Shown here in pieces: positions 1-64,000 of a stretch of DNA of 64,000 nt. Positions within the stretch are counted from its first letter, which is position 1. The number at the start of each line of letters is the position of its first letter. The notes under the pieces were generated by a model. It saw only the letters and a list, made by a program, of their open reading frames with translations. It did no database searches and had not been told where the DNA came from. A program made the position numbers and the translations under genes. The stretch is from an uncultured virus (IMG/VR IMGVR_UViG_3300028840_005337) (Duplodnaviria > Heunggongvirae > Uroviricota > Caudoviricetes), in the IMG/VR virus record IMGVR_UViG_3300028840_005337, positions 62,001 to 126,000 of that record; one strand, written 5' to 3'.

Positions 1-1
1 G

Positions 2-1504
2 CATCGTAGGAGCAACGTGGTAGCAGGGCTGCTGGTTAGCGGAGCGGACGTACTGACAGGGCATCACTTTGCGAGTCGGAATGCCCGCTTGAATCAGGAA
101 CGTCTCCCGCAGAGAGCCGGCACCAGTGTAGTCGTGTGCGAGAATCTCGGGCTTGAAGATATCCCAGTAGTGTTTGACCTCTTTGGCTTCGCGCAGGTGG
201 TCGTGGGGTGTAAGGAGCCGCTTGCCCCACAGTACGTCGATCGAGCCATCGTGCTTCACACCAAGGAGAGCGATCGTCGTAAAGCTGATCTTCTTTTCAC
301 CGCCCCCTCCCCAGTCAACGCCCAGCACGCGAAATTTGTATTGCCCGCAGCGACCACGGGCACGTGCAACTGTGTTGGGCCCGAGGTCAGACACCCGGTC
401 AATTTCAGTCAGCGTAACGAGTTTGGCGGCCGTGTCGTAAGACTCGCCGAGAACCTCGTTCCAAAACACGTTCGCAGGCGTGTTGCCTTTGCCCGCCATC
501 TTGGCGAGGAGTTCAGCCCACTTGTCAGGCTTGGCATAGTGCAAAGGCATGATCACCTGTGGAACATGGTATCCCGCCTGTAGCCATACCCGGTCGGGAT
601 GCCGGTGTACCCAGCGCCCCAGTCGGGGACTAATCGGCTTGCCGCAATGATAACAAATCGTCGCCGGGCACTTCTCGCTGATGTCGGTGTGATACTCGCC
701 GATCATCTTCTCGAGATGGAACTCCATGGACGGTATGTTCCAGCGCGGCTTGCCGTTCTGGGTACAATGAAAACAGGGAATAAACCACTCGGCCTGGCTG
801 GACTCGGTCCACAGGGCCTCTAGAGTGTTGTCCAACGTCTTCGGCGTGCCGGTGAACTGCCGGATCGCCCAGTCGGATGCCGACATCGTTTCGCGGATGA
901 TCGGGATATGTTCATGGTTCATATCCTGGACCTCGTCGATGGCCACTTTGTCCGCGGAAATACCCCGGACACGGTCAGCGTTGAGGAATGCGAACGAAAA
1001 GAGCATTTTGGAGTCGTTACGGAAGGAGCGGTGCAGCACGCTGTTCACGGTGGTCGTGTCCGACCACAAGAACTTCACCGGACTTTGGTCGATGAAGGGC
1101 TGGACGAACATCGTGCTGAAGCGCCGAACCTGCTCGAACAGCGGCATCACGTAGAGTGTGCTGAAGTTCGGGATGGAGGTGGATGTGATTACCCCGTGGG
1201 CAGCGAGCGATGTGCTCTTGCTCACCTGCCGCCCCGTCTTGTAGACTATGGCGGACGGCATACGGAATCTGAAGATCTCTTCAAAGGGGAAGTGGTTCGC
1301 CAAGGTGTACGGCTTACCCTTGAGATTGAGGAGCAGCATGAGCCCGTTGGCAAGTGAGTCCAACCGGCCCGACTGCAACAGCTGCGTGAAGAGCCTGACT
1401 CTTTCGTTAGCTGACAACTCCTCGATATTCTGGGGACTGAATGCGGCCCTCATCCGCATCTGCAGTCGTGCCAGTGCTTCAGGTTCTTGAAAGGGTACAT
1501 CCAT
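2..1504 (-). CDS. terL: Terminase large subunit, lambda GpA-like (runs off the window start)
   Basis: Manual translation from ATG at 1504 (GGAG RBS): MDVPFQEPEALARLQ..., Walker A YKTGRQVSKST, Walker B RGISADKVAIDEVQD, motif C FTGTPKT, CFHC/CYHC Zn pairs, nuclease motif VLGVDWGGG. Absent from the ORF track because its stop lies outside the window. Confidence 0.9.
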   Translation of the reverse strand, partial: MDVPFQEPEALARLQMRMRAAFSPQNIEELSANERVRLFTQLLQSGRLDSLANGLMLLLNLKGKPYTLANHFPFEEIFRFRMPSAIVYKTGRQVSKSTSLAAHGVITSTSIPNFSTLYVMPLFEQVRRFSTMFVQPFIDQSPVKFLWSDTTTVNSVLHRSFRNDSKMLFSFAFLNADRVRGISADKVAIDEVQDMNHEHIPIIRETMSASDWAIRQFTGTPKTLDNTLEALWTESSQAEWFIPCFHCTQNGKPRWNIPSMEFHLEKMIGEYHTDISEKCPATICYHCGKPISPRLGRWVHRHPDRVWLQAGYHVPQVIMPLHYAKPDKWAELLAKMAGKGNTPANVFWNEVLGESYDTAAKLVTLTEIDRVSDLGPNTVARARGRCGQYKFRVLGVDWGGGGEKKISFTTIALLGVKHDGSIDVLWGKRLLTPHDHLREAKEVKHYWDIFKPEILAHDYTGAGSLRETFLIQAGIPTRKVMPCQYVRSANQQPCYHVAPTM

Positions 1505-1727
1505 GGATAGAACTCCGTTTGAGGTAGAGAGGTATCGTCAGCGCGAGCTTGCAAAGTTCGATGCTGCTGGTCACTTCTGTGGCGAGGTCGCTCGACGAAC
1601 CCGCCCGTTCTGGGTCACTGTTTTGATCGCTTGGGTGATCATAATGGTGGTCTGCTATCTGTGACATGATAGCACAGACATGCTAAAACGCGAAGTCTGA
1701 TACACTCCAGCCTGGGAGGAGCTGCTA

Positions 1728-1946
1728 ATGGCAGTAACAATGAATGCGAGGTTGTTTCTTGAGCGTGCGGGTCTCCGGCCAACATTCAGGCGACCGGTCC
1801 CGACCACAGTCCCGGAGGATAATCCCATCTTCTCCCTCCCGTTGGATCCGCCACTACCACCGGCGGAATTGATACGGGACGGATGGCCTCCGCCGGACAG
1901 GTCTTCGACTCAGAATGACCCATGGCATCTTGGATCTACAGAGTAA
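1728..1946 (+). CDS. Hypothetical Pro-rich protein
   Basis: Strong GGAGGAG RBS before the ATG; first gene of the rightward run. Confidence 0.6.
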   Translation: MAVTMNARLFLERAGLRPTFRRPVPTTVPEDNPIFSLPLDPPLPPAELIRDGWPPPDRSSTQNDPWHLGSTE

Positions 1947-1948
1947 CC

Positions 1949-2131
1949 ATGTTTGCAAGTTGGTTTCGCGTGGCCATATGGTTGATCGTGCTGGCCTTGC
2001 TTGGAGCCGTCATCTTCGACGGGCCTTTCAAGCTTGTACCAGCCATCATTATTGGCTTCGTTCTTTACGGATTTTTCCATGTAGCAAGAGGCTTCGCAAG
2101 TGCGAAGGGCTGCGGAGAGTGGGAAGAATGA
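1949..2131 (+). CDS. Small membrane protein (two predicted TM segments)
   Basis: Two hydrophobic stretches; ATGA overlap with the next gene. Confidence 0.6.
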   Translation: MFASWFRVAIWLIVLALLGAVIFDGPFKLVPAIIIGFVLYGFFHVARGFASAKGCGEWEE

Positions 2132-2523
2132 CTTTAATCGATCTTTTGGTGCTCGCTATGGCGGCACATACCCTCGTCAGCGTGTGGTTGCAAGACGGCG
2201 GGCTATTCGAAAGCTGGCGCGATTGGCTTCGTGCCTGGGCAACGCCCACGATGCGCCAGCACAGCTCGTACGAAATGCCCACCCGTTGGTCAATGGTTCG
2301 TATGAAGATCGCATACTTGGCAGAATGTCGTTTCTGCCTAACCTGCCAGGCCTGCTTTTGGCTTCTGGTACTCTTCTGGCTCCCCGGCTATTGGCTTCCA
2401 GCCATCTGGGGTGAAATCCTCTACGTGCCGGTGTACGCACTGGCTGCTGCATGCATTGCTAGTGCCGCGACGTATCTGATGGATGCGCTCGAGGCGAAAG
2501 CAGAATCTTATTCACGAGAATAA
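2128..2523 (+). CDS. Membrane protein with CxxC (DUF1360-like)
   Basis: TM helices flanking LAECRFCLTCQ. Confidence 0.55.
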   Translation: MTLIDLLVLAMAAHTLVSVWLQDGGLFESWRDWLRAWATPTMRQHSSYEMPTRWSMVRMKIAYLAECRFCLTCQACFWLLVLFWLPGYWLPAIWGEILYVPVYALAAACIASAATYLMDALEAKAESYSRE

Positions 2524-2524
2524 T

Positions 2525-2947
2525 ATGTCCGAACGCAAAGTACCGTTCAATGAGCAGCTTCAGGCTGCTGTTGACGCATGCGAGGAGACTCTAAGGGACA
2601 TTCCGGAGGTCGAAGGCGTGGCATTCACGTTTATCTACGCCGACGGCCTTACGGAGTCCGAGCCCTCGAACGTGCTTATCGGGCCTGACGACCCGATCTT
2701 TCTCGCTAAGGCTGGTAAGCAACTCACAAAGCTCCAGCGCACTGTGACCGCAGCGTTGCAGGAAAAGTTCACCGTGGCCGAGACCGTTCTATCGAACCTC
2801 AAGGCGCAAATTGACGAACACATCGCAAAAGCCAAAGACCAGGAAGGGAACCAAGCGGAAGAAACCCCAGATCAAGGGGATAGCGACGCTGGACGACCTC
2901 CTGAAACACCTGCACATCCAGACGTGGGACACCCTGATAGTGGGTGA
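2525..2947 (+). CDS. Hypothetical protein
   Basis: Tightly packed ORF with GC3-rich codons. Confidence 0.6.
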   Translation: MSERKVPFNEQLQAAVDACEETLRDIPEVEGVAFTFIYADGLTESEPSNVLIGPDDPIFLAKAGKQLTKLQRTVTAALQEKFTVAETVLSNLKAQIDEHIAKAKDQEGNQAEETPDQGDSDAGRPPETPAHPDVGHPDSG

Positions 2948-3455
2948 CGGGTCTGGGACCGGGTGGAAACAAGGGGCCGGCTGGGCCTCCGTACTCATCG
3001 ACCAGTCCTCAGGCGCCCGCAAACTCTTCTATGGCGCCATGAACACTGGGACCGTCACTCTTGGCGAGATGTTCCCGTATCTGCATGCCCTATCGTGGTA
3101 CGCCGGCCGAGACGGGCCAGGGCGTAACCGCCGACAAGAGGTCCAGCAACTGGGCCGTGACATGCAGGTGCACATCGTTACCGATTCCCAAACCGTCGCA
3201 ACGTGCGGAAACAACCCCGCATCCCGGCGCTCGCATCGCGAGCTCTGGAAAGCGTTCGACGAGTACCGCAGCAACGGCTTTGCCTTGCAGTTCCACTTCG
3301 TTGCCCGGGACGTGATCAACTTGAACGTCCTGGTCGACGAGATTTCGCGTCAAGCACGCAAAGACATGGAGGAGACATACAGTACCGCCATGGAAACGCT
3401 GTGCAAACGATACCCAGGCCTCCCGGAGGATGCCACCATCTATGACTTCAACTGA
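2811..3455 (+). CDS. Ribonuclease HI-like protein
   Basis: IVGDGSG..GAGW, GEM, IVTDSQ, HRELWKAF and NVLVDEIS match the RNase HI D-E-D-D layout. Confidence 0.8.
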   Translation: MTNTSQKPKTRKGTKRKKPQIKGIATLDDLLKHLHIQTWDTLIVGDGSGTGWKQGAGWASVLIDQSSGARKLFYGAMNTGTVTLGEMFPYLHALSWYAGRDGPGRNRRQEVQQLGRDMQVHIVTDSQTVATCGNNPASRRSHRELWKAFDEYRSNGFALQFHFVARDVINLNVLVDEISRQARKDMEETYSTAMETLCKRYPGLPEDATIYDFN

Positions 3456-3897
3456 TCCCACGCTGGCGACGTATCACAAAGACCTCTACGAGGACGATAC
3501 GCCGCTTGCCATCATCAAGTTCTTCGAAGCCCAGCTCAACCGGACGCCCGACAGCGACCGCGACTGGCACGAGAACGTCCGCTACCGTGTCCATTACGGT
3601 AACACCATCACAGGGCGTTGCTGGGGCGAGTACGACGAAGGCACTGTGGCACTCAACAACGAGGAGCCACAGGGCCTGATGATGCTCGCGACGCCGTCTA
3701 CGAAGGAGGGGCCGCTGGTCCTGACTGGGTCGATCGTACGGATCGATAAGCTTGCTGGCCGCTCGGTCGAGCAGGTGTACAGACATCCCACATATCACAC
3801 CCACGAGGAGGAAGCGCGCGTTGCAAAAGCGGAAGTGCAGCCTGAACGGCGGCCGCGACGCATCGTGCTCAGAGGAAATGCCGACGGAGACACGTAG
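3430..3897 (+). CDS. Hypothetical protein
   Basis: GGAGG RBS; overlaps both neighbours. Confidence 0.6.
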   Translation: MPPSMTSTDPTLATYHKDLYEDDTPLAIIKFFEAQLNRTPDSDRDWHENVRYRVHYGNTITGRCWGEYDEGTVALNNEEPQGLMMLATPSTKEGPLVLTGSIVRIDKLAGRSVEQVYRHPTYHTHEEEARVAKAEVQPERRPRRIVLRGNADGDT

Positions 3898-5698
3898 TTT
3901 CAAGATGGACCAGAGTTTGCTGGTCAGCGTGATCAAGAAGCAGGCAGGCAGCCTGTGGAAAGCCGTTGTGGAAGGCGGGCAGAACGTCATCGACGCTGCC
4001 GCCCGCAAGTGCGAGATCGATTGCACGCCACAGATGGTGCAGATTCGCGATAACGGAAAGGGGTTCCGGTCCAAGGCGGACATTGAGAACTTCTTCGAAG
4101 TCTTCGGCAAACCGCACGAAGAAAGAGAGCAGAAAGTCTTTGGACAGTACCGCATGGGCCGCGGCCAGCTGTTCGCCTTCGGGCGTAACGTCTGGCGGTC
4201 CGGCGAGTTCGAGATGATCGTCGATATTGAGGAGAACGGCCTGGATTATGAGCTACGATCTGGCCTCGAGTATCACAACGGCTGCATCGTGACAGTGGAG
4301 CTTTATCGGCCGCTGTCGCATGTCCAGCACAACGAGATCCTCGACGAGATCAAGAAGAACATCAAGTTCGTCCAGATCCCGTTCCATCTGAATGGCGACG
4401 AGAAGCAGTTCAACAAGAAGCCCGACAAGATCGCCTGGGACCTCTCGACGGCCGAGGCGGACTTCAAGTGGCGTGACAACGGGAACCTGGAGCTGTTCAA
4501 CCAGGGCATCCGTGTCTGCTCTTACCCGCGCTACCGGTACGGCACCGGCGGCGACATCGTGTCCAAAAAGCAGCTGGACGTGAACTTCGCCCGAAACGAC
4601 GTCATGGACAGCTGTGAGACGTGGCAGGCGATCAGAAAGACCGTGCGCGACCACGTCAACGCACGGACGTTGGCCCAGCAAGAAACGGCCGGCCGGCAAC
4701 GGAATACCCCGACGCGCACACGTGCCCGGGCAACCAATCGGCGGCGTCCGACGCTGACCGAGCAGGACCGCTGCCGCGTCGTGCGCGAGATGAAAGACGG
4801 GTCGTTGAACAAGCGCCAGATGAAGGCCGCCAAGGTCTTCACGATGTGGCGTAAGGAAACGCACTCGACGATCTCCGCCGTATACAAGATCGCCAAGGGG
4901 AACGTCACGTTCCTCCCAGACGAGACACCGGCGTACTCGAGCCTACCCAAATCGCTGGCGGATCACCGCCTGGCGGTCGTGCTCGATCCCGTCATGTTCA
5001 ACCGCTGGGGATGGAAACCGGAGTTCCCGGAAAAGCTAGTCGAGAACATCAACGCCACGTTCGACGAGCAGTTCGGCAAGTACGCAAACGACGTCCGGCT
5101 GAAGTACGTCGATGCGGACAAGATCGTGAAGACGATGCAAGGATCGAACACGGTCATCGACGCGAACAAGATGACACGCCTCGAACGCATCGCCACGGCG
5201 ACTATGAGCGCCAATATCAGCAACATCCACTGGGCAGCCTGCCGTGTCAATGTCCAGCAGAACCGCAACGCGCAGCGGCGCATTGTGGTCGGCATCGGTC
5301 CGTTCGATTCGTGGACCGACGGCCGTACGTTCATTGCGATCAACCGCCGGGTGATTGCTGCTGTCAAGGTCGGGCCTTCCAGCTGGTGGCGCTACGCTAC
5401 GCTGCTCCTGCACGAGTATCTGCACACAGATGCGACGCAGGACGCGCATATGCACAAGAAGGACTTCTACGAGGCGTACCACAATCTCGTGCAACAGCAC
5501 TTCATGGGCGTCTTCTGCTGGAACTGCATGATGCGGCTGCCCGCCAATGCGCGCAGCGTGCGTCGTCGCCTGACCAGCAAGGAGTTGGCGACTGTCGATG
5601 CGGCCGAAGAGCAGCAAATCTACGCACAGAACTGGGACGACCTGGGTGTCATGTCACACCCGGATTTGGCGCCCACTTCGCGAGAGGCAGAGGAATGA
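3878..5698 (+). CDS. GHKL (HSP90/MORC-like) ATPase fused to a C-terminal HExxH zincin-like domain
   Basis: EGGQNVIDA, IRDNGKGF and FGQYRMGRG GHKL boxes; C-terminal LLHEYLH...HMHKKDFY. Confidence 0.75.
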   Translation: MPTETRSFKMDQSLLVSVIKKQAGSLWKAVVEGGQNVIDAAARKCEIDCTPQMVQIRDNGKGFRSKADIENFFEVFGKPHEEREQKVFGQYRMGRGQLFAFGRNVWRSGEFEMIVDIEENGLDYELRSGLEYHNGCIVTVELYRPLSHVQHNEILDEIKKNIKFVQIPFHLNGDEKQFNKKPDKIAWDLSTAEADFKWRDNGNLELFNQGIRVCSYPRYRYGTGGDIVSKKQLDVNFARNDVMDSCETWQAIRKTVRDHVNARTLAQQETAGRQRNTPTRTRARATNRRRPTLTEQDRCRVVREMKDGSLNKRQMKAAKVFTMWRKETHSTISAVYKIAKGNVTFLPDETPAYSSLPKSLADHRLAVVLDPVMFNRWGWKPEFPEKLVENINATFDEQFGKYANDVRLKYVDADKIVKTMQGSNTVIDANKMTRLERIATATMSANISNIHWAACRVNVQQNRNAQRRIVVGIGPFDSWTDGRTFIAINRRVIAAVKVGPSSWWRYATLLLHEYLHTDATQDAHMHKKDFYEAYHNLVQQHFMGVFCWNCMMRLPANARSVRRRLTSKELATVDAAEEQQIYAQNWDDLGVMSHPDLAPTSREAEE

Positions 5699-6479
5699 AC
5701 GGGCTACCTTGGGACATCCAGGTAGCCCTTGACCTCCGCATCTCACACGGGGCCGAGAAGGTGGAGGAGTACTGGGACACGAACATGCACGCCAAGAAGC
5801 GGACAGCCGCTATCCGGTGGATCATGTTCAACCGCCCGGATCTCCTCAACTTCTCCGGCGCCCCTGTTAAACGGTTCATGGCGCTGATCGAGGCGCTTTT
5901 CGAAGAATATAAGGAGGAGCGTCATGTCAAAGAAGGAGCTTAGGCAGTGCACACACAAGGACTGCCGACAGTGGACCACGGATTGGTACCCGATCACTGG
6001 AGGCGCTCGCCTTAAACACGTCCGCTGCGCCGAGTGCTTTGAGCGCGAGGTGCGTGCCGCTGTCCACGACGGGATCGTCCCGTTCGACAAGCTGCAGGAG
6101 CGGGAGAAGAAGGACACGTATAAGGAGCCACAAACTGTACCGGATCAAGATTCAGATGCCGGTCCTAGTCCACCAGGAGAAGATCCATGTGGTGGAGACT
6201 GAACTCGAGGTCCCCGACCAGTTCCAACTGGTTGCTGGGCACTACATATATCACAAGGTGACCAGCGGGCTGATGCCCATCGGCACCGTGATCTACGACG
6301 GAAAGCGTGACGTCCTGGTAGCGTGCCTGGACGGAGCGGCTTATGACAAGACCGTTACTATCGACGAATGGCTGGTGGAGCGTCCGCACTGGGTCGAAGC
6401 GACCGGCGAGGACGACGCACCGACGCCGTTCCTCGAGATGCAACGGATCAAACTCGCGCCGCCGGATGACGGCGACTAA
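5695..6479 (+). CDS. Three small hypothetical genes (5695-5943; 5924-6202 with CxxxxC/CxxC; ~6156-6479)
   Basis: Chained overlapping ORFs; RBS AAGGAGG before 5924. Confidence 0.5.
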
Positions 6480-6498
6480 CCCCTTCAGGAGGATGTAC

Positions 6499-8622
6499 AT
6501 GAACAAGAAAGCGGCTGCCGCCAGAATCGCTGAACTGTCAGCGGACGTGGATCGGCACAACATGTTGTACTATTGCTATGGTGAACCAGCGATCCCGGAT
6601 AGGGTGTTCGACGAGCTCCTCAAGGAACTGGTTGCACTAGAGCAGGAATTCCCGGATCTGGCGCTGCCAGATAGCCCGACCCAACGTGTGGGCGGCGCTC
6701 CTGTTGAGGGCCTCGAGTCCATGGAGCACCCGTCGCTCATGTTTTCTATCGACAACTGCTTCGACCTCGATGAGGTCAAGAAGTTTCATCAGCGTGTGGT
6801 GAAGAAGCTCGGCCACGAGCCGCTCTGGACGCCCGAATGGAAGATTGACGGTTGCGCTGTCAATCTGATCTATGAGGACGGCGTACTCACCCATGCCATA
6901 ACCCGCGGCGACGGTGCAGTCGGCGACGACATCACGCACGCTGCCAAGGCAATGCGCGGCGTCCCTCTCAAGCTGGACCGTCTCTACGACGAGGAAGGCA
7001 ATGTGATGGGGAATCCCAAGCCGTTGCCGAAGCTCTTGGAGATCCGTGGCGAAGCGTTCATCACGCACGATGACTTCACGCAGGTCAACTGTGCGCGCAA
7101 CAACGCTGGTGAGGAGACGTTCGCCAACTCCCGCAACGCCACGTCCGGCGCTATCCGTAGCGTCGATCCGGCCGACTGTCACGAGCGGCGTGTACGTTTT
7201 ATGGCGCACGGCATCGGCAAGTGTGAGTACGAAGGCGACGTCGATATCGAGTCGTACTTCGAGACGCTGTTTGCCTTTCATCTTTGCGGGATGCCGATCA
7301 CAGATCACTATGGCCTGCCCGCCCCGATGGATAAGGCGCTGAAGACCGTCGCAGAGATGGTTGCCATGCTGCCAGAACTGAGCATTCCGGTCGACGGGAT
7401 CGTCCTGAAGCTGGACAAGTTCAGCGATCGTGAAGCCATGGGCCAAGAGTCCAAGAAGCACGTGAGCTGGGCGCTGGCCTACAAGTGGGAGAAGTACGAG
7501 GCCGTAACCGAGGTCGAGCGCTTCGACGTACAGGTAGGCAAGCAGGGCACGCTGACGCCGGTGGTTTACTGCAAACCGGTGGAGATCGCTGAGACGATGG
7601 TCGGCAAGGCGTCGCTGCACAACTGGCACGAAGTCTTGCGCCTGGGCATCGCCCACGGTGACTCGATCGTCATGGAAAAGGCCGGCAAGATCATTCCGCA
7701 CGTCGTACGTGTGGTCAAGGAGAAGCGCACCGGACCGGTCGCGCCGTTCCTGCCGCCCGCTACCTGCCCGTCCTGCGGCAGCGACGCCATCGAGGATGGT
7801 CCGTTCCTGCGCTGCTCAGGTGATTCGTGCCCCGCACAGATCGCCGCCCTGCTCCGATCGGCCGCTGACCGGTCCCGCCTAGATATAGATGGTTTGGGGG
7901 AGACCCTAGCCACCCAATTGGCGGAGGCAGAGCTGGTTGAGGACCTCTCGGACCTCTTCACGCTTGAGCATCGCAGAGACAGCGTTCTGAGGCTTGCACG
8001 CATGGGCGAGAAGAAAGCCGACAAGCTCTTCGAAGCCCTCGCAACGGCGCGTGAGCGGCCTTCCTGGCGATTATTGGCGTCTTTGAACATCAAGCACGTC
8101 GGAAGGACCATGTCGGAGGCCATCTGCAAGGCTGCTAGCGCTGCTGGCGCCGAGCTGAAGGAACCCGCCGACCCCTTCCAAGTGATGGTGTCCTTGTGGT
8201 CGATCGACGACTATACCCAGATTGAGGGGGTTGGCGAAGCCGCCGCTCGATCGATCTGGACGTGGATGCACAGCGAGAAAAACCTGAAGCTGCTGAAGCG
8301 CCTCCGGGACTACGGCGTCAACATGGGCGTCAACGACCCGGTGCCCGAAGTAGACGACGGATCTCCGAAGCCGCTCGCCGGTATGAAGATCTGTGCGACC
8401 GGGAAACTGGTCGGGTACTCTCGCGAAAGCATCAAGGAGACGATCGTGCAACACGGCGGTACAGTCGCCAGCGCGGTCTCGGCGAAGACCGACATGCTCG
8501 TCGCCGGCGAAAAAGCCGGCAGCAAACTGAAGAAGGCCCAGGACCTGGGCGTTCGTGTCGTCAACGAAGCGGAGTTCAATGACCTCATATCGGTCGAGCA
8601 GCAAGAATCCGCCAGTAAGTAA
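6499..8622 (+). CDS. ligA: NAD-dependent DNA ligase
   Basis: EWKIDG adenylation motif, TRGDG, EIRGE, DGIVLK, C4 Zn finger, HhH repeats, C-terminal BRCT (AGEKAGSKLKKA); AGGAGG RBS. Confidence 0.97.
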   Translation: MNKKAAAARIAELSADVDRHNMLYYCYGEPAIPDRVFDELLKELVALEQEFPDLALPDSPTQRVGGAPVEGLESMEHPSLMFSIDNCFDLDEVKKFHQRVVKKLGHEPLWTPEWKIDGCAVNLIYEDGVLTHAITRGDGAVGDDITHAAKAMRGVPLKLDRLYDEEGNVMGNPKPLPKLLEIRGEAFITHDDFTQVNCARNNAGEETFANSRNATSGAIRSVDPADCHERRVRFMAHGIGKCEYEGDVDIESYFETLFAFHLCGMPITDHYGLPAPMDKALKTVAEMVAMLPELSIPVDGIVLKLDKFSDREAMGQESKKHVSWALAYKWEKYEAVTEVERFDVQVGKQGTLTPVVYCKPVEIAETMVGKASLHNWHEVLRLGIAHGDSIVMEKAGKIIPHVVRVVKEKRTGPVAPFLPPATCPSCGSDAIEDGPFLRCSGDSCPAQIAALLRSAADRSRLDIDGLGETLATQLAEAELVEDLSDLFTLEHRRDSVLRLARMGEKKADKLFEALATARERPSWRLLASLNIKHVGRTMSEAICKAASAAGAELKEPADPFQVMVSLWSIDDYTQIEGVGEAAARSIWTWMHSEKNLKLLKRLRDYGVNMGVNDPVPEVDDGSPKPLAGMKICATGKLVGYSRESIKETIVQHGGTVASAVSAKTDMLVAGEKAGSKLKKAQDLGVRVVNEAEFNDLISVEQQESASK

Positions 8623-8866
8623 CGTCGGGAAAAGTCGTAACATCGACCCTCGGCGACTATTTGGTAACGGCGTGCCGGCACACCGGATTGAATCGTACCG
8701 GGTGCCGGCACCTGCCGGTATTTCGATCCCCTTTGGCACCGTCCCGCGGGATGTGTACATACAGGGGCCGCGTTACAAAGTCGAGTTTTACGCCTTCGAG
8801 ACGCTTGGCGGGGTCATCGGCCACACCGGAGCGCTTGCGAGGGCTGATTTCAGTACAGGAGATACC

Positions 8867-9253
8867 TTGGGATTCAAGATCAATGTCACCGTCGAGGCGC
8901 TGCGGACCAAACTGCAGGCGAACCTGGCGCGGCACAAGGACCTTTACCAAGAAGCCAGAGATGGCTACTGCGAGAAGGCGAAGGCGCAGCTGTGTGAAGC
9001 TGTTGATCGCCTGAAGGATGGCAAGCTCATCCGACTACGGTTCGACCTCGAGCCGCCTACCGATCACTCCGAGGACTACGAGCGGGTTTTGCGTATGCTT
9101 GACGCCTGCACGGACGAATCGATGGAAATCACAGAAGAACAATTCGCCGCGTATTGGGACGACGACTGGTCGTGGATGTACAACTGGGTGTGCACGAACA
9201 GCAAGATGTCGTCCAAGACGCTGGCATACGGCCAATCAAAAGGATTACTGTAA
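8867..9253 (+). CDS. Hypothetical helical protein (TTG start; frame open upstream to 8555)
   Basis: AGGAG RBS before the TTG at 8867. Confidence 0.65.
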   Translation: MGFKINVTVEALRTKLQANLARHKDLYQEARDGYCEKAKAQLCEAVDRLKDGKLIRLRFDLEPPTDHSEDYERVLRMLDACTDESMEITEEQFAAYWDDDWSWMYNWVCTNSKMSSKTLAYGQSKGLL

Positions 9254-9281
9254 TTTACGCTCGAAAAGCCAAGGGAGAGCG

Positions 9282-9357
9282 AACAGGCGGTGCGGCGGGT
9301 TCCTTTTGGGCCCTGTTTACAGGGTTTTATCCTGCTCGTCGTGCCGCCTGTTGTTTT
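9282..9357 (+). terminator. Long G.U-rich hairpin between convergent operons (terminator or sRNA)
   Basis: 19-bp stem 9282-9300/9334-9352 plus inner stem GGGCCCTG/CAGGGTTT, followed by GTTTT. Confidence 0.55.
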
Positions 9358-9359
9358 AA

Positions 9360-9617
9360 CTACTCCTCCACGCCGGCGGCTTTGAGAAGCTCGCCGCGGA
9401 AGCAGCTGATCGAGCAGTTGAAGCTGAGATGCTCCTTCGCCCAATCGAACAGGTCCTTCATCGAGAGACCTTGGTATTTGCCGTCGGACCAGTTCTTGAC
9501 GAACTCTTCCCACAGCTCGCGTTCCTCGCCTTGGAGGACGCGCGGGGTGACCAGACGCGGTTTCGCAGCGAGAGCGGCGAGGGCGTCCTTGTTGTTTTTC
9601 TTGGTGGCTTTGGCCAT
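9360..9617 (-). CDS. Hypothetical protein
   Basis: Last gene of the leftward operon; GAGGA RBS. Confidence 0.65.
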   Translation of the reverse strand: MAKATKKNNKDALAALAAKPRLVTPRVLQGEERELWEEFVKNWSDGKYQGLSMKDLFDWAKEHLSFNCSISCFRGELLKAAGVEE

Positions 9618-9619
9618 GA

Positions 9620-10198
9620 CTATTCTTCCTCTTGTTCTTCAGCAGGATACTCGTGCAACGGCATGACGGCAGTTGAACCGATCACCCGGTGCATGTTCGT
9701 CAGGTGGAAGTCGGACATGAATGCGCGCTCCACGTTGACGCCAAACGGTTCTAAATCCTCGCGGATCTTTTTGGTGAGCGAGTTGTTGATGCTCCGGAAC
9801 TTCCGGATCAACGTCTCGACGTCTTTACCGATAACGGATTCGACGACGCCCTCTTGTGCGCGATCACGGATCGTGACGTTGAAGTCGTACGTGTGGGCCA
9901 GCGCCTTGACGATGTCGTCGATTGTGAAAACCACTGTCACTGATATTGTCAGTCCGATAGCTTCTTTGGTATCATGCGGCAGTGTTTGAGCTTCAAGATT
10001 GATCGTGTCACGGATAACGGGATGGACCACCGGTCGTTGGATGGGTGGCCAGTAGAGATGAAAGCCAGGGCCAATGGCCTTCACTCTGCCGAGCGTGAAC
10101 ATGACTCCCATCTGGGTCCTGTCGACGTGGAGCCCACGAGGGAAGATCCGAGATGCCCAACGCAGGAGGTCGCTCAGCCATCCAAGACCGATGTCCAT
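9620..10198 (-). CDS. SPFH/Band 7 domain protein
   Basis: GVMFTLGRV..IGPGFHLYWP, QTL, LEPFGVNVERAFMSDF. Confidence 0.85.
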   Translation of the reverse strand: MDIGLGWLSDLLRWASRIFPRGLHVDRTQMGVMFTLGRVKAIGPGFHLYWPPIQRPVVHPVIRDTINLEAQTLPHDTKEAIGLTISVTVVFTIDDIVKALAHTYDFNVTIRDRAQEGVVESVIGKDVETLIRKFRSINNSLTKKIREDLEPFGVNVERAFMSDFHLTNMHRVIGSTAVMPLHEYPAEEQEEE

Positions 10199-10199
10199 A

Positions 10200-10691
10200 T
10201 TACCCGTTCCGTATGCCAAGAGACTTCGAGAGTCTTTCCAATTTCCCGTAGAACTCGTCGAGCGTCCCGTAGTTCGGGATGACGATGTCTGCAACGTCTA
10301 GATCCATCTCGAGCGACGGATCGTTGGGGACGGCACGGCTGACCCAGACGATCAGGTCAAGCATGTCCCGTTCTAGCAATGCTTGCAGTTCTCCCGCCCG
10401 TCGGATTCCGTTGAGAATATCGCTGTCCTTCAGCATATCCTCGTACAGCGTGATCCCAAAGGGCTGATTGTACTCCCAGATCGCGTTTGCCCACCGTACC
10501 CGGTGATTATGGCGATCTTCCCAGCATTCCCGGACGGTTTTGTACCCCAGGGTCTTGCCGAATCGCTCAAAAATCATGGGTGCGGCAGCTTCGCTAGTAC
10601 TGCCAGCATCTGTCAGAATCGTGTTCTCGGTGAGCCATTGCATGGCGGTGTCTTTGCCGCAGCGCCCTGGCCCACAAATGGCGATTTTCAT
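10200..10691 (-). CDS. Deoxynucleoside monophosphate kinase-like protein
   Basis: N-terminal P-loop ICGPGRCGKDT, GIRR..E, DIVIPNYGTL. Confidence 0.8.
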   Translation of the reverse strand: MKIAICGPGRCGKDTAMQWLTENTILTDAGSTSEAAAPMIFERFGKTLGYKTVRECWEDRHNHRVRWANAIWEYNQPFGITLYEDMLKDSDILNGIRRAGELQALLERDMLDLIVWVSRAVPNDPSLEMDLDVADIVIPNYGTLDEFYGKLERLSKSLGIRNG

Positions 10692-11005
10692 GAGTCGTTG
10701 TAAACCTTCTTCCCAGTGGCATCGATACGAAACGTCCGCGGATGGGCGCCGTAGAGCAGCATGGCGCGGCAGGCGATCGCTGCAACCTTACGCAGCGCCC
10801 GCAACGTCTTCTCTTCGTCGGCACCGTGCACCCAGGCCTCCTCGGCCTTGCGCATGTAGACCCGCAACGTAGTAAGCTGTCCCACGACACCGTGGTCCAG
10901 GCCGTCGCTGCGGTCGGTATCAGCGAATGAGTTTTGGTACTCAAGTTCGCTGTTGATAGCGTCGATCACGTCCTGCGAGAGCGCAGGATTCTCAATGGTC
11001 ATCAT
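10688..11005 (-). CDS. Putative MazG-like all-alpha NTP pyrophosphatase
   Basis: ELEYQ...KAEEAW...LRKVAAIA pattern. Confidence 0.45.
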   Translation of the reverse strand: MMTIENPALSQDVIDAINSELEYQNSFADTDRSDGLDHGVVGQLTTLRVYMRKAEEAWVHGADEEKTLRALRKVAAIACRAMLLYGAHPRTFRIDATGKKVYNDS

Positions 11006-11571
11006 TCTTCGAGCAGTCCTTCGTATTGTTCAATCACACAGTCCATCGGGTCGTCTCGACGTAGACGGAACCGATTCCAGCTTTTAGGGAAGACGATCTG
11101 CCGACCGCCACGCTCCCGGAACTTGGGTTCGTAGCCCTCGGAGTCATCGATGAGCAGGGCACCAGGGCGGGCCACGCTCTCCTTGCGTCCGGTGAAGATC
11201 ACGTCGCTGTCGTCGATCTCCTGGCCGTAGACGCGTCGTAGCCATGTGAGCTTGCCTCGCACGGCGTAGCCAGAGTCAGCACCGCCGAACTCTGGTTTGC
11301 AGATATTCCGGGTCAGGAACGTCACTGGCCCGATCTGGCGGCAGAAATGAAACAACTCTACCGCCCACGGTAGTACCTCGAGTTCGTCCCAGAAGTAGTG
11401 CTTCTGATCCACGATCGGTGTCCAGATCTCCGAGTCGGTCTTGCCGAGTACCGCCACGTCGTGCGTCTCAAGCGTGCCGATCAGGTCTGAACGCCCGTGA
11501 AGGCGCAGCACTGCCGGTAGGAAGTCCGCGAGGACATCGTCAACATCTAGGTAGACTTCGTCGAAACGCAT
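11002..11571 (-). CDS. HAD-family 5'(3')-deoxyribonucleotidase-like protein
   Basis: YLDVDDVLADF, GKLTWL, LLIDDS, WN motifs. Confidence 0.85.
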   Translation of the reverse strand: MRFDEVYLDVDDVLADFLPAVLRLHGRSDLIGTLETHDVAVLGKTDSEIWTPIVDQKHYFWDELEVLPWAVELFHFCRQIGPVTFLTRNICKPEFGGADSGYAVRGKLTWLRRVYGQEIDDSDVIFTGRKESVARPGALLIDDSEGYEPKFRERGGRQIVFPKSWNRFRLRRDDPMDCVIEQYEGLLEE

Positions 11572-12683
11572 CAGCTCTTCGTGGGCTTGTCATCACAGAA
11601 AATTGGCATGGACATCGTCATGCCGTGTTCGTAGTCTATAACTATGAACGTCTGCGTGGGCGGCTGGGCTTTGAATCCGCCGCGTTTGGCGTACGGACTG
11701 ATGCCGATCAGGCAGCCACACAGGACATAGTTCCAGTCACAGCCGTACTGGTGGAAGTGCCCCATCACGTCGAGCTCAGCGGGCGTCGCCGGCGGCTCGT
11801 TCCACTGCGCGATCTTCCGGCGCAGAGGCACGTGGACACCACCGATCCCGCCGCCGTACTTGATGGCGTGGCCGTGGTGGAATCGAACAGTGTGCCCTTG
11901 AACGGGCAAAATGTTGTGATACCCAGGCTCCAGTTTGCACTGGACCTTGTCGTCGTCGCGGAAGAAATTGGCGACGTTGTTGTAGATCAACCACTCCCAA
12001 GAACTGCGGGGCTCAGTGGCGATGCGGCGATCCTTGGTGGAGCGCCCGTGATTGCCCAAGCTGGTCGTGAACAACACGTGGTCAGCTTTGGATTCCCGCT
12101 TAAGGAGGTCGATACCCTGGATCAGGTGGTTTTGCACTTCGATCGAGGCTTCGGCCGGGCCCTTACGGTTGCCCTCCATGAGCTCTTCATGGATGTAACC
12201 AGTGATCATGTCACCGCCGGCCCATAAGACGACTTCGTTGATATTCGCAATCGAGCGAGCGAAGTCGAGAAGGTAGAGCGACTTTTGCCAGGTAGTAGCA
12301 ATGCGCCGATTAGCAACACGCTCGTTGAACTCGTTGACCCCGTTAACCATTTTCGGGTCGACGACCTCTTCAAGGTGCCAATCGTTGACACAGATGATGG
12401 CGGACGCTTTGCCGCGTCCCTTGCGTTTACGACTCCGCTCCAGCTTTCGGAGCGTCGCCTGGTCCTGCGAGGCCAGGAGCCTTTCGCAGTTGTCCTCGGA
12501 GACCTGCAAGTCCGCCTCGGCCTGCTTGTACTTCTTCTCCGCGTCCTTTTTGGCCGCGTTGGCAGAAGCGAGCTTCCGTTCGAGTTTGCGGATTTCGCGG
12601 ATCTTCTCGTCCTCGCTCATGTCAGCGAGGGTTTGCAGCTGCGCAAGCTTTTCGCGTGCTTCAGCCGTCTTCGAGCTAGCCAT
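11571..12683 (-). CDS. Calcineurin-like metallophosphoesterase with N-terminal coiled coil
   Basis: DWH, GGDMI, GNHGR, HHGH, MGHFH motifs. Confidence 0.85.
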   Translation of the reverse strand: MASSKTAEAREKLAQLQTLADMSEDEKIREIRKLERKLASANAAKKDAEKKYKQAEADLQVSEDNCERLLASQDQATLRKLERSRKRKGRGKASAIICVNDWHLEEVVDPKMVNGVNEFNERVANRRIATTWQKSLYLLDFARSIANINEVVLWAGGDMITGYIHEELMEGNRKGPAEASIEVQNHLIQGIDLLKRESKADHVLFTTSLGNHGRSTKDRRIATEPRSSWEWLIYNNVANFFRDDDKVQCKLEPGYHNILPVQGHTVRFHHGHAIKYGGGIGGVHVPLRRKIAQWNEPPATPAELDVMGHFHQYGCDWNYVLCGCLIGISPYAKRGGFKAQPPTQTFIVIDYEHGMTMSMPIFCDDKPTKS

Positions 12684-12734
12684 TGATTGTCCTCGTGTTG
12701 AAGATGCATCTGTTACGACTTGCGATATCATGTG

Positions 12735-12764
12735 AGTCTACCAGATCTGTCGATCGTGTGTCAA
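12735..12764 (-). promoter_or_regulatory. Sigma70-type promoter for the leftward nucleotide-metabolism operon
   Basis: TTGACA-18 nt-TAGACT on the minus strand. Confidence 0.6.
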
Positions 12765-12828
12765 GTGTCTTACCTGAAAAAATCTGACAATTTTGCTTGC
12801 AATGCAAGCACCCCCAAGGAGAGCTACC

Positions 12829-13164
12829 ATGCACCATATTCCAGTGGATCATTGTCCGGACGTGGAGTTGACGAAACTCCCGAACGAGAAGGTGGTCACA
12901 TTCGACGGGCATGAGTTGAAGCTGGGGTCAGTCATCTACTTTCGCTTCTGTCCGCGCGAGGCGGCGTCCGAATACGTCGTAGTCTCAGATCGCGCGATTC
13001 GTGGCAGAGGCACTACAAAAATAATGGTGGTAGGCAGCCGTGGCATCGCAGCGGCTATGGACGCCACCGAATTCGTTAGAGACAAAAAGATTTGGTGGGA
13101 CTGGTACCAGCAGAGGTACAAGCCCGCCGGGAGACGAACCAATGGCGAAACAGCCAGAGACTGA
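12829..13164 (+). CDS. Hypothetical protein
   Basis: AAGGAG RBS. Confidence 0.6.
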   Translation: MHHIPVDHCPDVELTKLPNEKVVTFDGHELKLGSVIYFRFCPREAASEYVVVSDRAIRGRGTTKIMVVGSRGIAAAMDATEFVRDKKIWWDWYQQRYKPAGRRTNGETARD

Positions 13165-13777
13165 TCTCGTTCCCACTGACCTCGTCACTGTCACCATGGA
13201 TATGGACAAGGACGACGTCGCGGCCATTTTGATGTCCCGCGCTGAAGAGCGCATCAAGCTGGCCATTAAAGCTTGTCAGGACCGTGAAAAGGTTCTGACG
13301 AAGGAGCACGACGAGCTGCGCGAAGCCTTCAACGACCTCTGCGAAGAGTTCGCAAAGGAGAAGATGGAGGACACCGTCGAGACCCTCACCGAAGCGGCCA
13401 CTGCGCTGAAGTGCAAGAATATCAGCACGGAAGTGTACTCGGGCGGATTCACGCTCCACAACAACATGGTCGCGGCAAGCATGAGCCTCAACGCCCAAAA
13501 GCCGCGTGTGCGCTGGGAGGTGAGTACGTCCTTCAAGGCCACGGCTGCGCTGAAGAAGGCCTACCAGACCGGCGAGAAGAAGCGCAAGGAGATCGACGAC
13601 AACAAGAAGCAGTGGATCGAATGGCGGCGCAAGCTGGCCGATCTGCCGTCGATGGAACGCCGTGCCAAGGCGGCCGTCGCCGAGTCCCGGCTCAAGTCCA
13701 CGAAAGAGGGCCAAAAGCTGGTCGACATGCTCAACGGCGATCTCGACAACTCCGTGAAGCTGCTCGGCATCTGTTGA
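13142..13777 (+). CDS. Hypothetical coiled-coil protein
   Basis: GGAG RBS; strong GC3 bias. Confidence 0.7.
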   Translation: MAKQPETDLVPTDLVTVTMDMDKDDVAAILMSRAEERIKLAIKACQDREKVLTKEHDELREAFNDLCEEFAKEKMEDTVETLTEAATALKCKNISTEVYSGGFTLHNNMVAASMSLNAQKPRVRWEVSTSFKATAALKKAYQTGEKKRKEIDDNKKQWIEWRRKLADLPSMERRAKAAVAESRLKSTKEGQKLVDMLNGDLDNSVKLLGIC

Positions 13778-13784
13778 TATTGCA

Positions 13785-14930
13785 ATGCCTGCCAGTGGTG
13801 ATCTAAAACTGCTTGGATTCTGGCGACAGCCGGACGCCACGCGGTGGAAACCATTTTCTGAAGATCAAGAGAGCGTAACGCTCAACGCGCCGATCGATGA
13901 CGTGGTGTTTGGCGAGACTCGGGAAGATTGTCTTGCCCAGATTCACGCCAAATACCCGGCATCGGATCCCAATATGTCGCTCGTGGAGTATCGCTGGCAA
14001 ACGCATCCGCGTCACCAGTCAATCAGCGGCGACCCGTCTACGAATTGGGATAAGGACGACTCCATCGACGTGAGCGAGACGGAGCGCTACTGCGGAGCCG
14101 ATCCGTGGGAAGCTCTTGCGCTTGCTAAGAAACTCGGCACGATTGAAACTCGCAATCTGACTACGGAAGGCTACTGCTACGACGGGCCGAAGTGGGAGGA
14201 GGAGGGTTGTATTGTGACGAGTGTCGGTTGGTACACCGGCATTAAGAAGATCAAGTATGATCCCAAAGGCCTGCTACGTGCGAAGAAAGCCGCAGCGACA
14301 CGCCAAAAGACGGGGGCCGTCCTCGTTAGCGACGTGGCTTCGGCGATCTGGCAGCTTGCGATGCAACTCAACGATGTTGTACGCATCCGCGGCGTCGGCA
14401 GCGATTGGAATAGCCGCTACTCCTGCTGCATCTGCGCATTAGAGACGATCAAGTGGTTCAACGCCGTCTTCGGCAAGAACGCACATCGTCGCAACAAGCA
14501 CTTCCGCGAACTCAAAAAGAAGTGGAAGGAGCGTGCAGAGGCGTCGCGCAAAGCGTGGTATCGTGACGCGCAGGTCGAATACAATGACAACGATCCGCGG
14601 GCCGTCTTCGCCAACTTCATGGCCGAAGAGATCAAGGTCCGTAACTCGCCCGTACTGACCGAAAAGGAGTGGCGAAAACGCGGCGAACGTTGGAAGCCCC
14701 CGCCGGGCACGTTCAAGGCGTTCGGCCACAAAGCCTATGCCAAACAAAGGGCGCGCGACGAAAAAGCGCAAGCCAAAAAAGAAGCCGAAGCCAAAAAAGC
14801 CGCCGCCAAAAAGAAAGCCAAAGTCGGTGGCAAAAAAGGCAAAGGCAACGCCAAAGCCAAAAGGCCGACCAAAAAGAAAGCCCCCGCAAAGAAGCGGCCG
14901 TCCCGACGTAAGTCCAAAGCTGCGCGCTGA
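13785..14930 (+). CDS. Hypothetical protein with Lys/Ala-rich histone-H1-like tail
   Basis: C-terminus KKEAEAKKAAAKKKAK...KKAPAKKRPSRRKSKAAR. Confidence 0.7.
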   Translation: MPASGDLKLLGFWRQPDATRWKPFSEDQESVTLNAPIDDVVFGETREDCLAQIHAKYPASDPNMSLVEYRWQTHPRHQSISGDPSTNWDKDDSIDVSETERYCGADPWEALALAKKLGTIETRNLTTEGYCYDGPKWEEEGCIVTSVGWYTGIKKIKYDPKGLLRAKKAAATRQKTGAVLVSDVASAIWQLAMQLNDVVRIRGVGSDWNSRYSCCICALETIKWFNAVFGKNAHRRNKHFRELKKKWKERAEASRKAWYRDAQVEYNDNDPRAVFANFMAEEIKVRNSPVLTEKEWRKRGERWKPPPGTFKAFGHKAYAKQRARDEKAQAKKEAEAKKAAAKKKAKVGGKKGKGNAKAKRPTKKKAPAKKRPSRRKSKAAR

Positions 14931-15160
14931 GATCATTCGACTCGGCACGCTGTTCATGAAGGAGGCCAAAAACTTCAAGGCGGCATTCAAACGTCCCTTA
15001 CACGACTTCTGGATCAACAATGTACGCGGCTTCGACATCCAGCGCTTCTGCGACGAGATGCTCGAGGCGTGCCACGGGAGTTTGGTCAAAGCCGTGCGTG
15101 CTGAATACGGGGACGAAAAGGCGGCATTAATCAAACGACTGGTGCCTAGTGGTTCCAGCG

Positions 15161-16033
15161 TCATGTGGCCACAAGCCACATAACTTCTGAAGACCAGGCT
15201 GCTCCCAGGTGTGTGCGACACCACCGTCGCAGTGCGTCACCGTCACGGCCCTCTGAGAACTTCCGATAGTACGCTATCGGGTCCATAAAGAGCTGACTGA
15301 CGGGTTTTGCCTCGGCAAATAGTGTCATCATCCTGGACCAATTGAACGCGAAGGCATGGCGCAGCTGGGTGTCGTTGTAGGACACGCGGCCCGCCTGAAT
15401 CTCTTGTTGTACATGACAGACAATCGCCAGTGCGTTGATTGCTGACTCTGCTGTGAAAAGCAGGTCGCCAGCACCGTCGCCGATGGAACCACCATTCTTC
15501 GCCATCCACACGTTATGCGTCGCGCCGTTCAGGTAAGCGACCCACTCGTCTAGGATGTAGAGGGGGATCTGATTCCATTGGCGAGTTCTGCCGATCATGT
15601 ACTGCGCGTACATTCGCGATCTGAGTCCGGTTGGGACATACCGGGCAGCATCCCTGATAGTGCAGGGCCGCGGCTCTTCGATGAGCGCGGTCCTGCCGTT
15701 CAAACAATAGAGTGCGTTTTCCACACCCGTGCCGGCACCATGCTCGTTCCTCATGAGCGAGTTCACACCATGGGTCGCTTCATGCGCCCACGTGCCCAGA
15801 TCTGAGTCACGGTAAGTCGCGGAGCTTGTCAGGCCCGTTGCGGGCAGCCGCGAATCAATGTCCGCCAATACCTGCCCCAACCGTGTGTCGTCTACCGCTC
15901 TGACAACCGGCGCGTAGGTCCACAGCGGTTCACGGGCAGCCTCATTGGAGCGATCGTCGCCGGCAGCGTACATTGGTCCCGCCAGTACGCTGCCGGCTGA
16001 CGCCGCTATGAATGCCCGTCGTGATAGTTTCAT
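15161..16033 (-). CDS. Tat-exported zinc metallopeptidase-like protein
   Basis: MKLSRRAFIAASAGSVLAG twin-arginine signal; AHEATHG and downstream DEWVAY. Confidence 0.65.
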   Translation of the reverse strand: MKLSRRAFIAASAGSVLAGPMYAAGDDRSNEAAREPLWTYAPVVRAVDDTRLGQVLADIDSRLPATGLTSSATYRDSDLGTWAHEATHGVNSLMRNEHGAGTGVENALYCLNGRTALIEEPRPCTIRDAARYVPTGLRSRMYAQYMIGRTRQWNQIPLYILDEWVAYLNGATHNVWMAKNGGSIGDGAGDLLFTAESAINALAIVCHVQQEIQAGRVSYNDTQLRHAFAFNWSRMMTLFAEAKPVSQLFMDPIAYYRKFSEGRDGDALRRWCRTHLGAAWSSEVMWLVAT

Positions 16034-16083
16034 GGCGTCAAATATACCGTTCTTTCGGGATCCGGGGAGGACCAATTTTGTTA

Positions 16084-16854
16084 ATGGAAACAAAATGTGC
16101 GCATGCGCAGCAGGACTGGGCGACAGCCTTACTGCAGCGACACGGCAAACTGATGGAAGTCGAGGAGATGGAGGCCCTCATTAAGAGGGGTAAGGCAGGG
16201 GACGACGACGCGCGGAACCGCGGGATTGCTGGTTGCTACAGGCTGGCCTTTCAACAGGCCTGGCGCGCAGCGTACAACGATCCCCACTTCTCCGTCGACG
16301 ATCTCTTCCAGGAGGCCGTGATCGGCCTCATGAAGGCAGTCGAGCGCTGGCGACCAGAAACGGGCAACCGATTCGTAACCGCTGCTTGGTTCTCGATCCA
16401 TGCCGCAATCTCATGGTACAAAAAGTGCCATAGGCGCCTCGTATACTACCCGCCCCGCTGGGACGAAAAGGGTGTCAAGCGGCCGGACTGGACTAAAGAC
16501 TGTCCGGAGCTGTTTGCAGACTACGTGTCGTTGCATAAACGCGTGGGCACGGGCAATAGGCGAAATCCCGGGATATTCGTGTACGAGATGATTGAAGACG
16601 AGACGCTGCGCGACTTCGTTGCCGACGTCGAGAGCGAGGACCAAGCCGATATGGTCTACGAGGCGTTCGAGAAGTTGACGGAGCGTGAAGTCGACATACT
16701 GCGGCGTCGCTATCTCGGCGACAAGCTTTGGGAGATCGGTAAAGTTTACGGAATCACCCGCGAACGTGTTCGGCAGTTGATCATCAAAGCCGAAAATATC
16801 ATCCACAATCACGTCTTGAAAGAGCAAATCGATGGAGACGCTGGTACTGCTTAA
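16084..16854 (+). CDS. RNA polymerase sigma70-family factor
   Basis: Region 2 DDLFQEAVIGLMKAVERW..GNRFVTAA; region 4 LTEREVDILRRRY..EIGKVYGITRERVRQ. Start uncertain. Confidence 0.92.
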   Translation: METKCAHAQQDWATALLQRHGKLMEVEEMEALIKRGKAGDDDARNRGIAGCYRLAFQQAWRAAYNDPHFSVDDLFQEAVIGLMKAVERWRPETGNRFVTAAWFSIHAAISWYKKCHRRLVYYPPRWDEKGVKRPDWTKDCPELFADYVSLHKRVGTGNRRNPGIFVYEMIEDETLRDFVADVESEDQADMVYEAFEKLTEREVDILRRRYLGDKLWEIGKVYGITRERVRQLIIKAENIIHNHVLKEQIDGDAGTA

Positions 16855-17257
16855 ACCCGATACGCTCAAACGGGGCCTGGTGGGGCGCGTCCTCACCAGG
16901 CTCGAGGATCGGGGCATCCGCTTCCTGCGGGTGAAAGAGTTGATCATGCTCCCCCGCCACTGCGAGGAGTTGTACGCAAAATTCAAGGGCGAGCCCTACC
17001 TGCCTCGCATCCAAGAATTTATGACCAGCGGCCCGATCGAGGCCCGTGTGGCGCACGCGCCGCACGCGCCCGACGACACGATCACGATCGTACGGTCTGC
17101 TGTTGGCAGCTTCACGGCACCCGCTGCAGGCACCATCCGTGGTGACTTCGGCGCTGTCCGCGAAAAGAACCTGATACACGCCAGCGACTCGCCAAGTGCG
17201 GCCAAAGTCGAAATCGAGATATTCTTCCCGGGGTTCCCTGGAGATGTCGGCGACTAG
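16832..17257 (+). CDS. ndk: Nucleoside diphosphate kinase
   Basis: TLVLLKPD, GTIRGDFG, NLIHASDS. Confidence 0.95.
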   Translation: METLVLLKPDTLKRGLVGRVLTRLEDRGIRFLRVKELIMLPRHCEELYAKFKGEPYLPRIQEFMTSGPIEARVAHAPHAPDDTITIVRSAVGSFTAPAAGTIRGDFGAVREKNLIHASDSPSAAKVEIEIFFPGFPGDVGD

Positions 17258-18942
17258 GGCCTGGCGAATGCTGCGCGACCGCGACGGACTCCCTGCAACG
17301 CTGTTCCACGGCGTACGGGGAAGCCGGCTTCTGCACCTCGACCTTTGGTACAGGGCGGAAGAGAAGATTGCGTGGGACGGTGACAAACGGAAAGCGACGC
17401 ACTACACGTCGGGATTCCACGTCATGCCCACCTACGAGGACATACTGCGCTTCTCGAACCGGTTCCGAAACATCGATGACCTTGTGATCTGCGAGGTTGA
17501 TGTAAAAGGGAAGCTTCGGAAGAAGAAGCACAGTCCTTCTAACATACTGCTCGCTCCCTGGATGCGTATCCTGGATGATCAGTGGGCAAACCGATTACTA
17601 CTACCTGAAGTGAGGGCAAACTGAATGGCAATTTTTGGGTACATCCTCATCGGCTTCGTCGTCGGCATTTCTATGGGCTGGATGGGCGGCTTCGCCTTCG
17701 GCCAGATTAGCGAGAATGAGAAGCTCCAACGGCTTGCCGTGAAGCTGAAGCTCGCACGATGGGAGACCAACCACACTACCGGGAAGCCGTACTTCGTGTG
17801 GTACACCATCCACGGCATCATGACGATGCAGCAGGCAGCGCAGTCGAAGAGCACCTTCGCATACCCGCAGTTTTCGTGGGGGCTGCCTGCGGCTGTGTTT
17901 GGCGACGTGCCTGATCATGACGAATCGACGTATACCGGTGATTTGATCGACGGCGACGAACCCTTCGACCCGATGGAAGACGAGGAGGAGTTAGAGGATG
18001 AAACCGCAGACACGACGTGACTTGCTCACCGTGCTGATCTTCGCACTCATGCTTGCCGGCGTGATACTGGTCCTTGGAGCAGTCATGTGCACGCAATCGG
18101 ACGGCGCTGAGCCGACCAGCAAAGCGAGCGCTATCATGCTTGAGCCTGAAGTGTGGTTCTCGGACGTACTGCTGCCCGAGGAATACAAAATTTCGCCTGG
18201 CCACTATGACGGCCAGGAGAAGCGATACCTGACGTGGGCCGAGGCGATGCGAAAGCGCGCGGCCGATCGACAGGCCTTTCTGAACTTCATACCCAGCGAG
18301 CAGCATCGCTATCGCCTGAACCTGTTCAAGATGGTCGAGGCGTACGAGCAGCTGCCCGATGGGGCGGACAAGGAACGCATGTTCCGCATCTGCCTACTTG
18401 AGTTCATGTTCGTAACCAACCGACTCGATCTCGATCGAGTGGAGCTTTACCCCAAAGATATGCCTGGAACCGCACGCCGGGCACTGCGCGACTTCCAACC
18501 GAAGTGACAGCACTTCGCGGGGTCGAAGTTGCGTCAGCCAGCCACCGAGTGTGGCCTGTGCCAAAAGCCCACTCGGTAGGCTGGTCTTATACAAGGAGCC
18601 GCCATGGACCGCATGATGACGATCAGCGAGGAGGAACGGGCGATCATCGAAGCGTGTATCGCCGACTGCATCGATGCAGTGACAAAACAACGTATGCTCT
18701 GCATGCGTGAAGACCGCTTGGCTCGTAAAGAACAGCTGCAGCTGAATGAGGAGTATCGTAAGCTGTCTCCTGCGGACCGTCGACAGACGGGAAGCGAACT
18801 GTTGCAGTTGGAGGTCCGAATGGAGGAACTCATAACTCGGTTCGACCCAGATGACTGGGAACCGACACCTGACATTGAGGAACTCTGTTTGGATGGACCA
18901 CGTGACACCTCGTCGACCGAAACGAAATTTTCTTCCGGATGA
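17244..18942 (+). CDS. Four hypothetical genes (17244-17624; 17625-18020 with N-terminal TM; 17998-18507 with signal/TM; 18604-18942)
   Basis: Chained ORFs with RBSs; no recognised motifs. Confidence 0.55.
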
Positions 18943-18943
18943 A

Positions 18944-19162
18944 GGAGTTAGTTCCTTCCGAAGGAAGGTACTGACTCCATTGCATTGCCTTCCGTAAGGA
19001 AGGTAATGTAATAAACGACTAAAGTTGGTCCAGAGGGCCAAAGGCACTTTAGTCGTTTATTATAAGGCGGGGTATGGATGTGCTCCCTCTGCTGAGGGAC
19101 CCGTCCAATTTTATTCACGTGAATAAGAAGCGTTCCCAGGGGGCGGTATGTGGCCGCCCCCA
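18944..19162. repeat. AT-richer intergenic cluster of inverted repeats
   Basis: Two hairpins sharing CCTTCC-G(T)AA-GGAAGG; perfect 17-bp IR TAATAAACGACTAAAGT (19009-19062); 16-bp palindrome TTATTCACGTGAATAA (19111-19126). Confidence 0.75.
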
Positions 19163-19195
19163 TAAGTGTTGTTCTTTCCCAGAAGGAGGCCTCAT

Positions 19196-19729
19196 ATGGC
19201 CAAAGGAAAGCGAAAGAAGAAGCGTGCTCCGATGATCAGCAAGACCGAGGAGCTTGGCCCGAACGACCGGACCCTCTTGATCCGGCGGTATCGGAAGAAG
19301 TTCCCCAAGACTGACCGTGTCATCAAGATGAGCAATGGCCGGAAGCGCCGAATCAAAGGCATGCCGGCCACCGTTCTGTTGAACGAGAAGATCCTGCGAG
19401 ATTACCCCCACAGCGGGGTCACCGCGCAGAACATCTACAACTTCGACTCGGACGTCAAGAACGGGAAGAAATCGAAGCCGGTGGGCAAGTCCAAGAAGAC
19501 GCCGGCACGGGCAGAGGCACAGACGCCCGAGACCACGACCCCGCAGAAGAGCGTGGACCTCAATGGCATGTCGCTGGAAAAGTCGCAGACCCTCTTCGAA
19601 CAGATGAAGACTGCGAAACCCACCGCCATGCCGCGACTCTTCGGTCAGTTCATGGCCGAGATGACGACGCAGATGGACAAAGCGACGGAATGGGCATCGA
19701 AAACCACGGTGTCCGATCTGATCAGCTAA
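19196..19729 (+). CDS. Basic hypothetical protein
   Basis: AAGGAGG RBS; Lys/Arg-rich N-terminal half. Confidence 0.7.
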   Translation: MAKGKRKKKRAPMISKTEELGPNDRTLLIRRYRKKFPKTDRVIKMSNGRKRRIKGMPATVLLNEKILRDYPHSGVTAQNIYNFDSDVKNGKKSKPVGKSKKTPARAEAQTPETTTPQKSVDLNGMSLEKSQTLFEQMKTAKPTAMPRLFGQFMAEMTTQMDKATEWASKTTVSDLIS

Positions 19730-19744
19730 CCCGGGCGTTTGCCA

Positions 19745-20036
19745 CTCTCTGTCCTACACTTGCCACAGAGAGCGTGCCGGTTACCCCCTCCTAACCCGAG
19801 GGAAGGTGATCAGGCTCCGCGGTTCGTCCTTCATTGGGCGGCCGCGGCCTCGACCTGGGGTTCGGTCGGTTTGTGACGAACGCTAGTTGAATTCCCCCCA
19901 ATTTAACCAGTGGTACCGCCAAACCCCAGGTCACAAAGCATCAAAATGCGCGCCTTCTTGATGCCCTCAGAGGCGCGTGGGAAGATGCGTTCATGTACAG
20001 CGCCGCCCCACATCGTCGTGGGGCGGCGTCATTTCT
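19745..20036 (+). ncRNA. Candidate structured RNA with several hairpins and an H-type pseudoknot
   Basis: Stems CTCTCTGT/ACAGAGAG and GACCTGGGGTT/AACCCCAGGTC, pseudoknot 19938-19978, terminal GC-rich hairpin. Confidence 0.55.
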
Positions 20037-20055
20037 CACACATAGGAGAGGACAA

Positions 20056-20334
20056 GTGAACAAGGAAAAACTCGAGATGCTCAACGCTATGGGCGCCCTG
20101 CTGGACGACCCGGAGACCGTTGACGAGATCGACGAAGTGCTCGCCCGCGGCGTACAGCTGGTCGAACACGTGCTTGGCGCTATCGCCGACGCCCCGCGTG
20201 CGAAAGTGACGGCCGACCACATCGCGAAGCTGTGTCGGATGCAGTATCAATCGTTTTTGGACGCTGGCTTCAGCGACGGGCAGGCGTTTACGCTGCTGGT
20301 CGGCATCCGCGCCGGTCTCACGAAAATCAGTTGA
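20056..20334 (+). CDS. Hypothetical protein
   Basis: AGGAGAGG RBS, GTG start; YQSFLDAGFSDGQAFTL. Confidence 0.65.
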   Translation: MNKEKLEMLNAMGALLDDPETVDEIDEVLARGVQLVEHVLGAIADAPRAKVTADHIAKLCRMQYQSFLDAGFSDGQAFTLLVGIRAGLTKIS

Positions 20335-20337
20335 TAC

Positions 20338-20732
20338 ATGTGCGTGTGGGGCTGTGGGCTTAGAAGCAGCCATCAGCTAAGGAGTGGCGAGTGGAAGTGC
20401 TCTGGACCGGGTTAGCCGCCCGGCCACCACAAGATAACCGTGCAGCATGACCGTTGGCAACGGATCGGCGGCTTCGACTGGGCATGGTGTCACCACCGGG
20501 AAGCGACAGCGGATGCGACGCTACGACCGGCCACGTACTACCGAAAGGCTTCGGTCGCCGTAGCGAATCAGAGTTCGTGAAGTCAGAGGGATGCAGTTTG
20601 CTACGGTAGTACCAGCGGAGTCCGTAGTTAAGGTTGAGAGACGACAATCGAAGTGTCGGGAAAACAATGCTCTTCCAATGCTGTATTCGTAGCCCGTGGA
20701 GCCTTTGGCGTGACAGCACACCCCACGCACAT
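20338..20732 (+). ncRNA. Large structured RNA whose ends mimic the 23S rRNA GTPase-associated centre (H42-H44)
   Basis: 5' GGGGCTGTGGGCTTAGAAGCAGCCATCAGCTAAGGAGT and 3' GCGTGACAGCACACCC, closed by ATGTGCGTG/CACGCACAT and followed by a T tract. Confidence 0.75.
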
Positions 20733-20753
20733 TTTTACAAAAGGAGAGGAGTT

Positions 20754-21623
20754 ATGATCGCGCGAGCGAAACCCGGCTTCGACCCGGAGATCATTCGGTG
20801 TTCCGTGTTCGCTCTTCAGGTCTGCGTGCCTGCCACGTGGACTGACGAGGAGATCGAAGAGTTCGCTGAACAAGAGCACCCGGCCGGTGCTTTCGATGGG
20901 TGGCACATCCAGCGCGACGGGCCGTATCCGGAGCGCGTTTCATGCAATGACCGCGAGGGGTTCATCCACGTGGTCGTGGAGGTATAGATGGGTAAAAAAA
21001 CAATCTGTGACCTGTGTGGAGCCGACATCGAAAAAGGTGAGTGCTTTACGATAAACCTGCTGCCGCCCCGTAGTTTTAACGGGCGTGGCAAACACATCCG
21101 CACATGGGACGTCTGTCGCGAGTGCTTGGACTTTCCAATCAGCGGATCAAAAATGCGCAACGTGCTTCGGCGTCTCATCCCGGACTTCGTGCGCAGACTC
21201 TGGAAGAAGAGGATGTAGATGGGAATGGACGTTTCTGGAAAGAACCCCGACGCCCCCGTCGGTGAGTACTTCCGTGCGAACGTGTGGAGCTGGCGACCAA
21301 TCCACCAGCTGATGTGCAAGCTTTGCGGCGACCTGCTCTCTGAGGGGTTGCTGGAGCAGATGAGCTATAACGACGGCGCAGGCCCTGACGACCAGGAAAC
21401 CTGCACGCAAATGGCCATCAGGTTCTCCCAGTGGTTGGAGAAGAACCACAATGGGCACGCTGTCGATCTGGGGTGCTATTGTGCAGAGGGTACCGGACGC
21501 TTCGTAGGCGATGAAGAGCTCGCCCGCGGCGATCCGGTTGAAACCGCACACCGTACAAGTGATGCCCATCTGAAAAGTTGGGTACAATTTCTCCTCCATT
21601 GCGGAGGATTCGCAGTCGACTAG
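20754..21623 (+). CDS. Three small hypothetical genes (20754-20987; 20988-21218 with CxxC pairs; 21219-21623)
   Basis: Abutting TAG-ATG junctions with GGAG/GAGG RBSs. Confidence 0.65.
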
Positions 21624-21636
21624 AAAGGAGGCGGCA

Positions 21637-22191
21637 ATGTCAGGTTTCGTGACCGACGGTCAGCAGATCCGTGACGTCCTGCTCTTGCTCAAGAGCAGCA
21701 TCGCACGCGCGACCGACACGTACCAGGTGAGTCTTAAGCAGTACGACGACGAGGATCTCGGCGATCCACTCGACCATCGGGGGACGCGCCGCGGACTGCA
21801 GTACGATTACGTCTTGATCATGGAGATGCAGCAAGCGTACAACCGGATGGTGTCGATCACCGTCGGGGACAAAAGCATGCTACTGTCTACGGCGGTCAAG
21901 ATGATCGGTATACTCGGAGAGGACAAGAACCTGCTGAGGAAGGCACTGAAGGCCGACGGGTCGGACAATTGGTACGGTCGCAACGAGCGGACGTCCGAGA
22001 CGATCGTGAAGAAGGTCATGGTGCCACGACCGGTCGCTGAGAGTTTGATTGAGACGGCTGAGAAGGAGGTGACGCAGATGCGTCGCGCCATCGGTCGTGG
22101 CAATCAAGAGCAACGAGAACTTACAGCTGAGAACACTGGCCTCCCCCAGGAGGACTTTGATCGCGCTGTTAAAGTGTTGACTGAAATGTAG
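21637..22191 (+). CDS. Helical hypothetical protein directly upstream of a structured RNA
   Basis: AAGGAGG RBS; coiled-coil character. Confidence 0.7.
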   Translation: MSGFVTDGQQIRDVLLLLKSSIARATDTYQVSLKQYDDEDLGDPLDHRGTRRGLQYDYVLIMEMQQAYNRMVSITVGDKSMLLSTAVKMIGILGEDKNLLRKALKADGSDNWYGRNERTSETIVKKVMVPRPVAESLIETAEKEVTQMRRAIGRGNQEQRELTAENTGLPQEDFDRAVKVLTEM

Positions 22192-22210
22192 GCGGCTTCG
22201 GCCGCTTGCG

Positions 22211-22415
22211 GGTAGTGGGAAAGTACCTAATTACCGCGAGAGCGGTGATACGCATGTCCAAATGCGCGGAAACGCCTGTGTAAGCCCTGGTAAAACCTCG
22301 GCGGCTATATGACCTCGTCCCTCGCAAATCGTGCGTGATTAAGGGGTCCATGGCATCGAGATTATATGAGGGGGCAGCTCAAGTAAGCCTACCAGCATCT
22401 CACTTTCCTACTACC
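22211..22415 (+). ncRNA. Candidate ~205-nt RNA closed by a 14-bp terminal stem
   Basis: GGTAGTGGGAAAGT pairs with ACTTTCCTACTACC (one G.U), followed by T6; internal GAGA tetraloop hairpin; preceded by a UUCG hairpin at 22192-22205. Confidence 0.6.
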
Positions 22416-22437
22416 TTTTTTCACAAGGTGGTGACTC

Positions 22438-23265
22438 ATGGTCAAAGACCTGATTCTCGGTACGCCGTCACGGTCCCCTGCGGCCATGGCGGCGTACCAT
22501 GCCACCGTTATCCCAAATGGTGGTGTAGTCGAAGACTGGCGAACCTATCTCGTGCCGCGGATCGCCAATATCCGTCGCGCATGGGTCGCCCGTGTCATAG
22601 CGCTCTTTAATGCTGGCTGGTCTGTTTTGCAAAGCCCCAAGCTCGCCTATGCGCAAAACTGTCTGCCGTGCATCTGCACATCAGACCCGATAACACAGAC
22701 GTGCAAACTGATACCGTGCCCTTTCTGCCACGCCAGGAAGGTTGCCGATATCTACATGCGCGCCCAAAAGCTGATCATCAAGCTCGGTAACGTCCGCGTA
22801 ATCAGTTGGCGACGAAAACACGGTCGGGCTGCCGTCGACATGATCTACCTGAACGAACACGGCCGTGTAACGGGGTTGGGTGAAGTCTTTGCAGAGCATA
22901 ACGGCCGCCGACGCGAGATCCGCAGAACGCAGCTGCAGGCTGCATACGGTGGTGCACAGATGGTCACGATCGCTCCGCATACATTCGACCACCCTTCGCC
23001 GGAGGGTGCCTGTGGCCGCTGGCTCGTACAGCAGAGCGTTCTTGCTGTTGTGCCGCGCTATTGGCGTCCACCCAGAGGTATTCGCAAGCGTGCAGTCGTA
23101 CGCACAAATCCCGATCCCCACGACTTGGCATACCAGGTTGGGCGGGCGTTTCGGTATCCGCAACACTGGCTTACCAGCGATCCGTGCATCATGCGTGACC
23201 TGCTGGAGGCTATGAAAGGCAGACGATTCAAAGAAATTTTTGGAGACTTACGTGGGTCAGTATGA
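22438..23265 (+). CDS. Zn-finger protein resembling an inactivated rolling-circle Rep
   Basis: CKLIPCPFCHARK; C-terminal LEAMKGRRFKEIFGDLRG; no HUH motif visible. Confidence 0.45.
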   Translation: MVKDLILGTPSRSPAAMAAYHATVIPNGGVVEDWRTYLVPRIANIRRAWVARVIALFNAGWSVLQSPKLAYAQNCLPCICTSDPITQTCKLIPCPFCHARKVADIYMRAQKLIIKLGNVRVISWRRKHGRAAVDMIYLNEHGRVTGLGEVFAEHNGRRREIRRTQLQAAYGGAQMVTIAPHTFDHPSPEGACGRWLVQQSVLAVVPRYWRPPRGIRKRAVVRTNPDPHDLAYQVGRAFRYPQHWLTSDPCIMRDLLEAMKGRRFKEIFGDLRGSV

Positions 23266-24135
23266 TCCTATCGAGCGATTAGCATCGCTCGAGTCCAGAC
23301 ATTCCCTGTCGGCTCAAGAGCAGTTCGACATTATCTCCAACGCCGTCGACTTCGCGAAGAACTCGCCGTTGGCGTTCGTACAGTTCATCGACATCATGGA
23401 CGAGGAGCTGCAGTCGCCGCAGATGGCGGTTGCAGAGGTCAAAGACATGCTGCAGAACCCTGTGGCTGACCTCGAGGCTTTCTTCGACCGCGACCTGTCG
23501 TTGGCGTCGCTGAACAACCTCACCGAACTTGAGAGCTCCGGTGACGTGCCAGAGATGCCGTCGACCGATCTCATCAAATCAGCGGTGCTAGCAATGACGC
23601 CGTTCGACTACGAGCAGATGCGCTCCCATCTCACCATGACCGACTTCGACTCGGCCTACCACGAAGGCGCTATTGTCACCGGGTGTTACACCCGTTTTGA
23701 TGACGGTTCTATCGCTGCTGTCGCTCTCGTCCACGCCACCCCCGCTAACGGCGGGCCGTACCTTGATGCGTGGCTGTGCCTGCCCCCGGACAAGTTTCCG
23801 GATACGCTGAATCCGTCGTTGCCTGCCACAAGGGATATGGACCAGATCTTCGAGTTCCAGTATCCTGATGGCACGTATCGCGTAATCAAACTCGTATCCG
23901 CAGCTGGCCAACAGGAATGTCCAGGTACAACGACGACAGACACTGTGAGAAGCCACGAAGGTGCCTCCGGTGCATGAACATGTTCCTTTCCAAACATGCG
24001 GGCAACCGCATATGCCCGGACTGCACCGCGCATCCGCCGAATGTGAGCGGACTGCGTCGGGTGCACTTCGACCTTGACACCTATATGAGTCAGAAAGAGA
24101 AGGATGACAAATTCGACGGAAGAGCTGGCCTCTGA
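23240..24135 (+). CDS. Two hypothetical genes (23240-23977; 23917-24135 small Zn-ribbon protein)
   Basis: Chained ORFs; RRCLRC...NRICPDC in the second. Confidence 0.55.
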
Positions 24136-25615
24136 CGATTACGTCGTCGTCATTGGTCCCGTCATTGTCGATCGCTACTTCGTGGGCAAACCCAGACGAC
24201 TTGACCGTACGGCGCCGGTGCCTCTAATCGGCGTCACGGGACAGTTCTGGGCGCCCGGTGGCGGCGGCAATGCCGCAAACTGCTTGGCCCATCTGGCCCT
24301 CCCAACGACGTTCGTCGGCATGGTCGGAGACGACGACGCCGGCGAAGAGTATCTCAAGGCACCGATGCCTCCCAACCTGCAGCTGAAGGTTGGCAAATAC
24401 GCTAACTACAGCACCCCCGTAAAAACCCGCGTCTATGCCAACAATCGCCTTGTAGCACGGTTTGACGCGGACGATCCTTACACAGGGTCGTTCGAGTCTA
24501 CGACTGCGTCCTTATTTTTTAGCGCTGTGGCAGAGAAGCCGCCTTTGGCGATACTTATCAGCGACTACAACAAGGGGGTGTGCACGCCCGACATCATCGG
24601 GTCCGTGCTGCTCTACGGCGAGGATCACAACGTCCCCGTGATCGTGGACCCTGATCCGGCGCACACAGAGAGCTATCAGGGCGCTACGCTACTCACGCCG
24701 AACGCCGACGAGGCAATGCGGATGGCAGCGGCCTGCGGGTATGCAGATCGCGCAACCGATCCGGTCGAAGCAGCTGACTTCCTGGCCAACAAGTTCGATT
24801 GTGACGTCCTCGTCACGCTCGGCAGCCACGGAATGGTGCTGGTTCCGCCCCACGGGCAGGAACGGTTCCCGCTGCAAGCGCTGCCCGCCGCTGCGATCGA
24901 TACGTGCGGTTGCGGAGATGCTGTGGCGTCGGCGATGACCTACGGGATTGCCACCGGAATGAACGCACGCACGGCTACGCGCTTTGCAAACGTGTCCGGT
25001 TCGCTATGCTGCGAGATCATTGGTGCTATGCCCATCCCGCTGCACCGCCTCAACCAACGCGTGACGCTGTCGCTCGGGCTCGATCGAAAGGTCGTGACCC
25101 TCGACGAGCTGCGTCTCCTGCGGCAATCCGTCGCCGTCGCCGGCGAAATCTTCGGGGTTGCCAACGGCGTGTTCGACGGCGTCCACGACGGGCACACCTC
25201 GCTGCTACGGCAGGCCAGGGAGCATTGTGACTTCCTGGCGGTGCTCGTGAACACTGACGAATCGGCGGAGCGCATCAAGCGCCGACCGCAACACAGTCAG
25301 ATAGCCCGTTCGCTCAGCCTGGCGGCGCATCCGTTGGTGGATGCGGTGCTGCTGTTCGACGGCGATAACGCAGTACCAGAGTATCAGGCGTTGCAGCCCG
25401 ATATCATGGTAAAAGGGCCGGACTACAAGGATAGGGAAGACCTGCTACCGGAAGCTGCGGTGCTGCCTGAATGGGGCGGCGAGCTGCGGTTGGCCGAGCT
25501 AGAGGTCGACGTCAGTAGTACCCAACTGCGGGAAGAAGATGAGGCCCTCAAAGAGAGCACTGCGCCAGGAGAGACTGAAGACAGCGCTGGAGGAGCTGGA
25601 GACGCTGCGGACTGA
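24104..25615 (+). CDS. hldE: Bifunctional heptose-7-phosphate kinase / heptose-1-phosphate adenylyltransferase
   Basis: PfkB domain (PGGGGNAA, ISDYNKGV, LTPN, DTCGCGD) followed by nucleotidyltransferase domain (NGVFDGVHDGH, VNTDES, PDIMVKGPDY, SST). Confidence 0.9.
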   Translation: MTNSTEELASDDYVVVIGPVIVDRYFVGKPRRLDRTAPVPLIGVTGQFWAPGGGGNAANCLAHLALPTTFVGMVGDDDAGEEYLKAPMPPNLQLKVGKYANYSTPVKTRVYANNRLVARFDADDPYTGSFESTTASLFFSAVAEKPPLAILISDYNKGVCTPDIIGSVLLYGEDHNVPVIVDPDPAHTESYQGATLLTPNADEAMRMAAACGYADRATDPVEAADFLANKFDCDVLVTLGSHGMVLVPPHGQERFPLQALPAAAIDTCGCGDAVASAMTYGIATGMNARTATRFANVSGSLCCEIIGAMPIPLHRLNQRVTLSLGLDRKVVTLDELRLLRQSVAVAGEIFGVANGVFDGVHDGHTSLLRQAREHCDFLAVLVNTDESAERIKRRPQHSQIARSLSLAAHPLVDAVLLFDGDNAVPEYQALQPDIMVKGPDYKDREDLLPEAAVLPEWGGELRLAELEVDVSSTQLREEDEALKESTAPGETEDSAGGAGDAAD

Positions 25616-25844
25616 ACTCGCCTTCGACGAGATCACCGTAACGCTCAGCGACTTCCAACGACACTGGCAGTTCAAATATGGCGACAAGCATTTGGCGGAC
25701 TGGTGGCCAGCTTCTGCGAAGGGACAGCTCACAGGGTCACAAGACTCCGTCGACTGTGTGAGCACGTCTCAAGCGCAGAAGCTGGCCATCGCCGCTAAGA
25801 AGAAGCTGTTTACCGAGATTCGGCAGGCGCTTCAGCAGAGGTGA
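25539..25844 (+). CDS. Hypothetical protein
   Basis: ORF overlapping the hldE end; HWQFKYG...DWWP. Confidence 0.55.
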   Translation: MRPSKRALRQERLKTALEELETLRTELAFDEITVTLSDFQRHWQFKYGDKHLADWWPASAKGQLTGSQDSVDCVSTSQAQKLAIAAKKKLFTEIRQALQQR

Positions 25845-25983
25845 GCTCCTCTCGCAGGATTTGTACATCCGGCGGGGCGTCGACACCGAGGCGGATCCGA
25901 TCACGACCAGTGCGGATGACCGTGACGGTGATGTCGTCGCCAATCTTGATCTGCTCACCTTCTTTGCGGGACAGGACCAACAT
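25810..25983 (-). CDS. csrA: Carbon storage regulator CsrA (57 aa)
   Basis: Manual translation MLVLSRKEGEQIKIGDDITVTVIRTGRDRIRLGVDAPPDVQILREELTSAEAPAESR; AAGGAGG RBS; below the ORF-track size cut-off. Confidence 0.93.
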   Translation of the reverse strand: MLVLSRKEGEQIKIGDDITVTVIRTGRDRIRLGVDAPPDVQILREELTSAEAPAESR

Positions 25984-26052
25984 GGTAGACCTCCTTGTGC
26001 TTGCAGTAACAATACGCCCAGTTTATCACCTTCGGACCCCCGGAGCAACCAA

Positions 26053-26427
26053 ATGGGACAATTTCACTTCATGCAGATGTACAACGACGCCGCGGCGCGC
26101 GACTGCGCTGCCATGCCGCAGGCGTTGCTGATGATCGGAGCCGTTACGGCGGCTGAAAAGGACGCACGCGGGATGGGATATTGGGATGACCTGACCATCG
26201 ACGTGCTGTTCGAGAAGGCTCGCAGGCTTGTTGACCTGAGGGACTGTTTTTCGGAACGACTAAAGCTTATGCTATTGGATGGTGAAATCCTCGTCTTAGT
26301 CCGGGACCCTGTAGATGGACGCGTCCATCGGCTCCGAGACACCGACGTGATCGATTTCGATGACCCGATAGTAGGCCCGGAGCAGTTCTTTACATTGGCT
26401 GAAAAGCTGATCGAGCACTCGGCCTGA
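26053..26427 (+). CDS. Hypothetical protein
   Basis: GGAG RBS; divergent from csrA. Confidence 0.6.
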   Translation: MGQFHFMQMYNDAAARDCAAMPQALLMIGAVTAAEKDARGMGYWDDLTIDVLFEKARRLVDLRDCFSERLKLMLLDGEILVLVRDPVDGRVHRLRDTDVIDFDDPIVGPEQFFTLAEKLIEHSA

Positions 26428-26447
26428 ATCTTATTCAGGAGAATAAA

Positions 26448-27665
26448 ATGGCAGCGAGACCGCTAGCACTGGTATCGGCTGACTGGCATCTTCGTAAGTA
26501 CGACCGCGTGTGGTACCGACGTGACACGCTGCGCGGCGACGCCGCGTGGGGCGTCCGACAGGTATGCGACATTGCGGCCGAGCAAATGCCTGATTGTCTG
26601 ATCCTGCTGGGCGACCTGTTCGACCAGCGGCTGCAGCAGTCAGATTCTCTGATGCTCATGCGACGAGCTATGGCTGATTTCCAGGAGAACAATATCCAAG
26701 TGCAGTTCATTCAAGGACAGCACGAGCGGTCTTCACCGACGCTGATGAAGTCGATCCACAGCTGGTCACAGCATATCGACGAGCGGATGGTGGAGTTGGA
26801 CAACGGCAACCTGCTCATGTACGGCCTGGATTATCGCAATCCGGTCGAGGTTGAGGAGGCGCTGCGTGCCGTGCCTACAAACGCTGACATTTTGGCGACT
26901 CATCAGGTTTGGAAGGATTACCTTGGCGAGGAGCGCGGCGATGCCTGGTTCCACTGGGCGCCGACGCAGTTCATTGCCACGGGAGATTTCCACAAAGCGA
27001 AATTCGAGACGCGTGGGACGCAGAAGATCCTGTCACCGGGACCGCTCTGCATGCAGAACATCGGCGAGGATCACGAGAAGTTCGTGTTCATGCTGAACTC
27101 TGATCTCACCGTCACGCCATACAAATTGCGATCGCGCGGCTACTATGAGGCACGCCTGTACGAGGAAGCGCAACTCGAGCAATTCCTCGACGAGTGGGAC
27201 GCCTCCCCGGCGAAGATCCCGCAGGTTGGCGTGCCGCCCGCCGTCGCAACAAACATCATCCGCGTTTGGTACCGTTCGGATATTCCCGACGCCAAGCCGC
27301 GGTTGGAAGGTAGGATCGGCTCATCGGCCCACCTATTTACAACGATGATCCCTGTCGAAGACCAGGCACAGACGGTCGACGCCGAGCGGCGTGTCCAGGC
27401 TGTACTTGGTGCGGGCATGGTCGGATGCATCAACGAGTTTTACGGAGATGACCCTCGCGCATGCGCAGATGCCGTGCGGCTCTACCGTAGCAAAGACATC
27501 CAAACCGAGCTACTTTCAATCTTCAAGGAGCAAGTTAGTGTCCCTAACGGTCACCGAGAAGGAACATTTCAAGACGAGACTCCAGGAGATCCACGATCGA
27601 GCGACTGCACAACTGACGGCCGACGCGCCAGCGTGGGAGCCACGGCTCCGCAACAAGGCAGCTAA
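26448..27665 (+). CDS. sbcD: Mre11/SbcD-like nuclease
   Basis: SADWH, LLGDLFD, QGQHE, ATHQ, TGDFH, SPG; near an SbcC-like gene. Confidence 0.85.
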   Translation: MAARPLALVSADWHLRKYDRVWYRRDTLRGDAAWGVRQVCDIAAEQMPDCLILLGDLFDQRLQQSDSLMLMRRAMADFQENNIQVQFIQGQHERSSPTLMKSIHSWSQHIDERMVELDNGNLLMYGLDYRNPVEVEEALRAVPTNADILATHQVWKDYLGEERGDAWFHWAPTQFIATGDFHKAKFETRGTQKILSPGPLCMQNIGEDHEKFVFMLNSDLTVTPYKLRSRGYYEARLYEEAQLEQFLDEWDASPAKIPQVGVPPAVATNIIRVWYRSDIPDAKPRLEGRIGSSAHLFTTMIPVEDQAQTVDAERRVQAVLGAGMVGCINEFYGDDPRACADAVRLYRSKDIQTELLSIFKEQVSVPNGHREGTFQDETPGDPRSSDCTTDGRRASVGATAPQQGS

Positions 27666-28942
27666 GGTCGTCGAACAGCAGTTCGGCGTCGCGGAACTTC
27701 TGAATAAACAAATGGAAATTCGGCGTCAGCGGCGCGAGCTAGGCAGACAACTAGAGCAGCTCGACACCGAGATCTATGAGAAAATCCACGGCCTGCTGTC
27801 AGATGACGCACCCTGGGTCGAGGACGATAGGCGTTACTACAGCCGTAACCGCCATGAACGCCAGGAATTCGCACGCTACCCGGAGAACTGCCGACAGCCA
27901 ATGCGCTGCCAGCTTCAATACGAGTTCGAAAAACTCCGGGCAGAGCATCCCATTGGACGCGCTCTTGCTGAACTCAAGGACCGCGTTGACCATTACCGAG
28001 ATCGCATCATTGCGTGCGCATCGCACGCAAAGATGGAGACATTATGGGAGGAGGTTGTCGAAGAGCTGGGCAACTTCGAGCCCAGTGATCCCGACGCCCG
28101 GACTCCTAGAAAGGTGGAGACCGCCCGTGTCACACACGATAAGAAGAAGTGAGCTGCCGCCGATAGTGCTTCCGAACATTATCGAGCAGGCTGTGAAGGA
28201 AACCGAGGCTGCGATGCGGGAAGCTATGGAACGCATCAAGAACATGCCGACGACACTGCTTGCCGTGGATACCGAGTCGGGGGCTATAAAAGCCGTCGAC
28301 GAGTTCTCTACGGAAGCAGTGGCAGCCCGCTGTAGCCATGAATGTCCGTGCGTTATCGGTGAAACCCATTACCGCGCACCAAATTGCCCCAATAGGAGCC
28401 CCCATGGAACATTACCCAAGCCATCTGACCCCGGCGTTGCCGATTTTCTTGGACCGAATCCGGTCGGCTGCACAATCACTCCCGGTGCACATAAGCCATC
28501 CGCCCGCGACTGAATCCGCTGATCGGTCGTACGGAATGACCTGTGTGCAGGCGCTCCGGATGTATGCGCCGGACCTGATCGAAGAAGGGAGGGTGATCAT
28601 AGAATGAGTGCGGACCTCACGTTGAAGTACGCAACCACTTTCACGAGTCTTGCTAACGCTATGCGACTTGTGAAGGCGTCGCTGCTGGCCCTCAAGGATG
28701 CCAGCGATAATCTCAACGACTGGTGGGACGACCAAGACCTCGAAGGTGTGGAGGACGAGGACGAGTTCCTCGCCAAGAAAGCCGCCGAGACTTTTGGCAT
28801 CCCGGAGAGCTTCGCGCTCGCCCTTGTCGACTTTTCGTTGCTTCCAGAGATCAAAGGTATGAAGGCTGCGCCGCCTGACGCCATGACGCTCGCCGAAGCG
28901 CTATCACTACTGCACCCCCTAACAAGTGAGAGCTGGCCATGA
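27538..28942 (+). CDS. Hypothetical genes (27538-28152; one ending at 28513; 28604-28942)
   Basis: ORFs filling the space between sbcD and sbcC. Confidence 0.5.
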
Positions 28943-31083
28943 TAATCCAGAAGGTCAACCTTCGACATTTCTGCCAGCACATCCAGGAAGAATTCACGCT
29001 GTCGCCTGGGCTCAACATGATCGTTGGGCCCAACGGCAGCGGGAAGACCAACCTCCTGCGTGCTACGCAGTTTCTCGTCACGGGGGACTCGGGCGGCAAT
29101 CGCCCCAAGGCGGACGACGTCTACCAAGGCGTGTTCGGCTCAAACGAGGAGTCCTTTGTGAGCGGCCAGCTGTTGCACGAGGGAACAGTCATTACCCTCA
29201 AGCGTGCGCTCCAGCCGGCGACAGCCAATCTCATGGAGATCGGCGACGAGACCTGGACGTCTGTCAATGCCATTAACAGCGAGCTGTTCCGACGGCTGGG
29301 CACGACGAAGAAGCAGATCCACGACTACATCTTCGTCCGCCAACGCGGCATCGACGAGATGTTCGACCAAAAGCCCGCCGAGCGGGCCGCATCGCTGGCA
29401 TCCCTCTTCGGCCTCGACAAGGCTGAGAAGATCTGGAAGCAGACCGGCGACTTCCTCAAAACGATCGAGGTGCCGACCACGACGTTGAGTCTGGATGAGC
29501 TGAACGCGCAGCACGCTGACATACAGGTGCAGATCACCGAGCTCAACAACCAGTTCGCGGCGCTCCATCTACCACTCGACGGCGACGCCAAGCTTGCGGA
29601 ACATCAAACCGTGATCGACGGCTGTAAGCAGCGTGAGATGCTGATGAACAAGCAGGCGGTCCTGGAGAAGACGCGTGAAGAGACGCTCGCTTCTGCCAAG
29701 GCTGCGATGTCGTACCGGCAACAGTTGCAGACAGAGGCTACGCTGCTGGAGAACGCTATGGCCGCCGTCAGCGTCGAAGCCAATGACGCGCACGGCGAGC
29801 TGGCACGTTGGGACGCGTACGATAAGTCGCTGACAGCGCGCGAGCAGTTCGTCGCCGACGAGCTGGCTTTTCGTACCAAGTGGCCGAGTCATCCGAAGCA
29901 GCCGCGCGAGGTCGCACCGCTCGGTGAGGACCTTGTCGAGGCGTTGAAGGGCTATCGTGCAGTGCGTAACAGTCTCACCAACAGCATCAAAGGCCTGGAG
30001 GATGAGGACGACAACTGTCCGACGTGTGGCCAGCCACTGCCCGAGGCCGACCAGGCCACGGCACGCTTGCAGGAGCTGCACGATCAGCTGCGTGAGTGCG
30101 AGATGGAACGACAGCCGCTCGAGGAACAGCAACGTGCGTACGATCAGTACTGCGCCGAGCTGTTACACTGGCAACGGCAGTGCGAGGAGATGGATAAAGA
30201 GCAGGAAGCCTTGGAGCAACGCAAAGAGGCCCTGCAGCTGGTTGAGCAACCACGCAGCGCGCGTGACGCTCTCCAGGCCGTCATCGACGAGCACACCGAG
30301 TTCTGTGCGGCGCATAAGGAGATCCAGGAGAAGCTTAAGGTGGCGCTTGCTACTGAGGCCAGCCTCGACGCGAAGCTGGACCAGCAAAACCAGACGCACT
30401 TTGAGCAGACCGCGGAGATCGACTCGCTGCATAAGTACACGGCGGAGGCCGCTACCATTGCTCGCCAGGAGTTGCAGCAGCTGAAAGGCCGGCTGGCGCA
30501 GGCCACCGAGCTCGACAAGCAGATCGCTGTGCTGCGCGCCACGCTCGACGGCGTGGAGTCGAAGATCGACGACGTGCGGCGTGTGGAGCAAAAGAGCATC
30601 CGCACTCGGCAGGCTGTCGACCACCTGCAGCGTATCCGAGACATGTACCACCGCAACGAGGCCCCGCGCTTGGTGTCCTACACCTATATCGAGAACATGC
30701 TCGACGAGGTGAACCGAACACTGGAGCTATTCGAGGCGCCTTTCCGGGTGGAGATGGACGAGGATCTGGGCTTCATCTGCCGGTTTACCGATGGTATTCG
30801 GGTGCAGCCCGACAGTCGGCTCTCGGTCGGCGAGCGGATCGTTCTTGCTATGGCGTTCCGCATTACAGTAAACTCTACGTTCGCAGGTCAGGTGGGTGTC
30901 CTCATTCTGGACGAGCCCACTGCCGGCCTTGACGAACACAACCTCGGCTGTCTACCGCACGCCCTGGAACGTCTGCAGGTACTATCTGCAGAGCGTGGAC
31001 TCCAGGTTTTGTTCGTCACGCACGAACCGCGGATTCAGCACCTGTTTGACAACGTCATTACGTTACGAGCCCATGAAAACTGA
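28939..31083 (+). CDS. sbcC: Rad50/SbcC-like ATPase
   Basis: GPNGSGKT, coiled coil with CPTCGQ zinc hook, LSVGE signature, LILDEPT, VTH. Confidence 0.93.
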   Translation: MIIQKVNLRHFCQHIQEEFTLSPGLNMIVGPNGSGKTNLLRATQFLVTGDSGGNRPKADDVYQGVFGSNEESFVSGQLLHEGTVITLKRALQPATANLMEIGDETWTSVNAINSELFRRLGTTKKQIHDYIFVRQRGIDEMFDQKPAERAASLASLFGLDKAEKIWKQTGDFLKTIEVPTTTLSLDELNAQHADIQVQITELNNQFAALHLPLDGDAKLAEHQTVIDGCKQREMLMNKQAVLEKTREETLASAKAAMSYRQQLQTEATLLENAMAAVSVEANDAHGELARWDAYDKSLTAREQFVADELAFRTKWPSHPKQPREVAPLGEDLVEALKGYRAVRNSLTNSIKGLEDEDDNCPTCGQPLPEADQATARLQELHDQLRECEMERQPLEEQQRAYDQYCAELLHWQRQCEEMDKEQEALEQRKEALQLVEQPRSARDALQAVIDEHTEFCAAHKEIQEKLKVALATEASLDAKLDQQNQTHFEQTAEIDSLHKYTAEAATIARQELQQLKGRLAQATELDKQIAVLRATLDGVESKIDDVRRVEQKSIRTRQAVDHLQRIRDMYHRNEAPRLVSYTYIENMLDEVNRTLELFEAPFRVEMDEDLGFICRFTDGIRVQPDSRLSVGERIVLAMAFRITVNSTFAGQVGVLILDEPTAGLDEHNLGCLPHALERLQVLSAERGLQVLFVTHEPRIQHLFDNVITLRAHEN

Positions 31084-32113
31084 TTCGCAGATCCTTAAGC
31101 TGCATGTTGCTCACAAGCAAGTGTGGTATTTGGATGGCATGGATATAGCACGGACCGATGGCCACGCGATCGAGGACTTCCTCGATACAAGCCGGCTACA
31201 GTGCGCCGAGCGGGTCCGCCTGCTCGGTCTCCATGCCAATGCGAGGCTCATTACGGCGTTGTACGACCGCAAGCTCAAAGGTCAGCCCTTGGAGATTGAA
31301 GTCGCATCGCCGTTGGCGTGCGCGTCTGTTGCGGAGCGTCATAACCCAGAGGCTGTGCTGTATCGCATGCGCCTCTTCGAACGCGCTCCGAGTGTCGGCG
31401 GCTTTCATACCGTCACTGAGAACGACTACCGTGCATATGCCCTCGCGGTCGAAACCATGCAGAGCGTCTTTAACAACATGCCAACAACCCAGCAGGCGTT
31501 ACGACTTCTGCGTGCCCATCCAGCGTGGCGCGCAGTGTCGTTCATCCACAGCGTCAACCCCATGGCTGTCGCTGGCCTGCTCAGCTACATGCTCGATCCG
31601 CGGTGGTTCGTTGACCCGTGCTACCCGGACCGTTTGAGTAAGCTGTACATGAGTCTCGGGCTGCATCCAAAGACGCAGGCTGGGGTGACGTTGGGCGGTG
31701 CGCAGCACCGTAACCACAAACGCTGTGCGCTGGTACTGCGTTGCTGGAAAGACAGAACACGTGAGGGCGAGGTGCGCAGCAAGTTCGAAGTCACCGCGCC
31801 TGTCGCCGTGACAGGCAGCTCCGAACTCGGGCTCGCACCGTATGACTTCTCGTGGCGTCAGTGGGGATTGCACATGGGTATCGGCATGGACACCGACATC
31901 GAACCCAATCCTGTCAAGGCGGATCTGCGTGCGTCACAACGCTTCGTGGCCTTCCTGAGGCATACGTGGCTGGATGCGCTTTATCGCGATTCGAGTGCCT
32001 TGCCAGGCGTCAATACCGAACTGTTCCGACCCGGCGATTTCTTCAAGCAACACAAGGAGATCATCGCTTACCAACAGCACGTGGAAGCGACCGAAGGAGA
32101 CAGTTACTGCTGA
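31073..32113 (+). CDS. IS110/Tas (Nop-domain)-like protein, apparently nuclease-dead
   Basis: HPAW..VSFIHSVNPMAVAGLLSYMLDPRWF...RLSKLYMSLGL and C-terminal ADLRASQRFVAFLRHTW resemble the IS110 Transposase_20 region; no DEDD residues evident in the N-terminal domain. Confidence 0.55.
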   Translation: MKTDSQILKLHVAHKQVWYLDGMDIARTDGHAIEDFLDTSRLQCAERVRLLGLHANARLITALYDRKLKGQPLEIEVASPLACASVAERHNPEAVLYRMRLFERAPSVGGFHTVTENDYRAYALAVETMQSVFNNMPTTQQALRLLRAHPAWRAVSFIHSVNPMAVAGLLSYMLDPRWFVDPCYPDRLSKLYMSLGLHPKTQAGVTLGGAQHRNHKRCALVLRCWKDRTREGEVRSKFEVTAPVAVTGSSELGLAPYDFSWRQWGLHMGIGMDTDIEPNPVKADLRASQRFVAFLRHTWLDALYRDSSALPGVNTELFRPGDFFKQHKEIIAYQQHVEATEGDSYC

Positions 32114-32182
32114 CCGTATCTAGTGGTGTTGAAGTTTCTGACCACAAAATATGGGATTGTCAAAACTGCCGGTGTTTATCCG

Positions 32183-32218
32183 TTGACAGGCTCAACAACG
32201 GCAGGTAGTATGCATACT
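32183..32218 (+). promoter_or_regulatory. Sigma70 promoter with a palindromic operator candidate, driving the RAMP gene
   Basis: TTGACA(32183)-17 nt-TAGTAT(32206); perfect palindrome AGTATGCATACT at 32207-32218. Confidence 0.7.
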
Positions 32219-32242
32219 GCCAACGGGCAAAAGGAAGTTCCC

Positions 32243-32695
32243 GTGATCGAAGTAAGGATACAGCTGCGGTTCAATCAGCACTCACTCGGAGACCGCCGAA
32301 CTAAGCAGCTCAACCAGATGCTGCGCGACCCTGACGGCCGTGTAATGTTCATGCCGACCTGGTGGAAGGCATTGATGCGTTATGCGGCTCAAGTTGTCAA
32401 TAGACACCACGATGCTGTCAAAGACATCGACTGGGCGCCCGTCATCGAGGGAACTCCAAGGGAGTACAAACGATTCTACGCCCCGCAGAAGTTCACACTT
32501 CACGAGGCGTTCTTTCCAGGGGACGAGATCATCGTACACGCAGTGCTGCCGACGGAACTTCCTATCGACGACTTCAAGGAGTTGCTTGAGGTGGCCGGCA
32601 AGTACAGAGGCATCAGTCCCTATCGCAAGGATCAGAAGTACGGCACCTTTGATGTCATTGCTGTGACGCGGAGGATCAGGACAAAACCCAAGTAA
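32243..32695 (+). CDS. Stand-alone Cas7/Csm3-like RAMP superfamily protein (150 aa)
   Basis: EVRIQLRF..SLG; RDPDGRVMFMPTWWKALMRYAA; HEAFFPG; C-terminal G-loop AGKYRGISPYRKDQKYGTFDV. Confidence 0.65.
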   Translation: MIEVRIQLRFNQHSLGDRRTKQLNQMLRDPDGRVMFMPTWWKALMRYAAQVVNRHHDAVKDIDWAPVIEGTPREYKRFYAPQKFTLHEAFFPGDEIIVHAVLPTELPIDDFKELLEVAGKYRGISPYRKDQKYGTFDVIAVTRRIRTKPK

Positions 32696-32696
32696 A

Positions 32697-32775
32697 AGAA
32701 AAGGCCCGCTGGTGGCACAGCGAGCCTTTTGTGTTTCACGACCTGCAGGGGCATGCGGTCATGGCGGTATGTTAC
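32697..32775 (-). ncRNA. Candidate ~80-nt small RNA convergent on the RAMP gene
   Basis: Minus-strand TTGACC(32809-32804)-17 nt-TATCAT(32786-32781); internal hairpin CAUGACCGCA/UGCAGGUCGUG; terminator 32699-32730 is fully paired only on the minus strand. Confidence 0.6.
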
Positions 32776-32837
32776 TGCCAATGATAGCGGACCCTGCGCA
32801 TGTGGTCAACCCCGTTGGGGGGACCAAAGGACGCAGA

Positions 32838-34379
32838 ATGTCAAAAGTGGCAATGATCCGCAAAAGCGGACCGTTCATTGCGGTCTCGCAGGACGGCGTA
32901 GCTTCGCTCACGCCGAACGAATACCGGATCCTTGAAAACCAGCTCTGGTACACCAAGCTCACGTTTCACTACGGTGCAGCTGCCTATGACCCCCATACGG
33001 GGGATCGGCAGAGCATGTCCGGCGAGCGCCGAAAGCTCTATCAGTACGACAATAACGGACATTTCATCTGCCAGCGCGGCTTCTACCCCCGGGTTAGGGG
33101 GTTACTTGAGGAAGCCGGGTATACCATCACCTTCGTCGACACGGATCCGCCTGTGGATCCTGTCATCTACACGCCCGACTGGGATCGGATCTTCGAACGC
33201 TTCCAACTCCGTGCGAAGCAGGACGAGTGTCTCGCCCAGATCGACATGCACGACGGTGGCTATATCGATGCGCCTCCAGCGTTCGGTAAGACGCACGTAA
33301 TGGCCATGGTGAGTTCCATGTACCCGAGGGCCAAGATTGACATCGTGGCCAAGAGAAAGGACGTGGTGGGCCGTATACGCGATCTCCTGACGCGTTGGGT
33401 CCCTAGCGTCGGTATGGTCGGCGGAGGCAAGAAGCAGAAGGGGCGAGTCACGGTCTACACCGCTGACAGCTTGCACCACTCTGACTTCGACGCGCATATC
33501 ATGCTGGCCGACGAAGGGCACGAGTTGATGACAGATCGTCTAGCCAAGCTGCTGGGCAACTATCACTACTCTCGCAACTTCGCATTCTCTGCTACCCCGG
33601 ACACGCGCCTCGACAATGCCCACTTCCGCATGGAGGGCATCTTTGGGCCGTGCGTCTTCAAGATGTCTCAGCAAGAGGCAGAGCAGGCGGGACTCGTGTC
33701 GCCTGTCTTCGTACAGTGGATCGATGTTCGGCTGTCGCACAACCCGATCGCCAACATCAAGACTCTCGTGGCGCAGAAGCGCAACGGGATCTGGAGGAAT
33801 CAATACCGCAACCAGGTCATCGCTGAAACCGCTCGGGCGTTCCGAGAGGGCGACGATCAGGTGCTCATCCTCGTCGACACAGTGGACCATGCATTGCATC
33901 TGCGAAAGCTGTTGCCGGAGGCGGCGCTGTGTTACTCTGAAGGTGCTCTCACCGACGGATCGAAGCGGGCCATGTTCATACGGAACGGTTTGCTCGACGA
34001 GGACGAACAGATGACTACGGCGCTGCGCAACAGTCTGCGGCACCAGTTCGAGAACCGTGAAATCAAGCTGGTCATCGCTACAGGTGTCTGGTCCGTCGGC
34101 GTGTCTTTCGATTCGCTGAACGTCTTGATCCGCGCCGATGCCGGCGCCAGCGAAACTACCAACATCCAACTGCCCGGCCGCGTGTGTCGAATCGACCCAT
34201 CGAGCGGCAAGCAGTGTGGCATTCTCATCGACTTCAATGACGTATGGGATACGAAGTTCAAAGGCCGAGCCGCAGACCGTCGACGCGATTATCACAAACG
34301 CGGATGGACGCAGCTGCTGGCTGACGGCAAATTGTGGACCCCAGGCATGAGAGTGAACCGTGTCGGAACACAGAAATAG
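32838..34379 (+). CDS. Superfamily 2 helicase (UvsW/XPB-like)
   Basis: APPAFGKT, LADEGH, FSATP, SVGVS, QLPGRVCR. Confidence 0.9.
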   Translation: MSKVAMIRKSGPFIAVSQDGVASLTPNEYRILENQLWYTKLTFHYGAAAYDPHTGDRQSMSGERRKLYQYDNNGHFICQRGFYPRVRGLLEEAGYTITFVDTDPPVDPVIYTPDWDRIFERFQLRAKQDECLAQIDMHDGGYIDAPPAFGKTHVMAMVSSMYPRAKIDIVAKRKDVVGRIRDLLTRWVPSVGMVGGGKKQKGRVTVYTADSLHHSDFDAHIMLADEGHELMTDRLAKLLGNYHYSRNFAFSATPDTRLDNAHFRMEGIFGPCVFKMSQQEAEQAGLVSPVFVQWIDVRLSHNPIANIKTLVAQKRNGIWRNQYRNQVIAETARAFREGDDQVLILVDTVDHALHLRKLLPEAALCYSEGALTDGSKRAMFIRNGLLDEDEQMTTALRNSLRHQFENREIKLVIATGVWSVGVSFDSLNVLIRADAGASETTNIQLPGRVCRIDPSSGKQCGILIDFNDVWDTKFKGRAADRRRDYHKRGWTQLLADGKLWTPGMRVNRVGTQK

Positions 34380-35073
34380 CTCGTTGCGTATGCAGCGGCC
34401 GCCGCCGGAAGAATACGAGGCGCTGCCGGAACGCAACATGTTCTCCACCAACCCCGCTGGTCACATGGCCAGGCGGCTCTACCAAGCGTACAAACGCGAG
34501 ACATACTGGCGTGCTATGCGCGTGGAGAATGTCAAGCTACCGAACTTCAACACGCGCGAGCTGGGTGACTGCTGGCCGCGGCTGGCACGCCTCATCATGC
34601 AGTCGGGCTGGTCGAATGCCGAGCGGTTCATCCACGTGCAGTTCAAGTACGGGCCGAGCAGCGAGAAGCTGCAGACGCTCGAGCACGGACCGCTGGTGAA
34701 CATGCTCACGTCCGAAAAGGCGATGAAGCAGTACACGCAGTACATCGTCCGTGCCGACAGCATGCTGGTACAGCAGTTGGAGTCTGCCAAACTCGAGTTC
34801 AAGTGTGCTAGCGCTGAATGCGCGGGACAGTACCCGCACCTGCCCACCAGGGAGCGCTGGGAACTTATTCTCATGAATAAAATGTTGGATCTCCCGCCGC
34901 TGTTCCGGTACTGCGTGGCCTCTTCCGAGGGGCTCGCCTGTGCCAAGGACTTGTGGGAAGAAGGCTTTCAGCAGTTCATGTCCGATCCGATCGGGTATAC
35001 GCGTACGTGGGAAGCGACCATTCCTGCCGAAATGAAAGCCGAAGCCGAAGAACTACTGCAGCTCAAACTCTAG
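34360..35073 (+). CDS. Hypothetical protein (helicase-loader position)
   Basis: ORF between the two helicases; start uncertain. Confidence 0.6.
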   Translation: MSEHRNSSLRMQRPPPEEYEALPERNMFSTNPAGHMARRLYQAYKRETYWRAMRVENVKLPNFNTRELGDCWPRLARLIMQSGWSNAERFIHVQFKYGPSSEKLQTLEHGPLVNMLTSEKAMKQYTQYIVRADSMLVQQLESAKLEFKCASAECAGQYPHLPTRERWELILMNKMLDLPPLFRYCVASSEGLACAKDLWEEGFQQFMSDPIGYTRTWEATIPAEMKAEAEELLQLKL

Positions 35074-35084
35074 AAAGGGGCATC

Positions 35085-36740
35085 ATGGAGAACCCTATGG
35101 TCAAAGTGGAAGCGCCGGTAGCTCCTGTCAACGAGCCCGGGCAACTCCAGGAAACCAAGAAGGACGATATCGATCCCAATCCGATCGACGACTTCTCGAT
35201 CGAGTTCCTGTTGCTGCACGCTTCTCGTGACCGCGAAGTCTACTATGCTGTGCGTCAGCACCTGGAGCCTGAGCATCTCGGCTTCCCGCAAGAGCTGCCG
35301 TATCGGGTGTACCTGAAGGCGTTGTACGAGTATTTCGACAAGTACAACCGCCTACCCAATCGGCAGAGCATCTGGATCCGAGTGATCGACGAGCTTAACG
35401 CCATGCCAAACCTGCACGCCGATGTGTTCAAGGTGGCAGAGGGCGTGATGGACTGGATCTTCGACGAGAACGTCAACCCAATCTCGTCGTTCGAGCCCGA
35501 CGCCGCGCTGGACATCCTGCGGAAGGTCCTGGTTGACCGCGGCCCCGGCCGCAGGTTGAAGGACGCCGTCGCCAGAGCGGGCTACAGCCACATCAACGAT
35601 CTCCCAAAGCTGGTGCTCGCAGCACAGAAGCAGATCGAGGTGATCGAAACTATCGGACGTGTCAACGAAGAGGAGACAATACCGATGGAATGGGACCAAG
35701 TAGCGCGGCCACGCTGGCCGACTGGCGTGTCGTTTATCGATCGCGCGATGGAAGGCGGTTCCGAGCCGGGTGACGTCAACGTCATCATCGGAGCCACGGG
35801 CGGCGGCAAGACTACACTGTCCATGCAGATGGCGGTGTCGATCGCACGCATCCAGAACCAGATCGAGATGACCGGAGACGGTGAGCCCGGCCTGGTGGTC
35901 TTCATCAGCTACGAGGATAACCGTCGAATGCTACAGATCCGTGCTGCATCCTGTGCGGCGCAGGTCCCGAAGAACCAGCTGCGCTTCATGCAAGAGCCGC
36001 TGAGCACTACGGGCAATCTGAAGAGCTACGAGCAGACCATGTATCGTGCAGCGCCCGCCACTGGTGAGCTGCTGGGCGAACGTGAGCGCCTGCAAGCTGC
36101 CCGTGGGTGGCTCAACAGGTACATGAAGTTCGTCGACTTCCACGACGGTAAGGAAGGCGGCGGAGGCGGCGTTATGGAGGCACGGCAACGGTTACTCGCC
36201 ATCCAGGGCAAGTCCGACATACCCATCCGCACCGTGGTGCTGGACTGGGCGGGCCTGATGGTGCGGAAGCACCTGCTGGAGACGAACCGTCAGGTCGACG
36301 GCAGCAACATGGCTGTGATGCTGGGCGGCTTGGTCGCTGAGCTGAAAGAGCAAGTCGCTGCCGAGTTCAACTGCACTGTATGGCTGCCGCACCAGCTTCG
36401 CGGACAGGCGACAGGCAGGTCTCCATCGGTTGCCCCAAACCACAATGAGGCCGAGTGGTGTGCCTCCTTCGCCAATATGGCGTGGTATGCGTTCTGCATA
36501 GGGACCAAGGACAAGCAGCATAATGTCTGCCAGCTGGTCGCTACGAAGACGCGCCACGGTGAAGGTATGCCTCCGGCGATCGTACGCGTAGACGGCGGGT
36601 TTTGCAAGCTGACCGACGTGTCGGACCAGTTTGAGCCGGACCATGTCCGACGACAGATCGTGCCGCGTGACGATGTTGCGAACTACCACGACAACATCCA
36701 AAACGAATCTGACGACTACTGGGACGAGGTCACATCATGA
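35085..36740 (+). CDS. DnaB-like replicative helicase
   Basis: PTGVSFID, GATGGGKT, FISYE, VVLDW, HQL, KTRHG. Confidence 0.88.
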   Translation: MENPMVKVEAPVAPVNEPGQLQETKKDDIDPNPIDDFSIEFLLLHASRDREVYYAVRQHLEPEHLGFPQELPYRVYLKALYEYFDKYNRLPNRQSIWIRVIDELNAMPNLHADVFKVAEGVMDWIFDENVNPISSFEPDAALDILRKVLVDRGPGRRLKDAVARAGYSHINDLPKLVLAAQKQIEVIETIGRVNEEETIPMEWDQVARPRWPTGVSFIDRAMEGGSEPGDVNVIIGATGGGKTTLSMQMAVSIARIQNQIEMTGDGEPGLVVFISYEDNRRMLQIRAASCAAQVPKNQLRFMQEPLSTTGNLKSYEQTMYRAAPATGELLGERERLQAARGWLNRYMKFVDFHDGKEGGGGGVMEARQRLLAIQGKSDIPIRTVVLDWAGLMVRKHLLETNRQVDGSNMAVMLGGLVAELKEQVAAEFNCTVWLPHQLRGQATGRSPSVAPNHNEAEWCASFANMAWYAFCIGTKDKQHNVCQLVATKTRHGEGMPPAIVRVDGGFCKLTDVSDQFEPDHVRRQIVPRDDVANYHDNIQNESDDYWDEVTS

Positions 36741-37858
36741 AATCGGTTACCGGCGTGACCCTGGGCAACGATGCCGCAGGCGCACACGTCATCAACCCGT
36801 TCCTTTACGAGAAGCTCCAGAAACGCTTCGGCGATGTTATCATCGCCAAGCAAGGCGAGCCGATCTACGGGAACTACACGTATGACGGCAGCGGCTTCAA
36901 GTACGACACCCTCGGCGGAGAGTATTATCGCGTCTGCTGCCCGTTCTGCGAGCAGAAGCGCGCGGTGGATACCAAACACCGACTGTGGATCAGCCATCGC
37001 TGGGGCGTCGGCCTCGACGAGGATGACCCGCAGACCAAACTGAAGCCGAACGATCGGTTTTGGTGGGCGTGGGTGTGCTACAACGAGCATTGCGAAGAGA
37101 ACCCGGCGAACACCAAACAGTTGCAGACCTGGGTCTACGGCGGTATCGGCCGGGAGCTACACGCGCCCGCCGTCAAGCTGCAGTTCCACACTGTGCCGAT
37201 GGCGTCGCTCGGACTCGTCGACTGGCCTGGCCGCTGCTTGCGGGTGGACCAGCTGCGACCGGAGCACCACGCATGGCAGTACCTGGCGACCCGCGGCTTT
37301 GACCCCGCGGCAGTTGGCCCACGCTACGGCGTGACGTACTGCGAGAGTGGTTCGGCGCGCTTCCCGATGGCGTTCGGACGGTTGGTGATCCCGATCGTGA
37401 TGAACGGCGATATGGTTGGCTGGCAAGCCCGCCCGCCATATGAAGCAGACTGGAAGACCACCGCCAAGTACTACAACTGTCCCGGCATCAACCGGCGACT
37501 CATGTTGTACGGCTTCGACATAGCCAGGGCGTATCCGTACTGCGTCATAACCGAGGGCGTCACCGACGTGTGGGCTGTCGGCCAGGGGGCGATCTCGCTC
37601 CTCGGCAAGCACATATCCCCGCAGCAGGCAGAGCTGATCGCGCAGAACTGGAAAGCAGCCGTGATCGCTCTCGACCCTGACGCAATGGACCGAGTCGAGC
37701 GTATCCAGCAGCAGCTGGGCAGTATGCCGACGGTGGTCGTGAAACTCCCAGACGGTTGCGATCCAGCTGACATGGATCAGGATCGCTTCTGGGATCTTGT
37801 ATGGCAAAGTTCCGTAAACCAGAATGTTGATCTGTTAGGACTACAGAATGATTCCTGA
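36737..37858 (+). CDS. DNA primase (Zn-binding domain + TOPRIM)
   Basis: CCPFC..WVCYNEHC, RLVIPI..GWQAR, KYYN, ITEGVTD, ALDPDA, DPAD. Confidence 0.9.
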   Translation: MKSVTGVTLGNDAAGAHVINPFLYEKLQKRFGDVIIAKQGEPIYGNYTYDGSGFKYDTLGGEYYRVCCPFCEQKRAVDTKHRLWISHRWGVGLDEDDPQTKLKPNDRFWWAWVCYNEHCEENPANTKQLQTWVYGGIGRELHAPAVKLQFHTVPMASLGLVDWPGRCLRVDQLRPEHHAWQYLATRGFDPAAVGPRYGVTYCESGSARFPMAFGRLVIPIVMNGDMVGWQARPPYEADWKTTAKYYNCPGINRRLMLYGFDIARAYPYCVITEGVTDVWAVGQGAISLLGKHISPQQAELIAQNWKAAVIALDPDAMDRVERIQQQLGSMPTVVVKLPDGCDPADMDQDRFWDLVWQSSVNQNVDLLGLQNDS

Positions 37859-40800
37859 ACTAGGTCTCGACGACCTTCAAGCGATTTTCCGCAACGACGA
37901 GGACAACGAGTACAGTCGGCGCTTTCCGATGTACCCCCTCGTGTCTCCCGGCATGCCGCCGCCTGGCCCGGACTTCATCGCCCACGCGAAAGCGCTCGGC
38001 GATGCTAACCCCTACGTCGTAGAGGGTACGGGCAAGAACAAGCGCGGCATCGAAGCCGGATTCAAGCTGCAGTGCCTGTATCTGAAGGCGCTGTACTCGA
38101 ACGAACTCCACATGCCCATCAAGGTGAAAGGGCGTACCGAGACGGTGCGCATCCTGCCCGGGCATCTCTGGGGCGATCATGCCGAAGGTCCCAAGTACCT
38201 CGAGAACGAGGAGCTGCGGGGACGACCGCGTGTGATGGTTGTTGGAAAGCACCCTGGCCTCGAAGAGATAGGCGAGGGACGCAACTTCGTCGGCCCGTCT
38301 GGCCGGCAACTGAAGGACACGTTGACCGCGCTCGGTCTGAGTGATGCCGAGCTCAATGATTGGTACGTGTGTAACCTGGTGCGTTGGATGAACGTCAATC
38401 CGCAGAGCGGCGCGTTGCCGCAGGCGTGGATCAAGGACTGTCTTCCGCTGCTGCACCAGGAGATCCGGCTGTACCGGCCTGACTATATCCTGTGCCTCGG
38501 GGCCGAAGCGACCAAAGCGGTCATCCCGGGCAACACAGTGAATACCATGGTGGGCCGTTACGTCGAGCGCACTGAGATGCTGCAAGAGTATGGCGAGCCT
38601 GATGACCTGCATACCTCCAAGGTGATGGCCATCACGCATCCGGCGGCTGTGCTGCGTACCACGGAGTTGTACCCGGCGTTCGAAGCCACCCTGCGGAACT
38701 TCATCCAGTTGATCCGTGGCGAGGAGTTTACGAGCGCAGAGAACGACAACATCACGATCCAATACATGTACAAGGAAAGGGAGTTGAAGGAGTACGTTGA
38801 CTACGTCCTTTCTCGCCCTGGGTTGAAAAAGATAGCAGTTGACGGTGAGTGGCACGGCCAGCATCCCGGCGAGCCGGGGTCGTACCTCCGTACGATACAG
38901 GTAAGCCACACCGGCAAGTATGCCGCCGTCATCGTCCTGCGAGGGCAGGGCGGTGGTACTGCGTTTCGACCAGGCATTTCGCGCGCGATCGATCACCTTA
39001 ACCGGCTGCTCGATCGTGACGACGTCCAGATTGGCGGCAGCTTCTTCGCTGCTGACCTTCCGTGGCTTGAACACAACGGCCTGAACATCGCCCACCGCTT
39101 CAAGGTACCGCCCACGGTCGACGAGATCCGCGGCGGTAACTACGCAGGCGGCTTCGACATCGGCTTGGCCCACCACGCCTACAACGAGACCGGTGACTTC
39201 AAGCTGGAAGTCATGGCCTCTCGGTTGTGCGGTGCGCCTCGCTGGGACGTTGCGCTGGGCGAGTGGAAGAAGGCGTACCTCAAGGAGCGGAAGATGAAGG
39301 ACGAGGAGCTCGAAGGGTACGGAGAGTGCCCCGACGAGGTCCTACTGCCCTACGGCGGCAAAGATGCTGCCTACACACGTCAGCTGATGGACAGGCATTG
39401 CAACCTGCTGAACGGCGATCGCTACGGCAACGACTGCTGGATCCCGTTCCATCTGTCCATGATGGCATTCCCGGCCTTCAACGAGATGGGCACGATCGGC
39501 GTCAAGATCGACCCCGAACGCATTGATGAGCTCACCGACCAATTCATCGAAGTGAGCGCCCAGAAGCTGAAGAAGCTTCAGGAGGACATCAACTGGCCGG
39601 CGTTCAACCCTCGAAGTTCACAGCAGTGTGTGGAATTCCTGTTCGGCGAGCGCTACTCTACGCGCCGTGACAAGGACACAGGAGAGCGGCTCAGCGTGCG
39701 TCCAGCGGGCGCCATGACGCTCAACCTGGAGCCCATCAAGTCCACTGGCAAAGGTAAGCCGTGGGGCTGGGTGATGTCCAGAGGCGAACAGGAGAAGTAC
39801 ACGCCGAGTACAGATAAAGAGACATGTGGCATTTTGGGTTTACAACACCCAATGGCGTTACAGCTACGCGACGTGAGGCTGATCGACCAAGTGTTGAAGT
39901 CCGTATTCCGTCCGCCTAAGTACAAGGCAAAATCGACGGAGATCGAACTCGACAGCAATGGCCGACGGATCTACGGCGGTGGCATCGCTAAGTACATATG
40001 CCATGACCAGCGTGTGAGAAGTTCGTTCCAACAAGTGAAGGAAACTGGACGTGCGTCAAGTGCGAGGCCGCCATTACAGAATATCAGTAAGCGTCGCGAA
40101 GACGATTACTCGAGAATCCTGGGTGACCAATACCGCTGGCCAATCCGGTCATTTATCGTCAGCAACACCGACCCCGGCTATGCCGAACCTACCGTCCTTG
40201 TAGAGTCAGACTATAAGGGCGCGGAACTTATGGGGATGGCGGTGATGGCTCGCGATGCGCAAATGTTGGATCACTGCTTACGCGCAAACCTGCCCGATGG
40301 CGATCCGCAGCAATATGATATCCACTCAAATATCGCTGTGACTTCCTTTCAACTTGACTGCGAGGCTAGCAAAGCTGGACTCGCATCGATCAAGCAGAAG
40401 GGCAAGCGCGTTGCTGCGAAAAACATCATCTTCGGCGTAGGCTATGGACGCACCGCGGAGGCGTGCGCCAGGCAGTGCCAGGAAGAAAATGCTCCTATCA
40501 CCGTTGCGGAAGCGCAAAGCATTATCGACACGATCTTCGAGCTCTATCCGGGTATTCCAGCGTTGCAAGAGGCACTCCGTGCCCGCGTCGCTAACCCGGG
40601 ATGGCTTAGAAATTGTTTCGGTAGGTATCGTCGATTCATCAGCACGTCTGATCGAGCGGCGATGGGCGAATTGGAGCGCCAGGCACTGAATTTTCCGTTT
40701 CAGAGTATGGTAGCCGATGCCGTTTCGACGGCGCTATATTGGCTACACAACCATCCTCGTAAAGAGGAACTTGGGTACAAGATTGTCCTCCAGATCCACG

Positions 40801-41033
40801 ATGCGATCGTGCTGGAGGTCCCATGTCGCAGCTTGGACGTGGTACACAACGAGATCCTGCCAGAGTGCATGGTCGACAAAGTGTCCTTCCAGGCATGTGA
40901 CTTAGACGGAGCTCCGTATGCGGACAGTCCGATCTACCGATTTGGGTTGGATCAGGACGTGTTCACGCGATGGGGCTTGAAGTTGACAGAAGAGGAGTGT
41001 GAGCGGTTGGGAATTAGTCCCGATTATATCTAG
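37848..41033 (+). CDS. polA: Family A DNA polymerase with N-terminal uracil-DNA-glycosylase-like domain
   Basis: UDG-like VGKHPG..E..GRNFVGPSG, HPAAVLR; exonuclease AVDGE; pol motifs SDYKGAEL, RVAAKNIIFGVGYG, QIHDAI. Confidence 0.92.
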   Translation: MIPELGLDDLQAIFRNDEDNEYSRRFPMYPLVSPGMPPPGPDFIAHAKALGDANPYVVEGTGKNKRGIEAGFKLQCLYLKALYSNELHMPIKVKGRTETVRILPGHLWGDHAEGPKYLENEELRGRPRVMVVGKHPGLEEIGEGRNFVGPSGRQLKDTLTALGLSDAELNDWYVCNLVRWMNVNPQSGALPQAWIKDCLPLLHQEIRLYRPDYILCLGAEATKAVIPGNTVNTMVGRYVERTEMLQEYGEPDDLHTSKVMAITHPAAVLRTTELYPAFEATLRNFIQLIRGEEFTSAENDNITIQYMYKERELKEYVDYVLSRPGLKKIAVDGEWHGQHPGEPGSYLRTIQVSHTGKYAAVIVLRGQGGGTAFRPGISRAIDHLNRLLDRDDVQIGGSFFAADLPWLEHNGLNIAHRFKVPPTVDEIRGGNYAGGFDIGLAHHAYNETGDFKLEVMASRLCGAPRWDVALGEWKKAYLKERKMKDEELEGYGECPDEVLLPYGGKDAAYTRQLMDRHCNLLNGDRYGNDCWIPFHLSMMAFPAFNEMGTIGVKIDPERIDELTDQFIEVSAQKLKKLQEDINWPAFNPRSSQQCVEFLFGERYSTRRDKDTGERLSVRPAGAMTLNLEPIKSTGKGKPWGWVMSRGEQEKYTPSTDKETCGILGLQHPMALQLRDVRLIDQVLKSVFRPPKYKAKSTEIELDSNGRRIYGGGIAKYICHDQRVRSSFQQVKETGRASSARPPLQNISKRREDDYSRILGDQYRWPIRSFIVSNTDPGYAEPTVLVESDYKGAELMGMAVMARDAQMLDHCLRANLPDGDPQQYDIHSNIAVTSFQLDCEASKAGLASIKQKGKRVAAKNIIFGVGYGRTAEACARQCQEENAPITVAEAQSIIDTIFELYPGIPALQEALRARVANPGWLRNCFGRYRRFISTSDRAAMGELERQALNFPFQSMVADAVSTALYWLHNHPRKEELGYKIVLQIHDAIVLEVPCRSLDVVHNEILPECMVDKVSFQACDLDGAPYADSPIYRFGLDQDVFTRWGLKLTEEECERLGISPDYI

Positions 41034-41041
41034 CGGGGTGC

Positions 41042-41140
41042 TTGAAATGGCACCGCCCGTGTGGGATAATCAGGGTATCAACCGTTAAACCGATTGACTT
41101 GCAACTTCTAAACCGACTGACTGTTTACTTGTAACCCGTT
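41042..41140 (+). promoter_or_regulatory. Promoter plus AT-rich leader with direct repeats
   Basis: TTGAAA-17 nt-GATAAT; TAAACCGA(T/C)TGACT at 41086 and 41109. Confidence 0.55.
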
Positions 41141-41157
41141 TTTGTAGGAGGTGACGA

Positions 41158-42525
41158 ATGTCACGCCAAGGTGCGGCCGCTGGCCGCTATCGTATGCGCA
41201 ACGAGGGTCAAGCCTCGCAACGTGGAATTCAGGGTATGCATATCCTGAACGACAACGCCGGTTGTCAAATCTACCGGCCAACCTGGAACGGCACCCGGAC
41301 TATCTTCCGGCCGTTCCCGGGTAAGGATCCCGAGAACCTCGCAGCCTGGGACCCGTTCCGGCTGAGTGATGAAGATCGGGACTTCGGTGACTGGATCCGT
41401 CGATACGACATGGCATTCAGCATCGGTAACCCCGGGATTACCTTCGTTATGAAGGATCCGCGGGACGGCACGCTGGACGACCAGCAGAACCCCGTCTGGA
41501 TGCTGTATCGCAGCATTCAGCAAGCCGTGAAAGCCGGCACCGGGCATCCCAGCTGGAATCCGCTTGTCTTCGGCGGCGCGGGTCGCGCCGCACCTCTGAG
41601 TTCTCCGAAGGATGGCTACATCATGCAAGGCATCCTGATGGAACACAAATCGCAGCCGCAGAACCCGCCGCGCGGGTGCTTGCCCGACCATCAACCGGTC
41701 GTGCTGCTGATGAGCCAGTCCGCAGGCCAAGCCCTGATGGACAAGCTCGGCGAACGCGATGACCAAGGTAACTGGCGCTGGCCCGACCTTACCAGTCTTG
41801 ACGCTGGCATGTTCGTCCAGTTCCACCAAGCCGGCACCCAAGCGCAACCCCAAGGCGGCGCACCCAGACAAATGGGCGCGACAACCGTCGGCGGAGGTGG
41901 CGTTGCCGAAAACCGCTACGAGGTGGAGTTCCTCGAACTCTACAGCGGTATCTCGCCCACGTTCGAAGGGATCCACGGCCTGGCCGAATCCCACGTTCGT
42001 CCCTGGGACGAGATCGTACGAATCCCCACCATTGAGGACCAGGTCCGCATGTTGTGCGGCGCTGGCATTCCAGCGACGGCCATCGTCTACGCCCTCGGTG
42101 ATGTGTACCAGGAGTTCATCCCGCAACACATCTTCGATCAGGCGCGTGCCCAAAACACGCAGACGACGGTTCCGTTCCAGAGCGTTGCCTCTGAGGGTGG
42201 TGGGACACCAAATCCAATGCAATCACAGGAAGCCCCGTCGCCGATGGGTGCTTCCCCCGCAGCTACGCAGCAGGATCCTGCCATGCCGGCGGCTACCACG
42301 CCGCCGCCTACGGCCGCTCCTGAGGCAGCTGGGAATCCCATGGCTTCCGTGACGCAACCCGAGCAAACGCCTCCTCCAGAGGCTGCTCCTGCGCCACAGC
42401 AGACAATGACGAATGCAGAAGCAGCGCCGCAGGCGCAGCCGACGCACACTACGCCGGAGCGATCGGCGGCTACGCAGGATGCCCTCGCAAGGGCTCGTGC
42501 GCGTGCTGCTGACGCCGGCGGATAG
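41158..42525 (+). CDS. Putative ssDNA-binding/recombination protein with Pro/Ala/Gln-rich tail
   Basis: Position between polA and the recA-like gene; own promoter and terminator; function inferred from context only. Confidence 0.5.
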   Translation: MSRQGAAAGRYRMRNEGQASQRGIQGMHILNDNAGCQIYRPTWNGTRTIFRPFPGKDPENLAAWDPFRLSDEDRDFGDWIRRYDMAFSIGNPGITFVMKDPRDGTLDDQQNPVWMLYRSIQQAVKAGTGHPSWNPLVFGGAGRAAPLSSPKDGYIMQGILMEHKSQPQNPPRGCLPDHQPVVLLMSQSAGQALMDKLGERDDQGNWRWPDLTSLDAGMFVQFHQAGTQAQPQGGAPRQMGATTVGGGGVAENRYEVEFLELYSGISPTFEGIHGLAESHVRPWDEIVRIPTIEDQVRMLCGAGIPATAIVYALGDVYQEFIPQHIFDQARAQNTQTTVPFQSVASEGGGTPNPMQSQEAPSPMGASPAATQQDPAMPAATTPPPTAAPEAAGNPMASVTQPEQTPPPEAAPAPQQTMTNAEAAPQAQPTHTTPERSAATQDALARARARAADAGG

Positions 42526-42547
42526 ACGTTACTATTTCTGCACCTCA

Positions 42548-42583
42548 GCTCCGCCCGGTCCGTGGCCGGGCGGAGCGTTTCTT
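42548..42583 (+). terminator. Intrinsic terminator
   Basis: GCTCCGCCCGG/CCGGGCGGAGC followed by GTTTCTT. Confidence 0.7.
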
Positions 42584-42597
42584 AGGACCAATATCCA

Positions 42598-43953
42598 ATG
42601 GCTAAGAAAAAGAAGCCCAATCCAGCTGAAGAGTTGCCTGTTGAGGACTTCTGCCCGAACGACGAACTGTTCGATTCAGTGGTAGAAACAGTCCAAACGA
42701 AGCTGCAGAAGGAGGGCATGCTTGTCGGTCACAATCCGGTGATGCAAGTGCTGCCCGTGCCTGCGTTCAGTATGAGGTATCTCATTCAGAACGAAGGCCT
42801 GCCGTTGAGTTGTATGTATCAAGCAGTAGGACCGGAGGCGTCCTACAAATCCACGTTCGCGATGGAAGTAGTTCGCTGGCACCGCCTGTGCGGTGGGCGT
42901 GGATTGTTGTGTGAGGCTGAGACGAAGCCGACATCTGAGTTACGCAACAGTGTCCTGAACTGGGACCTGAAAGCAGTCGATATCGAGGACTGCGAAACCT
43001 TTGAAGACTGGCAGCGCAAGCTGACTCGCTATACCGTCGGCTTGCAAAAGCGGATGGAGAAGGCGGGTACGCGGGACATCCCGTGGTGCGCTGTCGTCGA
43101 CTCGCTGACCGGCAAGGCCAGTGAGCATACGCTGAAGAACATCCAGAAGGTTGGTCATGCCAATCTGCACTTCCCCGTGGAAGCGCGACAGATGGCCGAC
43201 TACATGCGTGCCTATCCGCAGATGCTTCTCGGGTGGCCGTTCACCTTCGTGGGTGTCAACCACATGAAGATCAACCGCAATCCTGACGGCACCGTCGACT
43301 ACAACATCCCAGGTGGTTGGGCGCTGAAGTTCCAGTGCTCTGCTATCTTCGAGTTGGAGAAGATGGGCGGGATCAAGGAGTTCAACAACTACAAGGCGGC
43401 TACCATCCGCTTCTCCATGTTGAAGAACTCTTATGGAGCTGATGACTCCAAGATCAAGGTGCGGTTCAAGACGTGGCTGCAGGAGGACGCGCCTGATACG
43501 TTCAGGCTCCACTCTCGTTTTGAGTGGTGGGAAGCCTCCATCCTCTTCATCGCCACTGGCAACGGGCTGTCGGCCGCTAAGGCCCAAAGGCTTGTGCCCA
43601 AGATGAAGGAAGCCTGCGACATCCACGAGAAGTCGGGCGGCAGCCGCGGGAAGCTATACTGGTCGAACGCGTTGGGCGTCCCCTCTTCGGAGGCGATGCC
43701 GCCGCACGATCTCGGCATGATCCTCGAGACGAAGCCTGATGTGCTGAAGGACCTGTACAATGTTACCGGCATTCAGCGCCGTCAGTTCTTCCGACCCGGC
43801 GTCGATTTCCTGGCGCAGCAAGAGGCTCAGGCGCATGTGATCGCGCAAGCCGATGCTTCGGATCTCAACCAGCAGCGTTTGCGAGAGATCCAGCAGAACA
43901 TCATCGACCACGATGCCTACCCCAGCCAGGTGGAATGGCCATCCAATGAGTAA
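42598..43953 (+). CDS. RecA/UvsX-like recombinase
   Basis: GPEASYKST, EAE, VVDSL, VNH, PGGWALKF, LKNS. Confidence 0.85.
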   Translation: MAKKKKPNPAEELPVEDFCPNDELFDSVVETVQTKLQKEGMLVGHNPVMQVLPVPAFSMRYLIQNEGLPLSCMYQAVGPEASYKSTFAMEVVRWHRLCGGRGLLCEAETKPTSELRNSVLNWDLKAVDIEDCETFEDWQRKLTRYTVGLQKRMEKAGTRDIPWCAVVDSLTGKASEHTLKNIQKVGHANLHFPVEARQMADYMRAYPQMLLGWPFTFVGVNHMKINRNPDGTVDYNIPGGWALKFQCSAIFELEKMGGIKEFNNYKAATIRFSMLKNSYGADDSKIKVRFKTWLQEDAPDTFRLHSRFEWWEASILFIATGNGLSAAKAQRLVPKMKEACDIHEKSGGSRGKLYWSNALGVPSSEAMPPHDLGMILETKPDVLKDLYNVTGIQRRQFFRPGVDFLAQQEAQAHVIAQADASDLNQQRLREIQQNIIDHDAYPSQVEWPSNE

Positions 43954-44461
43954 TCCCATCAATCCAATGGACTTTTGGGACAAAACAGATCACGAGGCGG
44001 AGGGCAACAAGCTCGCGCAGTATGAGCACGGCGCCGTGGACAGAATTGTCAAACGAGCAAAGGTCGGCACTGCCGAGCGCGCGCTCCTCGTCTCAGATGG
44101 CGATCTAATGACGTTTGAGGCGTTGCATGAGCATGCACATTTTCCGCTGCTCTTGCACGCCATCAAAATCCGCTCACCGGCGGACATCGAAAAAACCTTG
44201 GAGCAGCGTCCACTACGCACGCCGATGTTCATGCAGTTCTTGGACATCACTGACGGCACGCCGAAGGGCGAGTGCACATACCAGGGCGTCGTGTTCAACT
44301 GGCTGAACCACGGCCGCTGGTACGTCCTGCACGACTTCTCCATGCATACCGATCTAGGCACGTCGTTGCGCTACTGGCGCATCAACGGAAGATGTTACTA
44401 TCTGGAAACCCTGGACAATCTGGTGGAACGCTTCGGCCCAGCCGAGGAGTGGTGCGCCTGA
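43946..44461 (+). CDS. Hypothetical protein
   Basis: Overlaps the recA-like stop codon. Confidence 0.6.
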   Translation: MSNPINPMDFWDKTDHEAEGNKLAQYEHGAVDRIVKRAKVGTAERALLVSDGDLMTFEALHEHAHFPLLLHAIKIRSPADIEKTLEQRPLRTPMFMQFLDITDGTPKGECTYQGVVFNWLNHGRWYVLHDFSMHTDLGTSLRYWRINGRCYYLETLDNLVERFGPAEEWCA

Positions 44462-44471
44462 TTTTGTTTCC

Positions 44472-45572
44472 ATGAATAAATTCCTAGTCAAACCAAAAGC
44501 CGAGGTGTACGCGCCGGACCAGTTCGACGGGTTCCTCGAAGCGCTGAACACAGCCGATCAGTACACCGTCCAGGTGCCGATCAACCATCCGGAAGACCTG
44601 CTCCTGGACGATGCCGGCTGTCTCGTAGAGAGTGGCTTTCGCCTCTCTCCGCTTGCTTTCAAGCAAATCTGCATGTTTGTGGCCAAGGGACTTTGGCCGC
44701 TGATCATGGATATCGGTGGTGTCACGCGTGGTTCGAGATCCTTCGATGGAGTGATCTCGCCAGCGTTGGCAGCACGCATCTTCAATGACTGCGTGCAGCT
44801 CCGATTCCGTGTAAAAGATGGGATCTGCGGACGACTGTTGATCCAGAACCACAATACGAAGGTCATCGACGGTGTCGTCGGTGTCCGCTATCAGTACCTC
44901 GCCAATCACCTGCTGCTCGACGGCGCCTCTGACCTCCTGGCCACACACTCTGTGCCGATGGAGTTCTGGGGCGGAACGTTGACCGGCCGCCGCATGAGCG
45001 TTACCTTCCTGGCCCCCGAGGCCCTGGCTACCACGCCAGCCGGACAGGATCTCTACGGTGGCTGCTACGTGACGAACAGCGAAGCAGGTGAGTGCGGCGT
45101 ACGCAGCTCATTGCTGCTCCAGTACGACGATACACCCCTCCGATGCATATCCAAGCTACACAGCATAACCCATGTGGGAAAGAGCTTCATGAAACGGCTC
45201 CAGCGCATGGTGATGAAGGTATTGCACGACTGGGACGGTATCGTCGATGTGGTTAACGACATCGAGCATCTGGCGACCACGCTGGATGTCCTCGACGACA
45301 CGGGTAAGATCAAGCGCACATGGCAGCGACGAGTGGCAACCAGGTTGTCCAACTATGTCGACAAGGGCCTTGCTGACGCTATGATACGCCAAGCCATTTA
45401 CACAGACGTGCGTGACGATCCGTTGAAAGAACGGATGCGGCGCGTGGCAGAGCGTACGGTCGAAGACTTCTTCGTGGTAATCATGGAGCATGCCGACGGC
45501 CAATATCCCGAAGTTCGCGAAAGTCTTGAGCGAGCGGCGTACGACGTCCTCGCCAAGCGCATCCCACTGTAG
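44472..45572 (+). CDS. Hypothetical protein, DUF932-like
   Basis: RYQYLAN; GCYVTNSEAG. Confidence 0.5.
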   Translation: MNKFLVKPKAEVYAPDQFDGFLEALNTADQYTVQVPINHPEDLLLDDAGCLVESGFRLSPLAFKQICMFVAKGLWPLIMDIGGVTRGSRSFDGVISPALAARIFNDCVQLRFRVKDGICGRLLIQNHNTKVIDGVVGVRYQYLANHLLLDGASDLLATHSVPMEFWGGTLTGRRMSVTFLAPEALATTPAGQDLYGGCYVTNSEAGECGVRSSLLLQYDDTPLRCISKLHSITHVGKSFMKRLQRMVMKVLHDWDGIVDVVNDIEHLATTLDVLDDTGKIKRTWQRRVATRLSNYVDKGLADAMIRQAIYTDVRDDPLKERMRRVAERTVEDFFVVIMEHADGQYPEVRESLERAAYDVLAKRIPL

Positions 45573-45587
45573 GAGCTATTTTCAGTA

Positions 45588-46715
45588 ATGGCAAAAACCA
45601 CTCTACCCGCCAAGGTCGAAGAGTACACCGCTCTTCAAGCACAATCCACCTTCACGAAGGCCGAAGAGAAGGCCTTCAAGGAGTTAAACGAATATATCAC
45701 CAAGCGCGCCAAGGACGACATCTGGTGGTATTGGGAGCTCGGTCAAAAGGTCAAGAAGATCTATGAAGACGCCAAAGACCGTGAGGACATCTACGGCAAG
45801 CGCGTGTTGCTGCGCATGGCCAAGGCTCTCGGCTACAAGACAGACCAACAGCTCCGCAACACCATGACTGTTGTGGAGACTTTCAAGACGAAGAAGGAGT
45901 TCAACAAGCTCGTCCGGCTGAAGGGCGAAGCGCAGAACACGTTGAACTGGTCGCACCTCGTGTACCTCGCCCAGATTGGCGACGACAAGCTGCGGAACCA
46001 GCTGGCCGCCTCCACGCTCGAACAGAGCTGGAACGCCAAGGACCTCTGGGACCGTGTCAAGGAGCTGGCCAACCGCAAGAAACGCGGTTCCGGCGCCAAG
46101 GTGAAGACCAAGATCCCGGCATCGCCGGTCGGCATGTTCAGCCATGTACGTTCGCAGGCCAACAAGTTCGTCCAGAACTTCGAGGAGGCGTGGACGGGCG
46201 ACGTCTACGACATCTGCGGCGAGGTGGCCAGCATCCCGGCCGACAAGCTGAACGACAAGCTCGTCCAGGCCGTCGCCGACACGCGTGCGAAGCTCGTGTC
46301 CATGCAGGAGTGCGCCGCCTCCCTCGAAGAGCAGCTCATGCAAGTTGAGGAGGACATCGAGGCCCGTCGTAAGGCCCAGGCGGAGGCTGAGGAAGAAGCC
46401 GCGGCTGCCGAAGCTGCCGAAGAGGACTACGAAGACGATATCGACGAGGGGGAGGACGACGATGACGACTTCGATCCGAACGACGACGTCTACGCTGAAG
46501 ACGAAGCGGAAGACGCGGAGGAGGAAGAGGACGACGAGGTTGAGGAAGATTCCGCCCAAGACGAAGAGGACTGGGAAGAGGAAGAGACTGTCAACCTTGG
46601 CAAACAACGAAACGCTCAACGGCGAGCCAAGTCTGCCGCAGAGCGGGAAAAGAAAAAGAAACGTGAAGCTCGCGCTGCAGCTCGCCGCAAGGGGCGAGTG
46701 GGAGTAAGCAAGTGA
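45588..46715 (+). CDS. Protein with DUF1016-N-like region and long acidic tract
   Basis: WYWELGQ..YG..L, LNWSHLV..W; Asp/Glu-rich C-terminal third ending in a basic tail. Confidence 0.6.
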   Translation: MAKTTLPAKVEEYTALQAQSTFTKAEEKAFKELNEYITKRAKDDIWWYWELGQKVKKIYEDAKDREDIYGKRVLLRMAKALGYKTDQQLRNTMTVVETFKTKKEFNKLVRLKGEAQNTLNWSHLVYLAQIGDDKLRNQLAASTLEQSWNAKDLWDRVKELANRKKRGSGAKVKTKIPASPVGMFSHVRSQANKFVQNFEEAWTGDVYDICGEVASIPADKLNDKLVQAVADTRAKLVSMQECAASLEEQLMQVEEDIEARRKAQAEAEEEAAAAEAAEEDYEDDIDEGEDDDDDFDPNDDVYAEDEAEDAEEEEDDEVEEDSAQDEEDWEEEETVNLGKQRNAQRRAKSAAEREKKKKREARAAARRKGRVGVSK

Positions 46716-47575
46716 AAACGCCCATAACACCGCAGTTTACGGTGTGCGTTTTACTCTACGGGAACTATCCGGAGTTGCTCAATAGGTGTCTCGACTCGTT
46801 GAGCAACCCGGAGTGGTACCCGTGGTTTAATCTCCGTATCGGCTGGCAGGGCCTTGGCGCGCAGTCGGAGACGGACTTACTGAGCCACGTCGCTAAATGG
46901 CAGACGGCTAAGCTGCGTGGCACGTGCCGCGATCCGTTGGAGATGTGTCTGAAAGGGCATTCCCCCTTCTTCAAGTATCCGACGATGCGCCGGATGTTCT
47001 ACGAGATGCCGATCAAGACGCCCTACATCATGTGGTTCGATGACGACTCGTTCATCAACACCTGTGCCAACGGTTTCTTCCGGGGCATTCAGGACTTCAT
47101 GGAGTATGGTGCGCGTAAGCGAAAGCCCGACGGCACGCTTACGCCGGCAGACACTGCCGACATGATCGGCGCCAAGTACGTGATGGCCCTGCGGGGCAAT
47201 CAACGACAGTACATCGAAGACCAACCGTGGTACGCGGGCAAACCAATAGCCCGGCGCCCCGGGTTCATTACCGGTGGCTGGTGGACAATCCGTACCCCGA
47301 TTATCCAACAATGGAACTGGCCGTCAGAGGACTTACAGCACAACGGCGGAGATTTGCTACTCGGGGAGTTGTGTCATCAGCAGGGATATCGTATAAAGCA
47401 CTTTACGAAGGGACTGGGCATCAACTGCGATGCAAGCGGCAGATGCTCGACAGCGCCACGGCGCGGACACTCCCAGGACCCTTGCGGTACCAACTACGTG
47501 CGGCCAGCTAATCACCGTTCGCCGAACGACGAGTGGCAGCTCTCACGAAGCCGTTACCGCCGGAGGCGAGAATGA
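46712..47575 (+). CDS. GT-A fold (family 2-like) glycosyltransferase
   Basis: TVCVLLYG...RCLDSL, YIMWFDDDS, GGD. Confidence 0.7.
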   Translation: MKTPITPQFTVCVLLYGNYPELLNRCLDSLSNPEWYPWFNLRIGWQGLGAQSETDLLSHVAKWQTAKLRGTCRDPLEMCLKGHSPFFKYPTMRRMFYEMPIKTPYIMWFDDDSFINTCANGFFRGIQDFMEYGARKRKPDGTLTPADTADMIGAKYVMALRGNQRQYIEDQPWYAGKPIARRPGFITGGWWTIRTPIIQQWNWPSEDLQHNGGDLLLGELCHQQGYRIKHFTKGLGINCDASGRCSTAPRRGHSQDPCGTNYVRPANHRSPNDEWQLSRSRYRRRRE

Positions 47576-49822
47576 GTAGAAAGCATACTGCAGAGATCTT
47601 TCCTATCCAGGAATTCCTGGATGCCGGCGTTAAGCCTCAACGGCCACTGCGGCTGCGAGAGGGCGACGCCTGGATAGTTCGCAAAGAACCATTAAACCTC
47701 GACCAGCCAGGCGCAGAAGATCCGCTGGATTGGGCGATCGTCGAATCGGGACAGCTGGTCAACATCCCGCTGATCCCGTACCGCAGTCGCCTCGATCTTA
47801 TGCACATGTTGCTCGGGGCAATGGATGTGATCCAGAGGTACGTTGAGCGGCAGCCGCATGCTGAGCGTACCCATATCATCTTAGGTGATCCAATCGAGCG
47901 GCTCGACGCCGAAGGCGTGTACCGCTACTGGATCGGTTTTGCAGTGCAGACTCAAGAGGCCCAAGGCTAATGAGCGAGAACCCAATGGCGCCGCAGCCGC
48001 CACAACAATTCATGCAGCTGCCGGCGCAGGTGGAGCAGCCTCCCCAACAGGAGGCGCCCCAGCCGCAAACCCCCGCTGAGCCGCCACAGCAGCGACAGCG
48101 GAGCTTGCAAGAGTATGCGTCTGGATACGCACAGCTCGCACGCGAGCTGACGCGTCAGAACGATGCGTACGGACACTTTCGGAACGTGGTGACCAGGATC
48201 GACGAGCTGATCAAGAACCCAGGGCAAGCGCCCAACGGGTTACCGTTCGTCACGTTTACGTTTCCCGTAACGGACGGCACGGTGCCGGGCGAGCTCAAGC
48301 TCGATCTCAACACCATGCCGACTTCCGTACTTGCGGCCATCAGGCCACTCTTCGACCAACTGCAGCAAACCTGCGGCGCTGACTTCATCGCTGCCATGAA
48401 AGGTTTCTACCAGCTGGATGCGGAGACACGGCCCGTTGTGGAAGCAATGGAGGCAGCGACCAGTGGCGGATGATGGCGACATCAACGCCTCCGAATTGAT
48501 TGATCCAATGTACCGGCTACCATTCGACGGTTATCGCATGCACGTCGAATGGGCACCGGCCGGTGCGCGCCTGGGGACGAACTTCGCCCATGTCAGGCGG
48601 CTGGATCGTGGCCAATCAATCGCTGAGTATCCTGCGATGCTCGTGTTTGGAAATACGCCCGAGGAGCGCACGTCGCTAACACGCGATTCGCTGCTTCTCG
48701 CGGCCATGCTGGACTACATCAACTCCGGAGGCGATCCGGAGGTAGTCTGTGAGATTGCGGACCAAGTCCGACAGCTGGAGCCGGTGAAAACGCCTGGCTT
48801 CGAGCTGATCCTTGCCTACGAACAGGTCGATCGAGTCCTCTACTACGAATCCAAAGACGGTAAGTACGTGGAGGTCGTGGTTGACCACTGGGCGGACGAA
48901 GCGGAGGTATCAGGGCTGCCCGACGTGTCGGATTGTACCGACATGGTTGCACGGCACCCAGAACCCGTACACTTAGGGGAGGAGGAAGATGACTCAGTCG
49001 ACCCGCACCTCTGATGTCAAGATTGCCATTCCGCGGTACAACCTGGGGCGCATCATCCAACTGCGCGACAAGCTGTGCACGGACTCGATGACCGAGTGGT
49101 TTGGTTTTACTGCCATCGGAGAGCACTTCGACCAATTCGTCGACCAACTCACCGAAGCGATACCTCGAGCCAAACGCCAAGCGGTGTACGACAGCTGTAC
49201 CTGTCTCGCTGGGGAGTACCTCACCGAGGCAAGGCTGCGTACGCTGTTTTGGCGACTGGCCGGGAACACCGACAGCCTGCGGCGCGGTGTTGCTGTGCCC
49301 CCGTGGCACGTACAGTCAGAGCGAGAGTGGATGCCGGTGCAGGTCACCGGCTGGGAATTCTCGCAGAACAAGTGGGGCAAGCCCGGCGGTCTGTTTGCCA
49401 TGCGCATCCTGGCCGGATCGGCGTGCCCCATGCGAATCATAACCTTCTGGACAAGGGGATTTAGCAATCTCATTGCAAGAGGTGCGGGATATACTTCTTA
49501 CCGACATGATTATCCGTTTGGGCATCCCTCCGAGCTTGTTGGTCTCCGACTCTGGGCGCTCATCGACCCAGCTTACTGCCAACAGGGACGCCCGGGTTTT
49601 CGAGAGGTGTCTTGTACGCAGACTCTACGGAACTGGAATCGGGGGATCATCCGCAAACGATTCCGACACGGCTGGGAATGTCCACGAGGCTACGAGAGAC
49701 ACTGTTACAAGTGCCACGTTGGGTACGACCAGTGCCCGGCGGCGACGCACAGAACCACAAAGGAGTGCGAAGATGCCCCTGAGTCACAAACAAATACAGA
49801 AGCTGGAGAAGCGCACACATGA
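47572..49822 (+). CDS. Four hypothetical genes (47572-47970; 47970-48473; 48463-49014; 48989-49822 with Cys-rich end)
   Basis: Chained ORFs with RBSs. Confidence 0.6.
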
Positions 49823-50937
49823 GCTCGGTGAGGAGCTCGGTGATATAGAGCAACGGCGGAAGTCGCGGCTGAGAATGCACGACTTTATGAACGCAATCAA
49901 CGAGGACGAGCGTGTTGAGCTCACCTGCACAGAGGGTGACATCTGGCTAAACGTCCGCATCAGCGAAGGTAATAACCGCTCCGTAGAGAAAGACACCATG
50001 TATCAGAGTGATTTCATGGCGCGGTTGCATACTGCCTTTCCTCTCATGCTTAAAGCACTCGTTGCTGAGTGCTGCAGTGACGCCGACGCCGACTACGAAC
50101 GTCGGCTTCTTGCGGTTGTCCCGTTAGAAGAAGAACCCGAAGAAGAGGACAGACGGCGTCCACGCGGATTGCGTCTGCCTGGAGTTACCGATGGAGACGA
50201 AAAGACTGAAGCAGTTGGAGAGCAAGCGGAATAACGCAGAACGGGTGCTGCAGCTGCTCACAAACCGCGAAGACATCAACCGGTTTCTCGATATGATCCT
50301 CGGAGCGCTGCGTGACGGGGAACCGCTACACATCCAGCTCGACTCCCGTGACTACTTGGAGCTCGGGCGCAGCAGCCAAACGGTATACAGTGGCCCGCCC
50401 TCGGCGCTTTCTGAGTGGCTGGCAGTGCGGCACGAGCTTCGTGTCGGCATCTTGGACGTGGTACAGACAACGCTGCAGAAGTGGCGTGATAAGTACCAGC
50501 AAGACTACGAGGACTATCTATGCGATCTGGCTAACGAAGACCGTGAGCACAGTGCAGGCATAGGTGACCGCACGCCCCGTGGTGTGCGTCTACGTAATAC
50601 CGAGGAAGAAGGCGAGGAGGAGGAAGCAGAGATGGATGCGGCTACGGGTTGGGTGGACGGGCCAGTGCCTGTAAGCCCATCGCCGTCGGAAACACGCGAA
50701 ACCTTTGACGACTTCTCCACCGAGGAACTGCGCGACACGCTCAATCGTATCCACGGCAGCGGTATGTTAAATACGCTGGATGAGGAGCAGATGCGGGCAG
50801 TAGTGGCCGCGCAGGCCGAACTCACTCGCCGCACGCAGGAGGCATCAGATGCCACCAACAGCGACAGCGCCCAAGTCTCGCCGCCAGAAGAAACGCGGCC
50901 GAGCATCGAAGATTCGGAATTCTGGGACCGTTACTAA
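49773..50937 (+). CDS. Two possibly paralogous hypothetical genes (49773-50234; 50191-50937)
   Basis: Similar N-termini (KQIQKLEKR / KRLKQLESKR) and shared RxPRG(L/V)RL motif. Confidence 0.55.
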
Positions 50938-50962
50938 GGAAGGCCGAGACGCCGTAGAGCAG

Positions 50963-51634
50963 ATGCTATGTGATATCGATATCCAGCAAGCTGCCGAGTA
51001 TCTCGACTACTGGGAAAGCATAAGACCCACCACCGACGACGCACGTTGGCGTAGGTGGGTTTTCGCTTTCCTGTCTATCCAGCGCAACTGGCGCGCCAAC
51101 TATGAAGCGTACGAATGCGTTATGGAGCTCCCTTGGACATCCCAGTCTGAGTTGGAGGATGTGCTGCGGGGCTGCAAAGCCGGACTGCACAACCGCCACG
51201 CTGACTATATCTGGAGGTTCACCGAGCTGTGTACGTCTGCGCCGCGCGTTCTGCGCGGCCCAAAAGAAGTGGGCTTCAAGACCTGGTCCGGGTGGCGTAA
51301 CCGCCTGATCGATATGGAGGACATCAAGGGCATCGGCATCGCCAAGATCGCGTTTGCCCAAGAGATGTGCTATCCGGCCGAGTGCGGCGTCACCTGCTTC
51401 GACAGGCATGGCGCACGGCTCTACGGCGTGGACCCTGACAACGTCACCCCTCTGCAGTATGGGGAGATGGAGAATCACTGGCAGTACGTCTGCCATCAAA
51501 TCGGCATTTCGCCGGCCATGGCCCGCCACATTGTGTGGGATCGCCTCCAGGGTGCGGATAGCACGCGCTACTGGTCGCATGTGTTCGAAGAAGAGGATAC
51601 CCGGCTACTTGTATCGCTGGACGATTTCCGCTAA
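50963..51634 (+). CDS. HhH-GPD DNA glycosylase/lyase-like protein
   Basis: IKGIGIAKIAFA helix-hairpin-helix with Lys; TCFDRH; YGEME. Confidence 0.7.
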   Translation: MLCDIDIQQAAEYLDYWESIRPTTDDARWRRWVFAFLSIQRNWRANYEAYECVMELPWTSQSELEDVLRGCKAGLHNRHADYIWRFTELCTSAPRVLRGPKEVGFKTWSGWRNRLIDMEDIKGIGIAKIAFAQEMCYPAECGVTCFDRHGARLYGVDPDNVTPLQYGEMENHWQYVCHQIGISPAMARHIVWDRLQGADSTRYWSHVFEEEDTRLLVSLDDFR

Positions 51635-51643
51635 GATCACACC

Positions 51644-52171
51644 ATGGCTAAACGTAGAATGTTTCAACTTCGACGTAAGGAAGCGCGGGCGGGTGCTCGC
51701 GATCCCTTTTACAATCCCGAACGGGACATCGCTCACCTGGGGCCGAACTTGCTCCGGGGCGCGATGGTCTCGTGCGAGGAGACGTACTGGGAGCCCTGGC
51801 TCAAGCAGTTCATGCTGGAGCAAGGCATCAGCTACCAGACGATTGTGGATACGAATGCTCCTGTCATCCTGGCACGGGCGTTCAACCGCATTGTCAAGGC
51901 AGAGAATCCCAAGGTGGCGCTGGAGGCCGAAGGCTTCCACGAGCTGCCGTCGGCGATTCAAATGCTTTTCTATACCCGCATCGGGCAGGTCTGCTTGGCC
52001 ATGATCTGGGCGGGTGTGAAGGATGTGTCCAAGCCTGACGACGCACCGCCAGCGACGGTTGTAAGCCTGCTGACGGACGTCGAGGACGGTTTCAAAACGT
52101 TCCTGGAAGGGAGCGACGAGGACGAAGATGCCGCGGACGGGAGCACCCCTGATCCAAGCCAATCCCAATAA
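51644..52171 (+). CDS. Hypothetical protein
   Basis: ORF in operon context. Confidence 0.6.
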   Translation: MAKRRMFQLRRKEARAGARDPFYNPERDIAHLGPNLLRGAMVSCEETYWEPWLKQFMLEQGISYQTIVDTNAPVILARAFNRIVKAENPKVALEAEGFHELPSAIQMLFYTRIGQVCLAMIWAGVKDVSKPDDAPPATVVSLLTDVEDGFKTFLEGSDEDEDAADGSTPDPSQSQ

Positions 52172-52232
52172 CTTACGAAGTGCGATGACCCGCGTTATCG
52201 CGCTGAGCCGACAGCTACAGTTGGTTGCTAAA

Positions 52233-53057
52233 ATGTCAGAACGATGGTTTCAAGAGTTCGCCGACCGTTACGGCTTTCCCGCAAATTACACCTGCGTGGA
52301 CTGCGAGACGAACGGCGTGGACGTAGAACGCAGTCTCATCTGCTCTATCGGGCACACGATCGTACGTGATGGCGTGCCTATTGAAACCCGGGAGGTCTAC
52401 CTGAACTGGCCGGACTTCCCTGACATTGACCACGAAGACTTCCAGCGAAAGCTGTACCAGACTCAGCAGGCGATGCAGTCGCGCGGCAAGGGCTTCCACC
52501 ACACGTGGGAGCGGCTGCGCAACGAGGGTGAAGACCCCATCGCCACCCTCGAACAATATCTCACGATGTTCGAGGACATGGAGGAGCGTCGAGAGGTCGT
52601 CGTTGCCCACAACGGGTGGCGGTTCGACATCGAGCTCTTCCAAGCGCACTTCCACAACTTCCTGCGCATCCCGTTCGTCTTCGAGCCTGAGCTCGTCTAC
52701 GACTCCGGGATCGTCGAGAAGGCCAGTCAGCTTGACGACTACGACGACCCGCTGCCTCTGCCTGGCGAGACCATGCAGCAGTGGGCGTGGCGCATCGGCG
52801 AACTCCGTCGGCGCGGCGTCATGTGGTCCCTCGAGGGCCACTGCGATGACAAGTACCGCATCTTTGAGAAGGCGGGCGTCGGCAAGGAAGAGGCACACGC
52901 CGCGGGCGTGGACAGCCTCGTCCTGCACTATTTGGTTGAGGAGCACCGCAAGCTTGCGGGCGTTGCCCCTCTCGTTGAAGAAGTCACTGACCACACGCAG
53001 GTGATCGTCAATGGCGAAAGCGAAGCAGCACAAGGATCCGGAGATCCTTCAGAGTGA
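52233..53057 (+). CDS. DEDDh 3'-5' exonuclease (DnaQ-like)
   Basis: VDCETNG, VAHNGWRFD, AHAAGVD. Confidence 0.85.
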   Translation: MSERWFQEFADRYGFPANYTCVDCETNGVDVERSLICSIGHTIVRDGVPIETREVYLNWPDFPDIDHEDFQRKLYQTQQAMQSRGKGFHHTWERLRNEGEDPIATLEQYLTMFEDMEERREVVVAHNGWRFDIELFQAHFHNFLRIPFVFEPELVYDSGIVEKASQLDDYDDPLPLPGETMQQWAWRIGELRRRGVMWSLEGHCDDKYRIFEKAGVGKEEAHAAGVDSLVLHYLVEEHRKLAGVAPLVEEVTDHTQVIVNGESEAAQGSGDPSE

Positions 53058-53637
53058 ACTCGCAGGACTCATACCCGGTTACGTCCGCATCGTTGGGCTC
53101 GACCTGGGTACCAACTGCGGGGTTGCCTGGTGTGACGTGGATCCCGAAAAGCCGATCGTCTGGGACGATATCCAGATGTACGCCGGCCAGCTTGACCTCG
53201 GACTCGGACCGTATGACACCGGTCCCGTCCGTCATATCCGGCTCAAGCAGTTCATGGCCGTCATGCACCCAAGCTTTATTGGGTTCGAGGACGTCAAGAA
53301 CACCCCCACCGTTAAAGGTTTCGGCGGGAAGAAGCTCGGCATGATCATGGCCCGTGTGGCCACAGCCGCTGAGCTCCTGGGTGGTTTCAAGATCACCCTC
53401 TGCACCTGGGCCGAGGAGAACGAGGTGCCCTGCCAAGGGTACGCCATCGGCACCATCAAGAAGTACGCTACCGGGAAAGGCAACGCTGGCAAGCCTGCGA
53501 TGATCGCAGCCGCCAACGAGCGCTTCGGCGCTGACCTCGACCCCGACAACTACGAATCATCCGGCACGGACAACATCGCAGACGCGATGCACATCTGCGC
53601 CATGAGCGTTGAAGGATACGCCAAGGGGCTGGCTTGA
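53011..53637 (+). CDS. RuvC-like Holliday junction resolvase
   Basis: VGLDLGT, GFED, IKKYATGKGNAGK, DNIADA. Confidence 0.85.
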   Translation: MAKAKQHKDPEILQSELAGLIPGYVRIVGLDLGTNCGVAWCDVDPEKPIVWDDIQMYAGQLDLGLGPYDTGPVRHIRLKQFMAVMHPSFIGFEDVKNTPTVKGFGGKKLGMIMARVATAAELLGGFKITLCTWAEENEVPCQGYAIGTIKKYATGKGNAGKPAMIAAANERFGADLDPDNYESSGTDNIADAMHICAMSVEGYAKGLA

Positions 53638-53664
53638 GCCCCAATCTTATTGCTGTGAATAAAA

Positions 53665-54399
53665 TTGGAGGCTCTCTTGCCCGGCACAGCACTCTACATC
53701 GGCGCCATCATGCGTGCCGCCGGTGACGCGTCCACTTACATGGGCCCGGTCCGTGTGCCTCGATCGATGTCGAAGGCCACGACCATCAATGCCCATATTG
53801 CCGAAGTCAATCAGCAGCGCCAGAATGATGCGGCTGCACCGCCGCAGGCGTACGCTGATTCGACGTTGGCCGGGGATCGCCGATACGAGAACCGTATCCA
53901 GCGGCCCGGCCTGGCCATGCTTACCAGCGTGATCATCCTCGATCGCAACGGCAACCAAGTCTACGCACAGGAGACCACAGGTCCCCAACTGCGTGGCAAG
54001 GTTGCCGTCCCGCTGCTGAGCTACTTGAAGGAAGCATACCCGCATCAGTTCTCCGACAATCTGCGATACAGCGACGGCACGCCCGACGCCGCGATTTTCG
54101 GATTCAACATCAAACAGGTGCTTCGGATCGCTGCATTCGAAGTACTGAAGCGGAATCAAAGCGAAGATACAAAGATCCAGGTACCGGTGCGCATGTGGCA
54201 CAATCCGATCGGGTGTTACGACCCGTACGATGTGCTGTTGCCCTCGCCTGACCAAAAGGATCTGGATATTTTCTCCTTGATGCGTTACTTCGGCATTGCC
54301 GAGGCATCGCCCGAAGAGCTGGCCACGAGTGCGCTCCTCCAGGCCCAGGTGGCCCGGGAGCTCGTCTTGGCAGCTCAGCTATTGCCGTTGGGGTCTTGA
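53665..54399 (+). CDS. Hypothetical protein, possible degenerate exonuclease fold
   Basis: IFGFNIK...YDPYD resembles ExoII context without the catalytic Asp; start uncertain. Confidence 0.4.
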   Translation: MEALLPGTALYIGAIMRAAGDASTYMGPVRVPRSMSKATTINAHIAEVNQQRQNDAAAPPQAYADSTLAGDRRYENRIQRPGLAMLTSVIILDRNGNQVYAQETTGPQLRGKVAVPLLSYLKEAYPHQFSDNLRYSDGTPDAAIFGFNIKQVLRIAAFEVLKRNQSEDTKIQVPVRMWHNPIGCYDPYDVLLPSPDQKDLDIFSLMRYFGIAEASPEELATSALLQAQVARELVLAAQLLPLGS

Positions 54400-54423
54400 C
54401 ACACTGGCCAACCCGGAGGCCGG

Positions 54424-54529
54424 GCGCTCGTCGCGTAGTGGTTACGTCAGCGGGCTCATAACCCGCATGGCCGCTGCTGAAGTTATCGGATCTTCCCCAG
54501 CGGTGGGGTTCGACTCCCTAACGAGTGCT
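54424..54529 (+). tRNA. Atypical tRNA-like element, anticodon CAU, with ~37-nt variable arm and no encoded CCA
   Basis: Acceptor GCGCTCG(T)/(A)CGAGTGC; D arm GCGT-AGTGGTT-ACGT; anticodon arm GCGGG-CTCATAA-CCCGC; T arm TGGGG-TTCGACT-CCCTA. Confidence 0.65.
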
Positions 54530-54640
54530 TTGGATCGACGGAAGTTACAGTGTAGTCAAGCCCGGGGAAGGAGGGGCGGGTCGCGGTATCCCCACGCCGC
54601 GGCCCGCCCTCGTGTTTACCACCACTACAGGAGAGACCCA

Positions 54641-56630
54641 ATGTCTCGCATCGAATTACATCACTCCGTGATGGACATCTTTCAAGCGCTCGGCGAGGGT
54701 AATCCCGGCGCGCTGCGCGTCTGTATGGAGCTGATGCAACAGTCCGCCAACATTGACCCGGACAGCGCCCTGGGCGGTATGGGACCGTTGCTGTCGCTCG
54801 ACACGCTCGAGATCTACGGCCCCCGCATTTGGATGCTGTACAAGGACGTGTGCGGCGAGGATCTGACGCTGACAATAGCGTTGCTTCGTGGCCACCAGCT
54901 TGGTATGCTATCATCCGCAGAGTTGAACCACGCCATCGACAACCGTGGCGACGGCATCGACCCCGCGACGGTACTCGCGCTGGTGCAAGAAGAGCTGCCG
55001 GCGTTCGCTACACAAGGAGCGAAAGATGACGAAGTGCAAGAACCACAAGAGGTACAAGGGGATACACCCCCCGCGGTGTAACCGCGGAAAGCCTTGCGAC
55101 GCTTGCAAGCAAAAGTACAAGGAGACTCATCGTGGACGTCTTTGAACCAGGCGAAGGATGGATGGAGAAGCGCGAGCGTCTGCCTGTTCCGAGCAGCGAC
55201 GCGAAATTCGCACTGCATGAAATGGCAGACGACTGGCATTTCTTCAACCACGGCGCACTGTTCGAATACACCACGATCGATACCGATCCCGTGGGTGACT
55301 GGTATGCCCAGCAAGAGCCGGGCACACGTGTCATCCGCACACCGTTTAAGCGTCCAGTGATCGAGGGGCTTACGCGCCCCACGGCGCTGGGCGTTCCGTG
55401 GGGCCACGTCATCTGTGGCGTGCGCAACCACGATTGGGAGGATCTCTTTCCTTTCCTCGGCGGCGTTGTCGCCTTGGACTCCAAGGACAAGGACTACTTC
55501 CAGCTATTCAGCGGCGACATCGAAATCGTCGACCCAGGCGAGGCACAACGCCACAGCGTGTGGAGTCTCGACCTGCCGAAGATTACGGTCACTGTGTTCT
55601 GTGTCGATGGCATGAAGGACCGGTGGCAGGTGACGCCCAGTGTTGGTGGCATGCCGCCACGCTTCTATCGTGTCGACCCCCGCCAGGAGGTCATCGATAT
55701 GGGGCAAGCGGTGCTGTCCGGCGACATGGAGCACCTCCAGTACAAGGACAATCCGGCGTTCAAACCGCTGCAGGATAAGTTCAAATCCATAGTTACACCC
55801 GGAGAAGCGAGCAATGAAGCTCTACATCGAGCTGCCCAGCAAAATCGAGGGAAACTGGACCTTGGTGGACGGTGATGGCAAACCGATCTGCGACAACACG
55901 CCCCCAGGGGCGATGATCGTGCTCGAGCCGCATTTCTACAAGGGCATGCACTCGCAAGCATTACTACGTTCTACTAACGCTGGCAAAAAGGGCCTCACCG
56001 TCGACCAGACGATTCGGGTCTCGGCCACCACCGGCAAGCTGACTGCTGAGTCCGCTGGCAAGGTGCCCAAGCCGATCGAACCGCACTTCGACAAGAAGGA
56101 ACCGAAGAAGTCAGCACCTAAGGAGCCAACGAATGGCAGCTGATACCCCGCCCGAAGAAGAGGGCCTGACTGACGAACAGCTCGCGGAGATCATGCGGCG
56201 CCTTGGCAGTGCTTTCCTACAGGCTGCCGATCCGCCGGAACGTCCGCAGCAAACTATCTACATCGTCTACGGCGTCGTAGGCGACCGGCCGAACATCAGC
56301 ACCGTGCAGAACGAGCAGGCGCTGTGTGACGCCATCATGGAGGCTCGCGTGGCCCAGAACGCCGATCCCGAGAATGAGCGCTACATGCATATCTTCGTTG
56401 GACAGCAGTGGCCTATTCAGAAGGGGCGCGTCTGGTACGTCTGCGCTGGTGAGCGGATGATTCCGGTGACCAGCGAGAACATCGACATGCGCGTCGATCA
56501 GACAGGCAGCCTGCGAGAACCCATCGACTTCGACACGGTCGTACCGTCCCCGCCGGACGAGCCGGAGACCGAAGATGATGAACCGGACGGCGACGTTGAA
56601 GTCGTTCCGGGGCCGCCCGAGTCGGGCTAG
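54641..56630 (+). CDS. Hypothetical genes (54641-55081; 55132-55875; 55814-56143; 56133-56630)
   Basis: Clear AGGAG-type RBSs before most starts. Confidence 0.6.
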
Positions 56631-56665
56631 TCAATCTGACTAACATAACAAGGCATTATAAGGTA

Positions 56666-56697
56666 GACGCCAGCATATCTGCTGGCGTTTTCCTTTT
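56666..56697 (+). terminator. Intrinsic terminator-like hairpin
   Basis: GACGCCAGCA-TATC-TGCTGGCGTT followed by TTCCTTTT. Confidence 0.6.
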
Positions 56698-56714
56698 GCA
56701 GAAGGAGGAGACGC

Positions 56715-58905
56715 ATGTTCAAGTTATCTCCCCACAGACCACGTGGTCCGCAACATGGCGCGATCAACGTGCGATGGGTGGAGGGAACGAAGCTACTGCG
56801 TGTTGTGTACAAAGGTCCCTTTAAGGGGTCAGACCTGATGGACCATACTGCTGGCAAACGCAGGCCGTACGAGGATCTGACCCAGGACGAACTAGATGAG
56901 CTCAAAGCAGCTCAGGCCGCTTTAGGGCGGCCATTACAGCATGCGTAAGCATTTCTACTTCTCCACTCGGAGTACAGCTTTGGATGAGTTCCAACAATTG
57001 AAAATGGGTGGCCGCGAGGTCACTACCAAAGTCCGTGAAACAGCAGATGAGCCACAAACGGCTAATCTGGCTACCGACACCATCGAGTTGGCGGAGCAGC
57101 TGTTTCAGGACTACAAAAAGGGAACGGCTTGGTCGAAGAAGCTTTTCAACGGCCGTAGTGGTTCTCAGCTGATTCAGGCCTTGCGCCTGTGGGCCCAGAA
57201 GGTTGACGTGGACAGGGTTAGCTCCGACGAACCAGTCCTCAACGCTCTCGAGCTTGAGGAAGTGGTCGCCAAGCAAGCCGTCTCGTTGGCACTACCGCTG
57301 CAGACCCTCTGTCGCTGGATCGTCCTCGTGAGGATCGGCGTTGGGCGGCTGCGGCGGGAGCTTCTGGGACTGGTATCGATGGTCCCGATGCCGCCATGCG
57401 GTAGCGTGAGATTGGGGCGCCCAGCTGACCACGTGAGCAAGACTCACTATGTGGTCACGCACGTACTGGGCGATAGGATTTTCAGCAGGGGGTACTTGTT
57501 GCGGTTCACCGACCAGGGCTGGAAGCTCGGCGGCAAGGAAGGCAACAAGTGGTCCAAGGACCTGTGGCTCACGCCCGGGCTCCAAGAGGTGTCTGCAATC
57601 GTCGCGGCCAAACGCCGCAAGATGATGCCAAATGGCAATCCACCGAAAGGCGAGCTGCAGAACATCAACCGGACCTGCAAGAACCTCGAAAAGAAGCTGA
57701 AGGCCAGTCGGCAATCCGCCGGCATAAGCACTGACCAGTTTAGTAAGGCGCACGGTGCACGCCTCGACCTTGAGAACAAGAACATCATGGTCGCTACCCT
57801 GGCCAGCGTAAGGGCGCTGCTCGCACAAACGATCGTCTACAAGGAAAACCAGACCTTGGACGAGATCGCAGCGCGCCATGACAATTCCAAGTTCGCCTTG
57901 CTTGACGATCCGTCGCTCGCAGGGGACGAACAGGAAGCGTTCCTTTACCATCTACAGCGTCGCCGCCAAGCGCAGGCGTGCTTCGCGGAACTCGGGAAGT
58001 TCGTCTTCCCGCGCGGGTACATGGTGTTCTCGGAAACGGGTATACCTGACCACGTCCCGCCTGAGGTCCGTGTTGAACTCACTGGCGTGTCCGGTGTCGC
58101 CGTCGGCTCCGAGTATCTGGCATCTCGGTTCGACATTCCTGTGCTGCGTAAGCACGCGGCAGCTCTGCCCGAAGTGGAGGACCTCACGCCGCTCATCGAC
58201 GCGTGTGGCATTTCTACCCTCCACGGCAAGATGGTAGACGAACTAGACGAAATTCAAAAGGATGCGGGAGCGGCCGGCTCTGAGGATTACATCCGCTACC
58301 GGCTCGTCGGCGAAGAACCAGCCGACATGCCGAAAGCCGACTTCTTCCGCAAGACCAGCGTCCGATTTGTTCCGATGGTGGTGAACTTCAATCGAAAAAG
58401 GCTCTTCGCCGAAGATATGCAGGGCGTCTCCAACGGGGTCAGCTTTGCCATCTCGCACGAAGACGTGAACGAGAGGTTCAACCAATGCCAGCCGAAGAAA
58501 TCTTGAGGCCGCTGTACACCGGAGATGAAGATCTGTCGGTGTGGCTTGAGGGACTCGATGAATGCGACGCACCTAGGCTGTTTCCCCTGTGGCCAGATGA
58601 CTTCCCGAATTATCTGGCGGTATATCTCACAGCCGAGGATGAGCTCGGAGTCCCGCAGAGCAGGCAGGCGATGCTCTACGCCTGCTGTATAGGGAGATTG
58701 TGGTTCTGCCGCGTACCCAAGGCAGAATTCGATGACCACACGACTTTGGAGTAGACCCATGGACGACGACCAATTGGTCGACGACGCCATACAGGCGTTG
58801 ATTGAGATTGTTGAACCTTCGGCCCTCCAGGAGGCCGAGACAGAGTGGACAATCCACAAAGCACGCGATGAGGAACCGGTGGCGGCCGACCTCGTCGAGG
58901 TCTAG
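56715..58905 (+). CDS. Hypothetical genes (56715-56948; 56941-58506, 521 aa; 58485-58754; 58759-58905)
   Basis: Chained ORFs; no motif recognised. Confidence 0.6.
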
Positions 58906-58933
58906 TATCAAGGAGAAAAAAAGGGTAAACTTG

Positions 58934-58970
58934 TCCCTGGGTCGTTCCGTCACGGCCCAGGGATTTTTTT
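58934..58970 (+). terminator. Intrinsic terminator
   Basis: TCCCTGGGTCGT/ACGGCCCAGGGA followed by T7. Confidence 0.8.
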
Positions 58971-59027
58971 AGCTATTGGCGGCAAAACAGTCTGAGGATA
59001 GACTGATGGGCCGGAGGAAAGGATGCC

Positions 59028-60221
59028 ATGCCACTAGAAAAAGACTCGTTTTGGGACCGCGGGAACGCCGTAATGGATTCCCAACTGGATCCCTCGCAGT
59101 ACCATAATCCGGCAGAAGAGATACTGCCGATAAGCAAACAATCGATGGCGAGTGTGCTGCCGCCCGGCGTTTGGGGGGCACAGGGCACTGTCATCAGGCG
59201 TTCTACGATGGATGGAGCACCGATCGGATGGGATCCTTTCGAAGTCGCCACCCGGGTGAATGTCGATCCAGACATCCCCGGGCAAGGCTTCGTGATCGAC
59301 CCCAGGCAGATCCAGAAGGATGCAGCCCTCAAGGCCGTCAAAGATGCCGGTGTGCGGCACGCTTCGACGGTAGAGGACCTGCGCTTCGCCGGTGCGAGAG
59401 CCTATCAGCAGTTCGCCATCAGCAACGTTCCAGATACCCCGGCCATGACCGCACGTGAGCGTCCTCGAGAGGCACCGATTGCTTTGCCTGGCGTCTATGT
59501 CGTGCCCAAGGCCACCGAAGGAGGAGGACAAGAAGTGCCCACAGCCAACGAGCATGTGAACGACATCGTCAGCGGTTATGACCTCGCCCAGGGCGTGGCC
59601 ACAGGCCGCAACGATCAACCATCTGCGAAGCAGCCCCAGGAGCCCGCAACCGTCCCGCAGGCCCCTGCGCCGCCTCCGCAGTCTCCGCCGCCCGTGCCGC
59701 AAGGTCCCCCGCAGCCACAGCCGCAGCAGGCTGTGTACGCTGCGCCACCGCAACCGGCCCCGGCCGCTCCGGCAGCCCCTGTGGCTCCGGTAGGCGCACC
59801 CATGCCTGCCCCGTCGTTGTTCGGCCCGTGCGGCCCTACCGGCGAGACACCGGCTGCCGCTGGACCCTCTGCGCCCAGCTACAAGGTCACGTTCGAGGTC
59901 CGCGGCGCGCCCGCGGCTATCGAAGCGTGGTACCACGAGATCGTCAAGGACAACCAGGTGCTCGTGATGTGCTATGACACGCGCACCCACGGTTATCCCC
60001 GGATCAACCTCATGCCCACCGAGGAAGATATCGCCATCCATCTCGACGGCAGCGACATGGTCTACGACGTGACGGACCCCGCAATCAAGTTCGTTCACGG
60101 GCACGATGAGCTGCAAATCTTTCTCATCAAACGCGAGCGCCCGTTGCCTGGCGCTGTCGTTGACAGCACGCCTCAGGCTGCGGTTGCCGGCGGGCAACAC
60201 AATATCGTGGGATTGCAATAG
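59028..60221 (+). CDS. Hypothetical protein with Pro/Gln/Ala-rich linker
   Basis: GGAGGAAAGG RBS; low-complexity central linker. Confidence 0.7.
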   Translation: MPLEKDSFWDRGNAVMDSQLDPSQYHNPAEEILPISKQSMASVLPPGVWGAQGTVIRRSTMDGAPIGWDPFEVATRVNVDPDIPGQGFVIDPRQIQKDAALKAVKDAGVRHASTVEDLRFAGARAYQQFAISNVPDTPAMTARERPREAPIALPGVYVVPKATEGGGQEVPTANEHVNDIVSGYDLAQGVATGRNDQPSAKQPQEPATVPQAPAPPPQSPPPVPQGPPQPQPQQAVYAAPPQPAPAAPAAPVAPVGAPMPAPSLFGPCGPTGETPAAAGPSAPSYKVTFEVRGAPAAIEAWYHEIVKDNQVLVMCYDTRTHGYPRINLMPTEEDIAIHLDGSDMVYDVTDPAIKFVHGHDELQIFLIKRERPLPGAVVDSTPQAAVAGGQHNIVGLQ

Positions 60222-60315
60222 GCGTAGCAGTACTGGCAGCCAAGGGGTAAGATGGTGGATATCTACGTCAATAAGCAACAGATGGCACAGATCATTGCCC
60301 TATGGGGAGATTCCG

Positions 60316-60492
60316 ATGAGCATGGAAAAACAGGGAGTGGTTCGCCGGGGCACGACCCCGGAGATCGAGGAGAAGCAAGAGAAGACCGCGGCCGATGCTG
60401 CAGCCGAGACTCTCAAACAGGCAGCCCGCCGGCTTGAGCAGGACGACCCCAACGGGCGTCTCGCTGACGGTGTGGCCAAGCGCTCCAAATAA
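60316..60492 (+). CDS. Small hypothetical protein
   Basis: GGGGAG RBS; MSMEKQGVV. Confidence 0.55.
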   Translation: MSMEKQGVVRRGTTPEIEEKQEKTAADAAAETLKQAARRLEQDDPNGRLADGVAKRSK

Positions 60493-60506
60493 TCCAAGGA
60501 CGGATC

Positions 60507-62504
60507 ATGAGCTTCCTCATCCCATCGTTTGCTGGCGGGACCAATCGGGGTTCGCAGAACATCGAGCCCTTCCCCGACCCCTTCTGCGACTACGCGTCGA
60601 CGCGTATGCCCGAGTCCCTGGAGAATGCTCTCCGGTGGTGCGAGTACATCATGCTGGCCAACGGCATCTACCGATCGGCGGTGGACCGAGTGGTCTCGTA
60701 CTTCATTACCGAGGTGGAGATCGATGGGACCGATCGGGACGGCAAGGAGAAGTACCTTGACTTCCTGAACAACACGCTGGGCATCAACTCGATCCTTCGG
60801 CAGACGGCGCTCGACTACGTCACCTACGGGAACTTCTTCAACTCGCTGGTTGTGCCATTCAGACGGCACCTGCGCTGCCCAGGCTGCGGCTTCGAGGCGC
60901 CTCTCGACCGGATCCACGGCAACGACAAGTTCAACTTCTCGTGGAGCGGCTTCGAGTTCAACGCCAACTGCCCCTTCTGCAGCTACCACGGCAAGTGGGC
61001 GCACAAGGACAGGCGATCGACCGAGGAAGACGACATCATCATCAAGCGCTGGAGCCCGCACGAGATGGAACTCGTCTGGGACCCGTACACCGACCAAGTC
61101 GGGCACGTGTGGCGCATCCCGAATCACTACAAGAAGTACATCAACCAAGGAACCTTGTTCCATCTGGAGCGTGCGCCGTGGGAGGTCCTGCAGGCGATCA
61201 AGAACAACACGCATATCCAGTTCAACAAGGACATCATCTACCACGGCAAGGAAGATACCCTGGCTGGCGTGCTGAACAAGGGCTGGGGCGTCAGCCGTAT
61301 CCTGACGAACTTCCGTCAGGCGTGGTACGTCCAAGTGCTTCACCGCTACAACGAGGCGATCGGCCTCGACTACATCATCCCATTCAGGGTGATTACGCCC
61401 GAGCCGCGTCCGGGCGGGGCCGGCGGTGGTGGTGAGTCAACGGACCCGCTGTTCACCGCTGACCTCGGCGGCTTCGTAGGCCAAGTCAACTCGATGCTGC
61501 GCCAACGGCGGCGTGACCCGACCATGTGGTTCACCATGCCGTTCCCGCTGAAATACCAGACTCTCGGGGGGGAAGCTAGCCAGTTGGCCCCGTATCAGCT
61601 CATGGACCAGGCCGTGGATGGCCTCCTGACGTCCGTAGGCGTCCCTGTGGAGCTCTACAAGGGTACGATGAGTCTCCAGGCTGCCCCGGCCGCGCTGCGG
61701 CTCCTGGAGAGCACCTGGAGCCACCTGACGACGATGCTGAACAACTACCTCCAGTGGCTGGTCAACAAAATCAGCGTGGCGCTGTCCTGGGACGAGGTTA
61801 CGGCCACCCTGGCCAAGCCGTCGCACGCGGACGATCTGAACCGTCAGCTGGCCAAGCTCCAGCTCATGATGGGACAGTCGATCAGCCAGACGACTGGCCT
61901 CAAGAGCGTCGGCCTCAAGTTCGAGGACGAGCAGCGCCGCATGCTCGACGAGCAGAAGTTCATCGCCGAGGAATCGCAGAAGACACAAGAGGAGCTGGAA
62001 GCCTCGGGCATGGGCGATGCAATGGCGCAAGGCATGATGGGCCCCGGAGGCCAACCGACCGATCCTGCTGCGGCAGGCATGGGTGGCCCTGGTGGTTCCG
62101 CACCTCCGCAAGGCGGTGCACCTCCGGCCGGCGGCGCACCGGGTGGCGCTATGCCTCCTCCAGGCGCAGAAGCCGGAATGGCGCCGATGGACCCGATTCA
62201 GGCCATCATGGCACAAATACCTCTGGGCAATGAGCAAAGCCTCACGCCGCCAGAGCTGGAGCAGATCGCCAACACGGTTGCCGAGCAGATCTACGGACTG
62301 CCCGGCGGGCAACGTGTATCCGCGCTGCGACAACTCAAGCAGGCGTCGCCCACCATTCACAGCCTGGTCAAGAGCCTTCTCGAACAGAAAGACTCGCAGG
62401 CTGAGTCCCAAGGCCGCATGATGGGCCAAGAGCAAGCTATGCAGATGCAACAGCAGAGCATGGCTCCACCCCCGCCGATGGGGCCGGGTGGTGGGATGAT
62501 GTAG
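60507..62504 (+). CDS. Probable portal protein with Zn-ribbon insertion
   Basis: 665 aa; YRSAVDRVVSY, ALDYVTYGNFF, GWGVSRIL, VGVPVEL pattern and Gly/Pro/Met-rich tail as seen in phage portals; CPGC..CPFC insert. Confidence 0.6.
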   Translation: MSFLIPSFAGGTNRGSQNIEPFPDPFCDYASTRMPESLENALRWCEYIMLANGIYRSAVDRVVSYFITEVEIDGTDRDGKEKYLDFLNNTLGINSILRQTALDYVTYGNFFNSLVVPFRRHLRCPGCGFEAPLDRIHGNDKFNFSWSGFEFNANCPFCSYHGKWAHKDRRSTEEDDIIIKRWSPHEMELVWDPYTDQVGHVWRIPNHYKKYINQGTLFHLERAPWEVLQAIKNNTHIQFNKDIIYHGKEDTLAGVLNKGWGVSRILTNFRQAWYVQVLHRYNEAIGLDYIIPFRVITPEPRPGGAGGGGESTDPLFTADLGGFVGQVNSMLRQRRRDPTMWFTMPFPLKYQTLGGEASQLAPYQLMDQAVDGLLTSVGVPVELYKGTMSLQAAPAALRLLESTWSHLTTMLNNYLQWLVNKISVALSWDEVTATLAKPSHADDLNRQLAKLQLMMGQSISQTTGLKSVGLKFEDEQRRMLDEQKFIAEESQKTQEELEASGMGDAMAQGMMGPGGQPTDPAAAGMGGPGGSAPPQGGAPPAGGAPGGAMPPPGAEAGMAPMDPIQAIMAQIPLGNEQSLTPPELEQIANTVAEQIYGLPGGQRVSALRQLKQASPTIHSLVKSLLEQKDSQAESQGRMMGQEQAMQMQQQSMAPPPPMGPGGGMM

Positions 62505-62949
62505 CTTCGAGGTAATCGGCAGCGGCTCGGCACAGTGCCGGGTCGTCTTGAAAATATCCCAGACCAGGATTGCAGCGTGTGCACAGCAGGCCACGCACTT
62601 TACCTGTTACATGGTCATGGTCGACATGGAGCGTCCTATCGCTGGCTTTACGGCAGATGGCGCAGCGACCATCTTGCTCCCGCAGCAACTTATCGAACGC
62701 TTCCTGATCAAGACCGTACTTTTTGAGTCCCTGTTTACGGTTGTGCTTTTGATAGCGTGCCTTGTTGGCATCGCGCCAGCGTTTGCTTGAGTCTCTATTT
62801 CGCTGCGGATTCTTACGGCGATACTCTCGTTGGTAATCCGCCCTGCATTGTTTACAGTGGGAGTCTCGGCCATGGCGTTTTTGGGAGGCGCGTGAGAACG
62901 CCTCGACTGGCTTGGTCTCACCGCATTTGGTACACTGTTTCTCAGCCAT
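62437..62949 (-). mobile_element. Free-standing Endonuclease VII-type homing endonuclease gene
   Basis: N-terminal CTKC..CKQC; QDGRCAIC..LHVDHDHVTGKVRGLLCTRCNPGLG; antisense to both neighbours. Confidence 0.88.
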
Positions 62950-63060
62950 GATACCCCTCTATGGGTAGACTGGTTAGAACTGAGGGCAAGCCCATCTTGA
63001 CCCTCGGTTCGCCATTTTACGATAATTCCTGCTGGTTTGGCAACAGCGAGGAGCAGCAAT

Positions 63061-64000
63061 ATGGCTGAGCGGCTAGGGCTTTACGGCCGTTACTACCAGC
63101 ACGAAACGACCCAGGCAACCATCATGCTGGCTGAGACAGCCACGAACCAAGGCATCCCTGTGTCGATGCTGGCACGCGACGTGTGTCGCCGCGAGGTCTC
63201 GGGGAGCTGGGACAACCGAGTTCTGTCGAACAAAACGCATCCTTACCGTCACTGGGTACGCACGCTAAATAACGTAATTTGGACCAGCGTACCATCTCTC
63301 GGCGAGGTCCAGCTGGCCAAGCAGCTTGGCGTCCGGACCAGCATCCTGATCAACTGGGAGACGCTCGTCCCCGAGGACGAGGCGGTCATCAACCACATCG
63401 ACAAGGTCATCCTGCCCTACCGCTGCGTGGGTAAGGCCATCCACAAATACTGGACGCTGCCTTCGAAGCCCATCATGATGCCCTGGGATGTGCCCGTGGC
63501 GCTCACCAAGCAGCCCGAGCATTTCCGTCGGCACGTCACAGCATACTTCCCGCTGTACGACTCGCAGCCCGAGCGCTCCGACTGCGCTGTGTTTGACATG
63601 ATGGAGAAGGCGCTCAGTGAGGTGCCTGACAGCTGCGTCCTGATCGCCTGTGGCCGCAAGTGGTCCTTGGCGTCCAGGAAGGCCGTGAAGCGCCTACGGA
63701 GCCTCTACGGGCCTCGTACGGTGGCTGTCATCCGACCCAATATGCTACAGCGTCTCCTGCTGTTTGCCAGGGCGGACGTGACCGTCTGGGCGCCGCGGTT
63801 CGAAAGCTTCGGCATCGTGGGGCTGAACAGCATCTGCATGGGCACTCCGGTGCTCTCCTGGGACGTCCGACCGCAGAACGAATTCCTCAAGCCCTGGAAA
63901 AACGCCATGCTGGTTCCGTGCAAGACGGACAAGAACTGGATCGGCGTCCCGGAGGTTGTCGGGGGGTATGGGGACTTCGGTGAATGCTTGATAGCGCTCT
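63061..64000 (+). CDS. GT-B fold (GT4-like) glycosyltransferase, runs off the window end
   Basis: Manual translation from ATG 63061 (GAGGAG RBS): ...ARADVTVWAPRFESFGIVGLNSICMGTPVLSWD. Confidence 0.75.
   Translation, partial: MAERLGLYGRYYQHETTQATIMLAETATNQGIPVSMLARDVCRREVSGSWDNRVLSNKTHPYRHWVRTLNNVIWTSVPSLGEVQLAKQLGVRTSILINWETLVPEDEAVINHIDKVILPYRCVGKAIHKYWTLPSKPIMMPWDVPVALTKQPEHFRRHVTAYFPLYDSQPERSDCAVFDMMEKALSEVPDSCVLIACGRKWSLASRKAVKRLRSLYGPRTVAVIRPNMLQRLLLFARADVTVWAPRFESFGIVGLNSICMGTPVLSWDVRPQNEFLKPWKNAMLVPCKTDKNWIGVPEVVGGYGDFGECLIAL

Follow-up and report, generated by a model that had tools for sequence, protein, structure and literature searches.

The window analysed here is a stretch of 64,000 nucleotides, positions 62,001 to 126,000 of the IMG/VR virus record IMGVR_UViG_3300028840_005337, which comprises 133,609 bases and is 62% complete. 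A predicted RNA gene of 395 nt lies on its plus strand at 20338-20732, where all motifs quoted in an earlier note on this DNA were located, and is present as a single copy within the virus record. It sits between two short ORFs (20056-20334 and 20754-20987), both devoid of a Pfam match, and about 28 kb from the four tRNA genes of the record, which also encodes a sigma factor, an NDK, an SbcCD-like protein, a helicase, and a family A polymerase. Promoter and terminator scans returned nothing for the 395-nt RNA; a tract of five T (20732-20736), at which the terminator scan made no call, follows its closing helix. Elsewhere in the window, an NDK gene (16832-17257), a bifunctional PfkB and cytidylyltransferase gene (HldE-like, 24104-25615), and a 57-aa ORF that appears CsrA-like by eye and gave no match in the Pfam search (25810-25983) were observed. 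The gene-free stretch upstream of the element (19730-20050) folds into several long hairpins (-152 kcal/mol, z -5.8 relative to shuffles); among the fetched loci it matched only identical copies of the same phage, and it is possibly another RNA or a regulatory leader.

The two ends of the RNA correspond to the GTPase-associated centre of 23S rRNA. Window bases were mapped on an E. coli 23S rRNA record that runs one base below the standard numbering in this region, and are quoted in what we take to be that standard numbering. The positions A1067, A1095, and 1052-1108 given in the accessible part of PMC1802607 agree with it. On this mapping, G1055, A1067, and U1090 are equivalent to window positions 20350, 20362, and 20385, respectively. 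The 5′ half of the centre (1055-1090, at 20350-20385) comprises the stem 1057-1059/1079-1081, H43 (20357-20371), and the C1082-G1086 pair, as judged from the 23S mapping, covariation, and comparison with L377, a relative that is 92% identical to the window element. The 3′ half (1091-1104, at 20708-20721), recognized by motif match and covariation, supplies H44, in which base 1095 is G and base 1101 is A. Both the H43 match and the H44-like part had been claimed in the earlier note, and both were found at their proposed places. The same holds for the proposed H42-equivalent stem of 12 bp ahead of the T tract: the closing helix (20338-20350 with 20721-20732) has 12 bp and one bulge, is supported by covariation and by three compensatory changes relative to L377, and lacks the kink-turn of its ribosomal counterpart.

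Between U1090 and G1091, the centre is interrupted by an insert of 322 nt (20386-20707). This is closed by P1 (20386-20388 with 20701-20703) and is connected to H44 through a four-base linker (20704-20707) that reads TTTG in 170 of 183 unique elements. Domain A (20391-20496), delineated by alignment and comparison with L377, is closed by P2 (20391-20394 with 20493-20496) and contains a hairpin at 20407-20423; domain B (20497-20696) is closed by P3 (20497-20500 with 20693-20696), which abuts P2 and shows two-sided changes in 4/4 pairs. Within domain B lies a hairpin resembling the sarcin-ricin loop (SRL) of 23S rRNA (20600-20628), with a 7-bp stem and the AGUA and GGA strands of the S-turn retained, and with the tetraloop CAGC (20613-20616) in place of GAGA. 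Based on homolog counts and comparison with L377, its junction is closed by a helix of 20589-20597 with 20680-20688, presumably positioned like H94 of 23S domain VI. Upstream, a hairpin identified by folding and L377 comparison (20519-20565) carries two anti-SRL strands in its loop, strand a (20535-20543) being complementary to the SRL 5′ strand (20604-20612) and strand b (20547-20553) to the SRL 3′ strand (20616-20622). On the 3′ side of the SRL, a further hairpin (20642-20658) shows a compensatory A-U to G-C change in L377. Taken together, motif positions, covariation, and alignment characterize the gene as a split mimic of the GTPase-associated centre with an SRL-bearing insert.

No Rfam family was found to cover this molecule. 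At the gathering score the window gave no Rfam match, and at E up to 10 only three weak matches appeared (E 3-4); scans of six cultured-phage loci and 20 diverse members of the family returned only tRNA, tmRNA, and one contaminant rRNA. In the window and the members scanned, none of the Rfam 15 covariance models matched the element, including those of GOLLD, ROOL, and OLE. A full-length match to a described family, which the earlier note had named as evidence against its reading, is therefore absent from Rfam; a full LSU match was lacking as well, as that note foresaw, while the split, partial LSU matches that it expected did not appear at the gathering score. Contamination by host 23S rRNA, or a fragment of it, was ruled out by the lack of any LSU match in the window and by flanks consisting of phage ORFs; a true contaminant, L005 (MZ092003.1), scores 2619 bits to the LSU model. 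The latter is a host 23S rRNA deposited in a phage record, and several short "phage" records appear to contain such sequence as well.

Ribosomal-protein leaders that mimic rRNA are an obvious point of comparison. As described in the available part of PMC10931766, the rplJ leader for uL10-bL12 and the L1 site of rplK-rplA are likewise RNA copies of rRNA protein-binding sites, and no uL11-site mimic is listed there. These are cis elements upstream of ribosomal-protein operons, whereas the phage RNA has no fixed downstream gene, has no kink-turn, and copies the uL11 site. An autoregulatory leader was accordingly rejected for the window copy: the downstream ORF has no Pfam match, no neighbour is conserved, and a uL11 gene is absent from the virus record at its 62% completeness. 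Full-text searches of the published literature, whose coverage is short on subscription papers, found no description of the family. Term searches of the accessible portions of 10.64898/2026.09.22.753630, PMC10690425, and PMC10085705 gave no mention of it, nor did the six available supplementary files of PMC10690425 contain a match; pieces of the family may be present, unnamed, among the 10,006 candidates of PMC10690425.

Relatives of the element were readily found, and together they form a widespread RNA gene family of large phages. A blastn search of cultured phages yielded 12 short matches, and of the six inspected, five share the split architecture and one is a contaminating 23S gene. The architecture is present in unannotated DNA of XaC1, CBB, UNO-G1W1, XacN1, and GAP32; pf16, Astolliot, 4_4572, and a Vibrio phage provide further members, and full-length matches occur in BF, XbC2, Kaldavass, and six pEa_SNUABM records. 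Scanning IMG/VR with the 3′ half alone returned at least 120 loci, with about 270 estimated from one strict pattern, and both halves were present in 104 of 126 matches of the 3′-half scan, many of the misses being loci with just 300 bases of flank. Conversely, among 76 loci from a scan with the 5′ half only, 74 carry the 3′ half after an insert, one is truncated, one is without it, and none is uninterrupted, so the split match exceeds chance. One 3′ pattern run on 185,579 cellular genomes gave 69 matches, 34 of which have both halves (one misparse dropped); most of these lie on contigs assembled from metagenomes, with neighbours, in the few cases scanned, of types often seen in phage tRNA regions. 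The misparsed locus L326 was left out of the covariation set and of later counts.

This survey bears directly on excision of the insert, the second proposal of the earlier note. If the insert were an intron or intervening sequence, its removal would restore the domain exactly and yield a clean 58-nt GTPase centre, and the U-then-G boundaries of most members do look like the splice sites of group I introns. Rfam scans, however, found neither intron nor ribozyme over the insert, inserts can be as short as 41 nt, the last insert base is A in 6/183 members, and insert-less alleles number zero, a direct scan for an uninterrupted phage-type form having found none. Furthermore, some members have another insertion site, at 1077/1078, that is reminiscent of expansion segments. 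No match to the group I catalytic core P3-P7 appeared in the window, whether at the gathering score or with E values up to 10, nor in 20 diverse members. Group I introns and intervening sequences of LSU rRNA are likewise inserted inside an rRNA helix, whereas the phage insert has neither catalytic core nor empty allele and its carrier is a mini-gene rather than an rRNA gene. Excision is scarcely tenable on these observations. Although it would work in the manner of an rRNA mimic, the element is neither an rRNA gene nor a ribosomal-protein leader, and it falls outside the group I introns and the families of Rfam 15.

The structural case rests on covariation, since the single-sequence fold of the 395-nt element is unremarkable (z -1.57). 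Among 160 non-redundant members, the 16 column pairs (of 3570) with the highest corrected mutual information, a measure that ignores shared descent, all belong to predicted helices or to the tertiary pair 1082-1086. They include the insert-closing stem, the closing helix, 1058-1080 (rank 2), 1057-1081, 1055-1104, and 1082-1086 (rank 5); most covarying columns were free in the search patterns, while 1082/1086 were fixed in the 5′-half scan, and the search patterns and the parser partly account for the invariance of some columns. Homologs therefore do covary, the contrary of which would have counted against the original reading. The flank changes first described as compensatory proved to be true pair changes, C1057-G1081 and C1082-G1086. 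The C-G variant at 1082-1086 is indeed present, but it is not special within the family, in which C-G (73 of 160) stands beside U-A (58) and A-U (19). Comparison with L377 agrees with this picture: 16 of the 32 differences from the window element form eight compensatory pairs, while five pairs change on one side and four break.

The tertiary features of the ribosomal domain appear to be retained as well. Position 1072 turns to U only with U at 1092 (5/185, U-A in three and U-G in two, from few independent lineages), with C accompanying C-G in the other 180; this is the pattern expected of 1072/1092-1099, which we take to be a base triple of the GTPase centre. U1060, A1088, G1059, and A1077 are kept in 159-160 of 160 members (partly parser-fixed), 1060 and 1088 being invariant and thus uninformative on pairing, and the first insert pair of P1 is canonical in 160/160, partly a product of selecting true elements. 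Covariation and alignment place the secondary structure of the H42 tip, H43, and H44 in the window element. In summary, the phage RNA shares with the 23S GTPase-associated centre (H42 tip, H43, and H44, about 1051-1108, the uL11/thiostrepton site) its sequence, helices, 1082-1086 pair, 1060/1088 identities, and 1072 triple pattern, but differs in being free-standing, split at 1090/1091, with A at 1101, without the H42 kink-turn, and with variable 1067 and 1095 loops. A1067 and A1095 belong to the thiostrepton site according to the accessible part of PMC1802607; A1067 is found in 143/185 members, and the window copy has A1067 but G1095, so the two bases do not occur together in it.

These features indicate which proteins the RNA could bind. 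In the available portions of PMC1802607 and PMC6239185, uL11 is described to bind the 58-nt domain via its C-terminal domain and to need the tertiary fold, whereas the uL10-bL12 site needs a kink-turn according to the part of PMC10931766 at hand. Across the 160 members the closing stem covaries as an ordinary helix and conserves neither G nor A where the kink would lie; without the H42 kink-turn, binding of uL10 appears unlikely. No shared protein neighbour emerged among 939 adjacent ORFs, the largest cluster (7/190) being HNH, and this, together with the lack of a uL11 gene in the virus record, suggests that the protein partner of the RNA is probably the host's. One reading is that the RNA acts mainly as a sponge that sequesters uL11 and thereby deprives new ribosomes of it, with the result that (p)ppGpp synthesis is blunted and termination is changed, the inserts being secondary. 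In line with this, the part that varies least is the core facing uL11, while the loops turned toward factors vary and the kink-turn for uL10 is gone; uL11 is also required for RelA activation. Nevertheless, few ribosomes are made in a lytic cycle, and the sponge leaves unexplained both the elaborate covarying 300-nt insert with its SRL and the absence of an insert-less version, which makes it a distinctly unlikely reading. The accessible part of PMC1802607 additionally assigns uL11 a role in EF-G GTP hydrolysis and RF1 termination.

The insert itself contains a second ribosomal element. In a comparison of sliding 14-base words from E. coli 23S, 16S, and 5S rRNA with the 160 inserts, which had been gathered without an SRL pattern, the SRL was the sole enriched segment (23S 2653-2666, in nine inserts against a maximum of four in three shuffles); other rRNA look-alikes (H69, H89, H91, and 3′-end motifs) were not supported by word enrichment. 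SRL scans in which the S-turn strands were fixed and the four loop bases left free allowed full elements to be parsed at 11/26 and 39/43 loci. Of the 39 SRL hairpins, 24 have a GAGA tetraloop, 26 a GNRA tetraloop, and 36 at least five of six stem pairs, and two-sided changes occur in 6/7 pairs of the stem (alignment A1). Compared with the SRL of 23S rRNA (H95, 2646-2674), the phage inserts thus share the AGUA and GGA strands, a covarying stem, and in most homologs the GAGA tip. The window SRL lies at the homologous place and retains the stem and bulged-G strands, but its tip is CAGC (UAGC in L377) rather than a GNRA tetraloop, and the phage hairpin is paired with a cis anti-SRL strand. The reverse of the window pattern, a strongly changed H43 with a perfect GAGA SRL, was observed in L211, L217, L219, L229, L232, L235, and L213.

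An alignment of 30 long members supports a three-way junction of P1, P2, and P3 together with the SRL stem, 96% of cells being paired and 20/29 pairs showing two-sided changes, far above slid controls; P2 plus P3 was found in 37/45 sequences when the best site per sequence was chosen, a count that has no control. The helix closing the SRL junction (20589-20597/20680-20688) reaches at least 6 bp in 35/39 homologs (shuffled mean 16, maximum 24). It displaces the stem TGCAGCAT/ATGCTGTA of the earlier note as the conserved one, for the downstream strand pairs with 20589-20597 in 35/39 homologs and with the upstream site in only 13/39. The strand CGGTAGTAC, previously assigned to a possible pseudoknot, does pair with 20535-20543; what had gone unrecognized is that it is the 5′ strand of the SRL.

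Inserts range from 41 to 445 nt and fall into several classes: of 190 members, 33 carry an SRL in a P3-type insert, 25 share a different conserved motif, and 111 lie outside both classes. The SRL is hence not essential to the family, as far as sequence tells. The second class (25/190; e.g., L104:191-332 and L003:1483-1688) has a conserved CACCCC-hairpin-GGTAAGG directly before the closing stem; it occurs in pf16, UNO-G1W1, Astolliot, and 4_4572 and has no rRNA match. A third recurring motif pair, GCGAAATG-like and TGATGTGC-like, appears kink-turn-like by eye (L015, L041, L066, L079, L157, L320, L333, and L336). The variable, expansion-segment-like insertion site at 1077/1078 of the scaffold was seen in L010, L030, L036, L057, L267, and L270. 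Two copies with different insert classes occupy one phage in four cases (L016:1019-1538, L069:1487-2027, L161:1298-1800, and L300), in tandem in three of the four.

One constant scaffold carrying several unrelated insert classes of 41-445 nt, at times as two differently loaded copies per phage (L069, L161, L300, and L016), could be taken as a handle with a payload. The GTPase-centre fold with uL11 would then be a stable platform, and the variable insert would act, for example by docking on ribosomes or engaging translation GTPases in favour of phage translation. However, the SRL, which works together with the scaffold on the ribosome, is the single recognizable payload; this suggests a common purpose of the two, and we consider the handle explanation unlikely. 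Alternatively, since one small molecule holds both halves of the factor-binding centre, the RNA might be a repair patch that provides, in trans, a GTPase centre and an SRL for ribosomes in which a host defence has cut or modified these sites. Genes of RNA-repair type (2′-5′ RNA ligase; TROVE, CCA-adding-like, and Pth2) do occur near a few members, and fragmented rRNAs function in trans in apicomplexan mitoribosomes according to the available part of PMC10948144. The patch nonetheless has a very slim chance: no strands that would anchor it to the 50S subunit were found, the SRL is the only rRNA-like part of the inserts, the tip of the window SRL is changed, and the stalk kink-turn is missing.

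The anti-SRL strands add a dynamic aspect. Strand a pairs over at least 8 bp in 16/39 homologs (shuffled mean 2.8, maximum 9) and strand b over at least 6 bp in 36/39 (shuffled mean 18, maximum 26), mostly at fixed distances from the SRL. Two-sided changes were found in 5/9 pairs of strand a and 4/7 pairs of strand b, and the anti-SRL helices are paired in 75-78% of cells (78% for strand a), compared with 93% for the SRL hairpin. The anti-SRL pairing and the full SRL hairpin are mutually exclusive, and both show compensatory changes, which suggests that the SRL arm is a switch or an ordered folding step; a nested model gives -136.4 and -138.4 kcal/mol for the two states. We know of no counterpart of a cis anti-SRL strand in rRNA.

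Strands a and b could also pair between molecules, as they would if the RNA were an ornate, protein-free assembly that borrows rRNA modules for folding or self-assembly. The genomic setting is compatible with this idea. A tRNA or tmRNA gene lies within 1 kb of 81/144 members with full flanks and within 60 bases of 49, and 324/329 of the tRNA/tmRNA genes near members are on the same strand. Chance-match viral control loci, not matched for genome size, had a tRNA nearby in 0/30, and the nine of 39 control loci that did have tRNAs were themselves divergent members (eight with both halves, one with a worn 5′ half). The phage tRNA-cluster niche is thus shared with GOLLD and ROOL, likewise large structured phage RNAs near tRNA genes with unknown function, from which the present RNA differs in being built on rRNA modules and in lacking an Rfam match. 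GOLLD, ROOL, and OLE form RNA-only oligomers, as stated in the accessible part of PMC12286853. However, the base identities of the uL11 site are kept far past pairing needs, in 159-160 of 160 members even if partly parser-fixed, which leaves a protein-free assembly only a slim chance.

The reading we prefer, at about even chances of being correct, is that the locus yields a free-standing RNA, its ends predicted to fold as the uL11-binding GTPase centre and its insert carrying an SRL, which would act away from the ribosome as a decoy and capture host proteins that recognize the factor-binding centre. The match to H43/H44 and to the SRL is a matter of sequence. Strong covariation argues for ends folded like their 23S rRNA counterparts, tertiary pairs included, and for an insert that branches at 1090/1091 via a short stem and four-base linker. 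The RNA would be cut from a phage transcript, by tRNA-operon processing in most relatives, with the window copy perhaps ended at its T tract. By the known binding rules, host uL11 would bind and uL10-bL12 probably would not, the kink-turn being gone, and the exclusive covarying pairings suggest that the SRL arm would switch from an exposed hairpin to a form opened by strands a and b, and back. We hypothesize that the intercepted protein would most likely be a translation-arresting defence effector or stress sensor, such as a nuclease or modifier of the rRNA surface or a RelA-type enzyme, whose neutralization would let phage translation continue.

The ribosome-mimic half of the earlier note's interpretation is thereby supported by covariation of the whole fold, including tertiary contacts, and strengthened by the SRL, while its excision half found no support. 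Several observations speak against the decoy. The factor-facing surfaces drift, A1067 being kept in only 143/185 members, and G1095 and CAGC for GAGA make the window copy a poor fit to a faithful decoy; moreover, most members lack an SRL, strand a is found in under half of the SRL members, and the window copy lies about 28 kb from the nearest tRNA gene. A possible, though doubtful, alternative is a switchable mini factor-binding centre, in which a uL11-bound GTPase centre and an SRL kept unzipped by a cis strand until triggered would then trap or retune translation GTPases, RelA, or ribosome-attacking defence enzymes, or stand in for damaged rRNA. Phage RNA counter-defences offer a parallel to the decoy: phage tRNAs counter anticodon nucleases, the pseudo-ToxI repeats of phage TE are another RNA counter-defence, and the mode proposed here is alike, with a phage RNA copying a host RNA to blunt a translation-directed defence. 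To our knowledge, no rRNA-domain decoy of this kind has been described, and our literature searches turned up none.

Phage tRNAs are established answers to host defences that attack translation. If the decoy reading is true, a phage copy of the ribosomal factor-docking surface would reveal an unrecognized front in infection, that of host proteins attacking or sensing H43/H44 and the SRL, and the RNA would be a bait with which such proteins could be fished out. If the switch reading is true, this would be the first case of a virus imitating a functional centre of the ribosome in RNA, as well as a natural two-hairpin strand-exchange switch. The family also supplies naturally occurring variants of the uL11 site, and its members show a large insertion at 1090/1091 to be compatible with the fold. 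It is large and stands unannotated in cultured phages, among them pf16, UNO-G1W1, BF, GAP32, CBB, and 4_4572, and is thus testable now.

Follow-up and report, generated by a model that had tools for sequence, protein, structure and literature searches.

A conserved antisense RNA gene and a candidate translational switch at the head of a phage replication operon

The promoter of the lambda OOP RNA lies at the start of replication gene O. The RNA itself, a 77-nucleotide cis-antisense transcript of the phage, is described as targeting cII mRNA through cleavage by RNase III (PMC5415839) and, as far as that account goes, is the nearest phage case in size to the predicted RNA considered here. Among plasmids, the relevant section of one article describes RNAI of pSK41 as a countertranscript of approximately 83 nucleotides, with two stem-loops, a short spacer and a 5' tail free of structure; once bound, it makes the rep leader in RepA_N plasmids form a stem-loop that conceals the ribosome-binding site (PMC5703833). 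The same section describes, for pT181 RNAI and pIP501 RNAIII, an upstream 'pre-emptor' that pairs with the 5' arm of an inhibitory stem unless the antisense RNA covers it (PMC5703833). Small RNAs that serve phage-encoded proteins are of another kind: the VIPR vrRNA is described as a series of 9-16 GGY/NN pentamer repeats (10.64898/2026.04.26.720920), and TIGR units, in the part of the source that concerns them, as two spacers placed between box C and box D (PMC12045711). The RNA-based prophage origins of mycobacteriophages, as outlined in PMC7157519, are a different device.

The locus described here lies within a 64-kb window (the whole stretch of DNA analysed, 64,000 nucleotides) of an uncultured virus record that is 133.6 kb in length and approximately 62% complete. 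Its replication and recombination module runs from SbcD and SbcC through a gene for a 346-residue protein, a gene for a 150-residue RAMP, an SF2 helicase, a 237-residue protein, a DnaB-like helicase and a primase to PolA and a RecA/UvsX-like protein, and the SF2 helicase, being the first gene downstream of the proposed switch, heads the replication operon. Matches to that helicase in annotated phages are remote (about 25-27% over half the length); a longer helicase frame beginning at GTG 32712 was considered and rejected, the gap being open in that frame in just 3 of 17 relatives. PolA carries an N-terminal uracil-DNA-glycosylase-like domain, and the phage also encodes a sigma-70-like factor (window 37848-41033 and 16012-16854). 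Neither ParA (PF13614) nor a tyrosine integrase (PF00589) was found in any of five related genomes, three of them at least 90% complete. The features of the locus are collected in Table 1.

Table 1. Features at and around the RAMP-helicase junction (window positions)
Feature	Position	Strand	Description
TasR/IS110-like protein, 346 aa	31073..32113	+	RuvC-like N-terminal part; model pLDDT 95
Sense promoter	32183..32211	+	TTGACA-17-TAGTAT ahead of the RAMP gene; would supply the target mRNA
RAMP, 150 aa	32243..32695	+	Single domain, Cas7/Csm3-like fold; GTG start; model pLDDT 95
Intrinsic terminator	32694..32730	-	13-bp stem 32730-32699 with one U.G pair, then UUUUCUUUU U run
Predicted antisense RNA, ~80 nt	32696..32775	-	Inferred ends; ~12-nt 5' tail, central hairpin, 6-nt linker, terminator
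Central hairpin of antisense RNA	32737..32763	-	GACC...GGUCG stem; C-rich loop UGCCCC at 32753-32748
Element A (UGCAGGG)	32744..32750	+	Complement of antisense loop; 'pre-emptor', predicted to pair with B in the ON fold
Antisense promoter	32781..32809	-	-35 TTGACC 32809-32804, 17-nt spacer, -10 TATCAT 32786-32781; hexamers conserved in 17/17 core relatives
Element B (CCCUGCGC)	32792..32799	+	Inside the antisense promoter spacer; predicted to pair with A or C
Element C (AGGA-CGCAG)	32828..32836	+	Helicase ribosome-binding region, predicted to be shut by B in the OFF fold
SF2 DNA helicase, 513 aa	32838..34379	+	ResIII + Helicase_C; phrog_16 E 4e-41; start set by homologues

When this locus is set beside the systems above, it displays several characteristics of a plasmid-type countertranscript: conservation points to an antisense RNA with its own promoter and terminator, complementary to the leader of a replication gene, and computation gives two mutually exclusive leader folds in which covering the upstream part closes the ribosome-binding site. 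As regards the features described for pSK41 RNAI, the resemblance extends to complementarity upstream of the start, two stem-loops, a 5' tail and (here as a prediction) sequestration of the ribosome-binding site, and the pre-emptor logic described for pT181 and pIP501 corresponds to the computed competition between A:B and B:C pairing. The layout and logic also match those of the repABC ctRNA, to the extent that these are set out in the source (PMC3155836; Rfam RF00489). The target differs, however, being a phage SF2 helicase at the head of a full replisome operon rather than a plasmid replication initiator; the anti-RBS segment, unlike that of pSK41, lies inside the antisense promoter spacer, and no sequence relationship to pSK41 was seen. 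Whereas the pT181 and pIP501 systems are described as working mainly by termination, a U run precedes the start codon here in 8 of 17 relatives and is absent from the window; and repABC genes are lacking, as is the ParA family in the five genomes mentioned. Unlike OOP, the predicted RNA covers only the non-coding leader, its predicted target being the downstream gene. By analogy, then, the element would work like plasmid countertranscripts while standing outside their sequence families. A window-wide Rfam search gave no match at gathering level; RF00489 itself scored 18.9 bits against a gathering threshold of 50, over the terminator part alone.

Searches with the RAMP yielded 82 loci, of which 71 were analysed after 11 duplicates had been removed by hand, and 59 of these carry a distinct RAMP and a helicase on the same contig. 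At the junction of the two genes, 23 of the 59 relatives have both a minus-strand promoter and a terminator, four have the promoter alone, four the terminator alone and 28 neither; the gap between RAMP and helicase measures 40 nucleotides or less in 28 of the 59. Nearly all element-bearing loci (21 of 23) fall within one clade of the RAMP tree (support 96/73). Statistics were computed on 17 hand-picked, non-redundant and mutually related loci with a median pairwise identity of 0.60; near-duplicates (L007, L022, L028, L031, L035, L039 and L040) were excluded from this set, and five distant loci (L014, L043, L046, L062 and L076) were kept separate. The junctions of those five hold a minus-strand terminator and a weaker, TTGCC-type promoter with no fit to the A/B/C arrangement, and may be diverged or independent versions of the element. 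In L008 the RAMP abuts the helicase even though that locus is nested among element-bearing phages in the RAMP tree, which is likely a loss of the switch.

The minus-strand promoter matches 10 of 12 consensus positions in the window and recurs across the 17 loci with a -35 box of TTGACC (13 loci) or TTGACA (4 loci), positioned 12-33 nucleotides ahead of the helicase start, and a -10 box of the form TAnnAT or TACACT; the background rate of equally high scores was 4 in 175 minus-strand windows of 110 nucleotides taken from within the helicase gene. The pattern TTGAC[AC]-N17/18-TAnn[AC]T has just three matches in the 133.6-kb genome, the antisense promoter among them; the third and sole other match, at 12736-12764 on the minus strand, lies ahead of a minus-strand gene for a 386-residue protein. 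Distances from the -35 box to the helicase start cluster at 12, 20-21 and 29-33 nucleotides, in steps of roughly one helical turn. Among loci that lack the element, a copy of the promoter shifted into the coding sequence was sought within 450 nucleotides and matched in 5 of 32, at inconsistent places.

The terminator stem is uninterrupted in all 17 relatives, ranges from 7 to 16 bp and has its own sequence in each, while the predicted RNA measures 69-95 nucleotides; an inversion of the terminator loop sets the near-identical relatives L021 (3218-3250) and L022 (4662-4695) apart from each other. On the minus side the stem is followed by a U tail (at least 5 T in 9 nucleotides) in all 17 loci; the plus side has one in 4 of 17. 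The window is one of those four, with 7 T in 9 nucleotides, and sense transcripts could there end before element A. The earlier note had drawn its strand argument from a U.G pair in the terminator stem; that pair is present but says little by itself, the fold of the whole RNA favouring the minus strand in 7 of 17 loci and the plus strand in 10, and the U tail is the better strand evidence because of its 17 to 4 distribution. In the window, the region folds with a z of -4.7 on the minus strand and -1.5 on the plus strand. A recount of the central 5-bp helix alone found 98.1% pairing in 11 sequences, and covariation in it was not significant (just one pair had changed on both sides; 59 of 500 shuffles scored as high). 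RNAalifold on MAFFT alignments found five pairs in one alignment and none on the plus-strand alignment, with no consensus structure from which column-wise covariation could be read; so few pairs emerge because stem length varies between loci.

A model of the element (R1, effectively a sequence model, its structure string being out of register and 36.7% paired) returned 24 matches up to E 1 across 64 sources. Every one of the 17 best (E <1e-5) maps to the junction, six of them outside the training set, and the phage's own genome, at the completeness of its record, contains one copy. In four genomes in which the RAMP abuts the helicase, one of them complete, no strong match was found (best E 0.046). 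Conservation and model searches together thus argue for a genuine RNA gene, present in one copy, that need not accompany the RAMP, and make the existence of a conserved minus-strand antisense RNA gene very probable.

That conclusion bears out much of what the earlier note had read from the window alone. All of the motifs it had quoted on the minus strand (TTGACC-17-TATCAT and the hairpin) are present where it had placed them, and its discrete minus-strand small RNA gene, which it had made dependent on conservation of promoter and terminator in homologous loci, gains support from their retention in 17 of 17 relatives. Its single hairpin needs revision, two being predicted (the one at 32763-32737 with the C-rich loop, and the terminator). 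Alignment of homologous junctions, which it had proposed as a search for a conserved scaffold with a variable segment, returned the conserved promoter and terminator; the variable part, however, co-varies with its own plus-strand leader, unlike a free spacer.

The leader that the RNA would cover contains a G-rich element A and a C-rich element B, and A and the ribosome-binding region C are each able to pair with B. When the antisense-covered part of the leader was blocked in computed folds, the cost of opening the helicase start rose from 7.5 to 12.6 kcal/mol, being higher in 14 of 17 loci and lower in one; at the window locus it rose from 7.0 to 13.4 kcal/mol. Analyses of A itself gave a predicted opening cost across the 17 loci of 7.7 kcal/mol with A and 12.6 without it, and a gain from A of 3.3. 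These analyses further demonstrated: (i) that a locus's own A lowers the opening cost more than shuffled versions do in 16 of 17 loci (p 3e-5), and more than the A of other phages do in 16 of 17 (p 1e-4); (ii) that RAMP starts (10 of 16, gain 0.19) and helicase starts of element-less loci (13 of 22, gain 0.29) do not respond in the same test, the opening cost of these 16 and 22 control starts staying at about 8 kcal/mol whether the upstream segment is included or not; and (iii) that duplex energies prefer the locus's own partner for A:B (13 of 17, p 0.002) and for B:C (13 of 17, p 0.006), with no such preference in the control pairing A:C (8 of 17). B reads CCGU or CCAG instead of CCUG in several loci, and its partners change along with it. 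At least four nucleotides of B are common to the constrained ON and OFF folds in all 17 loci, and the ON region gives the better fold on the plus strand (z -2.9, against -1.6 on the minus strand; 13 of 17).

At the window locus alone, the comparison of its own A with shuffles was not significant (p 0.22) and the A:B duplex energy was -17.2 for its own partner against -17.8 for cross-pairings; L037 showed no switch in the own-A test; and shuffles of B gave p<0.05 in 4 of 17 loci for A:B and 6 of 17 for B:C. The plus-strand bias of the duplexes was present in the A:C control as well, and in the five distant hairpin-bearing loci the duplex preference was missing (1 of 5 and 2 of 5). Ahead of the helicase start, 8 of 17 loci have a T-rich run, compared with 1 of 17 RAMP starts (p 0.07) and none in the window; it may be a terminator tail or, for the antisense promoter, an A tract. 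In this genome a 9-nucleotide match (32774-32782 and 32215-32223) also renders the antisense RNA complementary at its 5' end to the RAMP leader, probably by chance because, by eye, it is absent from three relatives compared.

Of 22 element-bearing loci, 21 have a sense promoter that scores 8.5 or more, compared with 8 of 28 loci that lack the element; in the window this promoter converges on the antisense promoter from a distance of 626 nucleotides, and both are strong. A perfect 12-bp palindrome (AGTATGCATACT) overlaps its -10 box within a longer inverted repeat (window 32183-32219), and inverted repeats surround the sense -10 box in several relatives too; the palindrome is possibly an operator.

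The reading that we consider likely, computed from comparison of the 17 sequences, gives a countertranscript encoded in cis the task of regulating how the helicase, first gene of the replication operon, is translated. From 32183 a host-type promoter, itself conserved, would produce an mRNA that reads through the RAMP gene into the helicase operon. In the computed ON state, A and its neighbours would fold with B as one long hairpin and leave the helicase ribosome-binding site open, like an ordinary start. The convergent promoter, belonging to an RNA gene supported by conservation, would then supply the 80-nucleotide RNA, which would pair with the leader, as follows from their perfect complementarity, and remove A; pairing probably begins at the C-rich loop, the proposed point of first contact. 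In the computed OFF state the freed B would pair with the ribosome-binding region and close it, and in the approximately half of relatives in which a U run follows the OFF hairpin, termination may be added. Plasmid copy-number control suggests, by analogy, that the likely purpose would be to cap the supply of helicase, and hence phage replication, by gene dosage.

The earlier note had offered the RNA as the best local candidate for a guide or ligand of the neighbouring RAMP or IS110-like protein, and its labels for those neighbours hold as descriptions of fold (Csm3/Cas7 for the one, TasR/IS110 for the other). The RAMP model matches Csm3, Cmr and Cas7 RAMPs (Foldseek, Csm3/Cas7 E 1.4e-5), gives a VIA Z of 12.3 and rmsd 3.3 with 144 aligned, and shows the VIPR-type feature of a phage-encoded RAMP fold with a single RRM. 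Its profile is matched by 309 representatives, the family was absent from the genome-contig database searched and from annotated phages, and the nearest clusters in the ESM Atlas are unnamed and viral, with a RAMPs family at 0.79 as a lead. The 346-residue protein has its best match in TIGR-TasR 9mty (E 5.5e-4, TM 0.38), followed by TasH and IS110 recombinases, and gives Z 11.3 and rmsd 5.6 with 244 aligned against TasR (VIA). TasR-like proteins combine RuvC with a Nop domain, and the 346-residue protein carries His at position 11 in 32 of 45 sequences, a position that we take to be where the first RuvC acidic residue is expected. In nearly all related loci this gene and the RAMP gene are adjacent between SbcC and the helicase (window 31073-32695), the TasR-like gene fixed between SbcC and the RAMP gene, unlike a mobile element; the IS110 bridge RNA, a two-loop RNA with guides for target and donor, belongs to such an element. 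Thus both neighbours have folds of RNA-guided systems, and the locus recalls what is described of VIPR and TIGR-Tas in placing a phage-encoded minimal RAMP and a TasR-like protein beside a small RNA; some VIPR systems are reported, in the text available, to have a single vrRNA (10.64898/2026.04.26.720920), and 8 of 17 antisense RNAs contain a lone CCA-N8-12-UG motif. A guide or ligand function is nonetheless improbable, and the RNA is probably not a guide: it has no room in 28 of 59 RAMP loci and is dispensable across the protein family, it is single-copy and free of GGY/NN repeats, the four RAMP-abutting genomes (one complete) lack a strong match, and its variable part is tied to its own leader. 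Moreover, the characteristic arrays are missing, with no TIGR, VIPR or CRISPR-period array found in the 133.6-kb genome (~62% complete). There, GGY/NN pentamer repeats reach at best 5 of 10 GGY, and no trinucleotide repeated at period 5 attains 6 of 10 (among related loci one contig pair alone reaches 6 of 10), and the search for dual-spacer arrays of box C (CCA) and box D (UG), which could miss diverged motifs, gave one triple motif against 0-1 per shuffle in 10 shuffles; just 1 of 17 antisense RNAs has a tandem box C/D-like pair. Complements of the RNA body elsewhere in the phage's own genome, which the earlier note had suggested seeking, are near chance (one 12-mer match against 0.6 expected).

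Two strong convergent promoters, the OOP precedent of a 77-nucleotide cis-antisense RNA that works via RNase III cleavage (as described in PMC5415839) and the clustered promoter-to-start distances, with their hint of phasing at the DNA level, might together suggest that the locus works mainly by transcriptional interference or duplex-triggered decay, the plus-strand pairings being secondary. As the main mode of action this is unlikely, since it leaves unexplained both the mutual tuning of A, B and C within each genome and the unusually closed helicase starts in the absence of A, although such interference or decay can operate alongside the translational switch. Less is to be said for a DNA element (an operator or origin-like hairpin) or a protein-sensing leader, for example one bound by the RAMP, with the antisense RNA incidental. 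The ON hairpin does form an imperfect inverted repeat whose centre falls close to where the antisense RNA starts, and the same transcript also carries the gene for a putative RNA-binding protein, but the better folding of the plus strand, the complete promoter-terminator unit kept on the minus strand and a cumulative GC skew that makes no turn at this locus render such an explanation highly improbable. A chance promoter beside an ordinary terminator of the RAMP gene would be suggested by scans of the single locus, in which promoter-like sites (3 in 10 kb vs 2.8 in shuffles) and terminator-like sites (10 in 10 kb vs 7.7) are near chance, and by the possibility that the window's terminator copy acts in both directions. 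The promoter is above chance by virtue of its conservation in relatives, not by those scans, and its recurrence at one and the same position in all 17 divergent loci (against the 4 in 175 background), together with a minus-side U tail in every one, makes coincidence barely credible. Countertranscript control of helicase translation thus remains the reading that we prefer.

Pre-emptor antisense control is known for plasmid initiators. No title or abstract opening in the literature searched, which mostly excluded subscription papers, dealt with such control of a phage helicase operon, none was found on a standalone phage RAMP with a helicase, and 'RAMP' is absent from the available text of a genomic language-model survey (10.64898/2026.10.21.760802). 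The switch is compact, its promoter spacer doubling as the anti-RBS arm, and seventeen natural variants make it testable by reporter. The locus also exposes a conserved pair of RAMP and TasR-like genes inside a replication module, no array having been found. That phages of approximately 200 kb cap their replication by a plasmid-style switch while the co-transcribed RAMP (and perhaps the TasR-like protein) binds or processes the RNA or its leader is a doubtful extension; if that reading of the RAMP were true, a Cas7-like protein would act in replication control rather than defence, and a persistent, copy-controlled state would be implied for a phage family in which neither ParA nor tyrosine integrase was found in five genomes. 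If the switch itself is real, a family of large uncultured phages throttles its whole replisome with an 80-nucleotide RNA, which would suggest dosage-controlled replication, slow or in a carrier state, and possible incompatibility between related phages.
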